From Pelomyxa schiedti (taxonomy: Eukaryota; Protista; Evosea): a stretch of DNA of 64,000 nt. The translations under genes were made by a program, and so were the position numbers. Under the pieces are notes generated by a model. The model did no database searches, was not told where the DNA came from, and saw only the letters and a list, made by a program, of their open reading frames with translations. Below, in pieces: positions 1 through 64,000 of this stretch (its first letter is position 1; each line of letters begins with the position of its first letter). Location: positions 4,127 through 68,126 of the forward strand of contig JAHLWZ010000865.1 of assembly GCA_020536535.1 (NCBI GenBank), read 5' to 3'.

Positions 1-828
1 CTCAAGTGATTGGCTTTACAGAGAGTGACACAATGCACTTCTTTACACAGACAATAGACACTACACTGTGAGTCCGCAATATAACGGGTTTTTTGGGACT
101 CACCAATTTCTTGCTGACAGATTTGTTGGAGAATTGGAGTCATACCACACATACCGTGGACTTCGCGGGGAAAAATCATCACTTGGGTGCTCGTTACTAT
201 CATGGTTTCCTCTTAGTGATCAGAAAGCTGAGGTTATGCCGTATTCAAACAAGAAGAATCTTGTTAGACCGTTTATTTCAAGTGTGCTTACAATCGGCTT
301 ATCCCGTATCCTCTTAGTCGCCTGAATCCTTTCCACCTTTAATTCTGGGCTGTTCCTTTAACTAGCCTAAGACGTTGTTGTTCAGGCTGTGACTGTGGAA
401 TGGTCAGGCACCAGTGAGGAAGACAGTATGGACCAAATACTGTACATAATTGACAGGGTCAATGAAGTTTCATCACCAATTGTTCTTTTGGGCACATTTA
501 ATGCGGAGCCAGCAAGTCAACAAATTCAAACTCTACTAGCTGGAACAGGGCTCTCTCTTGCAAATGATTTATGCAGTAAGTAGACAGTTACTTTGGCTTT
601 CTCCCTAAAAAACTTCAATAAAAGGTTCTGAAGGTGTCTATGAGCCTACTTGTTCAGATGGTCGGTGCATAGACTTGATTTTTTACAGAAATCTAACAAT
701 CAGTGTGTATCAGCCTTCATAAACTCTGCCCGCTATTTATCATCACTACAGTGGACTGTGATGTCAACCCCTACTGCGACGATACCGACCACTACCCCGT
801 CAAGGCTACCTTTGTCACCCCAATGTAA
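1..828 (+). CDS. 3' part of an endonuclease/exonuclease/phosphatase (EEP) domain protein, Cwh43/PGAP2IP C-terminal-like; 5' end outside window
   Basis: Spliced translation QVIGFTESDT...GCSLLSWFP...SEEDSMDQ...PIVLLGTFN...CIDLIFYRNL...TDHYPVKATF, stop TAA 826-828. Motif order matches EEP domains of the Cwh43 type. Confidence 0.7.
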
Positions 829-928
829 AAATTCGAGAGGACTTGACCCACCAAGTGAGAGCATCACTTTTTCTTCTAATAACATTTCGCGAAATGAAAC
901 ATTCTTTCACAAAACAAGTAAAAGTGGA

Positions 929-1900
929 ATGAATGACCAAACGAAATCGTGGCGTGTGCTCGCTCCGTTGTGTGTCCTTGTCGGGTTCCTAGTAGCTATG
1001 GTTGTGGCGGAGAAAGCCAGTTTTACTGCGGACGAGTGCAGCGCCAAATACAAGAAAGGCGGGCACACTTACAACTACACATTTGTGTGTTACTGTCTTT
1101 TTTGTTTCATTTTCTCCCCAACTCTGGTTTATGTTATCAAGTTTAACTTGACCCTAGTGGGATTACGAGGGGACTGAAGTGTTGTACGTGTTCGAGAAAT
1201 CTGGGGCGTGGTACACGGCCATGTATTCTGTCTGCGGGGGTGTCTCTGTTGTGGAGGGTAATGTAACACTAGAGGCACAGGACCAGTACTTTGATAGAAC
1301 AGACTGGCTGGGGTTTTGGTTTGGCTTTCCTGACGACCTGCAATCCGTTGTGGACATGGAGACTGATGGTGGAGGACTATTCTTCTTTTTGCTTTACATT
1401 ATTTTCACTCCTTTGTTCTTCATATTAATTAAACTGTATCTCACTTCTAAAGAGGATTTAAGTACTCTTTCATCCTTCACTGCACCATACGAAGGGGGTG
1501 ACAGCGGCTACCCCTGTCACGAAACCCCGCGGTCTGCTACCGTAACACTCTTGTGCAACCAACTGTGTCCTGAGGCCGTGGGTGCTGCATGTCAAATAGG
1601 TACAAGTGCTGGTTGTGTCTGCAGTGTTGATTGGCACGAGTCTTGCGCGTATGCTTACTTGTCTTTGATACCGTACTTTATCTAATGCACCTCAGAATTA
1701 GCATGACAGTTGCTTTTGACTGCCCAGCCCCAATTGAAGGAGAAACTACCAATGAGGAAGCCGGAAAAATCGCTGGAATAGTGATACTAAGGTTGCTGTT
1801 GCCAATTCCCACTTTTTTTTCACACCAAACCAGTGTTATTCTTGTAGCTATTCTCACCCTCATACTGTTTGTTCCCATTGGAAAATTATTGGTAAAGTAA
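929..1900 (+). CDS. Type I membrane protein with mannose-6-phosphate receptor homology (MRH)-like domain
   Basis: N-terminal signal peptide (VLAPLCVLVGFLVAMVVA); Cys-rich YEGGDSGYPC..PRSATVTLLC..ESC pattern; C-terminal TM segment; stop 1898-1900. Confidence 0.55.
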
Positions 1901-1944
1901 CCAACTATTGTAAAAAGAATTGAAACCAATGGAAAATCGTTTCT

Positions 1945-3646
1945 CTAAAAGTAGTACAACGAAAGGATGAAGAGGGTGAAGACCAAAGCAAAGAGCGGTT
2001 TGACAAGCACAGAGTCGCTGCTGGATGATGGGGTAGTTGGGTTGTTTGATGATGTGTCCACATGAGAACTCTGGGCAAGATAGGCAGTGTTGGCAGCTTG
2101 TACGACAGCATAGGCATCAAAGACTGATGAGAATGCGGTGCTGTTTTGCATTGGGGTGTTCCTCCGGCCAACGTTGGAGTACCATACATTCAAGATGTAG
2201 GAAACCCCAGGATAAAGCGTGTCAAGGTCATCAATGTCACCAACGGCATCCCACATGGCGGGACCGGGTGCTATTGCCAAAGCACGTTGAGTCGTTTTAC
2301 CATCAACAACTGTTGTCATTAGACCAACTAGCTTAGCACTAACAAGCTGAGCTCTCATCATTTGCTTTCCTGGGTTTTTGAGTGAGCCTTAGATCGTTTG
2401 GTTGTAAGGTACCTATTGTTACAACTTCCATAGCTTCGCCATTGAGAAGAGTCCTAGGAATAATGCCAACGTTGCCAGGGTATCCAATCCAATCGATATT
2501 GACGGGAGTAGTGTCAGAGACTGTTCTGTAAATTCGGCCGTCATCGAGGGACACTTCCCATTTCTCAATATCACCACTGGGGCTTGTCACAACTTGATAG
2601 ACGCTGTAATAGCCAGCAGCAGAGTGATCATAGTAATCGTAATCGCGGTAAAAATCTTCGGTTGGATTGTCAGTGTTGGTTACTACTATCCCATCTGTAG
2701 TGTATCCGTCGGCAAGATACTCCAGGATCGTTGGGCAAGTCTCGGTCACTACAGGTAATGTATGGTCTTCTCCCGTGTAATTGAGGTACGTTACGCCTCC
2801 TATAAGGTAGTTCCAGCCAGTAGTACTGTCATCAGTTCCATAAAATGCCGGGGAACTTCCTATCCCTACGAAATTCAGTTAATTGGCAGTGCTATTCCAT
2901 TGGAAATCCATACCTTTGTAGTTGGAGAAAAACGTTGATAAAATGGCTATAGTGCCAGGAAATTGCTCATCGATAATAGCCAATTCATTATAACTGTACA
3001 TCCCACTGCTGGCGGGTACGGAGATAATGCGGTTGTCAATGGCACCACCGTCAGTAAGAATGAGCACACCAACAACTTTACTTATGGGCATTTCTGCCCT
3101 GAAATAGCGATCACCAATCAAAAATATTTCAGCAGCACCGTCATCAGAGCCCTCTTTTCACCAAATATCAGAAACGCAGAGAGAGTGAAACAGCATATCC
3201 GTACTTTCAATAGACCGTGGAACGATCCCAAAGGTGCCAGGATACTGTATGTAGTCTACAGTACGTGGCTTACCATCCTTCCACAACCACGTCATTATTC
3301 CGGTTGTCTGGTCAGTTGCCCACTTATCATTGGTACCTGTGAGGAAAAAAAAAAAACGTGAGGAAACCATTAACAGGAAGATAAACACACCAGAAGGGAT
3401 TTCAGTGATCATCCTGGTCAATTTATTGGCATCGTCCACAATCGGTGGATACCACAAGAACAAGTTCTGGTCGGGTTCCGGCGTAAAAATAAAAGTCATC
3501 GGTACGCCGTCGGTGTCGTTTATTGCGTAACCCGCTGGAGCCAAGTACGTCTCCCTCGACTCGCAGTCCGTGAGTATCACTCCATTAATGCAACAAACAG
3601 AGGACAAAGCAAGCGCCGCAACCACGACGAGATCTAGACAACGCAT
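1945..3646 (-). CDS. Secreted/GPI-type protein with two tandem family I inorganic pyrophosphatase-like domains (degenerate active sites)
   Basis: Signal peptide; domain 1 TEIPSGTNDKW..DGKPRTVDYIQYPGTFGIVPRS..FFSNYKG; domain 2 SPSGDIEKWEV..GYPGNVGIIPRT..WYSNVG; Ser-rich linker and hydrophobic C-terminus; GT-AG introns join the exons. Confidence 0.75.
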
Positions 3647-3782
3647 GACTTTTTTTGTTTAAAAATTGTCCCGAGGTTAAAGCTTAATTTGATGGATCAA
3701 ACGGTGAAAAACTGTTACTTTTTACGGGTCGTTTACGGTCATTTGAAGTTTGTGATGAACATACGGTAAATTTAACGCAGCC

Positions 3783-4956
3783 CTAGGATCTTTTGGTGTT
3801 CTTTAATATCTCCTCACGCTCTCTTTCGTAGACACGCAGTTCTGTTGTATGCAGAAAGTTGGTTTTGTCAATGTACCTGTGGGGGGTGGTCATTTGAGTG
3901 ATTGGACAAATGAAGCAAAGTACCCTGAGCCGGATTTTCTTCTTTGTGCAAGCTGATCAGATATTCCTTGCTTCTTTTGGTATTGCTCCCAGTCGAGTTT
4001 GGATTTTTGAAGGGTGGACATTTGCTTTTTCTGAGGCTTCAATATACTCTGAAGACCAGAGTTCCCTCTTGGAAGATATGTGTTAGGCACATTTCTTGGG
4101 AAGGATTAGGGTACCTTTTTTGTGGGAGAAGCTTGGGTTCTGCCTGGTGGAGGGTGGAACGGGTGGTAGATAATGTTGTAGAAGATTTTGTGGTTGAAGA
4201 AGGTTTAGTAGAGGTCGGAATTGTCTTTGTGACTCTCACTTCTTCCCCCGCATATTCGTACACTTCTGTTATGGTTACGGGAGTTGAAGACGGATTTGGA
4301 TTTGGTGAAGGTTTGGGTGTAGAATCTTTTGGAATAGGTTTTTCCGAAGAAGGTGTGGGGGATGAGGTCGGTTCAGTATGCGTTTGAGGTGAGTTGAGTA
4401 ATGCAGTTACTGGAACAGTTGGGTTAGGTGGTGAAGTTGGTGTATTAACAGAAGCGGGTGTCTTCTCTGGGGTGTCGGATTTGATGGTAGTAATTGTTGT
4501 ACTCGAAGTGTCTGTAGTTTTTACTGAATCAGTTGTATCTCTCTGGGGCACAGGGCGAGACTGCACAGAATGTTGTTCTGGTGGTGTTTGGGAAATGGGT
4601 TTGTTGGGCTATGTTGCAGTTAAAATTCAAAAAAAAGAAAAGAAAACTAAAAAATTAAAAAACCTTTGCCCCTTGCATTTCCTTCCACATAGCAGTTACT
4701 CTTTTTCTTGTTTCTGTTCAAAATTGTAACCCAAAACACCATAAAGTAGTAAGTAGTACCTTCACTGGTCTTGGTTGTTGATCGAACCTCATCTCTAGCG
4801 ACAACAAGTCCTTCACATTTAAAACGAACATACAAAAACCACCAATAAATTGCACACTCACCTCCCCTTGTCGCTCCCACTTTCGCCACTTTCCTCCTCG
4901 CTATCGTCGTCGCTCTGAGGCTCGAACTCCTCGTCGTCTTCTTCACTGTCGCTCAT
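3783..4956 (-). CDS. BCNT/CFDP1 family protein (SWR1 complex subunit Swc5-like)
   Basis: Acidic N-terminus MSDSEEDDEEFEP; ITEVYEYAGEEVRVTK; BCNT-C domain MSTLQKSKLDWEQY..ISDQLAQ..GYIDKTNFLHTTELRVYERERE. Confidence 0.88.
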
Positions 4957-5037
4957 GCCCCCGATAATAATGGATAGCTTTTGAAAAGAAACAATCAAGC
5001 AGCTACAGGAAAGCGTTTCCTAATCTATTTATTGGGT

Positions 5038-6413
5038 TTACTCTTTTGCCTTTTTAACGGGCAGAGAGAAGCTGCCGGTGTAGGAGGTGTGCTTGACTTT
5101 CTTGTGTTTGCCGGCTTTGTCTGTGGTAGTTTTGCCGGGTTTAGCAGTTGGGGCCTTGGCCTTATCCTTGGACTTTACTACTGGAGTCTTACCAACAGCA
5201 GCGGCAACAGAGGCAGCCTTTTGCTTCTCGAGCCTGTACCTTTCCTCCTGTTCCTCCAGGATAGACTTCCGCACACCCTAGTTAAAGAGATTAGAAGAGA
5301 GATTGGGTTCAGAAACTAAGCATGCCTTGCCGCGAGGGAGGGTAATGAGACTCTTGCTTCCCTTTCCAATGCAGAACACGTTTCCTATTCGGGTGGAGAA
5401 CTCATGGCCAACGGCGTCCTTCAGGTGGATAATTTCAAAACTACCTGGATGACGCTCGCGTCGCATGATCAACCCCACACGCCCAAGGTTGTGCCCGCCA
5501 GTAACCATAGCCAGGTTACCTATTTTATGGGATGGCATTCAGTATTTATTTTTAACACTTTCTTTTTGGGGGGAGTACCTATTTCAAACTTGACGAACTC
5601 AAGAAGCTCATGAGTCTCAATGTTGTACTTGACTGTGTCATTGGCATGAATTTCGGGGTGTGGGTAGCGGAAAGTCCTGCCATCATGTGTAGAGATATAA
5701 GGAACACCACCTTTCCCTGTGAAACGCTCCCTGACACGAACAAGTTTGTACTGAGGTAAATGTGAGGGAAACAAGTATGCGGACCTAACAAACCTTTGCC
5801 TCTGCATCACTGATCCTGTGAATCACAAAGCGGCCCTTGGTGTCATAAAGGAGACGGAAGTGCTCATGAACACGGTCAATGGAAATAACATCTAACATAA
5901 CTTATGATACAAACGCAAAGTTACATCCTTACCCATGAAACCAGCAGGGAAGCACATATCAGTGCGAACTTTGCCGTCAACTTTTATAAGTTTTTGCATA
6001 ACAATTGCCAGCACCTCCCTCCTTGTCAACGCATATTTCAGGCGATTCCTGAGCATGATGATCAAAGGAAGGCATTCACGGAGCTTGTGTGGGCCACTTG
6101 ATGGGCGTGGTGCCTAAGGAAGTGAGCACAAATAATAGTAATAAAAGTTTCACAAGAAAGGCATTGCACACCACCAACAAAAAGCCATTTTGTGGAAGAT
6201 AAGAATACCCAAACACCACCAAGCTTATCCAGCATCCAATGTCTTGGCGCATTGATGCGCTTCAAGTGCTTTTTGGGGCCACGTGCCTGAAAACGTGTGG
6301 CTCGTTAGGGTGAAAGGAAACAGCACAAAACAGTTGGTAGTTTCAAGTGCGATACGACGTTTTGGTTGATTTCACGTGAAATCTGCGCCACAAGTGTGAG
6401 GTGTAGGCACCAT
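5038..6413 (-). CDS. RPS4: 40S ribosomal protein S4 (eS4) with Lys/Ala-rich C-terminal extension; 6 introns, first coding exon is ATG only
   Basis: M|[26 protein letters not shown]|[14 protein letters not shown]...[10 protein letters not shown]...[12 protein letters not shown]...LPRGK|GVRKSILEE; every junction checked in frame. Confidence 0.97.
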
Positions 6414-6690
6414 TATCGGTGGTTTTGGATCTCAGAGCCTGGACAGAACAACGATGGAGAGTGGCGGTACGAAACGATAAAGATCGGATAGAGAAAAGAA
6501 AAGAAATAGACTGACGGGAACCGGGACAACTGCCATACAATCAAACAGTTGCAGAATTTGTTTTCTTTTTATTGGAAAGAAAGATAGAACAGCACTTGAC
6601 AAGTCTAGATCCCTGCCGGATGCTTCTGTCGAAATAAGTGCCATCACAAAACCAAAGAAATCTCGTAGCTAAACAACCAGGAGCCCGGAG

Positions 6691-7077
6691 ATGCAACGGA
6701 TCCGTGACCCCAAGAAGCTCGTCAACGGCGCACTCGATGCGATCTGTGTTGGCTCAAAATGTGCGTTGTCCGCTTTTTCTAGTGACAAACAAATACCGTG
6801 ACACCTTCGTAACGCACACACAGGCGCCCTGTGTTGCACTCTTTTCTCTCTGTGGGGTGTTGGCATGCTCGTCGTCTTAGCAGCCAAATTGGACTACCGC
6901 GGTGTCTCACTCAACGAAATTGACGAATCCGACATGGCTGGCGCACGCAAGGCGATGTACATCGCGGCTGGTTGCTATGGACTATTTGTAGTTGGCTGTG
7001 GATTAAGGTTTGCCTATCTGCTGCTCGTCAAGCCACGCCTGCACAACCCAAACACCCAGTTGACGGCTTCATTGTGA
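6691..7077 (+). CDS. RNASEK: V-ATPase subunit f / RNase kappa family small two-TM protein
   Basis: Spliced MQRIRDPKK...CALCCTLFSLWGVGMLVVLA...AMYIAAGCYGLFVVGC matches the CC..S.WG..ML and IAA..Y signature of RNASEK. Confidence 0.72.
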
Positions 7078-7221
7078 GGGAGCCTTTTTTCTTTTGGATT
7101 CCTCACTACTGTACACTGCCTCCTTTCCTTTCTACCTTTGTTTTGTATGAGAGGGTGAAAGCCTTTTATGCAATGCCAAATACCCTCAGTATCATAGCTG
7201 GGGTTTTTGACTTTTTTTTTC

Positions 7222-8510
7222 CCCCTTTTACATCAATGATAGGTAGTAAATAGGAGCTGTTATGTGTGAAGTGAGGGTTGTTGAACAGTCCTTCATGTTC
7301 ACCACCGTGAAGAAGTAATCAGACATATACTGTGCAGATATGAAAGCCTCTGTGCTATCATCACTGAGTACAAGTCCTCCTTCCTCTGTGGGAGTTGTAA
7401 GGCTTTCTGTTTTCGTGTTAGTCAGTGAAAGTACCTGTTATTCCGCCTTGTGTTGGGCACAGGTCAATTGGTTCTCCTAGAAATAGGACTGAGTTGTAGT
7501 TTAGGCAGGGTAATTTCACTGACCTGTGGTCATATCAATGTATGCTATCTGTGAGCCAGTAGCCGCTAGTAACCTCCCATTGGTGTTATCATAGGCTAGG
7601 CACGTCTCATCTGTTGCAGATGGAACCTGTGGGGTTTTTAGTATTGCTACTGGAGGATTGGAGGAGAAACTTCGTGTTCAATTTCATCCTTGTTGAGGCT
7701 AACAAATACATAGCTGTCAGTATACGATGTTCCGTTTTTCATATCGTATATGTGGATGTACTAGATACCGTTACAGGTGAAAAACGTAGTTGGATTGCAT
7801 GCCTCACGGTCCACTTGATTCCATCTATTCCCAGGTGAGAGAAGGGATATTGAACAGGTATCTTACGCTACTGCGGAGACAAAGTAGCCAACAACTTGTG
7901 GCACGGATGCCTCACAGTCACAAGTTCCGGCATCTTCATTCACTTTGCAAATGCAGGCCCCACCATAAACAGGATTCATATAAGTAGCATACCTTTTTAA
8001 AAAGGTCATGTTAGTCAGACATGCTAACATGAGTGTTTCTACAAGGAGTCAGAAAAGCTATCAAATACGAGCCCCTCCAGATCCGAAACAGCTATTGAGG
8101 TTACTCTGGTCACTTCTCCAGATGTGAGATTATATGATGTTATTCGCATTTTCCCTGATCCCGATGATACAAGCTTATACTCCTTTTGTGTTTTGGTTGT
8201 TTTGTTGAGTTTGCAAAGTATCAAGAAACCCAGAACGAACTTGTGTGTTCCTATCCACAGTTCCGCCCAAGGGTATAACACCAGGCAGTGTGGCCAGAAT
8301 AGTTTGGGCGCCAGTGGCGCCGTCCATTACGACAATGTTAGCTGCATAACTGCAAGCGAGGTTAGTGACAGTGATTGTTAGTGAGTACCTCACTTACTCG
8401 GGAGAAACAGGGAAAGTAACACCAGCAAGCAATTTACTCTCAATAAATGACAATAGCATCCCAACAATAAACAGCCGACGCAACAGTACACATGACACGT
8501 TGAAGGTCAT
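7222..8510 (-). CDS. Uncharacterised secreted beta-rich (possibly beta-propeller) protein; 3' end approximate
   Basis: Signal-peptide-like MTFNVSCVLLRRLFIVGMLLSFIES; repeated blade-like strands (IVVMDGATG, ITSYNLTSGEV, LVFDS); GT-AG introns. Confidence 0.4.
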
Positions 8511-8975
8511 TTCTTGGGTTTTTCGAAAATGCATTTGCAGATTTCCCATTTCCTTACCAAGAGAGGCGATTCTCAGTATCTGATCCTCCCTCCTAGGCGT
8601 AGAAGATCGCCCGAGTTGTGTTTTTTTCTTTTTACCAAACAAACAACTAGTTCGGCAGAGAAGACACTCGCACATTGCGATGGCCGGGGTGCGCTATCAG
8701 CGAGGGAACAAGTTGGTTCTCTCCCCTTGCTGTCACTCCCCCATGCTGGTGGGAAAAGAAAACATTGGGACTCACACTTTTAATTTTTTTGGGTCTTTGG
8801 ATCTTGCCATGTGATGCTCCTCAGACGCTGGAAAGACCACGAAACGGTAGAACGTGTCTGGTCCCGATGTGGTCCAGACATTTCAGAATTTTCCCTTCAC
8901 AGGGTACAGAGAACCAGGACCTTTTCTGCCCCGTTGATGCCAAAAAGTGTGAGTCCCAAACATGTTTTCTTCCTT

Positions 8976-10175
8976 TCACAGAATGCGTTTGAGCACATGA
9001 GAGAACCCAGCACGCTCTGCAATAAGGTCAAGAAAGACACAAGGCAGTCCATTTGCCATGTGCGGGAAACCACAAGCCTGCAAAAACAGACTGACATTTC
9101 CATAAGAAGGGGATAAGCTGTGTGTAGATACATAACTTCTTCCACCACCACTTTGAAAGGTGCAACTGTCAGGACCATTGGGTGTGCTCCACGCACTCCA
9201 TTCAAAACCTCTGATCTTGATGGCCAAACTCAACCAAGGTGGTGAGGGTAAACTTGGTTCACGGTGCCGATCGCAGTGTGCTGCCGACAAGGCAACAGTT
9301 GGTGGTGCTGGTGGCAGTGGTGCACTGGAATCGGTGGTACAGAATCCAACTTCAAATGTCCCGGAAAGGCAGTCCCTGGACTCAAGCTTGCTGGCACAGT
9401 AAACAAACACCCTTTGTTTATTCCTGGGGTGCTCGGCGTTATTTGGAGTGTAGAACCAGATGGCACCTGCAGAGGTTTGTACGCTATTCTCTTTGTTGGG
9501 GTAGTGAACTTTCTCTGTGAATGACACAAGCCTCACACAATCAACGTATCTGCCATACAATTCAGCAGCCAACTGGGCCCCTGCTGTAACCAAACAAGGG
9601 GTATCGTGTTGTGGAGCTTTCGCCACCTCCATTTCCCATATCTTCTGCTTCATCCGTGCCTTCATGAAACTGTGTGCAACCTTTAGCTCAGTCACGGCAC
9701 GTTCCAGCGCTCCGCCTACGGCGCTTTCCTCGCCCTCGTTCATTAATACCACCGCCTCTCCTCCCATTCTGGTTATTGCACTGCTACTTGACCCACCCGG
9801 AAGAGGGATCGAGGGTAATGGCCTCAGTGCAACCCTCACGCGCATCAGCACGCTGATTCTTTCGCATGCTCGCATACAGGCTCGTGAGCACTGAGCGAAA
9901 TTGCAAAGGCTCTGTGGTCGGATGCGCTCTATTGTCCGACTCCATCTTGGACTGGGAACACCATCACCAGGTGGGGAAAGGGGAAGGTGAGGGGGGAAGC
10001 ATAGCATCTGAGCTATTATTTCAAGCACGTTCTGGGGAAGCACTACGTCCAGGGAGTATTTGAGCCCAACAAGTTCTGTTTCTGACTGCCTGGTGACAGT
10101 GCGCGTTGCAACTCGTATTCGTTTTTCAAGGCGAATAGCCGGTTCAACTGCATCATCGTTATCACCCTTCATCAT
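8976..10175 (-). CDS. Uncharacterised protein with an F-box-like N-terminal motif; may extend by splicing to about 8780
   Basis: 418-codon ORF; first Met at 10175; LPQNVLEIIAQML...LCNFAQCSRACMRAC resembles a split F-box. Confidence 0.5.
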   Translation of the reverse strand: MMKGDNDDAVEPAIRLEKRIRVATRTVTRQSETELVGLKYSLDVVLPQNVLEIIAQMLCFPPHLPLSPPGDGVPSPRWSRTIERIRPQSLCNFAQCSRACMRACERISVLMRVRVALRPLPSIPLPGGSSSSAITRMGGEAVVLMNEGEESAVGGALERAVTELKVAHSFMKARMKQKIWEMEVAKAPQHDTPCLVTAGAQLAAELYGRYVDCVRLVSFTEKVHYPNKENSVQTSAGAIWFYTPNNAEHPRNKQRVFVYCASKLESRDCLSGTFEVGFCTTDSSAPLPPAPPTVALSAAHCDRHREPSLPSPPWLSLAIKIRGFEWSAWSTPNGPDSCTFQSGGGRSYVSTHSLSPSYGNVSLFLQACGFPHMANGLPCVFLDLIAERAGFSHVLKRIL

Positions 10176-10203
10176 TTTTCTTCTTTCGCACAAACGAAAG
10201 TGG

Positions 10204-12758
10204 ATGGACACTAGTGATGGAGGTGTACCCAACCGTACTAATCGGTGCGTTGTAATAGAAGCAGGGTGCGTTCACGTGTCGCAATTGGTGTCTCCTATTT
10301 GCGTACCAGACTCTCGTATTCTTTCCCTAAACAAAATGCTTTACAATTACAGTCACATCGTAGACTGATACTGACTGAGTTCCATTCTATTATAAAAAAA
10401 AAAAAAAGTGTTCAACCTCACATGTAAGTGCAAAGTCACAACCAACGACTTGTACTTGTGCCTCAAGTGTGGCCAGATTCTATGCCACAGTGAGGACCCA
10501 GAAGTTACTGCACCGGGCACTTCCGCTCCTTCACCGTCGCCTTCGCCTTCCCCATCACCACGCCTGCTTTTGTCTCTTTCATCTACAGTATCTGGCGCAT
10601 CGCCACTCTCACCCTCTCCGTCCCCCTCTCTTTCTTCCTCTTTCTCGTCTTCGGCTTCCTCCTCAGAGTCTTCCTCTTCTTCCTCGTGCTCCCCTTCGCC
10701 GCCATTGTCACCTCGTTCCGAGCAACAATCCGAACAACAAATACAATCACCGGTTCCAAGTCTCGTTCTAACTAAACCTGATGAACAAATTGAGTCAAAC
10801 ACAGCAACACCTATTTTTTGCCCACTACCAATCCCAGTGCCACTTCCTCAAAGTGAGTCTATTTCAGCACAAGTAATGGATGAACCCCCCACACAAGCAA
10901 CTGCATTAACAGAGGAGGTTTCATCCTTTTCAGGAGAGGCCTCTGAAATCCCAATTCCTCCACCACCACCGCCACCTCCACCACCACCTCCACCCCCTTA
11001 CATGAATTTTCATCTCCGGATTCCAATGAATTTCACCTCTCTACGTAGAGGAAGATACCGTAATAGACCAGCAGAAAACTTTAAAAATGGCTGCGCACTG
11101 ACACATGCCCTTGTGCACCCTGTGGTGCTAAAACTGGAAGATTTGACGCCATGGTGTGTTGGTGTGTGTGCTGTCATTCAGTTTATTGGCCAATCTAACA
11201 CAGTGAAAAGGTGTCTTGCTTGCAAGGCAACCCCTGATTCACCGGTCTTCCTGGACTTTGTTGTAACCATCTAACATTGAACAGGAAATTGCTGCGATAA
11301 TCCTAGCCTTGAAAGATAAAAAAGATCAAGAGAGTATATTATTCTTCCAGTCATTCTCCTTACTCACTCAACTAAAAAGCGGATCCTGTATTAAACAAAC
11401 TCATTCTGGGAATCCCAAATAGATTGAATCCCCGAAATCATCAATTCCTTGGTATCCGAGAGTTTGCTGCATGTCTGAAGCACGGAGATTTTAAGAATAT
11501 CATAGTATTAAAGTACTTACTATCTTTTTGTGATCCCCTGTGCATATATACATCTTTAGTGGCCCTGGCCTTTATTCGAGATCTGGCTGGCCTTGCCCGA
11601 TTAATACCCTATCAAGTGACCTACTTGCGGAAAAATTCCATGTAAACAGTCCGACCGCTCTTTTTAAAATGAAGTAAGAGTTCAAGCTCCTCTTTGTTGC
11701 TTATTGGTTCAGAGATTTTGTAGATAATCCTGCTCCTTTTTTTTCATTTGCAAAACATTTTCTCTCTCCTCAGTTAAAGGTTTCCCACCCTCTCCAATTA
11801 ATAAGATCTCAACAAAAAAAGCCAAGAAAACCACATCTGTTTATAAAAAGTCTCCATGACAGAGGATACCTGATGAGGGTGTACACTGTAAATATCGATA
11901 TGCTTGAATATGCAGCTGGTATGTACTGTCCTTCCAACTGTTTCTAATTCGTGACATGATATTTCACAGGAATCCCTGAGGAAAAATTAGTTCACGCATA
12001 TGGCTCGTTTCTCACTGGGAGATGTACCAGTTGTCACTGTATCTACAAGCTGCCATTCTTTCTTGGTAACAGCTATTTTGCAAACATTTATGACATTAAA
12101 TGCATGTAGAGTGTGCCCTCTCTAACAAGTTGCCATTATGCCTGGAATGTGGACACTGTGTTAAGCCAGGTTAGGAAATCTATTCCCTCAAGACTCTCTA
12201 AATGCCCCAAGATGTTCTATTTTTTGGGGAGCAGCTTCCCCTCAGATTTTATGAGCTCTCAGAAGAAGATTTCCTTTCGGTATGGTGTAAAAGAATAGGC
12301 CAGTCTAATTATCGTTAGTGCGATTTGTTAATCGTGATGGGAGTGCCCCTCACCATGCAACCATTTGGTTCCCTCATCCATCAAGTGTGCCCTTGTTCCT
12401 AATAACTATCTCCCTAATAAATCCCTCAGGTCGGCAACAAAGTCCCCCGAATTTTTATCAACTGTAGCAATAGCCTTGACCCCTCCAATGCACATATTCA
12501 CGTCGATCCTGTTTTGACATGCATCAATGCATTATGTTCAACTCCCATTTCAGGCTGTTTCTAACCCTAACAAAAAAAGTGACTGAAAGTAAGCCTCCAA
12601 AGAGGGAGCATGACTTGATTGTTTTACAAAAGTGCTCTGCTGCTTGTTCCACACTAACCAAGACTCTGGGATGGAATGCACATTCTACAGATAGTGAGTC
12701 CCAAACTGTCACTGTACCCGAACAACAGAACACGGCGGCTTCACTTGACGGAAAATAA
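10204..12758 (+). CDS. ZnF-UBP + sirtuin (SIR2) domain protein, Dictyostelium Sir2A-like architecture, with degenerate catalytic motifs
   Basis: GCVH..C.C..LYLCLKCGQILC..GCALTHA..HPVVL..WCLAC (ZnF-UBP); KNIIVLNGPG, YTVNIDMLE, LVHAYGSF, CTSC/CLEC, VKPDVLFFGEQLP, DLLIVMG, VPRIFIN (SIR2). Confidence 0.85.
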
Positions 12759-12846
12759 ATTCTGAGCTCATTTGAAAAAAAAAGGAATGTATTTTCTTTA
12801 CTCAATTTACGCTCTGCCCGGCTTTTCTCCCTGTAAAGTAGTAAGC

Positions 12847-14143
12847 TTAAAACAAGAGATGCAAAATCACGGAGCCAAAGCACAATAGTATAATAGGGCA
12901 AACACTGAAACTCGTACTACTTTCACCTTCCACAGAAGAACAATCAGGCAATGCATCAAAGTGTAGTGGCTCATTTTGCAGTATGAATATCAATTCACCA
13001 CATGCCCCACAGTGAAAAGGCCAAACCATTTCAACCTCCACAGCGGCATCCCATAGTTGTTGTGCTCCCTCTTGAGCAGCCTCAAAATCCCCAATACTGA
13101 GCAGTGACCAGCCTACTGGTGTCATATCCCACCCCACATCAAGCATTTCTGCGCCATCCGCTGTGCTGAAAAGGTCCTGTTCTAGAGGTTGGCACCACTG
13201 CGGGTGCAGTGTAACCAGCTTTCCAACAATTTGGTCGGAATCGCAGGGAGAATTGTCCGGTATGGCTCCAAAGGCTGTAGGCCAAGCTTGGCATACTGCA
13301 TCAGCATACAGAATAGTCCAGTTAGCACTTTCAGTATTGCGGGCCTCATCCATGTACATTGACCAACCTTCATCCTCATTTCTCCATAGATTGGTTTGAA
13401 TTGCACCGGAAACTGCACTGGCAAGACTGCTGCAGCGGTTTGCCAGTTGTGTTTGTGAAAGTGCCAATGCCAATTGCTCACAGGCGTGCAGCCCAGCAAC
13501 GACTTCAGAGTTGTCCATGAGATATTTGATGTGGTAGCTTGGTTTCGCCCAAGTCAAGTTATGGTTAAGTGTCTGCTCAATGGCTGTCACGGCCAGTGGT
13601 ATAGAGTCAGCCAAATCCCATAAAAGGGTAGAATTCGAATCCACTTTGTAAGTGTAATAAAGTGCAACAAGGTACATTGCCGCATAAGAATCAGTGCTAT
13701 CCATATCCCCCTGTTGATATGAATACGTGTCACAGTGAGCAATTTTGAAAAACCGAGGGGAGTCAGATAAATGTGGGAGAGGCTAGATTTATAACTGTTT
13801 CCTGCCAGTCAGAATCGGGTTCAGAAATATCCCTGGTGTAATCAAACACAAATCCAGTGGTTGGGTCCATGTGGTCACGGTACCAGCCAAGCCACGACCA
13901 CGCCACACCAGCCCACGCGGGGTCGGGCGAGTCCACCAGTGCCGTGGCCGTCGCTAGCCCCAACGCCCCAAAGTGCGACCAGTACGGCACCAAGTCAGAC
14001 TGGTCCGTAGACATCGCGATGGCCCCTTTGTAGCTGCACCCCACGATGAAGTCTGCTAGCTGCTGTGGGTCTGGTGCTGTGCACAGCGCGGTGGTTGTGA
14101 GCCACGTCAACACCAAGCCTGTCAAGAGCAACGATGGCTCCAT
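12847..14143 (-). CDS. Secreted/GPI-type six-hairpin glycosidase-like protein, one intron
   Basis: Signal peptide; WLGWY..H..GFVFDY; GDMDSTDSYAAMYL; LTWAKPSYHIKYLMDNSEV..GL; YADAVCQAW; Ser-rich then hydrophobic tail. Confidence 0.6.
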
Positions 14144-14181
14144 CGGACTTTGGTTTTAGGGTTTGTTTTTTGTTTTTGTTG

Positions 14182-14904
14182 CTAGGATGACAGTACAAAG
14201 TTGTAGAACTGAAACCAGGTCATGGTGCGGGTGTGTGGTGAAGGTGGAGGGAAGTCTTGACTTGGTGGTTCGTTTTCATTAATTTCCCCCTTGATGATTA
14301 TGTCTGCTTCGGCAAGCCTTTCTACTAGTGCTGCATGGCATGAGGTCTGCAATTGTGGTGTGTATCTTGTTGGGTGCAATCATAAGAACTTACCAAGACT
14401 CGACCAAGATTTCCAGCGTCAAAAGTACTTGAGGATGTAAACTGCCCAAGGAGGCATATCTTTTTAGCCTTGACTGGGTTTTGAGATAACCGTCTCCCAA
14501 ACCTACTATGATAAGCAAAACGACATAAAAGAAATAGTCCATACCGGTCCTCTGGCAAAAACTTTCCAGCACTTTCACATTCGTACAACCTTTTCATAAC
14601 TTAGAAACCATAAAAAAAACCTATAGTCAAAAAACCATTGTGGTGATACAACCCACTTATGAGTCAGTAAAGCCAGAAGTGCCCACAAGCTTGGTTCAGG
14701 GGTAACCTTTTTTCGAAAAAAAAAACCCAAATTAAGAAATGGGATATATACAACACTGCGGCATACCACATGGGTTATTCCGCGGTGGAACACTTTGTCT
14801 TTCCAAACAGAAGAACCCAAGTGCTCTGCAATTCTCGTGAGAGCACCACATTCCTCAGGTGCTAATTTGCAGAAGGTGATAACTGTGAACTGTTGGTTTT
14901 TCAT
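14182..14904 (-). CDS. Tandem BRCT domains (probably the C-terminus of the upstream CAP-G-like gene, or a separate gene)
   Basis: ITHVVC..LLALLTHKWVVSPQW|LYECESAGKFLPEDRY is a BRCT signature; second repeat ends MTWFQFYNFV, stop 14182-14184. Confidence 0.75.
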
Positions 14905-15029
14905 TCCTAATAGGGGTTAGATAACCTAGATCTGTGCTTGGTTGGTTTCGGTTTTCATCAGGGTTAATAGAAGCAGAAGGCAAATCAGGAAACGGGACTG
15001 GGGACACGTTTAGGGAAAGTCTGGGCCTG

Positions 15030-18000
15030 CTATGTACAACTTTGGATGCTGGAACGGAATTTGGAAACTCTGGGCACTTTGACTTTCACTACATGGGGAA
15101 AAAAAATCACACCAGAAGAGCCAGTTACGTTCTTAGAAGCGCTTGTATCCGCTTGATGCAAAGTGTATAGTATCCTAAGATCTGCCACAAGGGCTTCAAA
15201 ATTGGAACGGTTCTTTCGGATTTCACGGGTTCCCAATTTCAGCTTCTTAACAACTGGGGGGGCTTTGGGGTACTCCTTGCGTAAATGAGGCTAAAGGGAA
15301 AAGGGAATTTTCACTTTACTTGGTGGATCAAGGATGCAAGGGTAGCGGTTGCATTTCTCAAAATTGAATCACCTGACAGTTTCTCCGCCAGAATCAATTT
15401 GTCGAAACACTGGGACAAAATGCGCCCAAGGAAAGAACATTCCTTGGAAGGAGGTGGCTTCATTTCACACAAAAACGCCAATGCAAGTCTGGCGTGCTCA
15501 GTTAACTGGTATTCACACGCATCTACCCTGGAAACGGTGAAATAAATCAAGCAAAAAGCACAACACATACTTCACTGTGATAGACATTCCTGTTGTCAGT
15601 CCAAGAAATTCTTTCACCGCCGGTATTATGAGGGATTTGTCGCTAGCTGAAAAAAAGGTACTCAACATTACGGAACACGAGAGGGAGGAAACCTAGGGAA
15701 AGAGCGTGAAGTGTCATGATGAACGCATTTTCACATTTGGTTATAAGTTCCATTTGCAATGACTCTAGTTGTTGGAAACTCTTTTTAATAAAAGTTTCCA
15801 TAAAATCCTATTGAAATGAGGAGTAGACTGACGAGTTGATCAGATCGTACATGAACAAGCCACTCCAATGGGGAATCTCGCAAATGCCTGCTCCACAACA
15901 ATGTCCACAATTTAGCAACACACTGCAGAATGTTATGGACTCATAAATATTTTTCCCCCCATACCACCGAGTCAATGAGATAGCTGTGGTGGGAAATAGC
16001 CCGGAGATATAGTTTACAAAAACCTAGTACTTTTAGTACGAGTGGGTGGGAGTACGACGACTTGCCTTGCACAGTGATTGTTTGTCTCTCATCAGTGAAA
16101 TCAGTAAATTGGAGCAAGTGATGCATCTAAATTGTGTTTGCACTCTTAAAAAAAAATGTAAATAAAACCCATGGAATGTGACAGGATTTTGGAAATGTAG
16201 GAACGATAACCAGATACTTCAGTGGCACAGATAATGGTGCTTCTGTGCTTTCTGTCTCTGGCAATCCCAACTGGTCTACTGATGAATCACTAGCAAGAAG
16301 AAAATCGAAGATGAACTGAAGGACAGTTAAATGGAATCGAAGTCATTTCGTTGTACCTTAAGACATATAACTTGGAAGTCCACAGTTTGTGCGAGAGAAA
16401 GTAACTTTATGAAGTGGTCGAACTCTTCAAGGATTACAGTATCCCCCTAAAGGATTAAAAATAACAACTAAGAAATAAGAGGCTCTCACCTTGCACATGC
16501 AATATAACCCGTAACAATATAAAGCAGCTTGCTTTACACATTCAATTTCAGAGTCCATGTGGGGCTTCACCAGGTCTGAATACAGAGAGTCCAAGTACGG
16601 TTCACACACATTATCACAAGCGTCCTGAGGCATTGCTTCTAACATCGCTTGTGTGGCTAACAGGACACGAATTTGTCCACAACCACGATCAAAAGTGGAT
16701 GCCTTGTGAGAGTGAGCCATTAATAAATAACGGCTTGGTAACCTTGTGCTCTTGAAGAAAATTGTGTATATTCTGTGTAGGTCTCAGGCTAATGAATGGG
16801 ACTATGATACATACATTTTTGTTAGCAAACACACTTGCTATATCCAGATTGGATTCTGCCATGCAAAGTAGTTTGTATTGCTCCTCAAAATTGGAAATAT
16901 CTTGGAAAAAATAATGCTGTATTAGTTATAAACGGACCATCTCTAAATGGCACCTTCCACGGTGCAAACTTTTTCTTGTGATTCACTAAAGAAATCTTGC
17001 GGCTCCTCCAGTGGGTATTCTATCTCAGAAATGATGTGCTCGAGACCAAAACTATGGTAGTGTTTGGAGCACGTTGAAAGGGCCGAGTGGCTACTTTAAA
17101 AACTGTTCTGCAGATTGCGGAGCACACAACTGTGAGATCAGTTTCACCAGTAGGGTCCTGCAGTCTCTAGTAAGAATTTCTTTGCATACAACCTCACCTT
17201 TGAAACATTACTGTAGGGGAATGGAGTAGTACGTACTTACAAAGGGAACAAGCAAGAGGTTCGCACGCAGATTCCTGCCAAGGAGCAAATTTTAAATCTA
17301 GAAGGAGCAGTAAGAAGTGTTTCAACTCCACAGGTTGCAATGAGAGGACTTGGATGATGTCCATGGCTGGGAATTCAACTTAGAATATTTAACGTGGAAG
17401 GGAAGGTGCAAGACCAACTATCGGAGTTAGTTGCAACGATTCCACAAATTCCTCAGGGTCTTTCTTGTCTTCTGTTATATATAACAAAATATTACATCTA
17501 TGAGAAGGTGGGAGTGTGGGACCAATAAGTTTGTGCAGGTATTTCCATAAAAAGAGCAGATGAGGAAGCTTGGCATTATCAACGGACAATGGTACCAAAT
17601 TAAGGGAGATTGGGTTCACGGCCTGAGAAGAAATGGCATGATTGATACAGACTGTGACTGCAGATTCACAAAACGCAAACTCTTCACAAACCTTGATCAA
17701 GTAAATTCAATTTTGGAACAAGGAAGAGGAGCTACTTGAAGAATATTGCCAGTTTCAGAAATCCATTTCTCGACAAGCTTAAGGGCAGACTCTGCAACTT
17801 TATGGTCCCTGGGTGAACAATGAGAGTGTTAGTACATAATTAAAAGTTCTACCGGTCATCGAGACTCAGAACAATAATGGCACGTTGCAATGCAGAGCAA
17901 GGTGGTGAAATGTCATTCAGCTTTGAAAGCGACATAAATCGCACTAATTCATCTTCATCTCTGGTACGGTCAACAAGCCATTGAGTTGCAAGGTCTGCAC

Positions 18001-19170
18001 AAGGCTGGCATGTGAAAATGACGGGCTGCATAGAAAACACAATAGATCGACGAACTCTTCATTTACGTGTTATTCATTAGAATGTTGAGACCACTGAGAA
18101 CTTACTTGACTTTATCATGGCTGTGCTCCAAAAAACAGATAAAATTAATAAAATTAATATTACTCCCCTTAGTGACCTCACAAGTACCTTATCAGACGGG
18201 CCAGTTGTTCAGACATCCCCTGGAAAAACTCTAGAAATGAACAGACGACATCCACTGAAAGTACTCTCACAGACGTAGTCCTATCACTACATAATTAGAA
18301 AGTATAGGTGCACTGATTTTTGTCACAGTAATCTCTGGGAAAGCTCCGATGATATTTTCTTCTTCAGTTTTACTTTTTCAAAACTGTGGACTATCAGGAA
18401 AGGTACATACCAAATAGAGGGTTACATGGCTTCTTTAAGGGGTTGTTTCTTAACGAAAAGCTGCAGCATTTTCATCCAATTTAGCCGCGCAATTTTATTA
18501 TTACAGCCAGCTGCAACCAAACTGTGCTTGAGGAGGTGCTGTATATACTTCGGCTTTTTCATTTTGAGTAGCTTTTTCCGTTTGGCATACAAGTAAGCCC
18601 AAAGCCACATTACCTGTTGCTCGAGAAATTCCGCTACAAAGTCAAGGGAGCTCTCCACGGTTTCTTGAGCAGAAAGAGTAAGAAGTCTAAATACTCTATG
18701 TTCAAAGCAATCCCAAAACATATTTCTATGCTCATCTTGCCATCTCTTTGATAACAATAAACGAAGCAATATTCTCGCCTCTTTCACTCTGTTGCATTGA
18801 GCAAGAAAGTGGGCTAGGTTTAAACAAACGGGATGAAAACCTGCCTTTTATTTGGTTTGCTTGTGGATTTGTCAAGAGCTCTGGAAATTCCTTCATCAAA
18901 TGCCGCAACGGCCTCTCTGCATTCGTCTTCGTCGCTATCGTCGCTGTCATCGCTGATGCGTTCTTCACCAAGATCACTTTCATCACTTGGATCCGGCGAC
19001 GACGATTGTTGGCAACCAAGATCTGCGGGCGTCGTAACAGCAACACCATGCGAACTTTCTCGAGGTGCCTCCGGCGAGGTCGCATTTTCATCGTTACATG
19101 TCAACGTATTGTCTTGTACAGTCACTGCGGTTCTCCTCCTCTTCGACAAGGGCACATGTACTCCCGACAT
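15030..19170 (-). CDS. Condensin subunit CAP-G/Ycg1-like HEAT-repeat protein (start approximate)
   Basis: Acidic N-terminus; LVDRTRDEDELVR; VKQAALYCYGLYC; FIFDFLL; QG.CKLYL; TEHARLALAFLCEM follow the order of CAP-G/Cnd3 motifs. Confidence 0.65.
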
Positions 19171-19374
19171 TCTATGATGCCAGACAGATTAGATCTACTG
19201 CCCCAAGTTGAGTGTAGGTCCCTTTCCATGAGCAGGGAAACAGTGTCCACACTGTGGCAACTTCCTCCATGATCATTCGACTTTGTGCCCCCAATTTCGT
19301 TGGTGGTGTCCCTAGATCTTTGAACAGTTTCGATTGCTTCTGTGAAAAAAAATACACCGAAACACGAAAAAAAC

Positions 19375-22246
19375 ATGACAAGCCCGCCAGCAGCGGGGCT
19401 GGTCTCCTCGTCGTCATCATCCAGCAAACACAGTTCACGTCACCCCACGGGAACAACTCGGACAATGTCGGTGGATTCTGTGCCTACCGAGTCCAACGCC
19501 TCCGTGGCTGCATCATCCAAACCCCGCAGCGGCACAACCGAATGCGTGTCTAAACAATGCTCCCTCAAGGACAAGCCCGCTGATATGCGGTCTTCCTCTT
19601 CCTCCTCCACTGACAAAGTTCCGTCCACTTCGCCGCCGGCGTTGTCCCTGGCCCCCCCACCGCCCTCCTCCTCCTCTTCCTCCTCCTCCTCCTCCTCGTC
19701 TCCGATGACCACCTCGCCGACTCCCCCAGTTGTCTACTGTGACCCCTCCCTAGGGGCCGTTTCCTACATCCCCTCGTCCCCGCTTGTTCCCCTCTCTGCG
19801 TCCCACCTGGGATCCGGGGGTATCCTAGGCAAAAAGAGTGCCTCCCTGGGCGCCGAGCTTACGACCACCGCAACTACGGCAAGCGGCGGGCGGGAATCAG
19901 GATCAGGCTCCATTCCTCGACGGACCACGGTCTCGCCGTCGCCGCCCCCGCCGGGCTCACGTAAACTCGTACCGTTTCACAAACAGATCCCGTCCCCGGC
20001 AAAGAACTGCCTCATGACACACTCGGCCCAGGAGATTCTGGAAAAACCTTTCACTAGGCTCTCGGTGTGCAAAGATTGGCTTCGGCTGTCGAAGGGTTTT
20101 TCTGTTGTCGACCAAACTTCGGGTTGGTCCCACTCATTCCACAAACCAAGTTAGGCTTTGACTGTCTAAGTGTAAAAATAGGCACGCTTTTCTACGACCA
20201 CGACACAATAGAGCCTCCATCAAATCAAATTGAAGAGGCGTTGTCTATGCTAAATGCAATATGGTCCATTACTGAGCCTGCAGATAACGTTATTGACCTA
20301 GTCAAACTCTATCGCCGGCATGTCTCCAACCCCGATCTTGATTTTATGCATCAATTTCAAGTACGCCTGGACATCCATTGCCCATATTCCTAAAGAGAGC
20401 AAAGGTATTCTTAGAAGCCTTAGAAAAGACTCACAAGCACCTATCTACTCAAGCATTGAAGTGTGTATGCCAAGGTTGGTTATCTAGTTCCTTCCTCTAT
20501 TTTTACTTGTTACTGCAGAAATGATCTACCCTGCAGTAATGCACTTTCACAAGACGTTGTATACCAAATATCCCTTCAAAGATAAAAGGAGTACTTGGAG
20601 GGTGTCTGTATTTGTATCTCATCCGCGCACACAGTTCATGGAAATTGTTGTAGCGCATTTGAAGGGGCAGGAGTCACATGAAGCAAATGCATTCTCATTT
20701 GCATGGGAATTGGATGTTGTACTAAAACAAGAGTAAGTTTTTACTGCCGAGTTGGAAACTTACCATCTTCAATCAGTGAGAGCCCAACATCCGAATTGTA
20801 TATTATCAAGTATGATTTAGGGGATGCGATGAAGGTTAATAATAATTAAAAATTCAATGTAGCTATCTATCTAATCCTTAAAAGGAACCAAGTCGATCAG
20901 ATATTGTTGCTTATTTTGAATCAGAACTTCACCCGAACTGCATTTTCCAGAAGGTTGAGTTTCTCATTTCAAAGAGAGTCCATAATTAATTATCTTTTAG
21001 ATTTGGTCCTCCCTTCCCCCCTCCATAAGAACATACAGAATAGTGACGAATTGGTATATCCGGCCTTACTAGTTGCGAACTCACTTACTATTCCCAGTAC
21101 TAAAATTCTTGACACACAAGGAAACATACTTTTTAAGTCCGTAAACTATACTCCACTTTGCTGTACACTCTTGGAACTGACGAGAGCTATCGCAATTGGC
21201 TTGGACTCTTTTGACTCGTCAAGTCACTACACGAAGAAAGCAAACAATGTACCTGTTAATCCTGAAAGAAAACGATAAAGATCTTCTGAACAGCAAATTT
21301 CTACTAAGCATATAGCTCTTTTTAGGTGACACGTTCACAAGCACAGGCTGGCAAACGATGCAGTCAGATACGACATTTCTCAGAATCATCGCCCTCCTTT
21401 GGATGGTTAACTGAAACTAATGTAACTCTACCGCCTAACTGTGACCTAGGATATACTTGCTATGCCACAAAAAATTGTGAGGGAATTATTTGTCGGAAAA
21501 TTCCCGCTTGAAAAGGAGGGCAGGAGATCTTCCACACTGCAATTCGCGGAAAACAAACGAGTGTGCTAACAGCCCTTACAGAAAGATTAACGAGAATTTA
21601 TTAATCCTGAAGGTGACTGTTTGTCATAAAGTAATCGAGCACTCCTCCTCCGCTGCATTGCCATTCGAGTTTTGCTGGCAATTCGCTGCTGAAATAGATC
21701 CTTTCAGCGATGGAATCAACACGGGGTACGATGCCTTCCACCATATCCAAAAATGCTCCTCCACCAACCATTTGCTTGGGCAGGTTGCAGATTGTATCAT
21801 ACACCTTTTTTGACAACATGCCCTACCAAGACCGAATGCAGTGGACCCTCGCCGCCGCGCCCCTGCTCACTGACACCACCAAGGAGAAAAAGGTTGTGCA
21901 AATTCCGGCTGTGGCATTACTCCAGGCCTGCTGTGCGTCACTTCAATCATCGCCGCACAGTGAGCAAGTTGTGGCCCTTGACAACCTCTCGGCCCCGGTA
22001 GCAGTTGAAACAGCCCTGAGGAGCCTATTGGCATCCTTGTCACACTGCCATGCTGTCCCGGTGGTTTCACTGAAAACAAGCAAAGCTTTCACTGTAAGTA
22101 CTAGTAGCACTCACCCGGCACTACACACAAGTGGTGGCTCGGCTGCTGCAACCGAGGTGGATGTCCCAAAGGCAATATCCACTTCCCCCGCACCAACTAC
22201 AACAACAACAGCCACATCCACAAGTACGCCAATCTCTGATGAGTAA
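19375..22246 (+). CDS. Protein with Ser/Pro-rich N-terminus and GlfB C-terminal-like domain(s)
   Basis: ALKCVCQ|EMIYPA..YPFKDKRSTWRVSV..IVVAHLKGQES..FSFAWELDV, and a second similar block VTVCHKVIEHS..PFEFCWQF. Family recognised from memory only. Confidence 0.5.
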
Positions 22247-22494
22247 AACTAGAACACGTGTGATCTCCACAATTTTTGGTGTTGCGGGTTATGCACGTTT
22301 CCTCACGTTGCAGATGGATCCGAGAAAACCCGCTCTTTTTTGCGATTAGCGGAAGTGGAATTGCTGCTTTTCCTCGACATACTCATCCTGCTCGATAAAG
22401 CGAGGGCGTTCGGGAGTTCCCCAAAATTACAACCACCAACAAAACAAAGTCTTCTTTCAGCACCACACCACGGGCCGAAGGCACAAGATCCAAG

Positions 22495-24257
22495 ATGGGC
22501 TGGGGAACTGTAGATTACGCAACGTTGACGTGGATCACGGCCATACCGACCGCTTCCATGATGCTCGGAATGGTCCTTGTACAGTTTTGGCAACCAACCC
22601 CAAAACTCACTGCTTTGATGCAGGTCTTTGGCTTGGGTTTTTTGTGGTTTTTTTTTTTTTTTGTGTCTGTGTTTTTGTTTTATTTTGTACTATGGAAAAC
22701 GATAATGATATTCACTTATGTAAAAGCATTTTGGAGCTGGGGTTGTTTGTTGTGCCGTGGCCTGTGAAATACTTCCTGTGGTGCTCAGTGAGGAATACTC
22801 TGACCGTATTCGAACCCCTTCTGCATCGTCCACTAAACAACCTTTAAGCTCTGGATTACCTTGGAATCATTGCCGGTTTTGCTGTGGGTGTTACCGTTAT
22901 GCTACTAATTGCTCGGTTAATCCCCAAATATGAGGCACCGGAAGAGAAACACAAAGACGTTAGTCCTTCACTTGGCTTGTTCCTGCTAATGCATCACCAG
23001 AAAAAACGATCTTCCTCACACAAAGAGCATTCTTCTGCAAAACACAAAACCCCGGGATCTTTACCCAATGACGCTGTTACAACAGTTGTCGTTGCCCGTG
23101 TAGTATCTCAACAAAGTTCAGAGAATGTTCTATTCTGGATGTGCTACTCCTTCTTATTATTTTTTTTTCTGTGCAGGAGCAACCCAGTTCCCACAACGTC
23201 AGCGCCCCACACATGTTAAATTCCGATATTGTCGAAGACGATCCCACTGTAAGTGGAAATAGCAGTGGCAGTGACAGTGACGATGAAGCCACACCCCTTA
23301 GGAAAGAAAGCATTGAAGTCGAAGAAGGTTTGATGAATGCCTCTCTTCTACTGGCTCATTTGTTAAAGATCCAAAAAATTCAAGATGGCGCTGCCCCATC
23401 AACAAGGGGAATTGTGCTCGAACAATAGTGAAAGTGCCCTGGGGACTGATTGGTAGTTTCCATAACCCTACTGGCTTAAACTCATTTCCATTGCAGTTCC
23501 AGTTGCCACTGGTATGTGTAACCCCTGTCTTTTTGAACATGTCAAATAATACCGTCTGTAAGATGGCGCCATGGATGGGCTTCTTATCGGTATTACGTAT
23601 ATTGGTGCTAACTTATACTCTGGTATTGTAATGGCTATTGCTCTAGCAATCGAAATGTGTTTCCTTGGAATGTCAACCAGGTACTCATTCTCACCAACAC
23701 ATTTGAAATAACCTCAATAGCAATCAAATGGCGAAAAACGATCTTCCTCGTGCTGTGGCCATTCCCATTTGCCTGGGTCTGCCATTTTTCATCATTATAT
23801 CTGGTTATATTGGTGCTGCAATTCTTGCAAACGTTTCTGGGCCAATTTTTGTGGGAGTGGTCAGTTTCGGCATGGCCGGTATTACTCTCTCTATTCTGTG
23901 CCTCCTAATTCCCCTTCAGCTCTTCTGTTCCTGATATCTGATGAACTTCTGGTGGAGGCCCACAAAGGTGCGGGCTTTTATAATTTATATGCCTTTATCT
24001 AACCTTTGCCATTTTCAGAGGAAGAAAACGATACATGGTGGGTGACTATTTTCTTCTTCATTGGTATGTAACCCCTCTCCCAAAACCAAACAAATGAACA
24101 AACTTCATCAGGCTTTGGCACAGTCACAGTACTTCAAAAAGTACTAGAAAACCACCTATCAGCCAGCAGCAGTGAGCATCTCTTCTGCCCCTGTCCAGCT
24201 TCCTTCTCCAACGCCACATCCACATCCTCATCTTCATCCATATCCTCATCCATGTAA
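22495..24257 (+). CDS. ZIP (ZupT/GufA-like) divalent metal transporter
   Basis: Q|HFGAGVVCCAVACEILP; long cytosolic loop; DGAMDGLLIG; IALAIEMCFLG; DELLVEAH; stop TAA 24255-24257. Confidence 0.85.
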
Positions 24258-24267
24258 AAAAACCCGA

Positions 24268-24364
24268 AGAAAGAAAATTTTACCAGATAAGAGATGCCAT
24301 TAATGGGCTAATATCCGCGCAAGCCCATCATTAGTATCTCTTGTCTGATAAAAATTTTCTTTCT
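24268..24364. repeat. Imperfect ~42-bp inverted repeat (97-nt hairpin) just after the ZIP stop codon
   Basis: agaaagaaaattttaccagataagagatgccattaatgggct (24268-24309) pairs with agcccatcattagtatctcttgtctgataaaaattttctttct (24322-24364); 12-nt loop. Confidence 0.9.
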
Positions 24365-24554
24365 CAAGTTGAAAAACGGAAACAAAAAACCAAGAGATCT
24401 CCTTCTTTAAAAAAAATAATCAAAATAAAAAATCAAAAAGCGAAGGGGTGTTAGATCCGCGAAGGTGAAGCCTACATCGTACGTCCTCTTGCACTTTTCT
24501 TTATGTTATTCATCTTTGTGCACAAAAATTAAAAGCAAAAAAAGCAGAAAGGCG

Positions 24555-27500
24555 ATGGCTACGAAAAATCCGACACTTCTTAGAGGGGTGACGATCTACT
24601 TGTCGGCCTCTACGTCGCAAGTGGCTGCAGGATCGTCTAAAGTGAGTGTGTATTCTACAAGATCGGACTTGATGAGAGCCGTGAAAGCCTGTGGTGGGAA
24701 AATATCTTTTGCTCTTAACTCTTCAACCACACATTGGGTCGTTCCTGACTCAAGTATGAGCCTTGCTTCTTGTTACTTTTGAAATACACTGAATCGCTCT
24801 CACGAAGATGAAGATGAATCGTGGCGGGATGTTGCTAAGATTAGACAAGCAACAACCTACTCTACTAAAATTGTAAGGGAATCATGGCTGGTTGACACCC
24901 TGGTAAACAATGCTCTACAACCCGAGGGAGGATATGCACCTCCCAAAGATGACAAGTGGGCCAAGCACCAACAAGAGTGGGATGCTTATCACGCAGAACT
25001 ATGGGATGATAGCACCGACGAAGTAGAAGAGAGAGTGATTGTATCTAGTGCCCCTGAAACTGTTCAACCTACTGAAGACTGTGGTGTGTAAACAAATTCA
25101 GCATTGTCTCCTTATTTCCCTCAGGTCCTTGGCCAACAAGCACAGCCGGACTTCCATCTGTAAAAGTTTCTACATTCAAATTGGCTGACAAGTCCCAACC
25201 CCGCTTTCCTGAATCTTTTTCAACTTTGAAAAAGGAGGTTCTTCAGGTTTTCCCTCTCTCACCTCAATACTCATATCTAACATGAGCTCAAAGTGGACTG
25301 ATGTCAAATCAAACCACAATAAGGTTGAACTCTTCTACGAAATTTGTTTGCTAAAATTTGCAGTACTATGCCATTGAAGTACACAAGGGTGCTGAGGGTG
25401 GCAAAACAGTATGTTAACTCAACTACTCCCCGAATCTGACCAGATTAACAGCAATTCCGTGTTTTCACTCATTATGGGTTTGATTTGCAGGTGTTTTTAT
25501 TTTTTTTGCCTAACTGCCTTCAAGACGGACAGATGATCTTGTGAAAAACCCAATGGCTGGTCAACGGGAGTGTAGATATATTAACTCTCTGGAGCAAGCT
25601 AAGGCCCTCTACGCCTCCATATATCAGGAGAAGACAGGAAAGAAAGGCTACAGGCCAGTGTCAATGTCTTCCTCAAGTATAGGTTTCCCCAAGGTATTCA
25701 AGATATTATTGCCCGCTTATAACCAAGTAAAGGCATCCAGCACCTCTGAAACTCAAGAAAGAGCGTCGCACCCTTTAACACCGGTGGAACAGCTTGTCTG
25801 GTACATTTTTGAAGAGGTTTTTCCACGTTCTTCTTCAGGGAATCTGAATCAGCTCTCAGGCCACTCAAACTATGACAAGCATTGCTGCCGTAACTATCAC
25901 AAGCCGAGGCATTGAAACACCTTTAGGGTTGCTGACTGTGGAGCAAATTAATAAAGGAGAAGCTGTTTTAGAAAAGATAAAGACTGCTTTGTTAAACTCT
26001 AAAGTAGGCGGCATACAAACATTGAATAAACTCTAACGTTCCACAGGATCTTTCACTTCTTGAAGACTTATCCGGAGAATTCTACACAATAATTCCACAT
26101 AGAATAGGTATTCTGCCTTACAGCACAAAACTTTGCTAATGTGTGTTAGGAAGATCACGTGAGGAAATTCGAGCGGCAGTGATAAAAACCCAAGAGCAAC
26201 TCACACAAAAGGAAGAACTACTTCAGTTGATGAAAGATTTGCTTCAGGTACATCATTTAATTAACATGTTGATGACCTCATAATTTCAGGTTAACAGCTC
26301 AGGAGCATTATCTAGTACCGCCATTTCAAACAAGTACCATGCTCTTAAATGCTTCATAAAGGTTTCATTTCAGTTATTTTGCATGCCTCACTTATGTTAT
26401 CCTTAGGAACTGCCACAAAATTCTTCTATATTTCAGGTTGATGTTTTTTCCTCAGTCTTACATTCCTCTCACTGGAGATAGGCTATTAAAAATATTGTAC
26501 TCAATTCCCAAGTGAAAAATGAGGGGATTCAAGTTGAAAGAATTTATGCCTTGAAGGTTTCCTATTCCCATTAAAAACAAATAGCATCTCATTTGGCCTA
26601 GAAACCAACTGAGCATGAACGATTCGAGGCGGGAATCACACCTCATGTGATCTTACTCATTCCTCACTGTCTTTACTGAATAGTTTCCCTAGGATATGTT
26701 GTTTCACGGTTCTAAAATATGTAACTGGGTTGGAATTCTTTCAAGAGGACTCCTTCTTCCAAAGGTTCTGAATCAGTCTTATCCTGCCCTTTTGGTAAAT
26801 TTTGCTAGTCTGTTGTCGCACTTGGAGGGAAAAGAACAGATTATGGATTGCTTGGTGGTGGCTTGTATTTCGCTGGTTCTGCCGGTGCCTCCGCAAAATA
26901 TACATCCACTGGGTCAAGGGGAACAAGGTACAGGAAATTTGGAGAAATAAACTCTAATTTTCACTTTTTAGGCTTATGCTTGTTTGTCGAGTGGCACTTG
27001 GATCAGTTTATGATACCAGTTTAGAACAGCCTCAACTAATGAAGTAAATGGGCTATGGGCTTTGTGGGGAAGATTAAAAACACAACTAAGTTCAAACAGT
27101 CCTCCAACAGGCTTCCAATCTGTGCATGGTGTACCAGGGCCAGGTTCATTTGTTGGTATGTATTACCATCAGCCACTGAAAACCTCTGATCTACAACAGA
27201 TGACGAATTTGTCGTTTATGACTCAAACCAATATCGCTTTGAGTATCTTGTAGAATTTAGGTATTTTTCCACGTTCGGTACCTTTCTTTCGAACAGTTTT
27301 TCTGCAGCCTTCCTAATGACGCACACTCTTCAAGTACACACACCGAACCCATACTTCCCAAGGCAATCTCGACAAATGTACATTGCCTCTTAATTCCCCA
27401 GTTTGAAATGTATTAGGTTGGCAACGCACTTCCCATTCCTAAAAAACCTCTTCCTACTGAGAAAACAGAGGCGCCCCACAGACCCCAACTGGAGCAACAA

Positions 27501-30500
27501 ATCCCAAAATCTGCAAAGCAACAAAGGCCCCTTTCACTAAAAGAGTGTATTGGGTCTGAAAATTTACGTATCAAAGAGGAGGAGGACAGATTGCGGTAAG
27601 AATTTCATGAAGTGAGCATGCTAATAGTATCCCAGACAGCTCTTTGCCAACTCCAGAAATAGTAGCGAGCTCAGAAATGATTTTTTGCACTGTGTAAATG
27701 TATTTAACAATACTGAGAAGTTTTTATATTCGGATCTCTCCAATGAAGAGGTTGGAATGTTTTTGTATTTAACATTCCCTAAATAAGTACAGAATCTCCC
27801 AATGATTTTGAACTCCAGTGCACAACCCAAAGGACGCTCAGCTATTACTAGCAGCCAAGTGGACTTCACACACAAATTCAATTCTTTCACTTCCAACATG
27901 TTTGAAAATTTTGACTGGTCCAATGTTATTGTGGCGGGTGGTTGTGTTTTGGCTTGCATGTTGTCCAATCCTGGAACCGACTATGACAGGTGCTACTACA
28001 TTCACATAAATCTTTACTCATAACCTCCAAGCTCTGATATCGACATGTTTATTTACGGGTTAACTCAAGAACAAGCCAATGAAAAAGTATTTTCACTCTA
28101 CAACACAGCTCACTAACAACAAAGCAAGTTGAGGTACATATATAATTCTGTGCATTCAGCTGGGGCCGAGTGCATTCGAACGAAAAATGCAGGTAAGAGT
28201 CAATTGACTCCTCTCAGTGTGTCTGACTGGAACAAGTTACCATTTTGAATCAGCACCCCAGAAGGCATATTCAGATTGTGCTCAGGTTTGGGCAACTCTC
28301 ACACCAAAATTGACCCTGAAATTATAGAATCTACATGAGCCCCGCTGAAGTACTTCTTGGATTTGACATAGACTCTTGTAGTGTATGCTACGATGGAAGA
28401 AATGTCTGGGCAATCCCTAGAGCCATCCGAGCTCTTACAAAGAGGTCTCCTTCCCTCAACCACAACCTGTGCTAAAATTCTTCAGATACAATTTAGTGGA
28501 CATGTCCCGAAGGTCTCTCACTTATGAAGTCCGGTATTGGTCTCAACTTTTTTATTTCCTTTGATCTCACTGTGTCCACAGACTGTATAAATATAGCAAA
28601 AGAGGTTTTGCTGTTGCTGTGCCAAATTTCTCTAGGTAAGAATATTTGTACTTGAAGTTTCTCACTTTCCGTAGAGATCGAGTGGATCCCGAACTTTTCT
28701 CCAAATCTTTAAGTCAAGTATCTGGCCTAGGTCAAATCTCAACTCAACGCAAGTGAAATTAACACTCTTGTCAGGAAAGCTTCTGTTAATGGAGTACCAC
28801 TCAACAAAATCTCCCGCAAAGGATAATGACACAATTAAGCGGTAACACCTCTCCTTACCGTATTTACCGTCTTACGTTGAAAAGAAATAGTGACGGCCAG
28901 CGTGGCTCTCGTGCTCTTTTCAGTAGTGACAGAGTGGCGTGGGAAGCGACCCATAACAATGAAACGCAGTCTGATTATGCTGATGTTATCATCCCCTGGG
29001 GTCCTCATTGGGTACCTAGTAAAATACTCAAGTTATTGAATTACAGGTAGCTATGAAGTCTGTAGGGCAGTTTTTCTTATTCCCTTTGCAGAGACAAAGC
29101 GTTCTTCTTCTCACAGAAGACCCCTGATCAACAATTGAAGCACAGACACATATTTACAAGTACACCTCTTTCCTACCGATTAAAATATTCATGCCCTTTC
29201 AGGCGGTATAGATGGAATCCTCTCAGGGAAGTCCTGCTGGTGCAAATGGTGCACGGAAAACTGGAGCGGACCCATCAATGGTGCTACACATGTATTGGGA
29301 CCAATTTCTTGGTTGATGGAGAACCCGGGCACACAGTTATTAACAGGTAATGACCGCCTGGTTGAACACTTTTCTTAGAACGATGAAGGAAGCTTTCATC
29401 CCGTCTCTGACGATCTCTGGGACGCAGATGCTTATCGCAAACCTGACGCAGGTATGAACCAAAGATCTTTCTCCTACACTAACCGGTAAAAAAAGAGACC
29501 CACAATGCTCTCTGTGAGGCTTGTTTTTCTGGGGACTATGAAGCCATCAGACAAAGTTCGGTAACAACAAATCAGCTTGCAACTCCATCGTGTGTCTTAT
29601 ATTTGACTCCCCTGGCTCTTTGCATGGCTGGTGCTGCCTCGTCATCTCCATCCGTCCTCGGTTCAATTGATTTCCTCATGTCCCATCACTCCTCTCCCAC
29701 AACACTTCCAACTAGTCCAGCTCACAAGGTGAACAACCTCACTCATCTGGCTGTCGCATCCTTCATTGGGAATCCGGCAGTAGTCGAAGCTTTGCTCCAA
29801 AAGTGTGGTGGCACATCACCCTCAAGGACACCCAACGCACCACCACCACTTCACGTGGCAGCATACTATGGCAATGTAGAATGTATGAAAAAACTGCTCG
29901 CTTCTGGGTGCTCCCCGTTGGAAACAGATATGAATGGAAGGTGTGCAGTACACTAAATAGAAGCCAATTCTAATCCCACTCAGAAATGCCCTTCATCTTG
30001 CAGTAGCTGGGGGAAATATTGAAGCTGTGAACCTTTTATTGAAAGATGCCTCAACAGGGTCCCAAGCGAAAATGGCGCAAGATAACGGCGGCAAAACCCC
30101 TTCCCAGTTTGCTGAGGAATGTGGAAATAGGGGTATCTTAGAAGGGGCAAAAGTCAAGCCATTGGATTCTTCTCTTAAGATCATAACCAAAAGCCACAAG
30201 GTATCCACTTCCGCCCTTTGCATCGCCACTTACTGGAGAAGGATCCTTCTTTAGACGTTTTGAGCTGCTGTCTGAACCCCTCCGAACTTGCTCGAGCACT
30301 CGCTAATGGTGGGGCCTGGGATCAAGCGGACTTGTTTGGGGTTTCTGCTTTGCACAGTATAAGATGTCAAAATGTTTCCTTTCGGCTTATTCTTCTCAGT
30401 TGCGTGCCTTAATGGCATTCAACCCTCAGTTGAGAGTCTTATCAAGGCAGCTCAAATGAGTAGTAAACCTCCAAAGGACTGTTATGGACAAGTATTACCT

Positions 30501-32054
30501 TCACAATTTTTCTACTTACTAATATTCACTCAGACCCCACTTCACTATTGCGTCATGCAGGTGAGTCTCAACTGTTTTTTTTTTTTTTTTTTTTCGTTGA
30601 GGTGCCTTTTTCCAGGCGAACTTCCTTGCTATGAAAACTATCGCTTCCAAGTTCCCACAGTGGCTAGACATTCCCAACTGGTCTGGACAGTCACCTCTGT
30701 ATTATTGTCTTGCACTCCGATGTAGGTTATGTAGTTTTGAAAACGACATCATGAGCGGGTATGGCTATTGTCATCAAAGTCAGTACATTTCCTTCCCAAC
30801 TGCTTAGGTTACCAACAGTCACTATGAAAAGTGGCTGGGAGGAAATGAAGAACTACTTTTTGTCGGCTGGAGTTGCGGTACCTGCAGTTTCACCTTACCC
30901 AATTCCACCTCTGCCCGCTTCACAATTTCTACAGAAGGTATCGCCTCCACTACAAGCATTCCTCTAAGTGAAGTTTTAGATGGAAACCTCTTGTGCTGAC
31001 TCTGTACCAAGTTGCATGATAAGACTGCAACAGCGATTACAACACCAAGAGAAAATCAAACCCCAGGTAGCACTGCATAAGCACATAACTAAGGTTTAAT
31101 GTGTTAACTAGAGCCTCCCAACAAAACCCGAGCAATTTGAGAAGAAAAAAATCACCAAACCAATGAAATCGGCTCACACAACAAAAGCAACCTCTGACAA
31201 GCCTTTGAAGAGGGAAAAACCCATCAAGAAGACTGAGGCTAAGCCAGAAAGGAAAAAGCCGCTCCCAAAGAGTAAAGCGCCCGCTTTTGGAGCTAAGTCA
31301 TCAGCATTTGGTGGTTCTGGAGCATCCTCATTTGGATTTGCACCTGGATCTTCAGCCTTTGGGTCTGCGTCGTCTGCATTTGGGGTTACTTCAGTAGCAG
31401 CACTACCAGAAAAGGAGGAAAGAAGTTCTTCTTCTTGGACATTCAGCAATAGCTCTGCACCCCAGACTAGTTATGCACCAGGAACGGTGTCATTCTCTGC
31501 CCTGAAATTCTCTCTTCCTGCTCAAAAGTCAGTTCCATTTACCCCGCTTCCTTCCACACCAAAAGCGCTGTTCCCCAAACACACTATTAATACATCAGGT
31601 ACCTTTACCCACACCCATCAACTACTAACTGTCACCTTAAGCTTATCCTCTACCACTCCAAACCACCATCCAAGCAATAAGTATGCCACATTTTTCCATT
31701 TACGTAATTTTAACATTACGGTAGCATCACCAACAAGTAGGCTCTCTTCCATTCCTTCCAAGCTCCTTGCAATTATCGTCCCGCTCGCCAAAGGTAAAAT
31801 TCTTCATACCAACATTCTCTCCAAATAAATGTTTATTGACCACAGCCACACCCTCAACAATCATTAACTTACAGTAATGCACAGAAAACCGGATAACCAC
31901 CGCGGAGAAGAACGTGTTGAAGGAAATGACCCTCACGTGGCCGCTTCCTCCCCAGCTCACAGCAGCAATGGAGGCCTTTATCCTCGATTGGGACATTGAC
32001 GAGCTGGCCGACACCCTCAAACGTCTCGTTGTACTACAACACCACAATTTTTAA
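24555..32054 (+). CDS. Multidomain PARP: BRCT - WGR - PARP regulatory - PARP catalytic (H-Y-E) - nucleotidyltransferase-like - ankyrin repeats - FG-rich tail - small helical C-terminal domain
   Basis: BRCT (GGKISF..THWVV..IVRESWLVD); WGR (NHNK|YYAIE..VFTHYG|R); TPLGLLTVEQI..EFYTIIPH; LFHGS (His 26705), GLYFA (Tyr 26866), DDEFVVY (Glu 27205); WSNVIVAGGCV..SDIDMF..FDIDSC..RLYKYSKRGF; PLHVAAYYG/ALHLAVAGG repeats; stop 32052-32054. Confidence 0.8.
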
Positions 32055-32243
32055 AAGAAAAAATGCTTATTTACTTACTCTTAGTTTGACATGTTTGGGG
32101 AAACTGGAATTCGAGCCGGGCCATGTCCCTTCCCTCTTGAGGTTAGGAGTAGCACAGGAGTTGTGGGACCTCTTTAGGCAAAAAAGAACCCTTTGTTTCA
32201 ACTTTTTTTTGCAGCTGGGCATTGCCCACCTTCAGTCGACTAG

Positions 32244-33653
32244 CTAGGATTGGAGCAGAATGGAGCTGAGGGAAGAAATGCCTTCTTCCAGCAGAGGTGG
32301 TGGGTTGTGAGCAAAGCACAACCGGATGGCCGTGGAGTGCAGGGATGAATGATCGGTTGAGCTACGGCACAGGGAGCCAGGCATCCAGATGACAGGGCCA
32401 CCAGCACCCCCACGCAGCGCAGTGGGGGGAGTGTGCTCTAGGTAACGGGTGGCAAGGTCCGGCCGCGATATTCGCAGCCAGAGGAAGTAGCCTCCTTGTG
32501 GGGGTACGAAGGAAACTGTGCCGGGGGGGAAGTGCTTGCGAATGGATGATATCATTGTGTTGGCGCTGTGGGATAAGATGGAGCGGATCTTGCTTATGTG
32601 TTGCTGAAGAAGCCCAGTCGTTATTAGGTATGTTACTATTTGCTCGACAAATGGATTAAGCCCACATCCACTTGTGACAACCCCACAATTGGTTAACCGT
32701 TCCAATAGTTCCGTGCACTGGCTCTGATAAATGTAAGTGGCCGTGAAAGTGACAATATTTGAAAGTGGAGTACAAACATAGATCCAGCCAAGTCTAAAAG
32801 CAGGAGCAAGAATTTTGGAAAAAGAATTTAGGGACACTACATGGGGATCTTCAGGGATATCATAGCACCACAGTGGAGGCGGTGCCATTGGGCAACCATC
32901 AAAGTGCAAAAATTGATACACCTCAATTGGCCACATTACTGATTCAGAAGGATTATGTAATCTTACCTCATCGGCAAATATGAAGAACTTGTGCTTTTGA
33001 CTCAGCTTGAGCAGCCTTTCTCTATTCTCGGGGGGAAGGGTAGCCCCCGTAGGATTGTTGAAAGTAGGGATGATATATAGGAAAACTGGAGGCTCTCTCA
33101 AGGTAGACATATTACTTTCCAAGTCATCCAAATCAATTCCTGTCATTGGATCAGTTCTCACACTGATGATATTAAGTCGCAGATCAGAAAATATCTATCT
33201 AACTCTATTACTGACAGCAAATGGAGTAGGTTAGTTGATAATAAATGGCCAACCTTCAAAGCATATAAGTACGAGACTGCTTCCACCAGTATGGTATCCC
33301 CTGGCTTTGTGAGAACTGAACACAGCAAGGCCAGTGCATTGGAGACCCCATTTGTAACGAAAACATTTCTTTCTTCAGGGTGCACTCTGTTCCCTTCCCA
33401 ACAAGTGAATAAACAGACCAGCCATCAGTTCTAGTGATTTAAAATGCAATTATTCACCTTCTAAATACTCGGAATACAGAGATATTATTGCCGAGCGTGT
33501 TGATTGGCGCCCTCTGAAGGGACCATATTGCAAGGTCTCATAATCAAGGGGCATAGATGCCAGCGCCTCGCGTATGGGTTCTATTGCTGGTGCCAGGAGA
33601 TCTTCGTGAGGTAGCCCGCTCATCAGGTCGATCGGTGCTGCGGTGCTAGCCAT
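32244..33653 (-). CDS. PLP-dependent class I/II aminotransferase (2-aminoadipate/aromatic transaminase-like)
   Basis: YGP.RG; VTNGVSNAL; PTFNNPTG; FADE|VY; SFSKILAPAFRLGW with PLP lysine; PQGGYFLW; IRLCFA. Confidence 0.92.
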
Positions 33654-33866
33654 CGCTAAAAACTGTGATCACTGAATGTACAGTGCGGATCACAGTTTAG
33701 AAAGATGGAACGGAGTCATCGGCAAATTCTAAAGTCCGGCCAGACTTGGTATGACCGACTTGTTCGCATCAACGCCGGAAGACAAAAATAAATAACGAAA
33801 CATGTTTTCTCAAAAAAGAAATTCCCTTCTTTACCAAAATTTGCAGAAGGGATTTCGCCGGGTGCC

Positions 33867-36137
33867 ATGGAAGCACAACTGGCAGCGTACCTCGTCGACA
33901 AGCTTCATACTTCACACTGCCCCTCAAACACAACCACTACCACATTGTTCGACCATAAAAACACTTCCAGTCCCCCCGATAAACAGCAATGCCACTACAC
34001 AGAAAAACCACCTCCAAGCGATACCAGCCACCTTCCACCCTCGTCCCCACGGTCGGCACGTTCTCTTAAAATCAGCGCGCGGCGAATCGCTACCCATCAA
34101 CCCCAAATCGGCCCTACTTTCCACGACCTACAACAATCTCTGGAGGAGTTCCTCAGGTTCTTCTTCGGTTTTTTTTTCCCCGGTGTTTCTGTGGCGCATA
34201 TTTGGCGTGTTAACGTTGTTACTATAATGCGTATTCCCAATTGTAATGCGGATGTGTAGGTTCACGAGGGCTCTGCGTGTACCTCGGGAGGCCCTTGTGT
34301 TCGCGTGTATATACATTGACAGATCTTGGGAGAGAGTGGAGTACACTGTTGATACGATCTTTCATTTCGCTCTCCTCTCTGTTCTAACTGCATCCAAGTA
34401 AAAGTTTTCGACTTTTCAGAAATCCTCATTTTCTCTTTTCTCAGGATGGTGATGGAAGATTTTGGTGGATCCTACACGGAATTTGCTCGCGTTATCGGTT
34501 TAACTGTGCCAGAGCTGAAGATGCTTGAGGTGCGGTTTTTGGCGAGAGCACTCCATTTTGAATGTTGGGTTGATGCCGAGTACTACATGTTGTTTAGAGC
34601 AGACTTGAATAAGGCCCCAGAGTCAATTGACCTACATGCGTCTTCTAAAAGAATTTCCCAACAGCAACTCGCTCTGCATCCCTCAGCTTATGCGTTGACA
34701 ATGGCGTTACTGCCCTTAAATGATGATGACGAATCACAACAATCAAGCGCTACTCCGCCGCCCTCACCGGGACCAACCTCTAGTATAATTGGCACAGCTT
34801 CTACCGACGAACCAACGTCACCTTTTCCGTCATCTCCAGAGAACGGTCACTCAGTCTTATCCACTTTTCATGAATCGCCTCCAAGCCCCCCACCACAGCG
34901 TGTGTTTTCCCCAAAACACACATACCCTACACACTCTCCTTCTCATCCTGTAGAACACATACCCCAACAATCACCACCATCTTCACCACTTCCAAAGTTA
35001 CCACCTAAACCAACACTTAATCCCACACCTTATCGTCACATTGACCCGCAATCTATGACCACAGGCGCACACCACGTTTCTCCAGTTTCCCCTCCGAAAG
35101 CAAACGTGTCTAAGCCTATAGCAGTGAAGCAGCCAGCCACTCCTGGTCGTCCCCTGCATATGTGGGCTCAGCAACAAGTAACATCCAGCCCCCCACCACT
35201 CACTTTATATCGTCCACGCAAAGACGATAACCAAACCTCGCAACCAAGGAGCCTCAGCAGTAGCACCAGTAGCACTGATGCTACTCCGCCTTCGTCTAAA
35301 CCTTCTACCGCACCTCGTAATGGAGACTGTCTTTGCGACTCGGGATTCTCATCTTTCGCTTCTTCTTGCTCCAACTCTTCATACTCCTCTACTTCTTCAA
35401 CTGACGACTTCTCACCCCGGCCTTCTGTGAGTGACGGGTCACCACAGACATTAATTCTCTTTAGAAGCAACTCCGGCGTCTCTCTGCTTCCGCCGAATCC
35501 CCCAAGTGCACCTCAATCCCCTCTTGCTCCACTGCCAGACGCACCATCACTTCGCCCAATGTTGATGCGAACAATTCAGGCCAACGCAGCATCTGGAACA
35601 CCACCTCCTCTGACACTTTATGACACTTCAACGGCAGGTCAGCTTTCCGGATCGTCATTCTCGTCTTTTGCTTCAACATCTTCCAGTGTTTCTACTTCAT
35701 CTAGTCTATCTTGCAGTTCACATTTTTCGTGTGAAGAAGGATCTCCAGAGATAACTGCGGATAAACCTCCTCCTGATGTTGATGGGATTTCTTCAGAGTC
35801 TTCAGAATCGTCATCCCTATCTAACCCCACAACGCCCAAACAAGCCAGATACGGAAACAAATCATCCTTCCAACTGCCCATCAACCCACACCGACCAGAG
35901 TCACCCCTGACCAATCCCTCCCCCCAAAGCCCACACTACCTCACACAGCACCACCCCTCCACTTCTGTCCCCACAGATTGGGGGCAACGCCCTCAACTTG
36001 CAAAATACCCTCGCACTATCCCTATCCACCTTAACGCCCTCCCTTGGGATTCCAGCACACCGCCAGGCCCCTCTACCCCCACCACTCAATTTACCTCCAA
36101 ACAACAAGACTTCCCCATCCGGAAGCTTCCGCCATAA
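33867..36137 (+). CDS. Cyclin (PHO80/P-type-like box) with long Ser/Pro low-complexity tail
   Basis: ALVFACIYIDR..LLSVLTASK|MVMED..FARVIGL..ELKMLEVRFL..LHFECWV. An alternative end at 36375 is possible. Confidence 0.8.
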
Positions 36138-36434
36138 CAGCCAACCACCAACCCACGAATCCTCTCCCGCCTCATCTTTTACAACCACTACAACCACATC
36201 GCCACCACACACAAACACAAACGCAAACAACAACAACACCAACACCAATCACCAGACCTTCACTCAGCCACGCCAAAGTGTAGTTGGCCATGGTCTTCAG
36301 GTCATCAGTGGTGGTCCCAGTGCGAGGGACTCACCAAGCCGTTCCAATTCCCCGTCACTTAGGAAACACTATTAGTACTGTACAGTTTATTTAAATAGTT
36401 GTGTAAACAGAAAAGAAAGCAAGTGCTTGCTATT

Positions 36435-37695
<1,261 letters not shown>

Positions 37696-37798
37696 TCGCG
37701 GTTTCGGATTTTCCTTCCTTGTTTGTTTGTTTTCGATTCGCCTGTTCCTTGGCAAAGAGCAAGTTCCAGGAACAACAAACAAAAAACAACCAAGCAAC

Positions 37799-40386
37799 AT
37801 GACAACAGAGCAGGGGAGTGGAGACAGGTTGGACCTGTCAAAATGCGTTGTCACGTTCCCTTCTGGTACGTCCAGTGATAAGATAACTATTCGTAAAACT
37901 TTTTTTTTTTTTTAAATTTCCACTGCCGCGTTAGTAATGCTTGTCTCTGCTTGATTTTGTTTCATTATGTACTAATGAACAAAGGGAGGAAGGTTACGTA
38001 CCCCAATCACACCCCACTGTTGGGGGTTTCCCAAGATGCGGAAATGAAGGTAGTCTCACTATTGTTGCTATTATTTTCTCTTGCGTGGTGCACGTTTAAT
38101 CACACGAACTAAACAGAGTGGAGACCGCGTTGTCGTAGCAGCCTCTGTGGAGGGTTTACTGATGTCACTTTCGGAGACCATTCCTTTTCATTTGGCTTCT
38201 GTTGTTCCTGTATTCTGGGATTCTAGTGAGGGTCACGCTTGCCTCAGTAGGACGCTGGGTAATAACTTGTGTTTCTTTCATTATAACAATTTGTCGTACT
38301 TGTTTTCTATTAGGACACCCAAACCCACTCATTATTCGTTAACACCTAAGTCATTTTAATTTGTCTCTTGGGAGAGTAACTTTTACTTTTTTAGTCTTTG
38401 TGCTTCAAATGGCTGTTTTCAAAGAGTTCCATGAATCTTTTCTACTGACTGTTGAACATTCGCTTGGCTCTGTAATATCTTCTCCACCTTTTTCCATGTT
38501 TCATTTATTTAGGGATTCATGTGTTTGATGGACCATGGCACGACAGTTGCCACACCAGAAATTATTACGAGACTCTCTAAATGCATGGCATCTCTTGTTG
38601 AACAGTCTGTACTCCGCCTTGAGAACGCATACCCTAACTGAAACACTATTGAGGGATATTCCCATCACCATTACGAAGTTGAGCCACGCTGAGTCAGAGC
38701 TCTACATGAGCGGACGCAACCGACCCTATTCTTTAGCCATGATTCGGGCCTCAAATCAATTCACTGCCAAGTATTCATGCTGTGGAGATTTTCTTGGTGT
38801 GTCTTGGAAGAAAAATCCCGTGGTTGACATGTGAACAGAAGTCTATCGGAGACCTCTTGGCCCAAGTACAGGGATCCTGAAGAGATTTACTTTTGAGCTT
38901 CTTCAATATGATGTCGGGTTTGTGCTCCGATTTCCAGACACTACCAACCCAGGAATTCTGCCCACATTTACACCTGACCCTCGCATAGTTCAAGTTTTCA
39001 GTTTCTGACCCACTCTTATTATATTGGCAATTACTTTATTCTTACACACTTACAGAGGAGGGTCATTCCTGGGGAAAGGTCTTGAGTGTTGCATGTATCG
39101 GCCAGTTGAATCAAAAAGTTGTTGCTGGTGATGTAAAGCAATACCTCGCCTTGAATGAAGCTGTTCACAATCACAAGATTGTAGAACTCTCTCTCACAAT
39201 TTCTCAGCGCGTGGCCAAAGGTGTTAAACTTATCCTCATTGCTGGTCCTTCAGCCGTAATCCTCCCTTTTACTGCTTTCCTAGTGTAATTTTCAACATTA
39301 GAGTGGAAAAACAACATTTGCTGCTAAACTTGCACTTCAGCTTGAAATTCTGGGAATAACTCCAACTGTAAGTAAAACCGTTCCTTTCCCACCATAAATG
39401 TATCCCAGATAGTATCAGTGGACAACTATTACAAACCTCATAGTGAAGTCCCACGTGATTCTAGTGGCAATCTCGATTTTGAGGTGCTCGAAGCTCTTCG
39501 CATCGATACCTTGAATGAGCATCTCTTGCAGCTATTTTCGGGAGAAGAGGTTTGTTGTCGTCCCTCTCATTAAAGTTGACACTGAAAAAGACACAAACGC
39601 CAATTTTCGATTTCCACACTGGCAAACCGAAGGCTGCTACCATTCCTCTGACATTACAACCAGGAGGAGTCATCATAATGGAAGGGTACAAAAAGATCAA
39701 TGCAATCTGATAATATAACTTAGACTTTCACAGGATTCACTGTTTGAACGACTGTCTCACTCCAAGGGTACCATTGGAATCTAAATTCAAGATATTTCTT
39801 GCCCCTTTCACCCAGATGAATCTTGACGAAAGTACTTTCCTGTGTTTAAACTTTCCCTTACAGGCATATATGCAGGCAATTTTATTCCAAACAGTACTGG
39901 ACGTCTTATTCGCCGAATTGTACTACTTCTCTTTCATATCCTTTTTATCGTGACCATCCACCAGGTTCGTGACTACAACCACAGGGGGTATTCTGCCACA
40001 GACACGCTGAACCGCTGGGCGTCAGTGAGGTATTGTCTTGCACCAGTCGAAGCTTTATTTATGTAATAAAATCTCCTGCAGGAGAGGAGAGGACCTCAGC
40101 ATATTCCCATTCATGAAAGACGCAGACGTGGTTTTCAATTCAGCCCTGGATTACGAAGTTGCAGTTCTCAAGACGTTCTGCAAGCCCTTATTAAAATCTG
40201 TGAAGTCAGGGACCCCACCATACAACAATGCCCAGTATGCCACAACTCTCCTCCAATATCATAAGTGACCATACCTACAGAGAGCTTCTTGAATTCCTTT
40301 CATTTGCGTTCGTTGTACCACACGACAATGTTCCACCCGACTCCCTTCTCCGTGAGTTTATTGGGGGCAGCTTCTTCCAGGTCTAG
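37799..40386 (+). CDS. Uridine/nucleoside kinase (PRK/UK family) with N-terminal TGS/ThrRS-like region, bacterial-type architecture
   Basis: LIAGPSA|SGKTT; SVDNYY; DFEVLEAL; IMEG|IHCLN; RLIRRI|VRDYNHRG; RGE..IFPF; FNSALDYE; SLLREFIGGS. Confidence 0.92.
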
Positions 40387-40591
40387 GGTGGCACATTTCC
40401 CTTGTTTCATATTGTACCTAATGAGGGGCAACTCGAGGGAGTTACAAATCAAAGTTCCCCCAAGAACATACCAAAACAATTGAAAGGTCCTTTGGGGCCA
40501 TAGAACCAGTACTTGTTTGTATCAACCACTTTATGGAACCGATAAAAAAGCAAAAGCAAAACAAAAAGAAGGCAACGACTGTCGTATCGAC

Positions 40592-43500
40592 ATGAGCGGC
40601 ATACTAGGGGGAATAGGGGAGGCGCTGGGGGTCACGAGCAGTAGCACGACTCCCAGCGGGGGAGGAGGAGGAGGCACGGGAGGGAGTGGGACGGGGAACC
40701 TGGAGGGGTGGAAGCGTGAGGCCAAGCGCAACTCCACCCACGGGGTGTTGGTCACCGTGAACAACAGCACTGCCACCACGTTCGTGGCTGCGGACAGGGC
40801 TTGCAGGGTGTGCAAGGGTGGTTCTGTCCCTGGTGCGTCACTGCTTTTTTTTTTTTTTTTTTTTTTTTTTTATTGTTGTTAGGGGAATTGGGGTTTGGCT
40901 CTCCTTGGGCTGATTAACCTTACTTTGGGGGGTTTCCTTTGCAGCCCAGATAATGCCTTTTTCGCAAATACAATTGGCAACAGAGAGCGATTCATTTATT
41001 GGTGGCAATAAGGGAGTGCTACAATACGAAGCCAAGAATGGAGCTAGTATTTTTCCCCCCAATGCCCCAAGTACAACTAAGAGCACTTAGAGATATATTT
41101 TGAATGGAACTCTTCATTTCTTGGGGATAAAACAAATTCGGGAAATGCCACTCCCCCCTACAAGTAAATCCTAAATATTGCCACTTTTTCTCCCTTCATT
41201 TTTTTTCCTTAAAAAGGATTCTCAAGCAAGCTCACACTGAGGGATACCTTTACGAGGTAATATTTACAGTCTCTGACTCATCAAGTGCAACAGCCTCTCC
41301 TAAAGCGTACAGCTCAACAAGTGTTGTTCCGCAACCATCTGTTTTATCTCTAGGTACTCTTGCACTAATCTTACCTTTTTAATCTTCTTTTCTTTTAGAC
41401 TCTAAAGGAGACTTGAAAATACTCACCTGCACACTCGAGGATCTGCCAAGCAAGACTGTTTCTTCTTTTGACATTCTTTGGTTTGTGTTTAGGAGTAGGT
41501 AGACCCCACTAACGTACCTAGTTTTCAGAAAGTTACGAGTGTTACACAAGCTGATGAATTGTCTCGAAGATTTAGAACAACCCATCCTCATTATGTTAAT
41601 CCTCCCACCAAAACTCCCTGCTGACAAAATTTCCACCAGAAATACTCTCCAGAATGTTTACTGTTCTTTTCCAGGTAATGCAAAGCCATTTGTTTGCTAC
41701 AATACAATGTTCACTATGTCAAGTAAATTTGGAATTGTACACTTCTGGAAAACTACGTTTTCATCTCTAACTGGCATTGCAACTGGAAAACCCCCACAAG
41801 GTGGGGTTCACTGTTTGAAACTGGACGTTTCTGGAGTTTTTCCAGGATGTTTCTTATACATTTTCCAAGGTATATTTCTGTTTAGTATTATTCTTTTTAA
41901 TTAACTTACAAACCTAGTATACTTCCCCCCATTGGAGGGTCTCAAACCAGGCGAGGATGGGTTGATAATGAGTACTCCACAAGCAGTGTTGAAGCAGGAA
42001 TTGTGCCTGGTAAATGTCTTCTTCTACATGTTACTGCTGTCTCATATATTTTTATTTCTTTTTTACAACAAAGGTTAATGACTTCTTTTCTGACTGTATG
42101 AGAAATGAAGATCAGTTCTCAAGCATTGGTGCACTGGTAGTTGGGGATTTTGGATTCCAGGCATCACTTTGTGCGTTTTGGCCTTATTCTTTTCAACTTT
42201 CGTAAAAAAACCTACAAAAAGTGAAACCTAAGAAGTTACCACCTGAGCAACTTTCATCCTCTTCAATTATTACCACACTTTCAAATATTGCCCTAGGATT
42301 CAACACCAATGATAATCATATTCACCTTATTTTTCCGTATGTTCCCAAATGCTGTACTGGCTCCTTCCTAACAAATATCGTTAAGATATGAAATACAGGA
42401 ACTTTTATCCACCCAACATATTTTGCCATGCTTTATGGGCTTATTTCGTAGTTATCTAAAACTTCCAAGGGATAGATCTATGGTTCTATCTCATTTAATC
42501 GCCCAAGTTATCAAGGTGGAAAATCAAGCAATAAAGTGTTATTAATTTTCATAGCTTGATGTGCGCAGGCGATTATCTGCGGAGCTCAGCGAGTTGCATC
42601 GAATCCGCCGGCAACAGTACATCACTGCAGGGCTTGAGCGTCTTAACATTATTGTGCGAGGGTACGATACTGCAGGACTCATAAGAGAGAAAGATTCCGC
42701 TCTGTGGTGTTCAGAATTAAAAGCACTCATTGACACATTTTATGGTAAAGCTGCCTTGGACGACTCTGAAAGAGCACCTCAATTTGACTTAAGAACGCAT
42801 TTAGTTCTATGGCCTTTGCTCAGAGCAGTGCAAAGGTATTTCCTTTCTTTGATGTAAACACATCCCCCATAAACTTGTCTGCCCTGAAGGAGTCTCGGTG
42901 TCACACTGACGGCTTCAGCTGAAGTACAAGCACTCAAGAGCCCAGGCACAGAACTATTTGGACCTGACAGCATTGAAGATGTGACAATACCGTCACTATA
43001 CCTCGATCCACTGGACTACTCGCTCTTCTTGTCTCCCCTCGGTTCATCTGCATCCACAATAGCCTCGTCAGCCACAGCCTCAGCCATAGGGTCACCCATT
43101 CCCATTGCCATCATAACACCGCCTTCACCCACAATTTCTGCCAGCCCCCTTTCCACGTCACCCGCTAACCCTCCCACCGGATACTCCTCCGTTACGCCCC
43201 CGCCCTCCCCCACCATTTCCTCCACCCCCACCGCCTCCTCTAGCCTGTCCTTTTCTTCCTCGCCAATCACAGCCACTACTACAAACAGTATCAGTAGCAG
43301 CGGCACTGCCTTCCGCTCTTCGTCCTCCCCGTCGTTATTATCCACGGCCACAATTCCAAAATGCACCAAGTTCACATCGGCATACCTAACCACCCTCGAT
43401 GCACTCAATGCCCGTAATCTCACCTACACTGAACCCAATCGTTACTCATCATTCTCGTCCTCAACGTCCTCCTCGTCTGCTGCCTTATCTGCTTCCACAT

Positions 43501-43751
43501 TCTCGTCCTCGTTCTCCTCCTCCTCTTCTTCCTCCTCCTCCTCATTGTCTGTACAATCCCACAATTACAGTGTAGCTCCGCCGGTGCCCACGTGCCATGT
43601 GCTGTGCCTCGACAGCGTTCATCACTTGCAGGATAGAAAGCAATTGGCTTATATAGAGGCAACTGAGGCATCACCTTTCCTGCCTGAGAGGAGCAGATCG
43701 TGCGGTGTTTCTTTGAACTTCACAATCACCACAAGGACCCAAAGGAGTTGA
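40592..43751 (+). CDS. Uncharacterised multidomain protein: aegerolysin/ET79-like N-terminal domain, probable degenerate EEP domain, helical region, Ser-rich tail
   Basis: GVLVTVNNST..GNW..LATESDSFIGGNKGVLQY..IYFEWNSSFLG; then LKILTC, LQNVY, GGVHCLK, LVVGDFG, HIHLIF in EEP motif order. Confidence 0.5.
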
Positions 43752-43924
43752 CGTCTCAGTCTACCAATTTTTGTTTGTATAACCAGATTGATCCATCAAT
43801 CAAATCAATCCAACTTGAAAAAAAGAAGAAAAAATATCGGGGAGTGACACTGGAACCCGGACAGACAGTGCAATAAAAGGATTAAGAGCAAAAGGACAAA
43901 AACAAACAATAGTTGAGAGCACCG

Positions 43925-46900
43925 ATGTCGAGGACACTGGAGCGTGTGTCGAGGTATTTGACCACAATCCAAACAGGAAGATTGGCAAAAGAAAGAAAGG
44001 TTGAGTTCCCTTTTTTTTTTTTTTTTTAAATGGTTCCGCCTTAAACATGAGACTCGAACAGGAGGCATTGACTGGATTGTGCGCGTGCATTGAGACGAAG
44101 GGTGTGCAACAAGAGTTGGACAGTTCTACTGATGGAAAACTTTCGCAAAATGGGGATGAAATTGGTGTGTGAGATTGAGCTCAAACGGTTGTATTTTCGA
44201 GGTTGGACCTGATTGAATGTGCAGAGCTTCCAACCTGGGATACACTCATTTCTGTATTGCTGTTGTGTGCGAACACCTCTCCTCAGGCAAAAGAATATCC
44301 AGAAGCAATTGTGAATGTGGTTTCCAAGGCTGATGAAAGTATACTTGACTGTTGTGGACATTTGTGCTATTTCAACACTACATTGTAGGGGGACCGCGTC
44401 TCTTTTTGTGCATTCGGGAACTTCACCAGCGTATTGCCGCTGTTCTCTTGGATTCTGAGTCCCGTGGCGCTACTCCTACACAATCCAGCTCCAAGAAACG
44501 TTCCACTTCTGGGAGTGATGACATTTCTAAGTGCTACCTACATATTTTAGAGGAGGTCAGCAAGGTGCCTGGATATTGTCATGTCATGCAAAAGGAAACA
44601 TTTTCAAGTTGCTTCAGTGATCACTTCTGCTTTCTGGATCTAATAGTCTTCTGCAGAATTCCTACAGTTCTTCACAAGACGGCTCCTTTCACAAACCTCT
44701 GAAGCGAGATATGTGCACGTTTTCAGTGTTCTCGTTTGTGCTTATCCATTTGACCTGATGCCGTTTACACATTCTCTCCTTACATTCCTTGTGGATTTTT
44801 TTGATACATACCCGTACTTCTCTTGTCACATGCGAAAACTTACTCAGTAAAAAAAAAAAAAAACCAAAGACGCACACAATTTGGAGTCCCCTTGATGACT
44901 ATGCTTAACCACATCATCGCGTCCTGCGGCATCAATATTATTCAACAGTCACGAGAATGCATGCTTAAAATTTTTCCATATCTTCTTAAGAATTTCTCTA
45001 CATCTGACTCTATACTGAAGGTCCACTTAACCCTCCTTTGTTACGGACTCAACCTTTATCAGGGCAATCTAATAACTTTCTGCCGAACCCAAGTCCGTCT
45101 CCATCGCGAATATTCTGGAATTGTGACCCCGATTAAAGATGCCGAAAGCTTAGTAGAAGTGATTATAAGTGATCTGAATCAAACGAGGTTCAACAACCTC
45201 TGATACTTTTTTCCTCAACATCACAGGTATCTCTCAGTGGAAGCTCCACATTTACCACAGCTGGTTGATTTGGCTTCCGACTTGCTTGTACAACTTACGA
45301 AAGTACAAAGTACCTCAAAAAAAAAATGATACATTCATCATCACCAGAATTCTCAAGTGGAATCAGACCAGCCTCTCAATATAAAACGCAAGTTTCTCGA
45401 ACTGCAGGACTTGGAAAGAGATATTAGGGAACCCAAAGTCTGGTAAGAGTTTTCTGTGATAGCTATATTTAACGTCAAACAAGGTTACAACTTATGACAT
45501 CTCTGTTAACTAAGTACCCAAATTTGATATCTGTTTCGTTTTCCATAAGAGTTCTGGGCCGAATATGTGACTTCATGGAGAAGTTGCCAAGTGATCAGTT
45601 TGTTCCTACAACAACCCAAATAAGTAATAGCAACCAATGTCTACAGGCAAGACACAATGGATTGGACATTAAAATGTCTGGAAGCTTTGGCTAAAGTGTC
45701 TTCGCCTTTCACAAAACAGGACAGTCGTAACCTAGCCACTACACAACGTCGTCCCAGTTCAGATAATCTTATATCCTCAACACCTCTTACCGCCGCAAAT
45801 GCCCTTCCCTCTCCATCAAATGATAAGTCCTGGAAGCATGTAATTTCCATCACCCTCCCCTTTATTCATAATCGATGAACAGAAAAACAAAATTAACAGA
45901 TTTGGAGATTGCTTCTTCATGCACCCGACAGAGCTTTGCAAGTGATGACAGCCATAGTCAATTTTTCGTTGATAGACCCCACATTTTTTGTGAGTTCCAA
46001 CGACATATGGAAATCGGCATTTTTTACTTCACGACCTTGCTCTGAGTTTGTTCACAAGAGATTGACTCAATAATATCCTGACTAACAAGTGTATTAGCAA
46101 CTCATTGACATTCCTGCTCACCTTCATGAAGTGTCATGACTTGCCTGTAGGAAGTTATTTTTTCCTCCCCTCTGGTTGATACTTTCGTAGAAGTTAATTA
46201 CAAGCGAATCTGGCACAGCTCGTTCGCTGAGACAAGAGCTCATCTCATGGATTTTGAAACCAATGATCCCAAAAGTATCTAGCTGCTTCCTCCGTACTCC
46301 ACTAAGATGCCTAGAAACCAAGTACTATAATGGAGCCAATAACTGGGTTGAAAAGAAATCTTCGTGTGTGGCCAAGTCCTAAGCTGCTTTCTACCACCTT
46401 ATACCTTCTTTTCACTCCTGGCATTCCTCCTTCATTACTTGAAACGTCCCAAGTACTCCATCCCTTATTCTCGTCTTATGTTTACTGACACCACAAGAAT
46501 GAAAGATTTGCAACTCCACTCACTTCTGTTGAAGGGACCCTTTCTCAGATTGAAGGTGGTCTCACTTCCTCTCTTGAAATTCTTTTACATTTATACAGAG
46601 TCCCGAACTTTGTATCCTACAAACGATTTCCGCAATAAGGGTTTCCTTCAGGTGCAAATTTCCCAAGGCACCTCTTTAAACCAAATCCCCTCTGAAATGC
46701 AGCTTTCTTTGTCAGGGGTACTGCAAAAACACGTTTTTTTTTCATTTAACTTTTTTTAGTTGTGCAATACACTACTTATGAAAAGATTTTCAAGATTGGT
46801 TTTACAAGAACAAAGTATACAGGAGACAAAGGTATTTATTCTATCTGTGGAAAGTGCCACTGACTTCTGGAGAAAACACTTCTCGGTGTGGATAATTTCA

Positions 46901-49900
46901 AATTGGCCTACTGCCTTTCTGATTTTCTTCATCACACTGCACTCTTGATCCACTTTGATTCTATTGTGCCAAACAATCAACAACATCTATCAGATGCCAT
47001 CAACAATGTACAAATGATACATAAGTACAGAAATTCGGCACTAATAGTTTATTAACAGATGCTGGACACCTTCAGCAACGACTTTGGTCGTATTCTCGAG
47101 TATTCTGAGGCAGACCTCATCACAACACTCCTGAACCAACTCCTAGAACTTACAAACACCATCTCCACGCTTCATAAATATCACGACTTCTACCCACACT
47201 TGGCTGAGTCTTTGGTGGAAGTGATCAATCAACAGGTTTTATCTCCCTCTTGTTGAGAGATCTGAGGTCACCACAGAATCAAGGACTGGCTCGGGCCACT
47301 CAACTTAACCCCAGTGATGCTCTAGACCTGGATTGTGGGGCGTTTGAGTGCAACGCCACTTCCCTCTCAAACAAAAAATCTGTGGAACAGCTGAAGTTGT
47401 TTGCAGCGATACTGGGAAGAGTTACATCCTGTCCTACATGCGCAAGCCCTTCTGGACCACTTTCTTTCATGGAAAAGAGTATTGACACACTTCTAGATGT
47501 TCAACTGGACGTCATCTTTGCGGTACTCCTCCCCCATTTAATGAAGTTCTTCTCATTAGCTTTCCAGATGGCAAAAGCCTTGCTCAATCTTCCATATGCA
47601 AGAACTTCTATTGCTCAAAAGTGCCATGATTTATTATACACTGTGAAGATATCAGGAGATTCAAGTGTGCACTTTTTCACATATCCATTTATTTAGTAGT
47701 GATCTATTACTAGGTTTTAGAGGAAATGTGCTCGAAGTCACTTCATTAATTCTAGCTTCTATAAAGCTGAACCAAGGGTACATCAACCAAGAAGAAGAGT
47801 GCCAAACTATAGAAATATGCTCTGCTATGCTTGAAGTTTTATTTCATTTAAACCGGCACCAACAATTGCATTGGTCAAATCGAAAGTGCCTGGCTGGTTG
47901 TTTCCTCATTTTCAAAGTATACTCCATTTACCTTTTTTCTTTACAGAATGCCTTCCATATATTCTCTTCTTTCCAAACCTGGCTCAAAAGTTCCAAGAGC
48001 GATTTTTAAAGTTATTTGCAGACCCGGACTACCGTGTGAGATACCAGATGGCTTTATCAATCAAGCCTCATTTCACTGCAAACCCGGAGAGCACACTTTT
48101 TCAGGAGATAGAGCAAGCACTTCCTCTTGTTATCACGAAATGTTTGTACTCCCAGCCTTTTTCCAGACTAAGGGTTATTAGGTTCCCAAGAGGAAGCTAT
48201 AACAAGTTTACTCACTCTAGCAGATCTAGGTTGCATTCTCCCTTCTCATCTAGGCTCCATTCTTTTTATTATATGTTCCCACAGTTCCACAGGTTTACCT
48301 TTCCCAACCGTTTGATGAACAAAATCAACTTGTCTTACAAATAGAAAGCTCACCTGATGAAAACCTTTCAAATGACGAAACTATGGAGAAAGTTCAACAA
48401 GCCATACTGCAGCATATTGCACAGATGTTGGAATATGAGTCCATCCCAAACTTGTTGCGAGAGTACCTACCAGAGTTATTGTCTAGATGGATACATGGAC
48501 AAAAGAGCCAACCCATTTCCCGATTTCCCCTCTTCCTGATTGGAGAATCAGACATTGATGAATTCTTTGTTAGGTGTGATAGTTCTTATAAATTTTCTGC
48601 TCACCTTTTTCTCAAGTCATTCAACACTTATTGTACCACGCTTGGTGTATTCCCGAAATGAGAGTGACCTTCTGAAAGTTAGACAAGCCCACAACTCTGA
48701 GAATACCCCAACACTGGAATGGTAGTTGCCCTACATTCAAATACGCCATCTGTCTAAGAGTCATGCTCAGGCTGTTGAAGCAATATTTCAGTGCAACATT
48801 TGCATATGTCTTTCCTCTATATTACATTCCAGAAGAGGAAACTCGGGCAGCCAAAGTATTTAACTTCATCCTTTCGAAAATTAGCCAGAGTATGTTTCCA
48901 ACAATAAATACTCCTGGGATTCATTCCACTCCTCAGAGGAAGTTAATCGCCTCATTCCGACGAAGTTTACTCAAATTGTGTTGAATATGTTTGATCTGAT
49001 GACTTTCTCTTCCTCGGAGCAGTTTCCGCACTATCCCCCAGATTCAATATCAAAAGCATTGTCTCACTTGGGGAAAGATGCTTCCCCATCATCTGACAGC
49101 CCATCAATTTGGGATAAACAAATAGCGTATGATGACTCAATACTCAACCAGACTTACTTGAACAATAGTAACCCAGAATGCTTCCAGTCTATATTCCTCC
49201 ACATTAACAAGAAGTTCGCTGTCACAAGGCGTGGTGATGAAAAGGAACGTCTTTTTGGTGTTTTTGAGTTCTTTGTGCAGCAGCTTGGAAATAAGGTGAC
49301 GGCTGCAAGTACTTTGAGAGGTTTGCCCCTGTGTGTACTGTTGCAAGGTAACACCTCCCAGACGCCATTTTCACTTCAGTTCGGTTTATGTCCTGTGAGC
49401 ATCTTCATGGAAGGGCCTGCCTTTTGTTAAAGCAGTTATGTGAACTTTCTGTGGAAGAAGGACAATTTATATCCACCTTGATCCCCTCGGTATCATTCCC
49501 CTCACTTTCTTGTGGTTCACATTTCCGTAGCTAATTTCATCCTTGTGGCCATACATTCAACAATCAAGTGAAATTTTTGTTGACCTGCTGTCTTATCTTG
49601 TCAGTCACCCTTTACTTCAAGAGGCAATTTTAAACCTCAATCTCTTTGATGAAGATCTGCCATCCCTCAAACCTTATACGAAGGTTTCTCCTTGTGTTTG
49701 TTGAGATTTACAAACTATTCAGAAACTGCTCCATCTTCGTGGTGAGAAGGTTCTCAATGATGAGTTGTCCCTTTTCTTGTCCCACAACCAGGCGAACACA
49801 CATAAAACTGAAGCTGCCACCCTCTCTAGGCTAAGGCACCTTACCACCCTGCTGGAGAAAAACAGCAATGTTACCCCCCCTCAGTTACCTTCCAGAATAT

Positions 49901-52900
49901 TAAAAGTACACTAGGTGAACAATTCAGACGCAAAACCCTTGCTTATAGACCTGGCATGGTGCCTCATTCACAGGAGCAAAACTGCATCCCCCAGCATTCT
50001 GTATTGTGTTTAGTTGAGTTTCGTTTTATTCATTGAAATAGACTTCAAATTAGTGAGTGCCTTGGTGCAATGGGCTGCCTGGACCCCTCTATTCTTGCTG
50101 ATGTAGGGAATCATGTTCCACCAATCAACCCATTTCCAGCTTCTCCCATCTTGCTGAAACAAGAAATGGAAAGTGTAACAAGACATACACAAGTTTATAT
50201 TATCATACTTAAACTCTTGGATTCCTACCTTAACGATGACGATGTGTCAGTGATTGACATAACTTCGAATACTCTAAAGGTAATCAACTGTGCCTTCATG
50301 GTCCTAACTTACAAATCCAGCAAATTTTGAAAACTGTCAGTGGTCAAGAGGCTTTCTCTTTATTAGATGCAAACGAGCAGAAATTGTTAAGTCCTTTTAA
50401 ACCTACTATGGCTGTGCCTTCTCCTCGGTTAAAAGGCTCTGGATTATCCTCCATAGACACTTTACCTGTTATTTCATGACAAGTACTTGCCTAAGGAATT
50501 TACATAGTGACAGATTTGGGAGCAGCAAAGTAGCTCTAGTTATTCCATGTGGATGTGTAACCTCACAGCAGCACTAACACCATATGCTTTTCAAGTATCC
50601 TATTCTTGACTTTGTCCTTGTTTACTGATGAAACTCAGGATGAAGTTTTGCCCTTGTGTGGTCCAATTTGCCAAGCAAAACTAGAATTTGCTGAATTCCT
50701 ATATACTCCCCTCGTCTTCAGCATACTGGAGACTGATTTGTCTCAAGCTACAAGTCTTTCTTTATGCTTCCGTACTCATCTTCTTAACAGTCCCCATTTA
50801 GTCTGTTCCCAATGACTTTTTCTCTTACACGATTAACACACAAAAGGACGTTATTTCGCTATCATTACAAGCCCTTGATTACTTGAGAGTTAATCTCACT
50901 GGCACCAGAAAAGAGAAACCATCTTATTTTGTCAAGTTTGTTCTGTGTATCACAACTTCTGTCTAACCCCTTACAGACCATTTTGGGATAAGTATCCAGA
51001 ATTTTGGATTGAATTCGATTTCATTGGCATTGCCCAGGCAGCAGTCAAGTGCTCATCGTTCTTTGGTGCGGTTCAGTATGTTGAATTTCACTGTGACAAG
51101 AAGCTCTATGATGTTGCTACTAAATTTCCTCTCCATCAATAACCACCCACAAAGAAATCTGTCTGCTTGTCGATACCCCCTGGTGATGAGAATTCTATTA
51201 ATAATTTATTACTGGATATCTACACGAACATTAATGAGCCAGATAGTGTATGCAACACAGACAGTGGAAAAAAGAATATGTGACCAACCAAACACTAGAT
51301 CTCTTGCATTCCTAAGACACATGGAAATGTTCGTGCTGATATCATTACTAGCAGGCATGAATGTAATTGGCTCAACCTACTGCGGATGTAAGTTAAAAAT
51401 ATAAATATATGTTGACAGTATTTAGTTCTGATACCTGCCTTGAATCCTCCACATCACACCCTCCCACTGAGTCTGTTACATCACTCCTATTATCCCTGCA
51501 TAACTTAGGACAGCAACACCTTCTCGAATTCTACTTGAGTATAAGCCAACTTATTGATTTGAATGCTAATGCCCCCTTTCTTAGAGGGAATAACTGTCAG
51601 CTACCCTGACTTACTTCCAAAAATATCCGAATTTCAGGTTTGTCACAGTAGTTTGCCACACCCACAGAAAGATAACATTTTTTCAATCTAGTTTGAGAAC
51701 GCGTGGCAAAGAATGCAATGGAATCTGGATGCTCCTTTGAGCGTCGAAGGTGACTACCTTGACTTCAACCATGCAGTCTACTTGTGTCTTCGATCCATTC
51801 ATGATGGTGACCACCAAATATTCCTTTCGTCCCTTAAATCATCAAGGTTGAAAAAAACCTTTTACCTTAACAACACCTCAATATTAGTAGGATGGAGATA
51901 GCACAAAGACTGGGTCGCATGAGTCATGAAAGCAGTAAAGAAGCACACTCACTTTTCGTAAAGCTACAGTGCCTCTCGGAAGTGAGTCATATCTGGAATA
52001 TTGTGTGGGGCCCTGCTAGCATGAGTTCTACTGGGCACACACTGTTACCACAGGCATTAAAGAGCCGCCCTTCCGAAGAGGAAGTAGAAAGTCTGTTCAG
52101 CTACTGGAGGGTCAGTCCTCTACAGTTTCATAATGATTGTATCTATACTGTTATCCAACACCAAGCTTATAGAAAAGTGAGTTATGTGTTCAAAAGTCTT
52201 TTGCTATCCTTGAGCCACTTCTTGGAGTGAGGAGGGTTTTCCTTCAGGTAGGCTATGCATCACTGCCCCTTTTGTTAATGAGCTTCAAAAAGATTCTTGG
52301 GCATGAAGACAAGTTACCTCTTATGCTTCGGAATCACGCAGTATTAGCTCGAGGCTCATCTTGCTTCAGTACTGCTTTCAACCTGCTCCATCAGGTTTTT
52401 TTTTTTAAAAAAAAAAGCTAAATGTGTAATGGCGATGAAAATCAGGCAAATGCCCTCGATAGTACAGGCCCACACTCTGTTACCTCTGTAATTGAAGAAT
52501 GTAAAATTTTGTGGCATCAAGGGGAGCTCAATAGAGCAATCGAAATCTTAAAGAGCATTGAGAATAGCCCATCACTAAATGGCAGTTCAATTTCTTTATG
52601 AGTACATATGATTGACTTAACTGCAGAATCCATTCTTGCAAAAGTGCTTTACAACATTGGAAAGTGGACAGCCCAGACTAGAGCTGAGCGTGGCCAAATA
52701 ATCGAAGACTATCTACAACGATCAGTGCAACTCTTACAACACCATGGAAGTAATGTATGCAAGGCTTGCTTTCGGTTGGCCCAATGTAAGTCAGTAACTA
52801 CTTCTAACGTGCTAACCTTAAACCAGTTTGTGATGAAATTCACCAAAATTTTATTGACCAAACAAAGGTTTTGGTGCCTTTAAGTTACCTTTCCAATGAT

Positions 52901-55418
52901 AACACTTGAACTAGTCACCAGAGTGGGAAACTCAACAGAATTTGAGAACTTTGAAAGAGCAGGAGCTAGAAAAATTAAACTCCAAGATGAAGAACTCTGA
53001 TCAAACAATCCAGCGGTACTTCTTTTTCGGGCATCCCATTAGGTGACTAATTATTCAAAGACATATCCATGTCTTGGAGCGTCAGGTGGAACTTGACCGG
53101 CAGGAAACAGCGAGGACTGAACTAGGTATAGGATGAAGTGGCAGTAATTAGAATTAACGTTGCCCAATGAAGAGAAAGCTAAATTCTTGCGTCAAGCTGT
53201 CCTCAACTACATAAACAGTCTCAAGTTTGGAGACAAGTATGACATCTCATCTGTGTTCAGACTCTGTTCTCTCTGGTTTTTCAATACCACTGATGATCAA
53301 ATAAATCTCACGATGAAATCTTCTATTCCCCAAATTCAGGTTTGAAAACTTCTATTTTCCCTTCCTAACTCACTCAGTCCCGTAAATTTATACCTTTGAT
53401 ATACCAAATCGCTTCACGTTTGAGCTTAGAGAAAAACGAATTTCAGGTGCAACTCTTTCCCTCTATGCCTGCTGCTCACCCCAGCATAGTCCGCACTACA
53501 AGTTCTCCTTGAAAGATGCTCTGCAGATCACCCGCACCATACACTTTGGCAATTATTTGCACTTGCACATGGTGACCGGAGGCAGAAGCAGGACCGTCAC
53601 CATATTGTGGACCAAGATAAAGTCTCAGCCGCAAATGGTATTCCCCCGAAATTTTGCAGGCTTTAACATAAGTTAAGCGATTTTAAACCATCTTCCTCAA
53701 GCAGTAAGCGGGGTTCTTTCTCAAATGAGGCTACTCATAACAGCCTACATAGACGTACTGCTCTCCTATTCCATTACACACTGATGTTTTTAGCTGGCCT
53801 CTCTTGACTTTAAAGGAGACAGCAAACCAAAGGTTCAACAACCCATTCCGTTACCAAGCAACATACGTGTGCCTCCTCTGCACAGTGTTGCTGTACCCAC
53901 TGTGGATACCCCTCTTGACCCCCACTGCAGATATAGTGTAAATGTGCTTTTTAGTACTTCCTTTCCAACGCATTACCAAAGGATATAATATCTGTGGATG
54001 GGTTTGAAAAGACATTTACTATTCCCGGAGGGATAAATCTTCCCAGGTGTATAATTTGCAGAGGTTCTAATGGTGTTGGATATAAACAACTTGTTAAAGT
54101 TACGTTACCAACTTCATATTGCATCTTAACATTCATACAGGGAACAGATGACTTGAGGCAGGACGCAGTGATGGAACAGTTGTTTCAGATGGTCAATGTT
54201 CTACTTACAGAAAGCCACGAAACACGAAAAAGGAACTTAAAGATTCGCACTTATAAAGTAAGAAGATATTGTGGTGTAAACTCCCCAACCTCTCTAGGTC
54301 GTTCCTCTGACTCCGACATCTGGCTTTCTCGAATGGGTGAATAACACAATACCAATTGGAGAATATCTCGTTGGTTCATCAAGGTATTTAGCTGGTATGG
54401 TTCGAAGTTAACTTTACAAAGAGAACCAAATAACACCACTTGCGCTCACGTGAGATTTCACCCCAATGACTGGCGCTCTGCAGAATGCCGGTTTCTTTTC
54501 GCCTTATTATTATTTTTTTTTCTTACCTTTCTTTTTTGTAGGAAGAAGCTTAGTGCCAATGCTCGAGGTTATAAAGAAATATGTGACCATTTTAAGCCTG
54601 TGTTCCATCACTTTTTCCAAGAGTTCTTCTCTACAGCCTCACAGTGGTTTGAGAAGCAAATCTCCTACACCCGCAGTGTTGCGTCAAACAGTATCATTGG
54701 TGTGTAAACATTCGTGATTGAGGATTGCAAACATCATGCAACAGGTTACATTGTCGGTCTGGGAGACCGGCATGCACAAAATATTCTAGTTGACAAATCC
54801 ACGGCCGAGCTTGTGCACATAGACCTTGGAGTTGCCTTTGAGCAGGGCAAAACTCTAAATACTCCTGAACTCGTCCCATTTCGTCTCACACGTGACATTG
54901 TTGACGGAATGGGGGTATCCGGCACTGAAGGAGTCTTTCGGCGCTGCTGTGAAGAGACAATGAGAGTTCTGCATTTAAGACACCAAGCACTTTTGACCAT
55001 ACTTGAAGTATTTATCCACGACCCACTGTATCGTTGGGCTCTGGATCCTTTGGCGGTAAGTAGTCAAATTGTACCATGTCGTCTAATTTTTTCAGGCACA
55101 CCGGAGACAAGGTGACTCTGAAGAAGATTCCCCCAAAGAAAACACATCTGTAAATGGTGAGACTGTTCACCTTTTCTTGTGACTCACAAAAACAAAGCCT
55201 TCCCAGGCAATCGTGACGCCGAGCGTGCATTGTTCCGGTTGAAGTTAAAGCTGCAGGCACTCGAATACGGCGACCCTCTCTCTGTACATTCCACTTCACG
55301 TGCTTCCTCGTTACTCAGAATTCCACAGGTCGAAGGACAGGTTACCCAGCTCATCATAGAAGCAAAAGATCCCCAAAGACTGGGAAAGATGTATCCTGGT
55401 TGGGCACCCTGGGTTTAA
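43925..55418 (+). CDS. ATM: Serine/threonine kinase ATM/Tel1 (PIKK)
   Basis: TAN-like start MSRTLE..LAKERK; FAT region; VFRLCSLWF; GGINLP..KQLVK|[13 protein letters not shown]; [10 protein letters not shown]; [11 protein letters not shown]; [11 protein letters not shown]; FATC end MYPGWAPWV*. Confidence 0.96.
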
Positions 55419-55471
55419 AAAAATTGTGTTGTATGTTAAAAGAACAATAAACATAGTGTTTTGTTAGGAAA

Positions 55472-57331
55472 TCAAAACAGAGAGGGGAAGACTGGGAAAG
55501 TTCTGGGTCTTGTTGGCGGGGCAGGACGGGTCACCCAGTTGCCCACTGTTTCTATTAGAAAATGTGGCAATAAGTGAAAGCCACTGTTTCTTCCACATGC
55601 AGGGTGGCATGATAAAGCATAAATCCAACAAATTTTTGCTTTCAGGAAAGTCTGGGCAGTTTGGTGACAAGAAATAAAGAACAATACATTAACCTGGAGG
55701 GACTCGCTTGTTTGAAGAGCTTCTATCCACATTTCTCTGCAACAACCAGTGTTGGAGAGTTCTGCACCCTTACTCATTAGAATTTGAACAACTCTAATGG
55801 CTTGAGTAGGTCCGCACAGTCTGTATGCAGAACTGTGCTGTGGAAGACTCCAGTACAAGGCAATCTGTAGAGAAAATACACGGACTTCTGGTTTTTCCTG
55901 GTCATTTACCTGAGCTCCTTTCCCTATAAGGAAAGTTATTCTTTCGGCCCTCCCAAAGAGTGCCGCAGAAGCCAAGGGTGTCATCGTATTTTTCTCTGCA
56001 AATCGCCACTGGGCTGGGGTATCCACAATGTCGGGCCGCACAGCAAGTAACGATTGTATTAGATAATCAGATTGCGGGACCGTGGAGCAGCACAGGTGGA
56101 CAAGCGCCATTGGGCCCCAGTCCAAAGTTTTGCTTCCTGGCTTTGGCCAAGATGCTCCACATTCAAGAAGTGCTTGTGCGGAAGGCCCTTTTTCCAACAA
56201 AATGGCAACAAACAGAGGTTGCAGTGCTAGTCGGGAAGGAATCCAGTCTACGCCCCAGGCACTGTGTGATTCAGGAGTATCAACACAGACCCCCGCTTTG
56301 GAAAGGGCAAGTATACAATGAGGATTGTTCACAACAACAGCCTCCATCAGAGTCTTTGTGCTCGGAGAGACAACGTGGAAAGAGAGTAGCTTCACAAGTG
56401 CTTTTGAGTCAGGAGCACAGGTGGCCAGAAGCAGGTCCTCTTCAGTTACTTTGGCACCAGCTTTGTACAAAGTGCCAAGGCATTTACCGGTACGGTAGGC
56501 ATGATGTATAGCCTTCCGGTTTAGACCCGGATGATATGCGTTTGGTGAGACCCCATTACCAAGTAAAATCTGTTTTCTTCAATTTGGTGGCATTGCGAAG
56601 AATATGCACACCTTGACTAACGTCTTATCATCGCTCTTTATTGCTGCAAATAAAGCCGCCTCGAGCAGGGGGCGGTTTCCCTTGCTGTATGTACAGAGCA
56701 ACGTAAAAATGTCATCCCGTAGCTGTCAAAGAAAAATTATAGTCCTAACAGGTATTTTTTGTTTCCGAGTGAGGAGGTAACCTTGGATGGTGGTTGTTCA
56801 GCACAAAGAGCTAAAAATGTAGTAGAATCTTTTGTTGTGGCACCAGCATTAATTAGAGTATGTACAATCTCAAGAGATTGTGCTTTAACGGCAACACCCC
56901 AAGCAGTTGTCGGACACAGATTGCCCTTCATTCTGAACCATGTAGGAGCAGTTAGATTGGGTTTGTTCCTCTTTACATTGTTTTCTGTTGCACACTTGGA
57001 GCAAATCCAGAGAGTAAACTGCTGGTCGGTCACAACAACACTGTACTCGTTAGAAATTGCGTTGACCTCGCGGTACTCTATCGTCTTTCTCAGAAGCTCC
57101 TCGAGACCCTCTGGAGTCATAAACTGTGACGACGCCAGAATACCATCGGCTACCAACGGTCCCTCTTCATACAATGCCTTGTGTAGTTTCTGCACCAAGT
57201 AGCATGAACAATCAACAGACAAACCCCACAAGAAGAGGGGCACAACAAACTTCGAACATCCTTCCCACAATGAGGTCTGAATGATGTTTCTCAAAGTAGT
57301 TGTAGTTTGTGTTTGCCTCGCTGTTCCCCAT
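55472..57331 (-). CDS. Ankyrin-repeat protein with MG N-terminus, a CxxC knuckle and HPxCG C-terminal motif
   Basis: MGNSEA..; WICSKC..N; repeats TAWGVAV, TLMEAVV, PLFVAIL, TPLASAA; C-terminal SCHPACGRNS..LP. Confidence 0.7.
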
Positions 57332-57454
57332 AGCCCTCAACCCAAAAGAATTTTTTGTGCACAAACGGCCCAGGAAGGCCGTTTCACCCGATTCGTGCAC
57401 ACGGGTGCTAGTGGAAGGAATGAACCAGTTTATTTTTGTTCCATGGGGCCTGCT

Positions 57455-58601
57455 TCAAACTGCAAGGAAAGCCTCAAGGATAGCAGTTTCACCAATTCTC
57501 ACAGTCACGGCATTGGCCAGTCTGGTAAAGTGCTTTGCGGAGGTGGAATTTCCAGCATGTGCTGCAGTTGAGTATTGCGCTTTGAGGGTGGCAAGTGTAT
57601 GCTCAAGGGAGCGTGCCACCGTAGGTATCCAGTTTGGTACTTGCAACTAAACACAGGAATTCCCGTACTTTCCTGGAAGAATAGTGTGGTTAGTTTGGTG
57701 TGGACAGTGGTGGGATTTATGGTTTCTTTCTTACTGGGAGGACTTCAGTTCAGCCGGAATGTACTTGAATCCACCGCAGGCTACATAAAATGCTGAACTA
57801 CTCAATAGATCAGAGGCACGCAGTTTGAGAGATATTCACCTGTAGGACATCCATGCATAGAACGCAGGCAATATCAATAAGTAGTTTTGATGCTCGTGAG
57901 TGTCTTGTCCTTCTTTCCGGGAGCGTTGGTGCCGGCGTTTGCGTTTCTGGGCTGAAGTTATAAATTGTGTATTGCCGCGTTTGATTCGTCCAGCAAAAAT
58001 GCATTCCTGAGCAATCAGTTGGTAGCACTTTTTGCAGCCATTTACTGCGTGTAGATGCCTCGCCTGTGATGTTTGTTTGGGGATTATCAGTAATTAATTA
58101 CGGAACCCAACATACTGGTAAACGATGATAGGCATGGGGTGGTGCAAAGCCAATCCAAGTCAATAGAAACTTTGTCAAATGAATATGGCGTGTCCACAAA
58201 TCCATAGCACCTCAGTAATTCCGAGTTGGAGAGGTCGCCGTACTACCTGAACATAACCTAACCCTAAGTTTTTCCGGCACATGGAGCAAGAATCCCTACC
58301 AGAGCTGAGTGCTGGTGCCGTTGTGTTGATTGGTTGCCTGTCTGGAATTCCTTTGTTGAGACTTCAATTTTCTCCCTCCAAGAAGATGCTCGTTAGGTCT
58401 ATTCGCCTTTTCTCTGTTCCACACCAGCATCAAAACAATGAGAAATAAAAAAAAAATAGATCTGTTGTTATCAAACTCTGGTTTGGTGGTGTTGGTTTGT
58501 TCACAGATGAAACCTGAAAGTTCCAGCCAAGACTCATGCTGCAGATGCAGTGTGAACAGTGGCTGTTGTGTATCAAGGTCAATCAACGTCAAGCTAGCCA
58601 T
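57455..58601 (-). CDS. Rubisco-LSMT substrate-binding-like protein retaining only the last SET motif (5' structure uncertain)
   Basis: Exon near 58240 reads YGDLSNSELLRCYGFV; C-terminus RLANAVTVRIGETAIL; no upstream SET core (NHS motif) found. Confidence 0.5.
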
Positions 58602-58655
58602 GCTTGGGAAAAAAACTCGAATTTGTTTGCGGGTGCGTGGGGTTGACAAAAGTAA

Positions 58656-61415
58656 ATGGGAGCAGCACCCGTTAAAGTGCCAGTATCAGGTGAACTTCGG
58701 TCTCTTTGGGATGCGGTTGCTTCAGGTAACGCAACTCACACTGCTGTCTTACTTGGTCGTGGTGCTTCAATTGACATAAACGCGTACTACAGAGATGGTA
58801 TCGCTTTGTTCCAAGATAAATTTTACATAAAATTCGATTTTAACCCTCCTATTTAAACGCATACACAAAGTGCTCAATGAGAGCTCGACTAGCACACTGT
58901 TGCACTTGGCCTGTAGTGTTGGTAGTGTTTCTATTGTACAACTACTGATTTATGACCCACCGCCACCTCATAAGCCATTCAAAAACATGAATGCACCAAG
59001 GTCACCTGATGACACCTCCACTGCACTATCAGTTGCATGTAGGTTGGGATATGAGGAAGTGGTATGTGAGATAGTGCAGGGACCGCGTGGTGGCGAGGTG
59101 GATGTAAACTACATTACTGCCTGGGGGACACCACTGCACATTACGTGTGCCCTCATTGACCAAGAGAAAGCAGCAAGGATTGCACAGACACTTCTGTCAC
59201 ACCCTTCCATTAAGGTGAATAAGGGTGACGGAAAACACCGCTCACAAAAGCTCTCCTCAAGGGGTCACTCTCAGTTGCACTAGTAATTAAACTGCATGGT
59301 GGTGTTGTCACCCCAGTGAAGCAAGAAAAGGTGGACAAGGCAATGGGTGGTCATGATAAATTTCTCGAGTTCTTGGCTAGCTGTAGTGGTTGCTTGCAGC
59401 TAGCTTGTCCACCTTCTTGCCCAGCTATAGCACAACCCGTTTCATCCTCGTATCCTCAACAACTACCACCAAAGGTTCCCCCCATCAGTGACACCAACAG
59501 AATGAGTCTTACTGCAGACACTGAAACACCACCAGTTGGTACATTCTGCCATTGTCCATTAAATTTATCCTGACCTTCTTCATCAGAAAGGCTCTTGAAA
59601 AACGACGTGGTGAGTGAGCTTGAAATAGATGTTACACCAATGCCACTTGGTATATCCTCACCTTTTCATAAAATGACTAATGACCCATCAGGTAGGCTTT
59701 CTAAGAAGCAAATTCAAGCTGGGTACGAAATTCTCAGACAACTTGAAGTAGCAATCGCCACCCCTGGAGGTGCCCCACAAGGTGTTGTTGAAGATTACAC
59801 CAATCAATTTAATACTCTCATTCCACATGGATTTCCTCCGGTTTTGATTTCCACCACTGATTTATTGAAGAGCCGAATGAAAGTGAGGATTAATCTCCCT
59901 TTTTGAATAGAGAAATAAGCTACCACCAGGCACTTACTGATATGGAAACTGCAAGAACACAACAGAGGTCCGAGGAAAAACACCACCCCTCTGCAGTTAC
60001 CACACCAACACCAGCACATCCACACAAAGTTGGGTTCTCAATTCAAAATGCCAACACAGAGCAGGTCTGTCAGTGGCTCAGCTCCATTGGAATTGAGGAA
60101 GCCTGTTTGAATATCATAAGAACCCACAAACTGCGTGGGAGGACAATCATGAGCTACACAGTGCAGCAGCTGTGTGCTCTTGGGCTTGTTCTGGGAGATG
60201 CAGAGTTAATTGTAGAGGAAATGCGATCCTGTGTGCAGCCCTCTAATGAACCTCACAAAGGTTTCGTCCCTGAGTTGGATGCTCCAAAATCCCCAGGTTT
60301 TTTTTTTTTTTTTTTTTTTTGGGTTCTACACTGATTTCTTTTTTTACTTCAGTTGCATTGCAACTTGCAGGACCAGAGTTGAATTACAAGTGCATGGCAT
60401 TTGTTGTTGGAAATGAGTCTTACTCTCGCCTTCCCCTCCACAATGCCCTTAATGATGCAGCAACTGTCAGTCAAGTCTGTTTTAATTGTTAGGCCACTCA
60501 AATATCGCGCAGTTTCTGAGTGACCACTGCAAGTTTGACGTGACTTCTTTCTCGAATCTCTGCACACTGCTTGATTTTGCCAATCAGTTGGAGCAGTTCA
60601 AGAGCAAGTTAAAGCTTTTAAAGTATGAAGGAAGAAAGGCAAGCACACCAAATGCAACCTCTTTCATTTAAACAAGTTCCAACATTTTATCATGCTCCCT
60701 TTTACAGATTGCAACTATTTTTTACTTTGCTGGACATGGAAGACAAATTGCAGGGCACAACTTCTTGCTCATGACTGGAGACGATTCAGCATACACTGAA
60801 CCCGAATTTGACCTGATGAAGTTCAAGGCACCAATGCTCGGTGATGTGTTGGATGGAATCAAACGGCACTCTGATTTGACAATTGGTATCCTAGATGCTT
60901 GCCGAGAATCTGATACAGCTGACAAGGATGAATTCAGGGTGTGCTACAACCACTCATTCAACTTCATCTCACAAAAGCAATTTCTTAGACGCGTGGATTT
61001 GGAGGCACCCAACTCTGTATGGAGGCTTTTCCAACTGGGTGCATTGTAATCTATCCTACAAGCCCAGGTTTTTCTAAAAAAACTACCAACCCCTCTTGCA
61101 TTGTGCTGCTTTTAACTACCCACAAAAGGAAAGAACACCAGAGATACATGCAAATTGTCCAATAGGCATAACCATGGATTTTTCACTGGATGCCTTCTTG
61201 AAGGTAATCACCACGCATTATAACAACAGGCAATCAATTGCAGCCACACCCATACCAACTCACTTTTGCACCATGCAGTTCTTGAAGGAGCAACACCAGG
61301 GACAGCATTCAGTGACTTGATTGATGACACTATGACCATGGTACAGTCACTTTCCAAAGGAGAACAGTGCCCTTGGGTGTCAAAGAGTGTTGGGACTCGT
61401 TTCTCTCTCTTCTAA
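58656..61415 (+). CDS. Ankyrin repeats - PARP regulatory domain - SAM - caspase-like peptidase C14 fusion
   Basis: ANK (TLLHLAC, TALSVAC, TPLHITC); MPLG|RLSKKQIQAGYEIL..NQFNTLIPH; SAM VCQWLSSIGI..LGLVLGD; AFVVGNESY..L.NALNDA, FYFAGHG (His 60735), ILDACR (Cys 60900), YPTSPG, HGFFTGCLL, QCPW; stop 61413-61415. Confidence 0.85.
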
Positions 61416-61673
61416 ACCTCCATAGATTTGATTTAAAATAACAGATTGTTTTTGTGAACAGTGAGGTTTTTTCCTCCAAGAGCTTGTTTGTATTTATTGG
61501 TGATAGTTTCCATGGCTTCATTCTGCAGAAATTAATTAATGTGCAATGGCTATACTGCTCTTCACCACTTGGAGGCCTATGTGTGTGACACTTCAAAACA
61601 TCCATTAATTCCTGGAGACAGTCCTTTTATGTGAAATAGACTCCCACAACCTTGTGAACCAAGGACCGCCACA

Positions 61674-62632
61674 TTGCAGGTTTCACCACCCGACGCGTCA
61701 TCCCTACTCGTGTCAGTCGACGCGTGCGTTCGCGGTGTTCCTTTTTGGGTGTCAGACCCAGCCTCGGCTGCGTCGGGAGGGGTTGTTTCGGTACCTCCTT
61801 GGTGGGACATCAATAGCCCACTTGACGTTGCGAGATGGACCCCACTTCATGTTGCTTGTCGCAACGGTCACGCTGAACTTGTGCGGGACATGTTGCGTGA
61901 CGGAGCATACCAATTGACCCGAATTTGCCCGACAAGTATGGCGATACTGCGTTGGTTCTTGCTGGCCGTATGGACCACACAGATGTAGTTGCGGTACTGC
62001 TGAGCCATGTGGGGCAAAGTGGTGGTGGTGGCGGAAATAATGAAGGGGGGAAGATATTGATTGATGTGGAAAAGGGGTGCCCATTTCACTGGGCTTGTAG
62101 CTACGGCCACGTTAGAGTGGTTAAGCTGATGTTGGCGTGCCCAATGGTGGATGTGAACCGGATACCACAAGAGGGAACAGTCCACTTGCAGGCTAAAGGA
62201 TTCCAGTTGCCGGTTCTGGTCTGCCCTTCTCCCTTTTTTTTTCTCCCAGCTAACCAATGCATAGATTTTGTGACAAGCTGCTGTTATGTTCAAGACTTCC
62301 GCTAGTTGGCAGCAAACTTGGTTTGTCCCTTTTATTGGCTTTCTGCTTCTAACATCCACACAGGTTCGCATGACAATTATTTGATGTACGCACCTTTGCC
62401 ACTTGCCAAAGAGCAAGAGAGTCTGCCTGCAGGTTTGTTCTTTCCGCATGTCTTATTTTATTTTATTTTAATTATTTTGAAGAGTACAACCGCGACAGCC
62501 TCTCTGTTACTGGACAACCAGCGGGAAAAAAAAAATAAATTATGTCTTCCAATTTGTAGGCAAGATCCCCAATTTGTGCCCGATTTGAGAATGCTCAAAG
62601 CGGTGCCACTTTGAAATTCCTCCACTTTGTCC
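61674..62632 (+). pseudogene. Frameshifted ankyrin-repeat gene fragment
   Basis: WTPLHVACRNGH continues as IDPNLPDKYGDTAL only after a 1-nt frameshift near 61905, with no room for an intron; further stops downstream. Confidence 0.55.
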
Positions 62633-62646
62633 AAAGTGTGCACTAG

Positions 62647-63570
62647 TTAAGCAATTTGGAGGCTCACTTTGGTTCCAATTTGACGTGTAAATTGGGAAAT
62701 TTTTGGAGTTAGGGTGTGGTGGCTCTGCTGTTGTACGCAAAGGGTATTAACGCAAATTGCAAGAGCGTTCCAAAGGGTGTAACTCCACTGGAAGTGGCAA
62801 CCAAGAAATGACATACTGCAATATGTGCCCACTCCTTGTGGTGATCAATGTGTCATCCTAAATGGAACTTAGTTGCAAGATCGAATGTAGGGAAATAGAC
62901 AAACCATATCACATCCAAGTACTGGGCAAGTGGTAGGAGTCGAAAAAAGGTGGTCTCAAAGAAAGGATAGTTCCAAATTTTGTCCATGACGGAGGTGATA
63001 ATCTAACTGCCACATTCAGGGGCTTGGCTGAGCCTGGCGGGGAGGAATGTGTAGAATTAACAGTTTGTGGTGACACAGTGGGGGCAGCATCAGTCCCCAG
63101 GTCCATTTCTGAATCAACATCATAAAGTCAATAAGGTGTTGTGGATTCTTTCTATAACACCTAAAATGGGAAACCAACAAACCAAACGATTACTCCTAAA
63201 AATAATAAAGTAATAGAAATACAAGAACACGTACTTGGAACCATATGGGCATTTGGGTCGGTTCTGAAAAAGGAGTGAGACAAACTCAGAGAGTAATTAC
63301 ATCACACCTTCACACATTTTCTTCAGTGGCCATTTTCAACAAAGGGACCTTTGCTATTTCTGGTGTACAACTCTGGCATACTGTTGGATCAATCAACGGT
63401 GTTGTGGTGATCTTATAAATATGCAAGTTGGGTAACAGATGTAGGACTAGAATAGTCATAACCAAAAAGTATTTTTAGGAGGATATCAACCATCACCACG
63501 TTCAAAATACAGCACTTCATTATCTCCGCGGGCTATCAATGAAAGATTTGTGCCGAGCTGAAAGCAAGTG
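62647..63570 (-). other. Possible uncharacterised or degenerate spliced gene
   Basis: Short open exon-like segments with GT/AG flanks (e.g. 62909-63106; ARGDNEVLYFERGD near 63500-63540); no coherent model could be built. Confidence 0.25.
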
Positions 63571-63743
63571 AGTTTTGAGCAAGACAGGTAGAAAGAAAGA
63601 AAACCCACACCCAGTTGGCAACGAGTTGGTTATTAAGAATTTCTATTGGCACCTATTATAATGAGTGGCCAGTTTCGGTACTCGCGTTGTTGGCGTATTT
63701 GGTTGGACATGCACAGATGCTACAATGAGAGCGCAAATTCACT

Positions 63744-64000
63744 TGGCTGATTAAAAAAAACACCAGACCGCCGATCCTGAGCGATGATAACGAAAAGGAC
63801 AGCGTTCCGGTCTGTTGATTATTTTATTCAGCCACTTGACTACGAGACACTCGCTTGTCAGGGACGGCCAGCTGAGATCTACCCAGCGTCATAACAGGTG
63901 TGTCGGCGTCCACTGTCCAACAGATCTCTGCCCCCGGTCCGGCGCCACTTGCCGCACCAACTTGATTCGATATCATCGCTCAGGATCGGCGGTCTGGTGT
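63744..64000. repeat. Nested inverted repeats: perfect 30-bp arms (63760-63789 / 63971-64000, open-ended at window edge) and an inner 27-bp imperfect pair (63744-63770 / 63808-63834)
   Basis: acaccagaccgccgatcctgagcgatgata is the exact reverse complement of the last 30 nt; inner pair matches at 23/27 positions. Confidence 0.92.

Follow-up and report, generated by a model that had tools for sequence, protein, structure and literature searches.

Introduction

Bacterial caspase-family proteins (orthocaspases), such as those of Ideonella, Vibrio and Paraburkholderia, are characterized by a C14 signature consisting of GN..Y, NDA, FYFAGHG, ILDACR, PG...D and QxPW. They often carry repeat or sensor domains at the N- or C-terminus, and clusters that combine ankyrin repeats (ANK) with C14 occur in bacteria. 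MALT1, a paracaspase, is activated by oligomerisation. In PARP1, PARP2 and PARP3, the helical (regulatory) domain contacts the WGR domain and the catalytic fold, and to our knowledge it is known solely as the built-in brake of these enzymes. Tankyrase joins ankyrin repeats, a SAM domain and a PARP catalytic domain, with the helical domain absent. Plant NLRs with integrated decoys and SARM1-type effectors clustered by SAM domains follow a logic in which a variable recognition or decoy part is linked to an oligomeriser and a proximity-activated effector, in expanded families with shuffled N-termini.

In this work, we describe a gene of Pelomyxa schiedti, a member of a genus of amoebae packed with prokaryotic endosymbionts. 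Pfam matches of its exons and of the deposited protein place, from the N- to the C-terminus, ankyrin repeats, a fragment of a PARP helical domain, a SAM domain and a C14 protease. The protease bears the signature of the bacterial orthocaspases; in contrast to them, the gene is eukaryotic, has 11 introns, encodes, besides the PARP helical fragment, a SAM domain that immediately precedes the protease, and falls into an amoeba-specific clade with a long stem. With MALT1 (3UO8, 3V4O, 8V4X) it has the His-Cys dyad, the acidic S1 positions and the fold in common, but it is only about 18% identical, contains neither the death domain nor the Ig domains, and SAM would take the place of CARD/BCL10 filaments as its activating scaffold. 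The PARP piece is clearly homologous to the helical domain of PARP1/2/3 (PF02877) and has an intron in common with a genuine PARP that this genome encodes; however, it is neither preceded by WGR nor followed by a catalytic domain, and its first helix and the end of its last helix are missing. Because of these absences, it cannot autoinhibit an adjacent ADP-ribosyltransferase. The likeness to tankyrase, with ankyrin repeats followed by SAM and a PARP-family element, is one of layout only (ESM Atlas score 0.77, below the trusted level), since the Pelomyxa protein has the helical domain in place of the catalytic one and ends in a protease. Plant NLRs and SARM1 offer an analogy only, as the Pelomyxa protein has no NTPase or TIR domain.

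Gene Structure and Genomic Evidence

The window, which is the whole analysed stretch of 64,000 nucleotides of P. schiedti DNA, contains at positions 58656-61415 of the forward strand one intact gene of 12 exons under predicted splicing. Its reading frame is open from the ATG at 58656 to the stop codon at 61413-61415 and comprises 2109 nt (702 codons and the stop). GenBank holds the gene as "hypothetical protein Pelo_13013" (here P0011). Pfam was run exon by exon and then on P0011, which stood in for the joined protein and is reliable over residues 1-645. By exon, the matches were Ank 2.7e-11, PARP_reg 3e-13, SAM_1 2.7e-5 and Peptidase_C14 3.1e-4; on P0011 they were PARP_reg 2e-18, Peptidase_C14 7e-10, Ank 4.7e-9 and SAM_1 3.4e-4. 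All four families that the original prediction had expected were thus recovered, and the motifs that it quoted are all present where it had placed them. Its proposal of one gene with ANK, the PARP helical domain, SAM and C14 in this order agrees, for a predicted transcript, with consistent frames over the 12 exons, with the Pfam matches and with the GenBank model, which likewise unites ANK, PARP_reg and C14 and uses the identical start codon.

Ten introns are of the GT-AG type, as the term "canonical splicing" in that prediction implied, while intron 8 (60639-60707) departs from it with GC-AG; its junction is identical in P0011 and in our model. In the P. schiedti genome, 1.59% of introns are GC-AG (PMC8887013). 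Intron lengths are only 38-92 nt, so that a promoter could not fit into them. Intron 2 has two in-frame options, namely 59225-59316 (92 nt), used in the 12-exon model, and 59215-59261 (47 nt), used in GenBank, which adds 15 residues. For intron 7, the 38 nt of the 12-exon model lead to a gapless paralog alignment (A2), whereas the GenBank donor at 60466 leaves a gap of 3 residues. The 3' end of P0011 is wrong: it runs into intron 10, stops at 61165 and omits exon 11, which corresponds to the C-terminal part of the paralog proteins in A2.

The N-terminus of the protein consists of 2-3 ankyrin repeats and about 100 residues of the PARP helical domain. Exon 1 (58656-58797, donor G/GTATCG) provides the start codon and the first ankyrin repeat, and the Ank_2 match covers residues 18-117 of P0011. 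Further repeats lie in exon 2 (58871-59224, or to 59214 in GenBank), which matches Ank (43.5 bits, 2.7e-11) and Ank_2 (42.9 bits, 7.3e-11) above the cut-off. A match to AnkG/LegA7 (29.6 bits versus a cut-off of 500) was rejected as generic ankyrin similarity. Exon 3 (59317-59538, from 59262 in GenBank) encodes a Pro-rich linker that has neither a Pfam family nor a paralog in the genome.

ANK, the PARP piece and SAM are colinear in contigs from four sequencing runs of one sample, and these contigs are taken as genomic DNA because they are colinear with introns. Eight of the 12 polymorphisms are synonymous, and the sole indel, of 4 nt, lies inside intron 7. A second DNA form carries a 1072-bp deletion. 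A candidate second intact copy on another contig (C414) was rejected, being a rearranged fragment that runs into an assembly gap. The gene is a singleton in one draft genome, and a protein database search found no ortholog of it.

A Truncated PARP Helical Domain without a PARP

The original prediction had assigned a regulatory domain of the PARP1/2 type. The assignment stands as far as the type is concerned, which is that of the WGR clade: on P0011, PF02877 scores 67.2 bits against a cut-off of 26.8 (E 2e-18). The domain, however, is truncated at both ends, with the match spanning profile positions 21-125 of 135. The complete helical bundle is not present, as the helix equivalent to ...SVQELVTAICDI of the true PARP on contig C308 is missing, and homology ends past ALTDMETA. 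The fragment begins in exon 4 (59587-59649), which aligns to the C308 PARP, ends in ...EIDVTPMPL-G and is followed by an intron of 42 nt. Its core is encoded by exon 5 (59692-59882; PARP_reg 3e-13), which is 73% identical to the C308 PARP, and its final part, ALTDMETA, by the first eight codons of exon 6 (59930-59953), where seven of eight residues equal those of C308 and the 3' breakpoint is located. The piece has two deletions of 3 residues each, and Asn has replaced a highly conserved Tyr. It also matches PARP1 structures at 5e-13 and is 38-39% identical to human PARP1 over about 85 residues.

The phase-1 intron right after MPL-G occupies the identical position in this gene and in the C308 PARP, which indicates that a WGR-type PARP paralog was the source of the piece and that the copying took place in DNA. 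The piece is derived from a PARP with the architecture WWE-WGR-HD-ART. On both sides of the captured exons the splice sites are preserved, and a single uninterrupted exon (exon 6) encodes the PARP tail together with the SAM domain. As the original prediction held, no PARP catalytic domain follows: PF00644 was not found on the contig, and by Pfam the protein ends in C14. All eight other PARP_reg loci of the genome adjoin a PARP catalytic domain, and this locus is the only one without it.

In DNA, the piece and its closest relative in the genome are only 67% identical. Compared with C308 over 90 codons, pS is 0.75, dN is 0.18 and synonymous sites are saturated; dN/dS is about 0.04, a value that sums both lineages, so that the true PARP accounts for some of the constraint. 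Saturation together with this ratio indicates that the piece has been kept by selection. Between 73 and 77% of its residues are retained relative to C308, and the residues at 32 of the 50 conserved columns of the helical domain have not changed; the lineage-unique changes that fall on conserved columns number four in the piece and two in the true PARP. In an AlphaFold2 model, the core encoded by exon 5 reaches pLDDT >90, but only three helices are confident, and superposition of the model on the helical domain of PARP1 leaves an rmsd of about 5.5 A, which makes autonomous folding of the piece uncertain.

The SAM Domain and the C14 Protease

The SAM domain (60050-60214) lies inside exon 6 (59930-60296). 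SAM_1 scores 24.9 bits on this exon, against a cut-off of 23, and 21.3 bits, under the cut-off, on the whole of P0011. A profile of the paralog SAM regions matches the SAM domains of liprin-beta, CNK2, DGK-delta, SHANK and SARM1 at 4.6e-8 and weaker. A predicted complex of three SAM copies obtained a score of 0.02, which speaks neither for nor against self-association.

The protease starts in exon 7 (60353-60474), which encodes VVGNESY, NALNDA and the first acidic residue of the S1 pocket, and continues through exon 8 (60513-60638). Exon 9 (60708-60938) encodes the catalytic core, with the His of FYFAGHG at 60735-60737 and the Cys of ILDACR at 60900-60902. Exon 10 (60989-61067) contains a linker in which RG is conserved (R160 and G161 do not vary in A2, and most paralogs read RTRG), followed by PTSPG. 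The p10-like part with its conserved Asp and NHGFFTG is encoded by exon 11 (61129-61203), which shows 54-83% identity in 12 paralog loci. Exon 12 (61279-61415), with 52-72% identity in 11 paralog loci, completes the domain (QCPW) and supplies the stop codon; the paralog proteins terminate in the same ...RF(A/S)LF. PF00656 scores 39.4 bits on P0011 against a cut-off of 21.4, and 54-133 bits on the paralogs. The catalytic His and Cys are invariant in A2 and in alignment A6 of amoebal and bacterial sequences, in which H91, D33, D144, C146 and D193 do not vary, and they align to H415 and C464 of MALT1. With exons 11 and 12 intact, the complete C14 domain and His-Cys dyad of the original prediction are borne out.

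The same applies to the class of protease. Its best sequence matches are bacterial caspase-family proteins (28-34% identity, E down to 2e-19), with FYFAGHG, ILDACR and QxPW in common. Among solved structures, MALT1 ranks first both in the sequence-profile comparison (E 2e-3) and in the fold comparison (E 1.6e-14, TM 0.71), the latter made with the model of a 64%-identical paralog (pLDDT 86) standing for the C14 domain of this gene. That model matches MALT1 and caspases over about 255 columns, which, with exons 11 and 12 conserved, points to a complete caspase fold including the p10-like part; residues 153-171, in the linker after the catalytic Cys, are disordered in it (pLDDT <50). Positions equivalent to D365, D462 and E500 of MALT1 are invariant Asp. 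The active site reads DACRES and differs from the D(S/C)CHSG of type I metacaspases; metacaspase-1 obtains E 0.18 by sequence profile versus 0.002 for MALT1, and none of the top 50 fold matches of the paralog model is a metacaspase. By sequence, therefore, the protease is of the bacterial orthocaspase/paracaspase kind and not a type I metacaspase, the label "bacterial-type" referring to best matches and common motifs and not to a direction of transfer. The death and Ig domains of MALT1-type paracaspases were not found by Pfam on P0011, which gives Ank, PARP_reg, SAM and C14 only. Assignment to a bacterial defence family was rejected, as NCBIfam/PADLOC models stay far below threshold (caspase_w_EACC1, 18-35 bits versus a cut-off of 140; PDLC02987).

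A Family of SAM-C14 Proteins

The gene belongs to a lineage-specific family of at least 24 paralogs, itself included, that have the same SAM-C14 module and exon structure. Its catalytic exon has 30 genomic matches, 24 of them at E <= 2e-12, and SAM through C14 is conserved exon by exon in 12 loci. In a tree that is not rooted, the amoebal C14 sequences form one long-stemmed clade with support 1.0. The N-termini of the family vary and, according to Pfam, contain LRR, Sel1, MORN, Ras/Roc, ANK or unknown sequence. This interchangeability argues against a specific allosteric coupling of the PARP piece to the protease.

No other fusion of ANK, PARP_reg, SAM and C14 was found among 1.84 billion representative proteins. 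Look-alikes in the ESM Atlas are ANK-C14 clusters of bacteria and arthropods, none with PARP_reg, and in the literature we found no description of this protein, of the SAM-C14 family or of a PARP_reg-caspase fusion. Among the proteins and papers searched, the combination occurs nowhere else. The module was called undescribed in the original prediction, and in these searches this holds for the architecture but not for the gene, which was already deposited (Pelo_13013) and is one of at least 24 SAM-C14 paralogs.

Proposed Mechanism and Alternatives

We propose that this protein is a SAM-C14 family member with a captured and selected PARP piece, and we give this explanation as a whole a probability of about one half. 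The variable N-terminus, here ANK and the PARP piece, would bind a partner; binding would allow SAM-SAM contacts to cluster the protein, and clustering would activate the protease by proximity. A probable step of activation is a cut at the invariant Arg-Gly of the disordered linker that follows the catalytic Cys. The protease probably prefers to cleave at Arg or Lys, as suggested by the invariant Asp at the three acidic positions that form the S1 pocket of MALT1. The WGR domain of a PARP normally contacts the helical domain. The two likeliest partners of the piece would be a host PARP or a microbial factor that targets PARPs, the piece acting as a decoy in the latter case, and the likely setting would be conflict with microbes or regulated cell death. 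The original prediction had likewise seen the PARP domain as a decoy or allosteric switch, possibly in amoebal immunity or cell death; these roles are inferred. A bolder version, in which at least 24 sensor-SAM-protease receptors form an innate-immune repertoire free of NTPases and the decoy at this locus reports microbial factors that attack host PARPs, seems distinctly improbable to us.

Exon shuffling might instead have captured a truncated, non-autonomous PARP fragment that is a mere spacer between ANK and SAM, with no PARP-related function. In favour of such a passenger, the piece is truncated at both ends, has lost three residues twice and a highly conserved Tyr, is predicted to pack differently from the PARP1 helical domain, and sits in a singleton gene with no ortholog found, in a family that exchanges its N-termini freely. 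However, a neutral spacer old enough for its synonymous sites to be saturated should be unrecognisable, yet 73-77% of the residues are retained at a dN/dS of about 0.04, 32 of 50 conserved columns are unchanged and both flanking splice sites are kept, so that we regard this account as rather unlikely.

The protein could also be a PARP-pathway component and not an immune sensor, its piece docking on any of the eight WGR-type PARPs, at the WGR or the catalytic domain, and coupling DNA-damage/NAD signalling to the protease as a switch for damage-triggered death or stress. The origin of the piece from a WWE-WGR-HD-ART PARP, its retained conserved surface and the contacts that the helical domain of PARP1-3 is established to make with WGR and the catalytic fold are consistent with this. 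Those surfaces, however, are occupied in full-length PARPs by their own helical domain, and the N-termini of other family members are unrelated and of a kind typical of recognition modules; we consider the idea unlikely. An artefact of gene model or assembly, in which two neighbouring genes or the parts of an amplification chimera were wrongly joined, must also be weighed, since the draft assembly was obtained from whole-genome-amplified single cells (PMC8887013), GenBank has the 3' end of the gene wrong and a second DNA form bears the 1072-bp deletion. Against it, the PARP tail and SAM lie in one uninterrupted exon, the introns of 38-92 nt are too short for a promoter, the contigs of the four runs of one sample are colinear, polymorphisms are mostly synonymous (8/12) with the only indel intronic, and the piece, with a DNA identity of only 67% to the most similar locus in the genome, is no chimera of it. 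We regard such an artefact as very unlikely.

Significance

The preferred reading, a selected PARP piece in a SAM-C14 protein, has consequences for the helical domain itself. A copy under selection, with no enzyme to brake and fused to a putatively oligomerising protease, implies a second use of this domain, for example, as a binding surface or a decoy. If the decoy repertoire were real, a PARP helical domain would for the first time have a role outside a PARP. The SAM-C14 family is probably the larger point: a bacterial-type caspase relative that has expanded to at least two dozen copies, each linked to SAM, and whose recognition domains have been shuffled. The family has the appearance of a receptor-effector repertoire that evolved independently in an anaerobic amoeba, one that has received little study and lives with intracellular prokaryotes.

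Gene Model and Domain Composition

In Pelomyxa schiedti, an anaerobic archamoeba, the gene under study occupies positions 58656-61415 on the plus strand of the window (C865:4127-68126 of the 52.4-Mb assembly) and is predicted to contain 12 exons, giving 2109 nt and 702 codons. Its introns are 38-92 nt long, ten of them with GT-AG borders and one (60639-60707) with GC-AG borders. The assembly was built on whole-genome amplification of single cells, and its genes were annotated by Augustus, PASA, and EVM (PMC8887013). Since the genome contains 7.4 introns per gene and 1.59% of introns are of the GC-AG type (PMC8887013), both the intron-rich structure and the GC-AG intron are ordinary for this species.

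The GenBank version of the gene, 'hypothetical protein Pelo_13013' (676 aa), shares with this model the start codon, the GC-AG intron, and the joins leading from ankyrin repeats (ANK) through a truncated PARP helical fragment (here, the PARP piece) and a SAM domain to a C14 protease. The two versions differ in introns 2, 7, and 10. Intron 2 of the deposited version (59215-59261) adds 15 residues, and either choice is possible. Its intron 7 donor lies 9 nt upstream and opens a 3-residue gap against all paralogs, which is why the 38-nt intron of our model fits better. At intron 10, the deposited version reads through the donor to a stop at 61165; it loses exons 11-12, ends in 30 intron-encoded residues (61068-61165), and lacks the conserved p10-like part of the protease. 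Both lost exons recur among the paralogs, at 52-83% identity in 11-12 loci, and correspond to the C-termini of paralog proteins; the deposited protein is therefore truncated, and the real C14 domain is complete.

Pfam was searched exon by exon and on Pelo_13013 as a stand-in for the joined 12-exon protein. All four domains named in the original prediction were matched in single exons, namely Ank (2.7e-11), PARP_reg (3e-13), SAM_1 (2.7e-5), and Peptidase_C14 (3.1e-4), with PARP_reg at 2e-18 and C14 at 7e-10 on the deposited protein. Additionally, a family profile of the SAM region matched solved SAM domains of liprin-beta, CNK2, DGK-delta, SHANK, SAMHD1, and SARM1 (4.6e-8 and weaker), and the codons of the catalytic His (60735-60737) and Cys (60900-60902) are both intact.

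The region around the gene is rich in ankyrin genes. An ankyrin-repeat gene lies downstream on the same strand (61674-62305, plus), an ankyrin-like ORF upstream on the opposite strand (55472-56470, minus), and a PI3/PI4-kinase exon at 54714-55115 (plus). Elsewhere in the window, the long ORFs scanned at 24555-32054 matched no domain other than Ank.

Origin and Conservation of the PARP Piece

PARP_reg matches occur at nine loci of the genome, eight of which have a same-strand PARP catalytic match directly adjoining; the gene under study is the sole exception, and a genome-wide profile search gave no match to PF00644 on contig C865. The regulatory domain thus stands without its enzyme, as had been proposed. 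The nearest relative of the PARP piece is a true PARP on contig C308 with the architecture WWE-WGR-HD-ART, 73% identical over exon 5. Both genes carry a phase-1 intron immediately after MPL-G, and because this position is common to them, the piece was copied as genomic DNA rather than cDNA. Homology starts at about ELEID, without the first helix of the C308 PARP, and extends through ALTDMETA, the first eight codons of the exon that then encodes SAM. The piece further differs by a slipped donor site and two deletions of 3 residues each. The 90 aligned codons give a pS of 0.75 (saturated), a dN of 0.18, and a dN/dS of about 0.04, and columns conserved among PARPs show four unique changes in the gene versus two in the C308 PARP, with 32 unchanged. 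These values argue for an old capture and for retention by purifying selection. Against solved structures, the piece matches PARP1 (5e-13) and maps to human PARP1 residues ~685-767. Its AlphaFold2 model has a mean pLDDT of 76, with three helices above 90, and Foldseek ranks PARP1 helical domains first, but at ~5.5 Å rmsd, so the piece may or may not fold like its parent domain.

It is unlikely that the gene is an artefact of modelling, assembly, or chimera formation. A single exon encodes both the tail of the PARP piece and the SAM domain, and contigs of four sequencing runs, all on one sample, match the window colinearly, except for a break at the T run of intron 6. Eight of the 12 exonic SNPs among these contigs are synonymous, and the sole indel, of 4 nt, falls in intron 7. 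With a DNA identity of only 67% to C308, the PARP piece is not a chimera of that locus.

The break, present in all four runs, coincides with a stretch of ~24 T that opens intron 6 (60297-60320). Over 60387-60626, runs X3 and X4 show a variant haplotype that may represent an allele or a paralog of very recent origin. Its seven exonic SNPs include four nonsynonymous ones, three of which lie close together at 60428-60440, and its intron 7 contains a CCAC insertion after 60492. A rearranged partial copy lies at the end of another contig (C414:56000-63152, positions 4072-5986 therein) and covers 57002-58688, with the upstream region 86-92% identical, and 59759-59946. In it, the sequence breaks off 31 nt into exon 1 and resumes directly in mid-exon 5, so that the second half of exon 5 is kept (99.5% over 188 nt); the assembly then has a gap. 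DNA contigs from runs X1 and X2 show this joint as well (58686 to 59759, a 1072-bp skip). Being out of frame, the copy is probably a remnant or a product of amplification.

Searches for the Fusion Elsewhere

When 1.84 billion representative proteins were searched with the PARP piece by phmmer, the sole strong match was the gene itself (3.5e-39), the next being 3.5e-9. Among the 25 longest of the 40 remaining matches, 24 carried PARP_reg, mostly in ordinary WGR-PARP_reg-PARP proteins or fragments, and none of the 25 carried C14 or SAM. No other fusion of PARP_reg to C14 or SAM was found in that search. Atlas look-alikes of the protein are ANK-C14 proteins without PARP_reg, the genome holds no close paralog of the ANK region or linker, and neither the protein nor a PARP_reg-caspase fusion was described in the literature searched. 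One 531-aa protein of the representative library contains two WGR and three PARP_reg stretches and no PARP catalytic domain by Pfam, and is either a fragment or a further case of a helical domain with no enzyme attached.

Protease Type

In a search of 5.8 billion proteins, the best matches to the protease outside Pelomyxa were bacterial or metagenomic 'caspase family proteins' (28-34% identity, E down to 2e-19), including named proteins of Ideonella, Vibrio, Paraburkholderia, Humidesulfovibrio, and Bacteroidales; no named eukaryotic protein outside Pelomyxa was among the best 120. The motifs flagged in the original prediction proved to be invariant positions of the joint amoebal/bacterial alignment (G18, D33, H91, D144-A-C146-R147, D193, Q242, and W245). 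Among solved structures, the protease profile matched MALT1 best (E 2e-3), with metacaspase-1 far behind. A paralog C14 domain, 64% identical to that of the gene, was modelled with AlphaFold2 (pLDDT 86, pTM 0.86); it matched MALT1 (E 1.6e-14, TM 0.71) ahead of caspase-3, -7, -8, and CED-3, with no metacaspase in the top 50 fold matches. The protease is thus of the proposed bacterial or paracaspase-like type rather than a type I metacaspase, and the best hits and shared motifs, in an unrooted comparison, suggest a bacterial origin. Since D33 and D144 align with D365 and D462 of MALT1, and D193 is taken by position as the equivalent of E500, we infer a cleavage specificity for Arg/Lys, not Asp. 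In the paralog model, a disordered stretch follows the catalytic Cys; it contains an invariant Arg-Gly, plausibly a self-processing site.

The SAM-C14 Family and a Proposed Mechanism

A genome search with the catalytic exon gave 30 matches, 24 of them at E <= 2e-12 with 50-77% identity. In all 12 loci fetched, the caspase exons keep the same order and boundaries (exon 8 was missed by tblastn in three); the SAM exon was found in 11, and the annotated protein of the twelfth has a diverged SAM by Pfam. In a tree of C14 domains, the nine members included group together as one clade (support 1.0) with a long stem, and several single contigs hold two or three copies. The N-termini vary, comprising Sel1 repeats, MORN repeats, LRR_6 (annotated 'NLRC3/NOD3'), a Ras/Roc GTPase with a TRAPPC13 domain, ANK, or nothing recognisable. 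The member on contig C562 places housekeeping-type domains, a TRAPPC13 middle domain and a complete Ras/Roc GTPase, ahead of SAM-C14.

Because the SAM-protease part is constant while the N-termini are interchangeable, a logic of binding, clustering, and firing can be proposed. The N-termini, mostly repeat or recognition modules, would bind something, SAM would cluster the protein, and the proximity-activated, MALT1-like protease would then fire. As the N-terminus differs in every paralog, the PARP piece is more likely to serve in recognition, or as a decoy, than to form a specific allosteric lock with the protease. For this family member, we give a probability of about 0.5, based on one genome and one sample, to the reading that ANK and the PARP piece act as the binder, with SAM clustering and protease activation following; the candidate partner of the PARP piece would be either a WGR-type PARP of the host or a factor with which microbes target PARPs.
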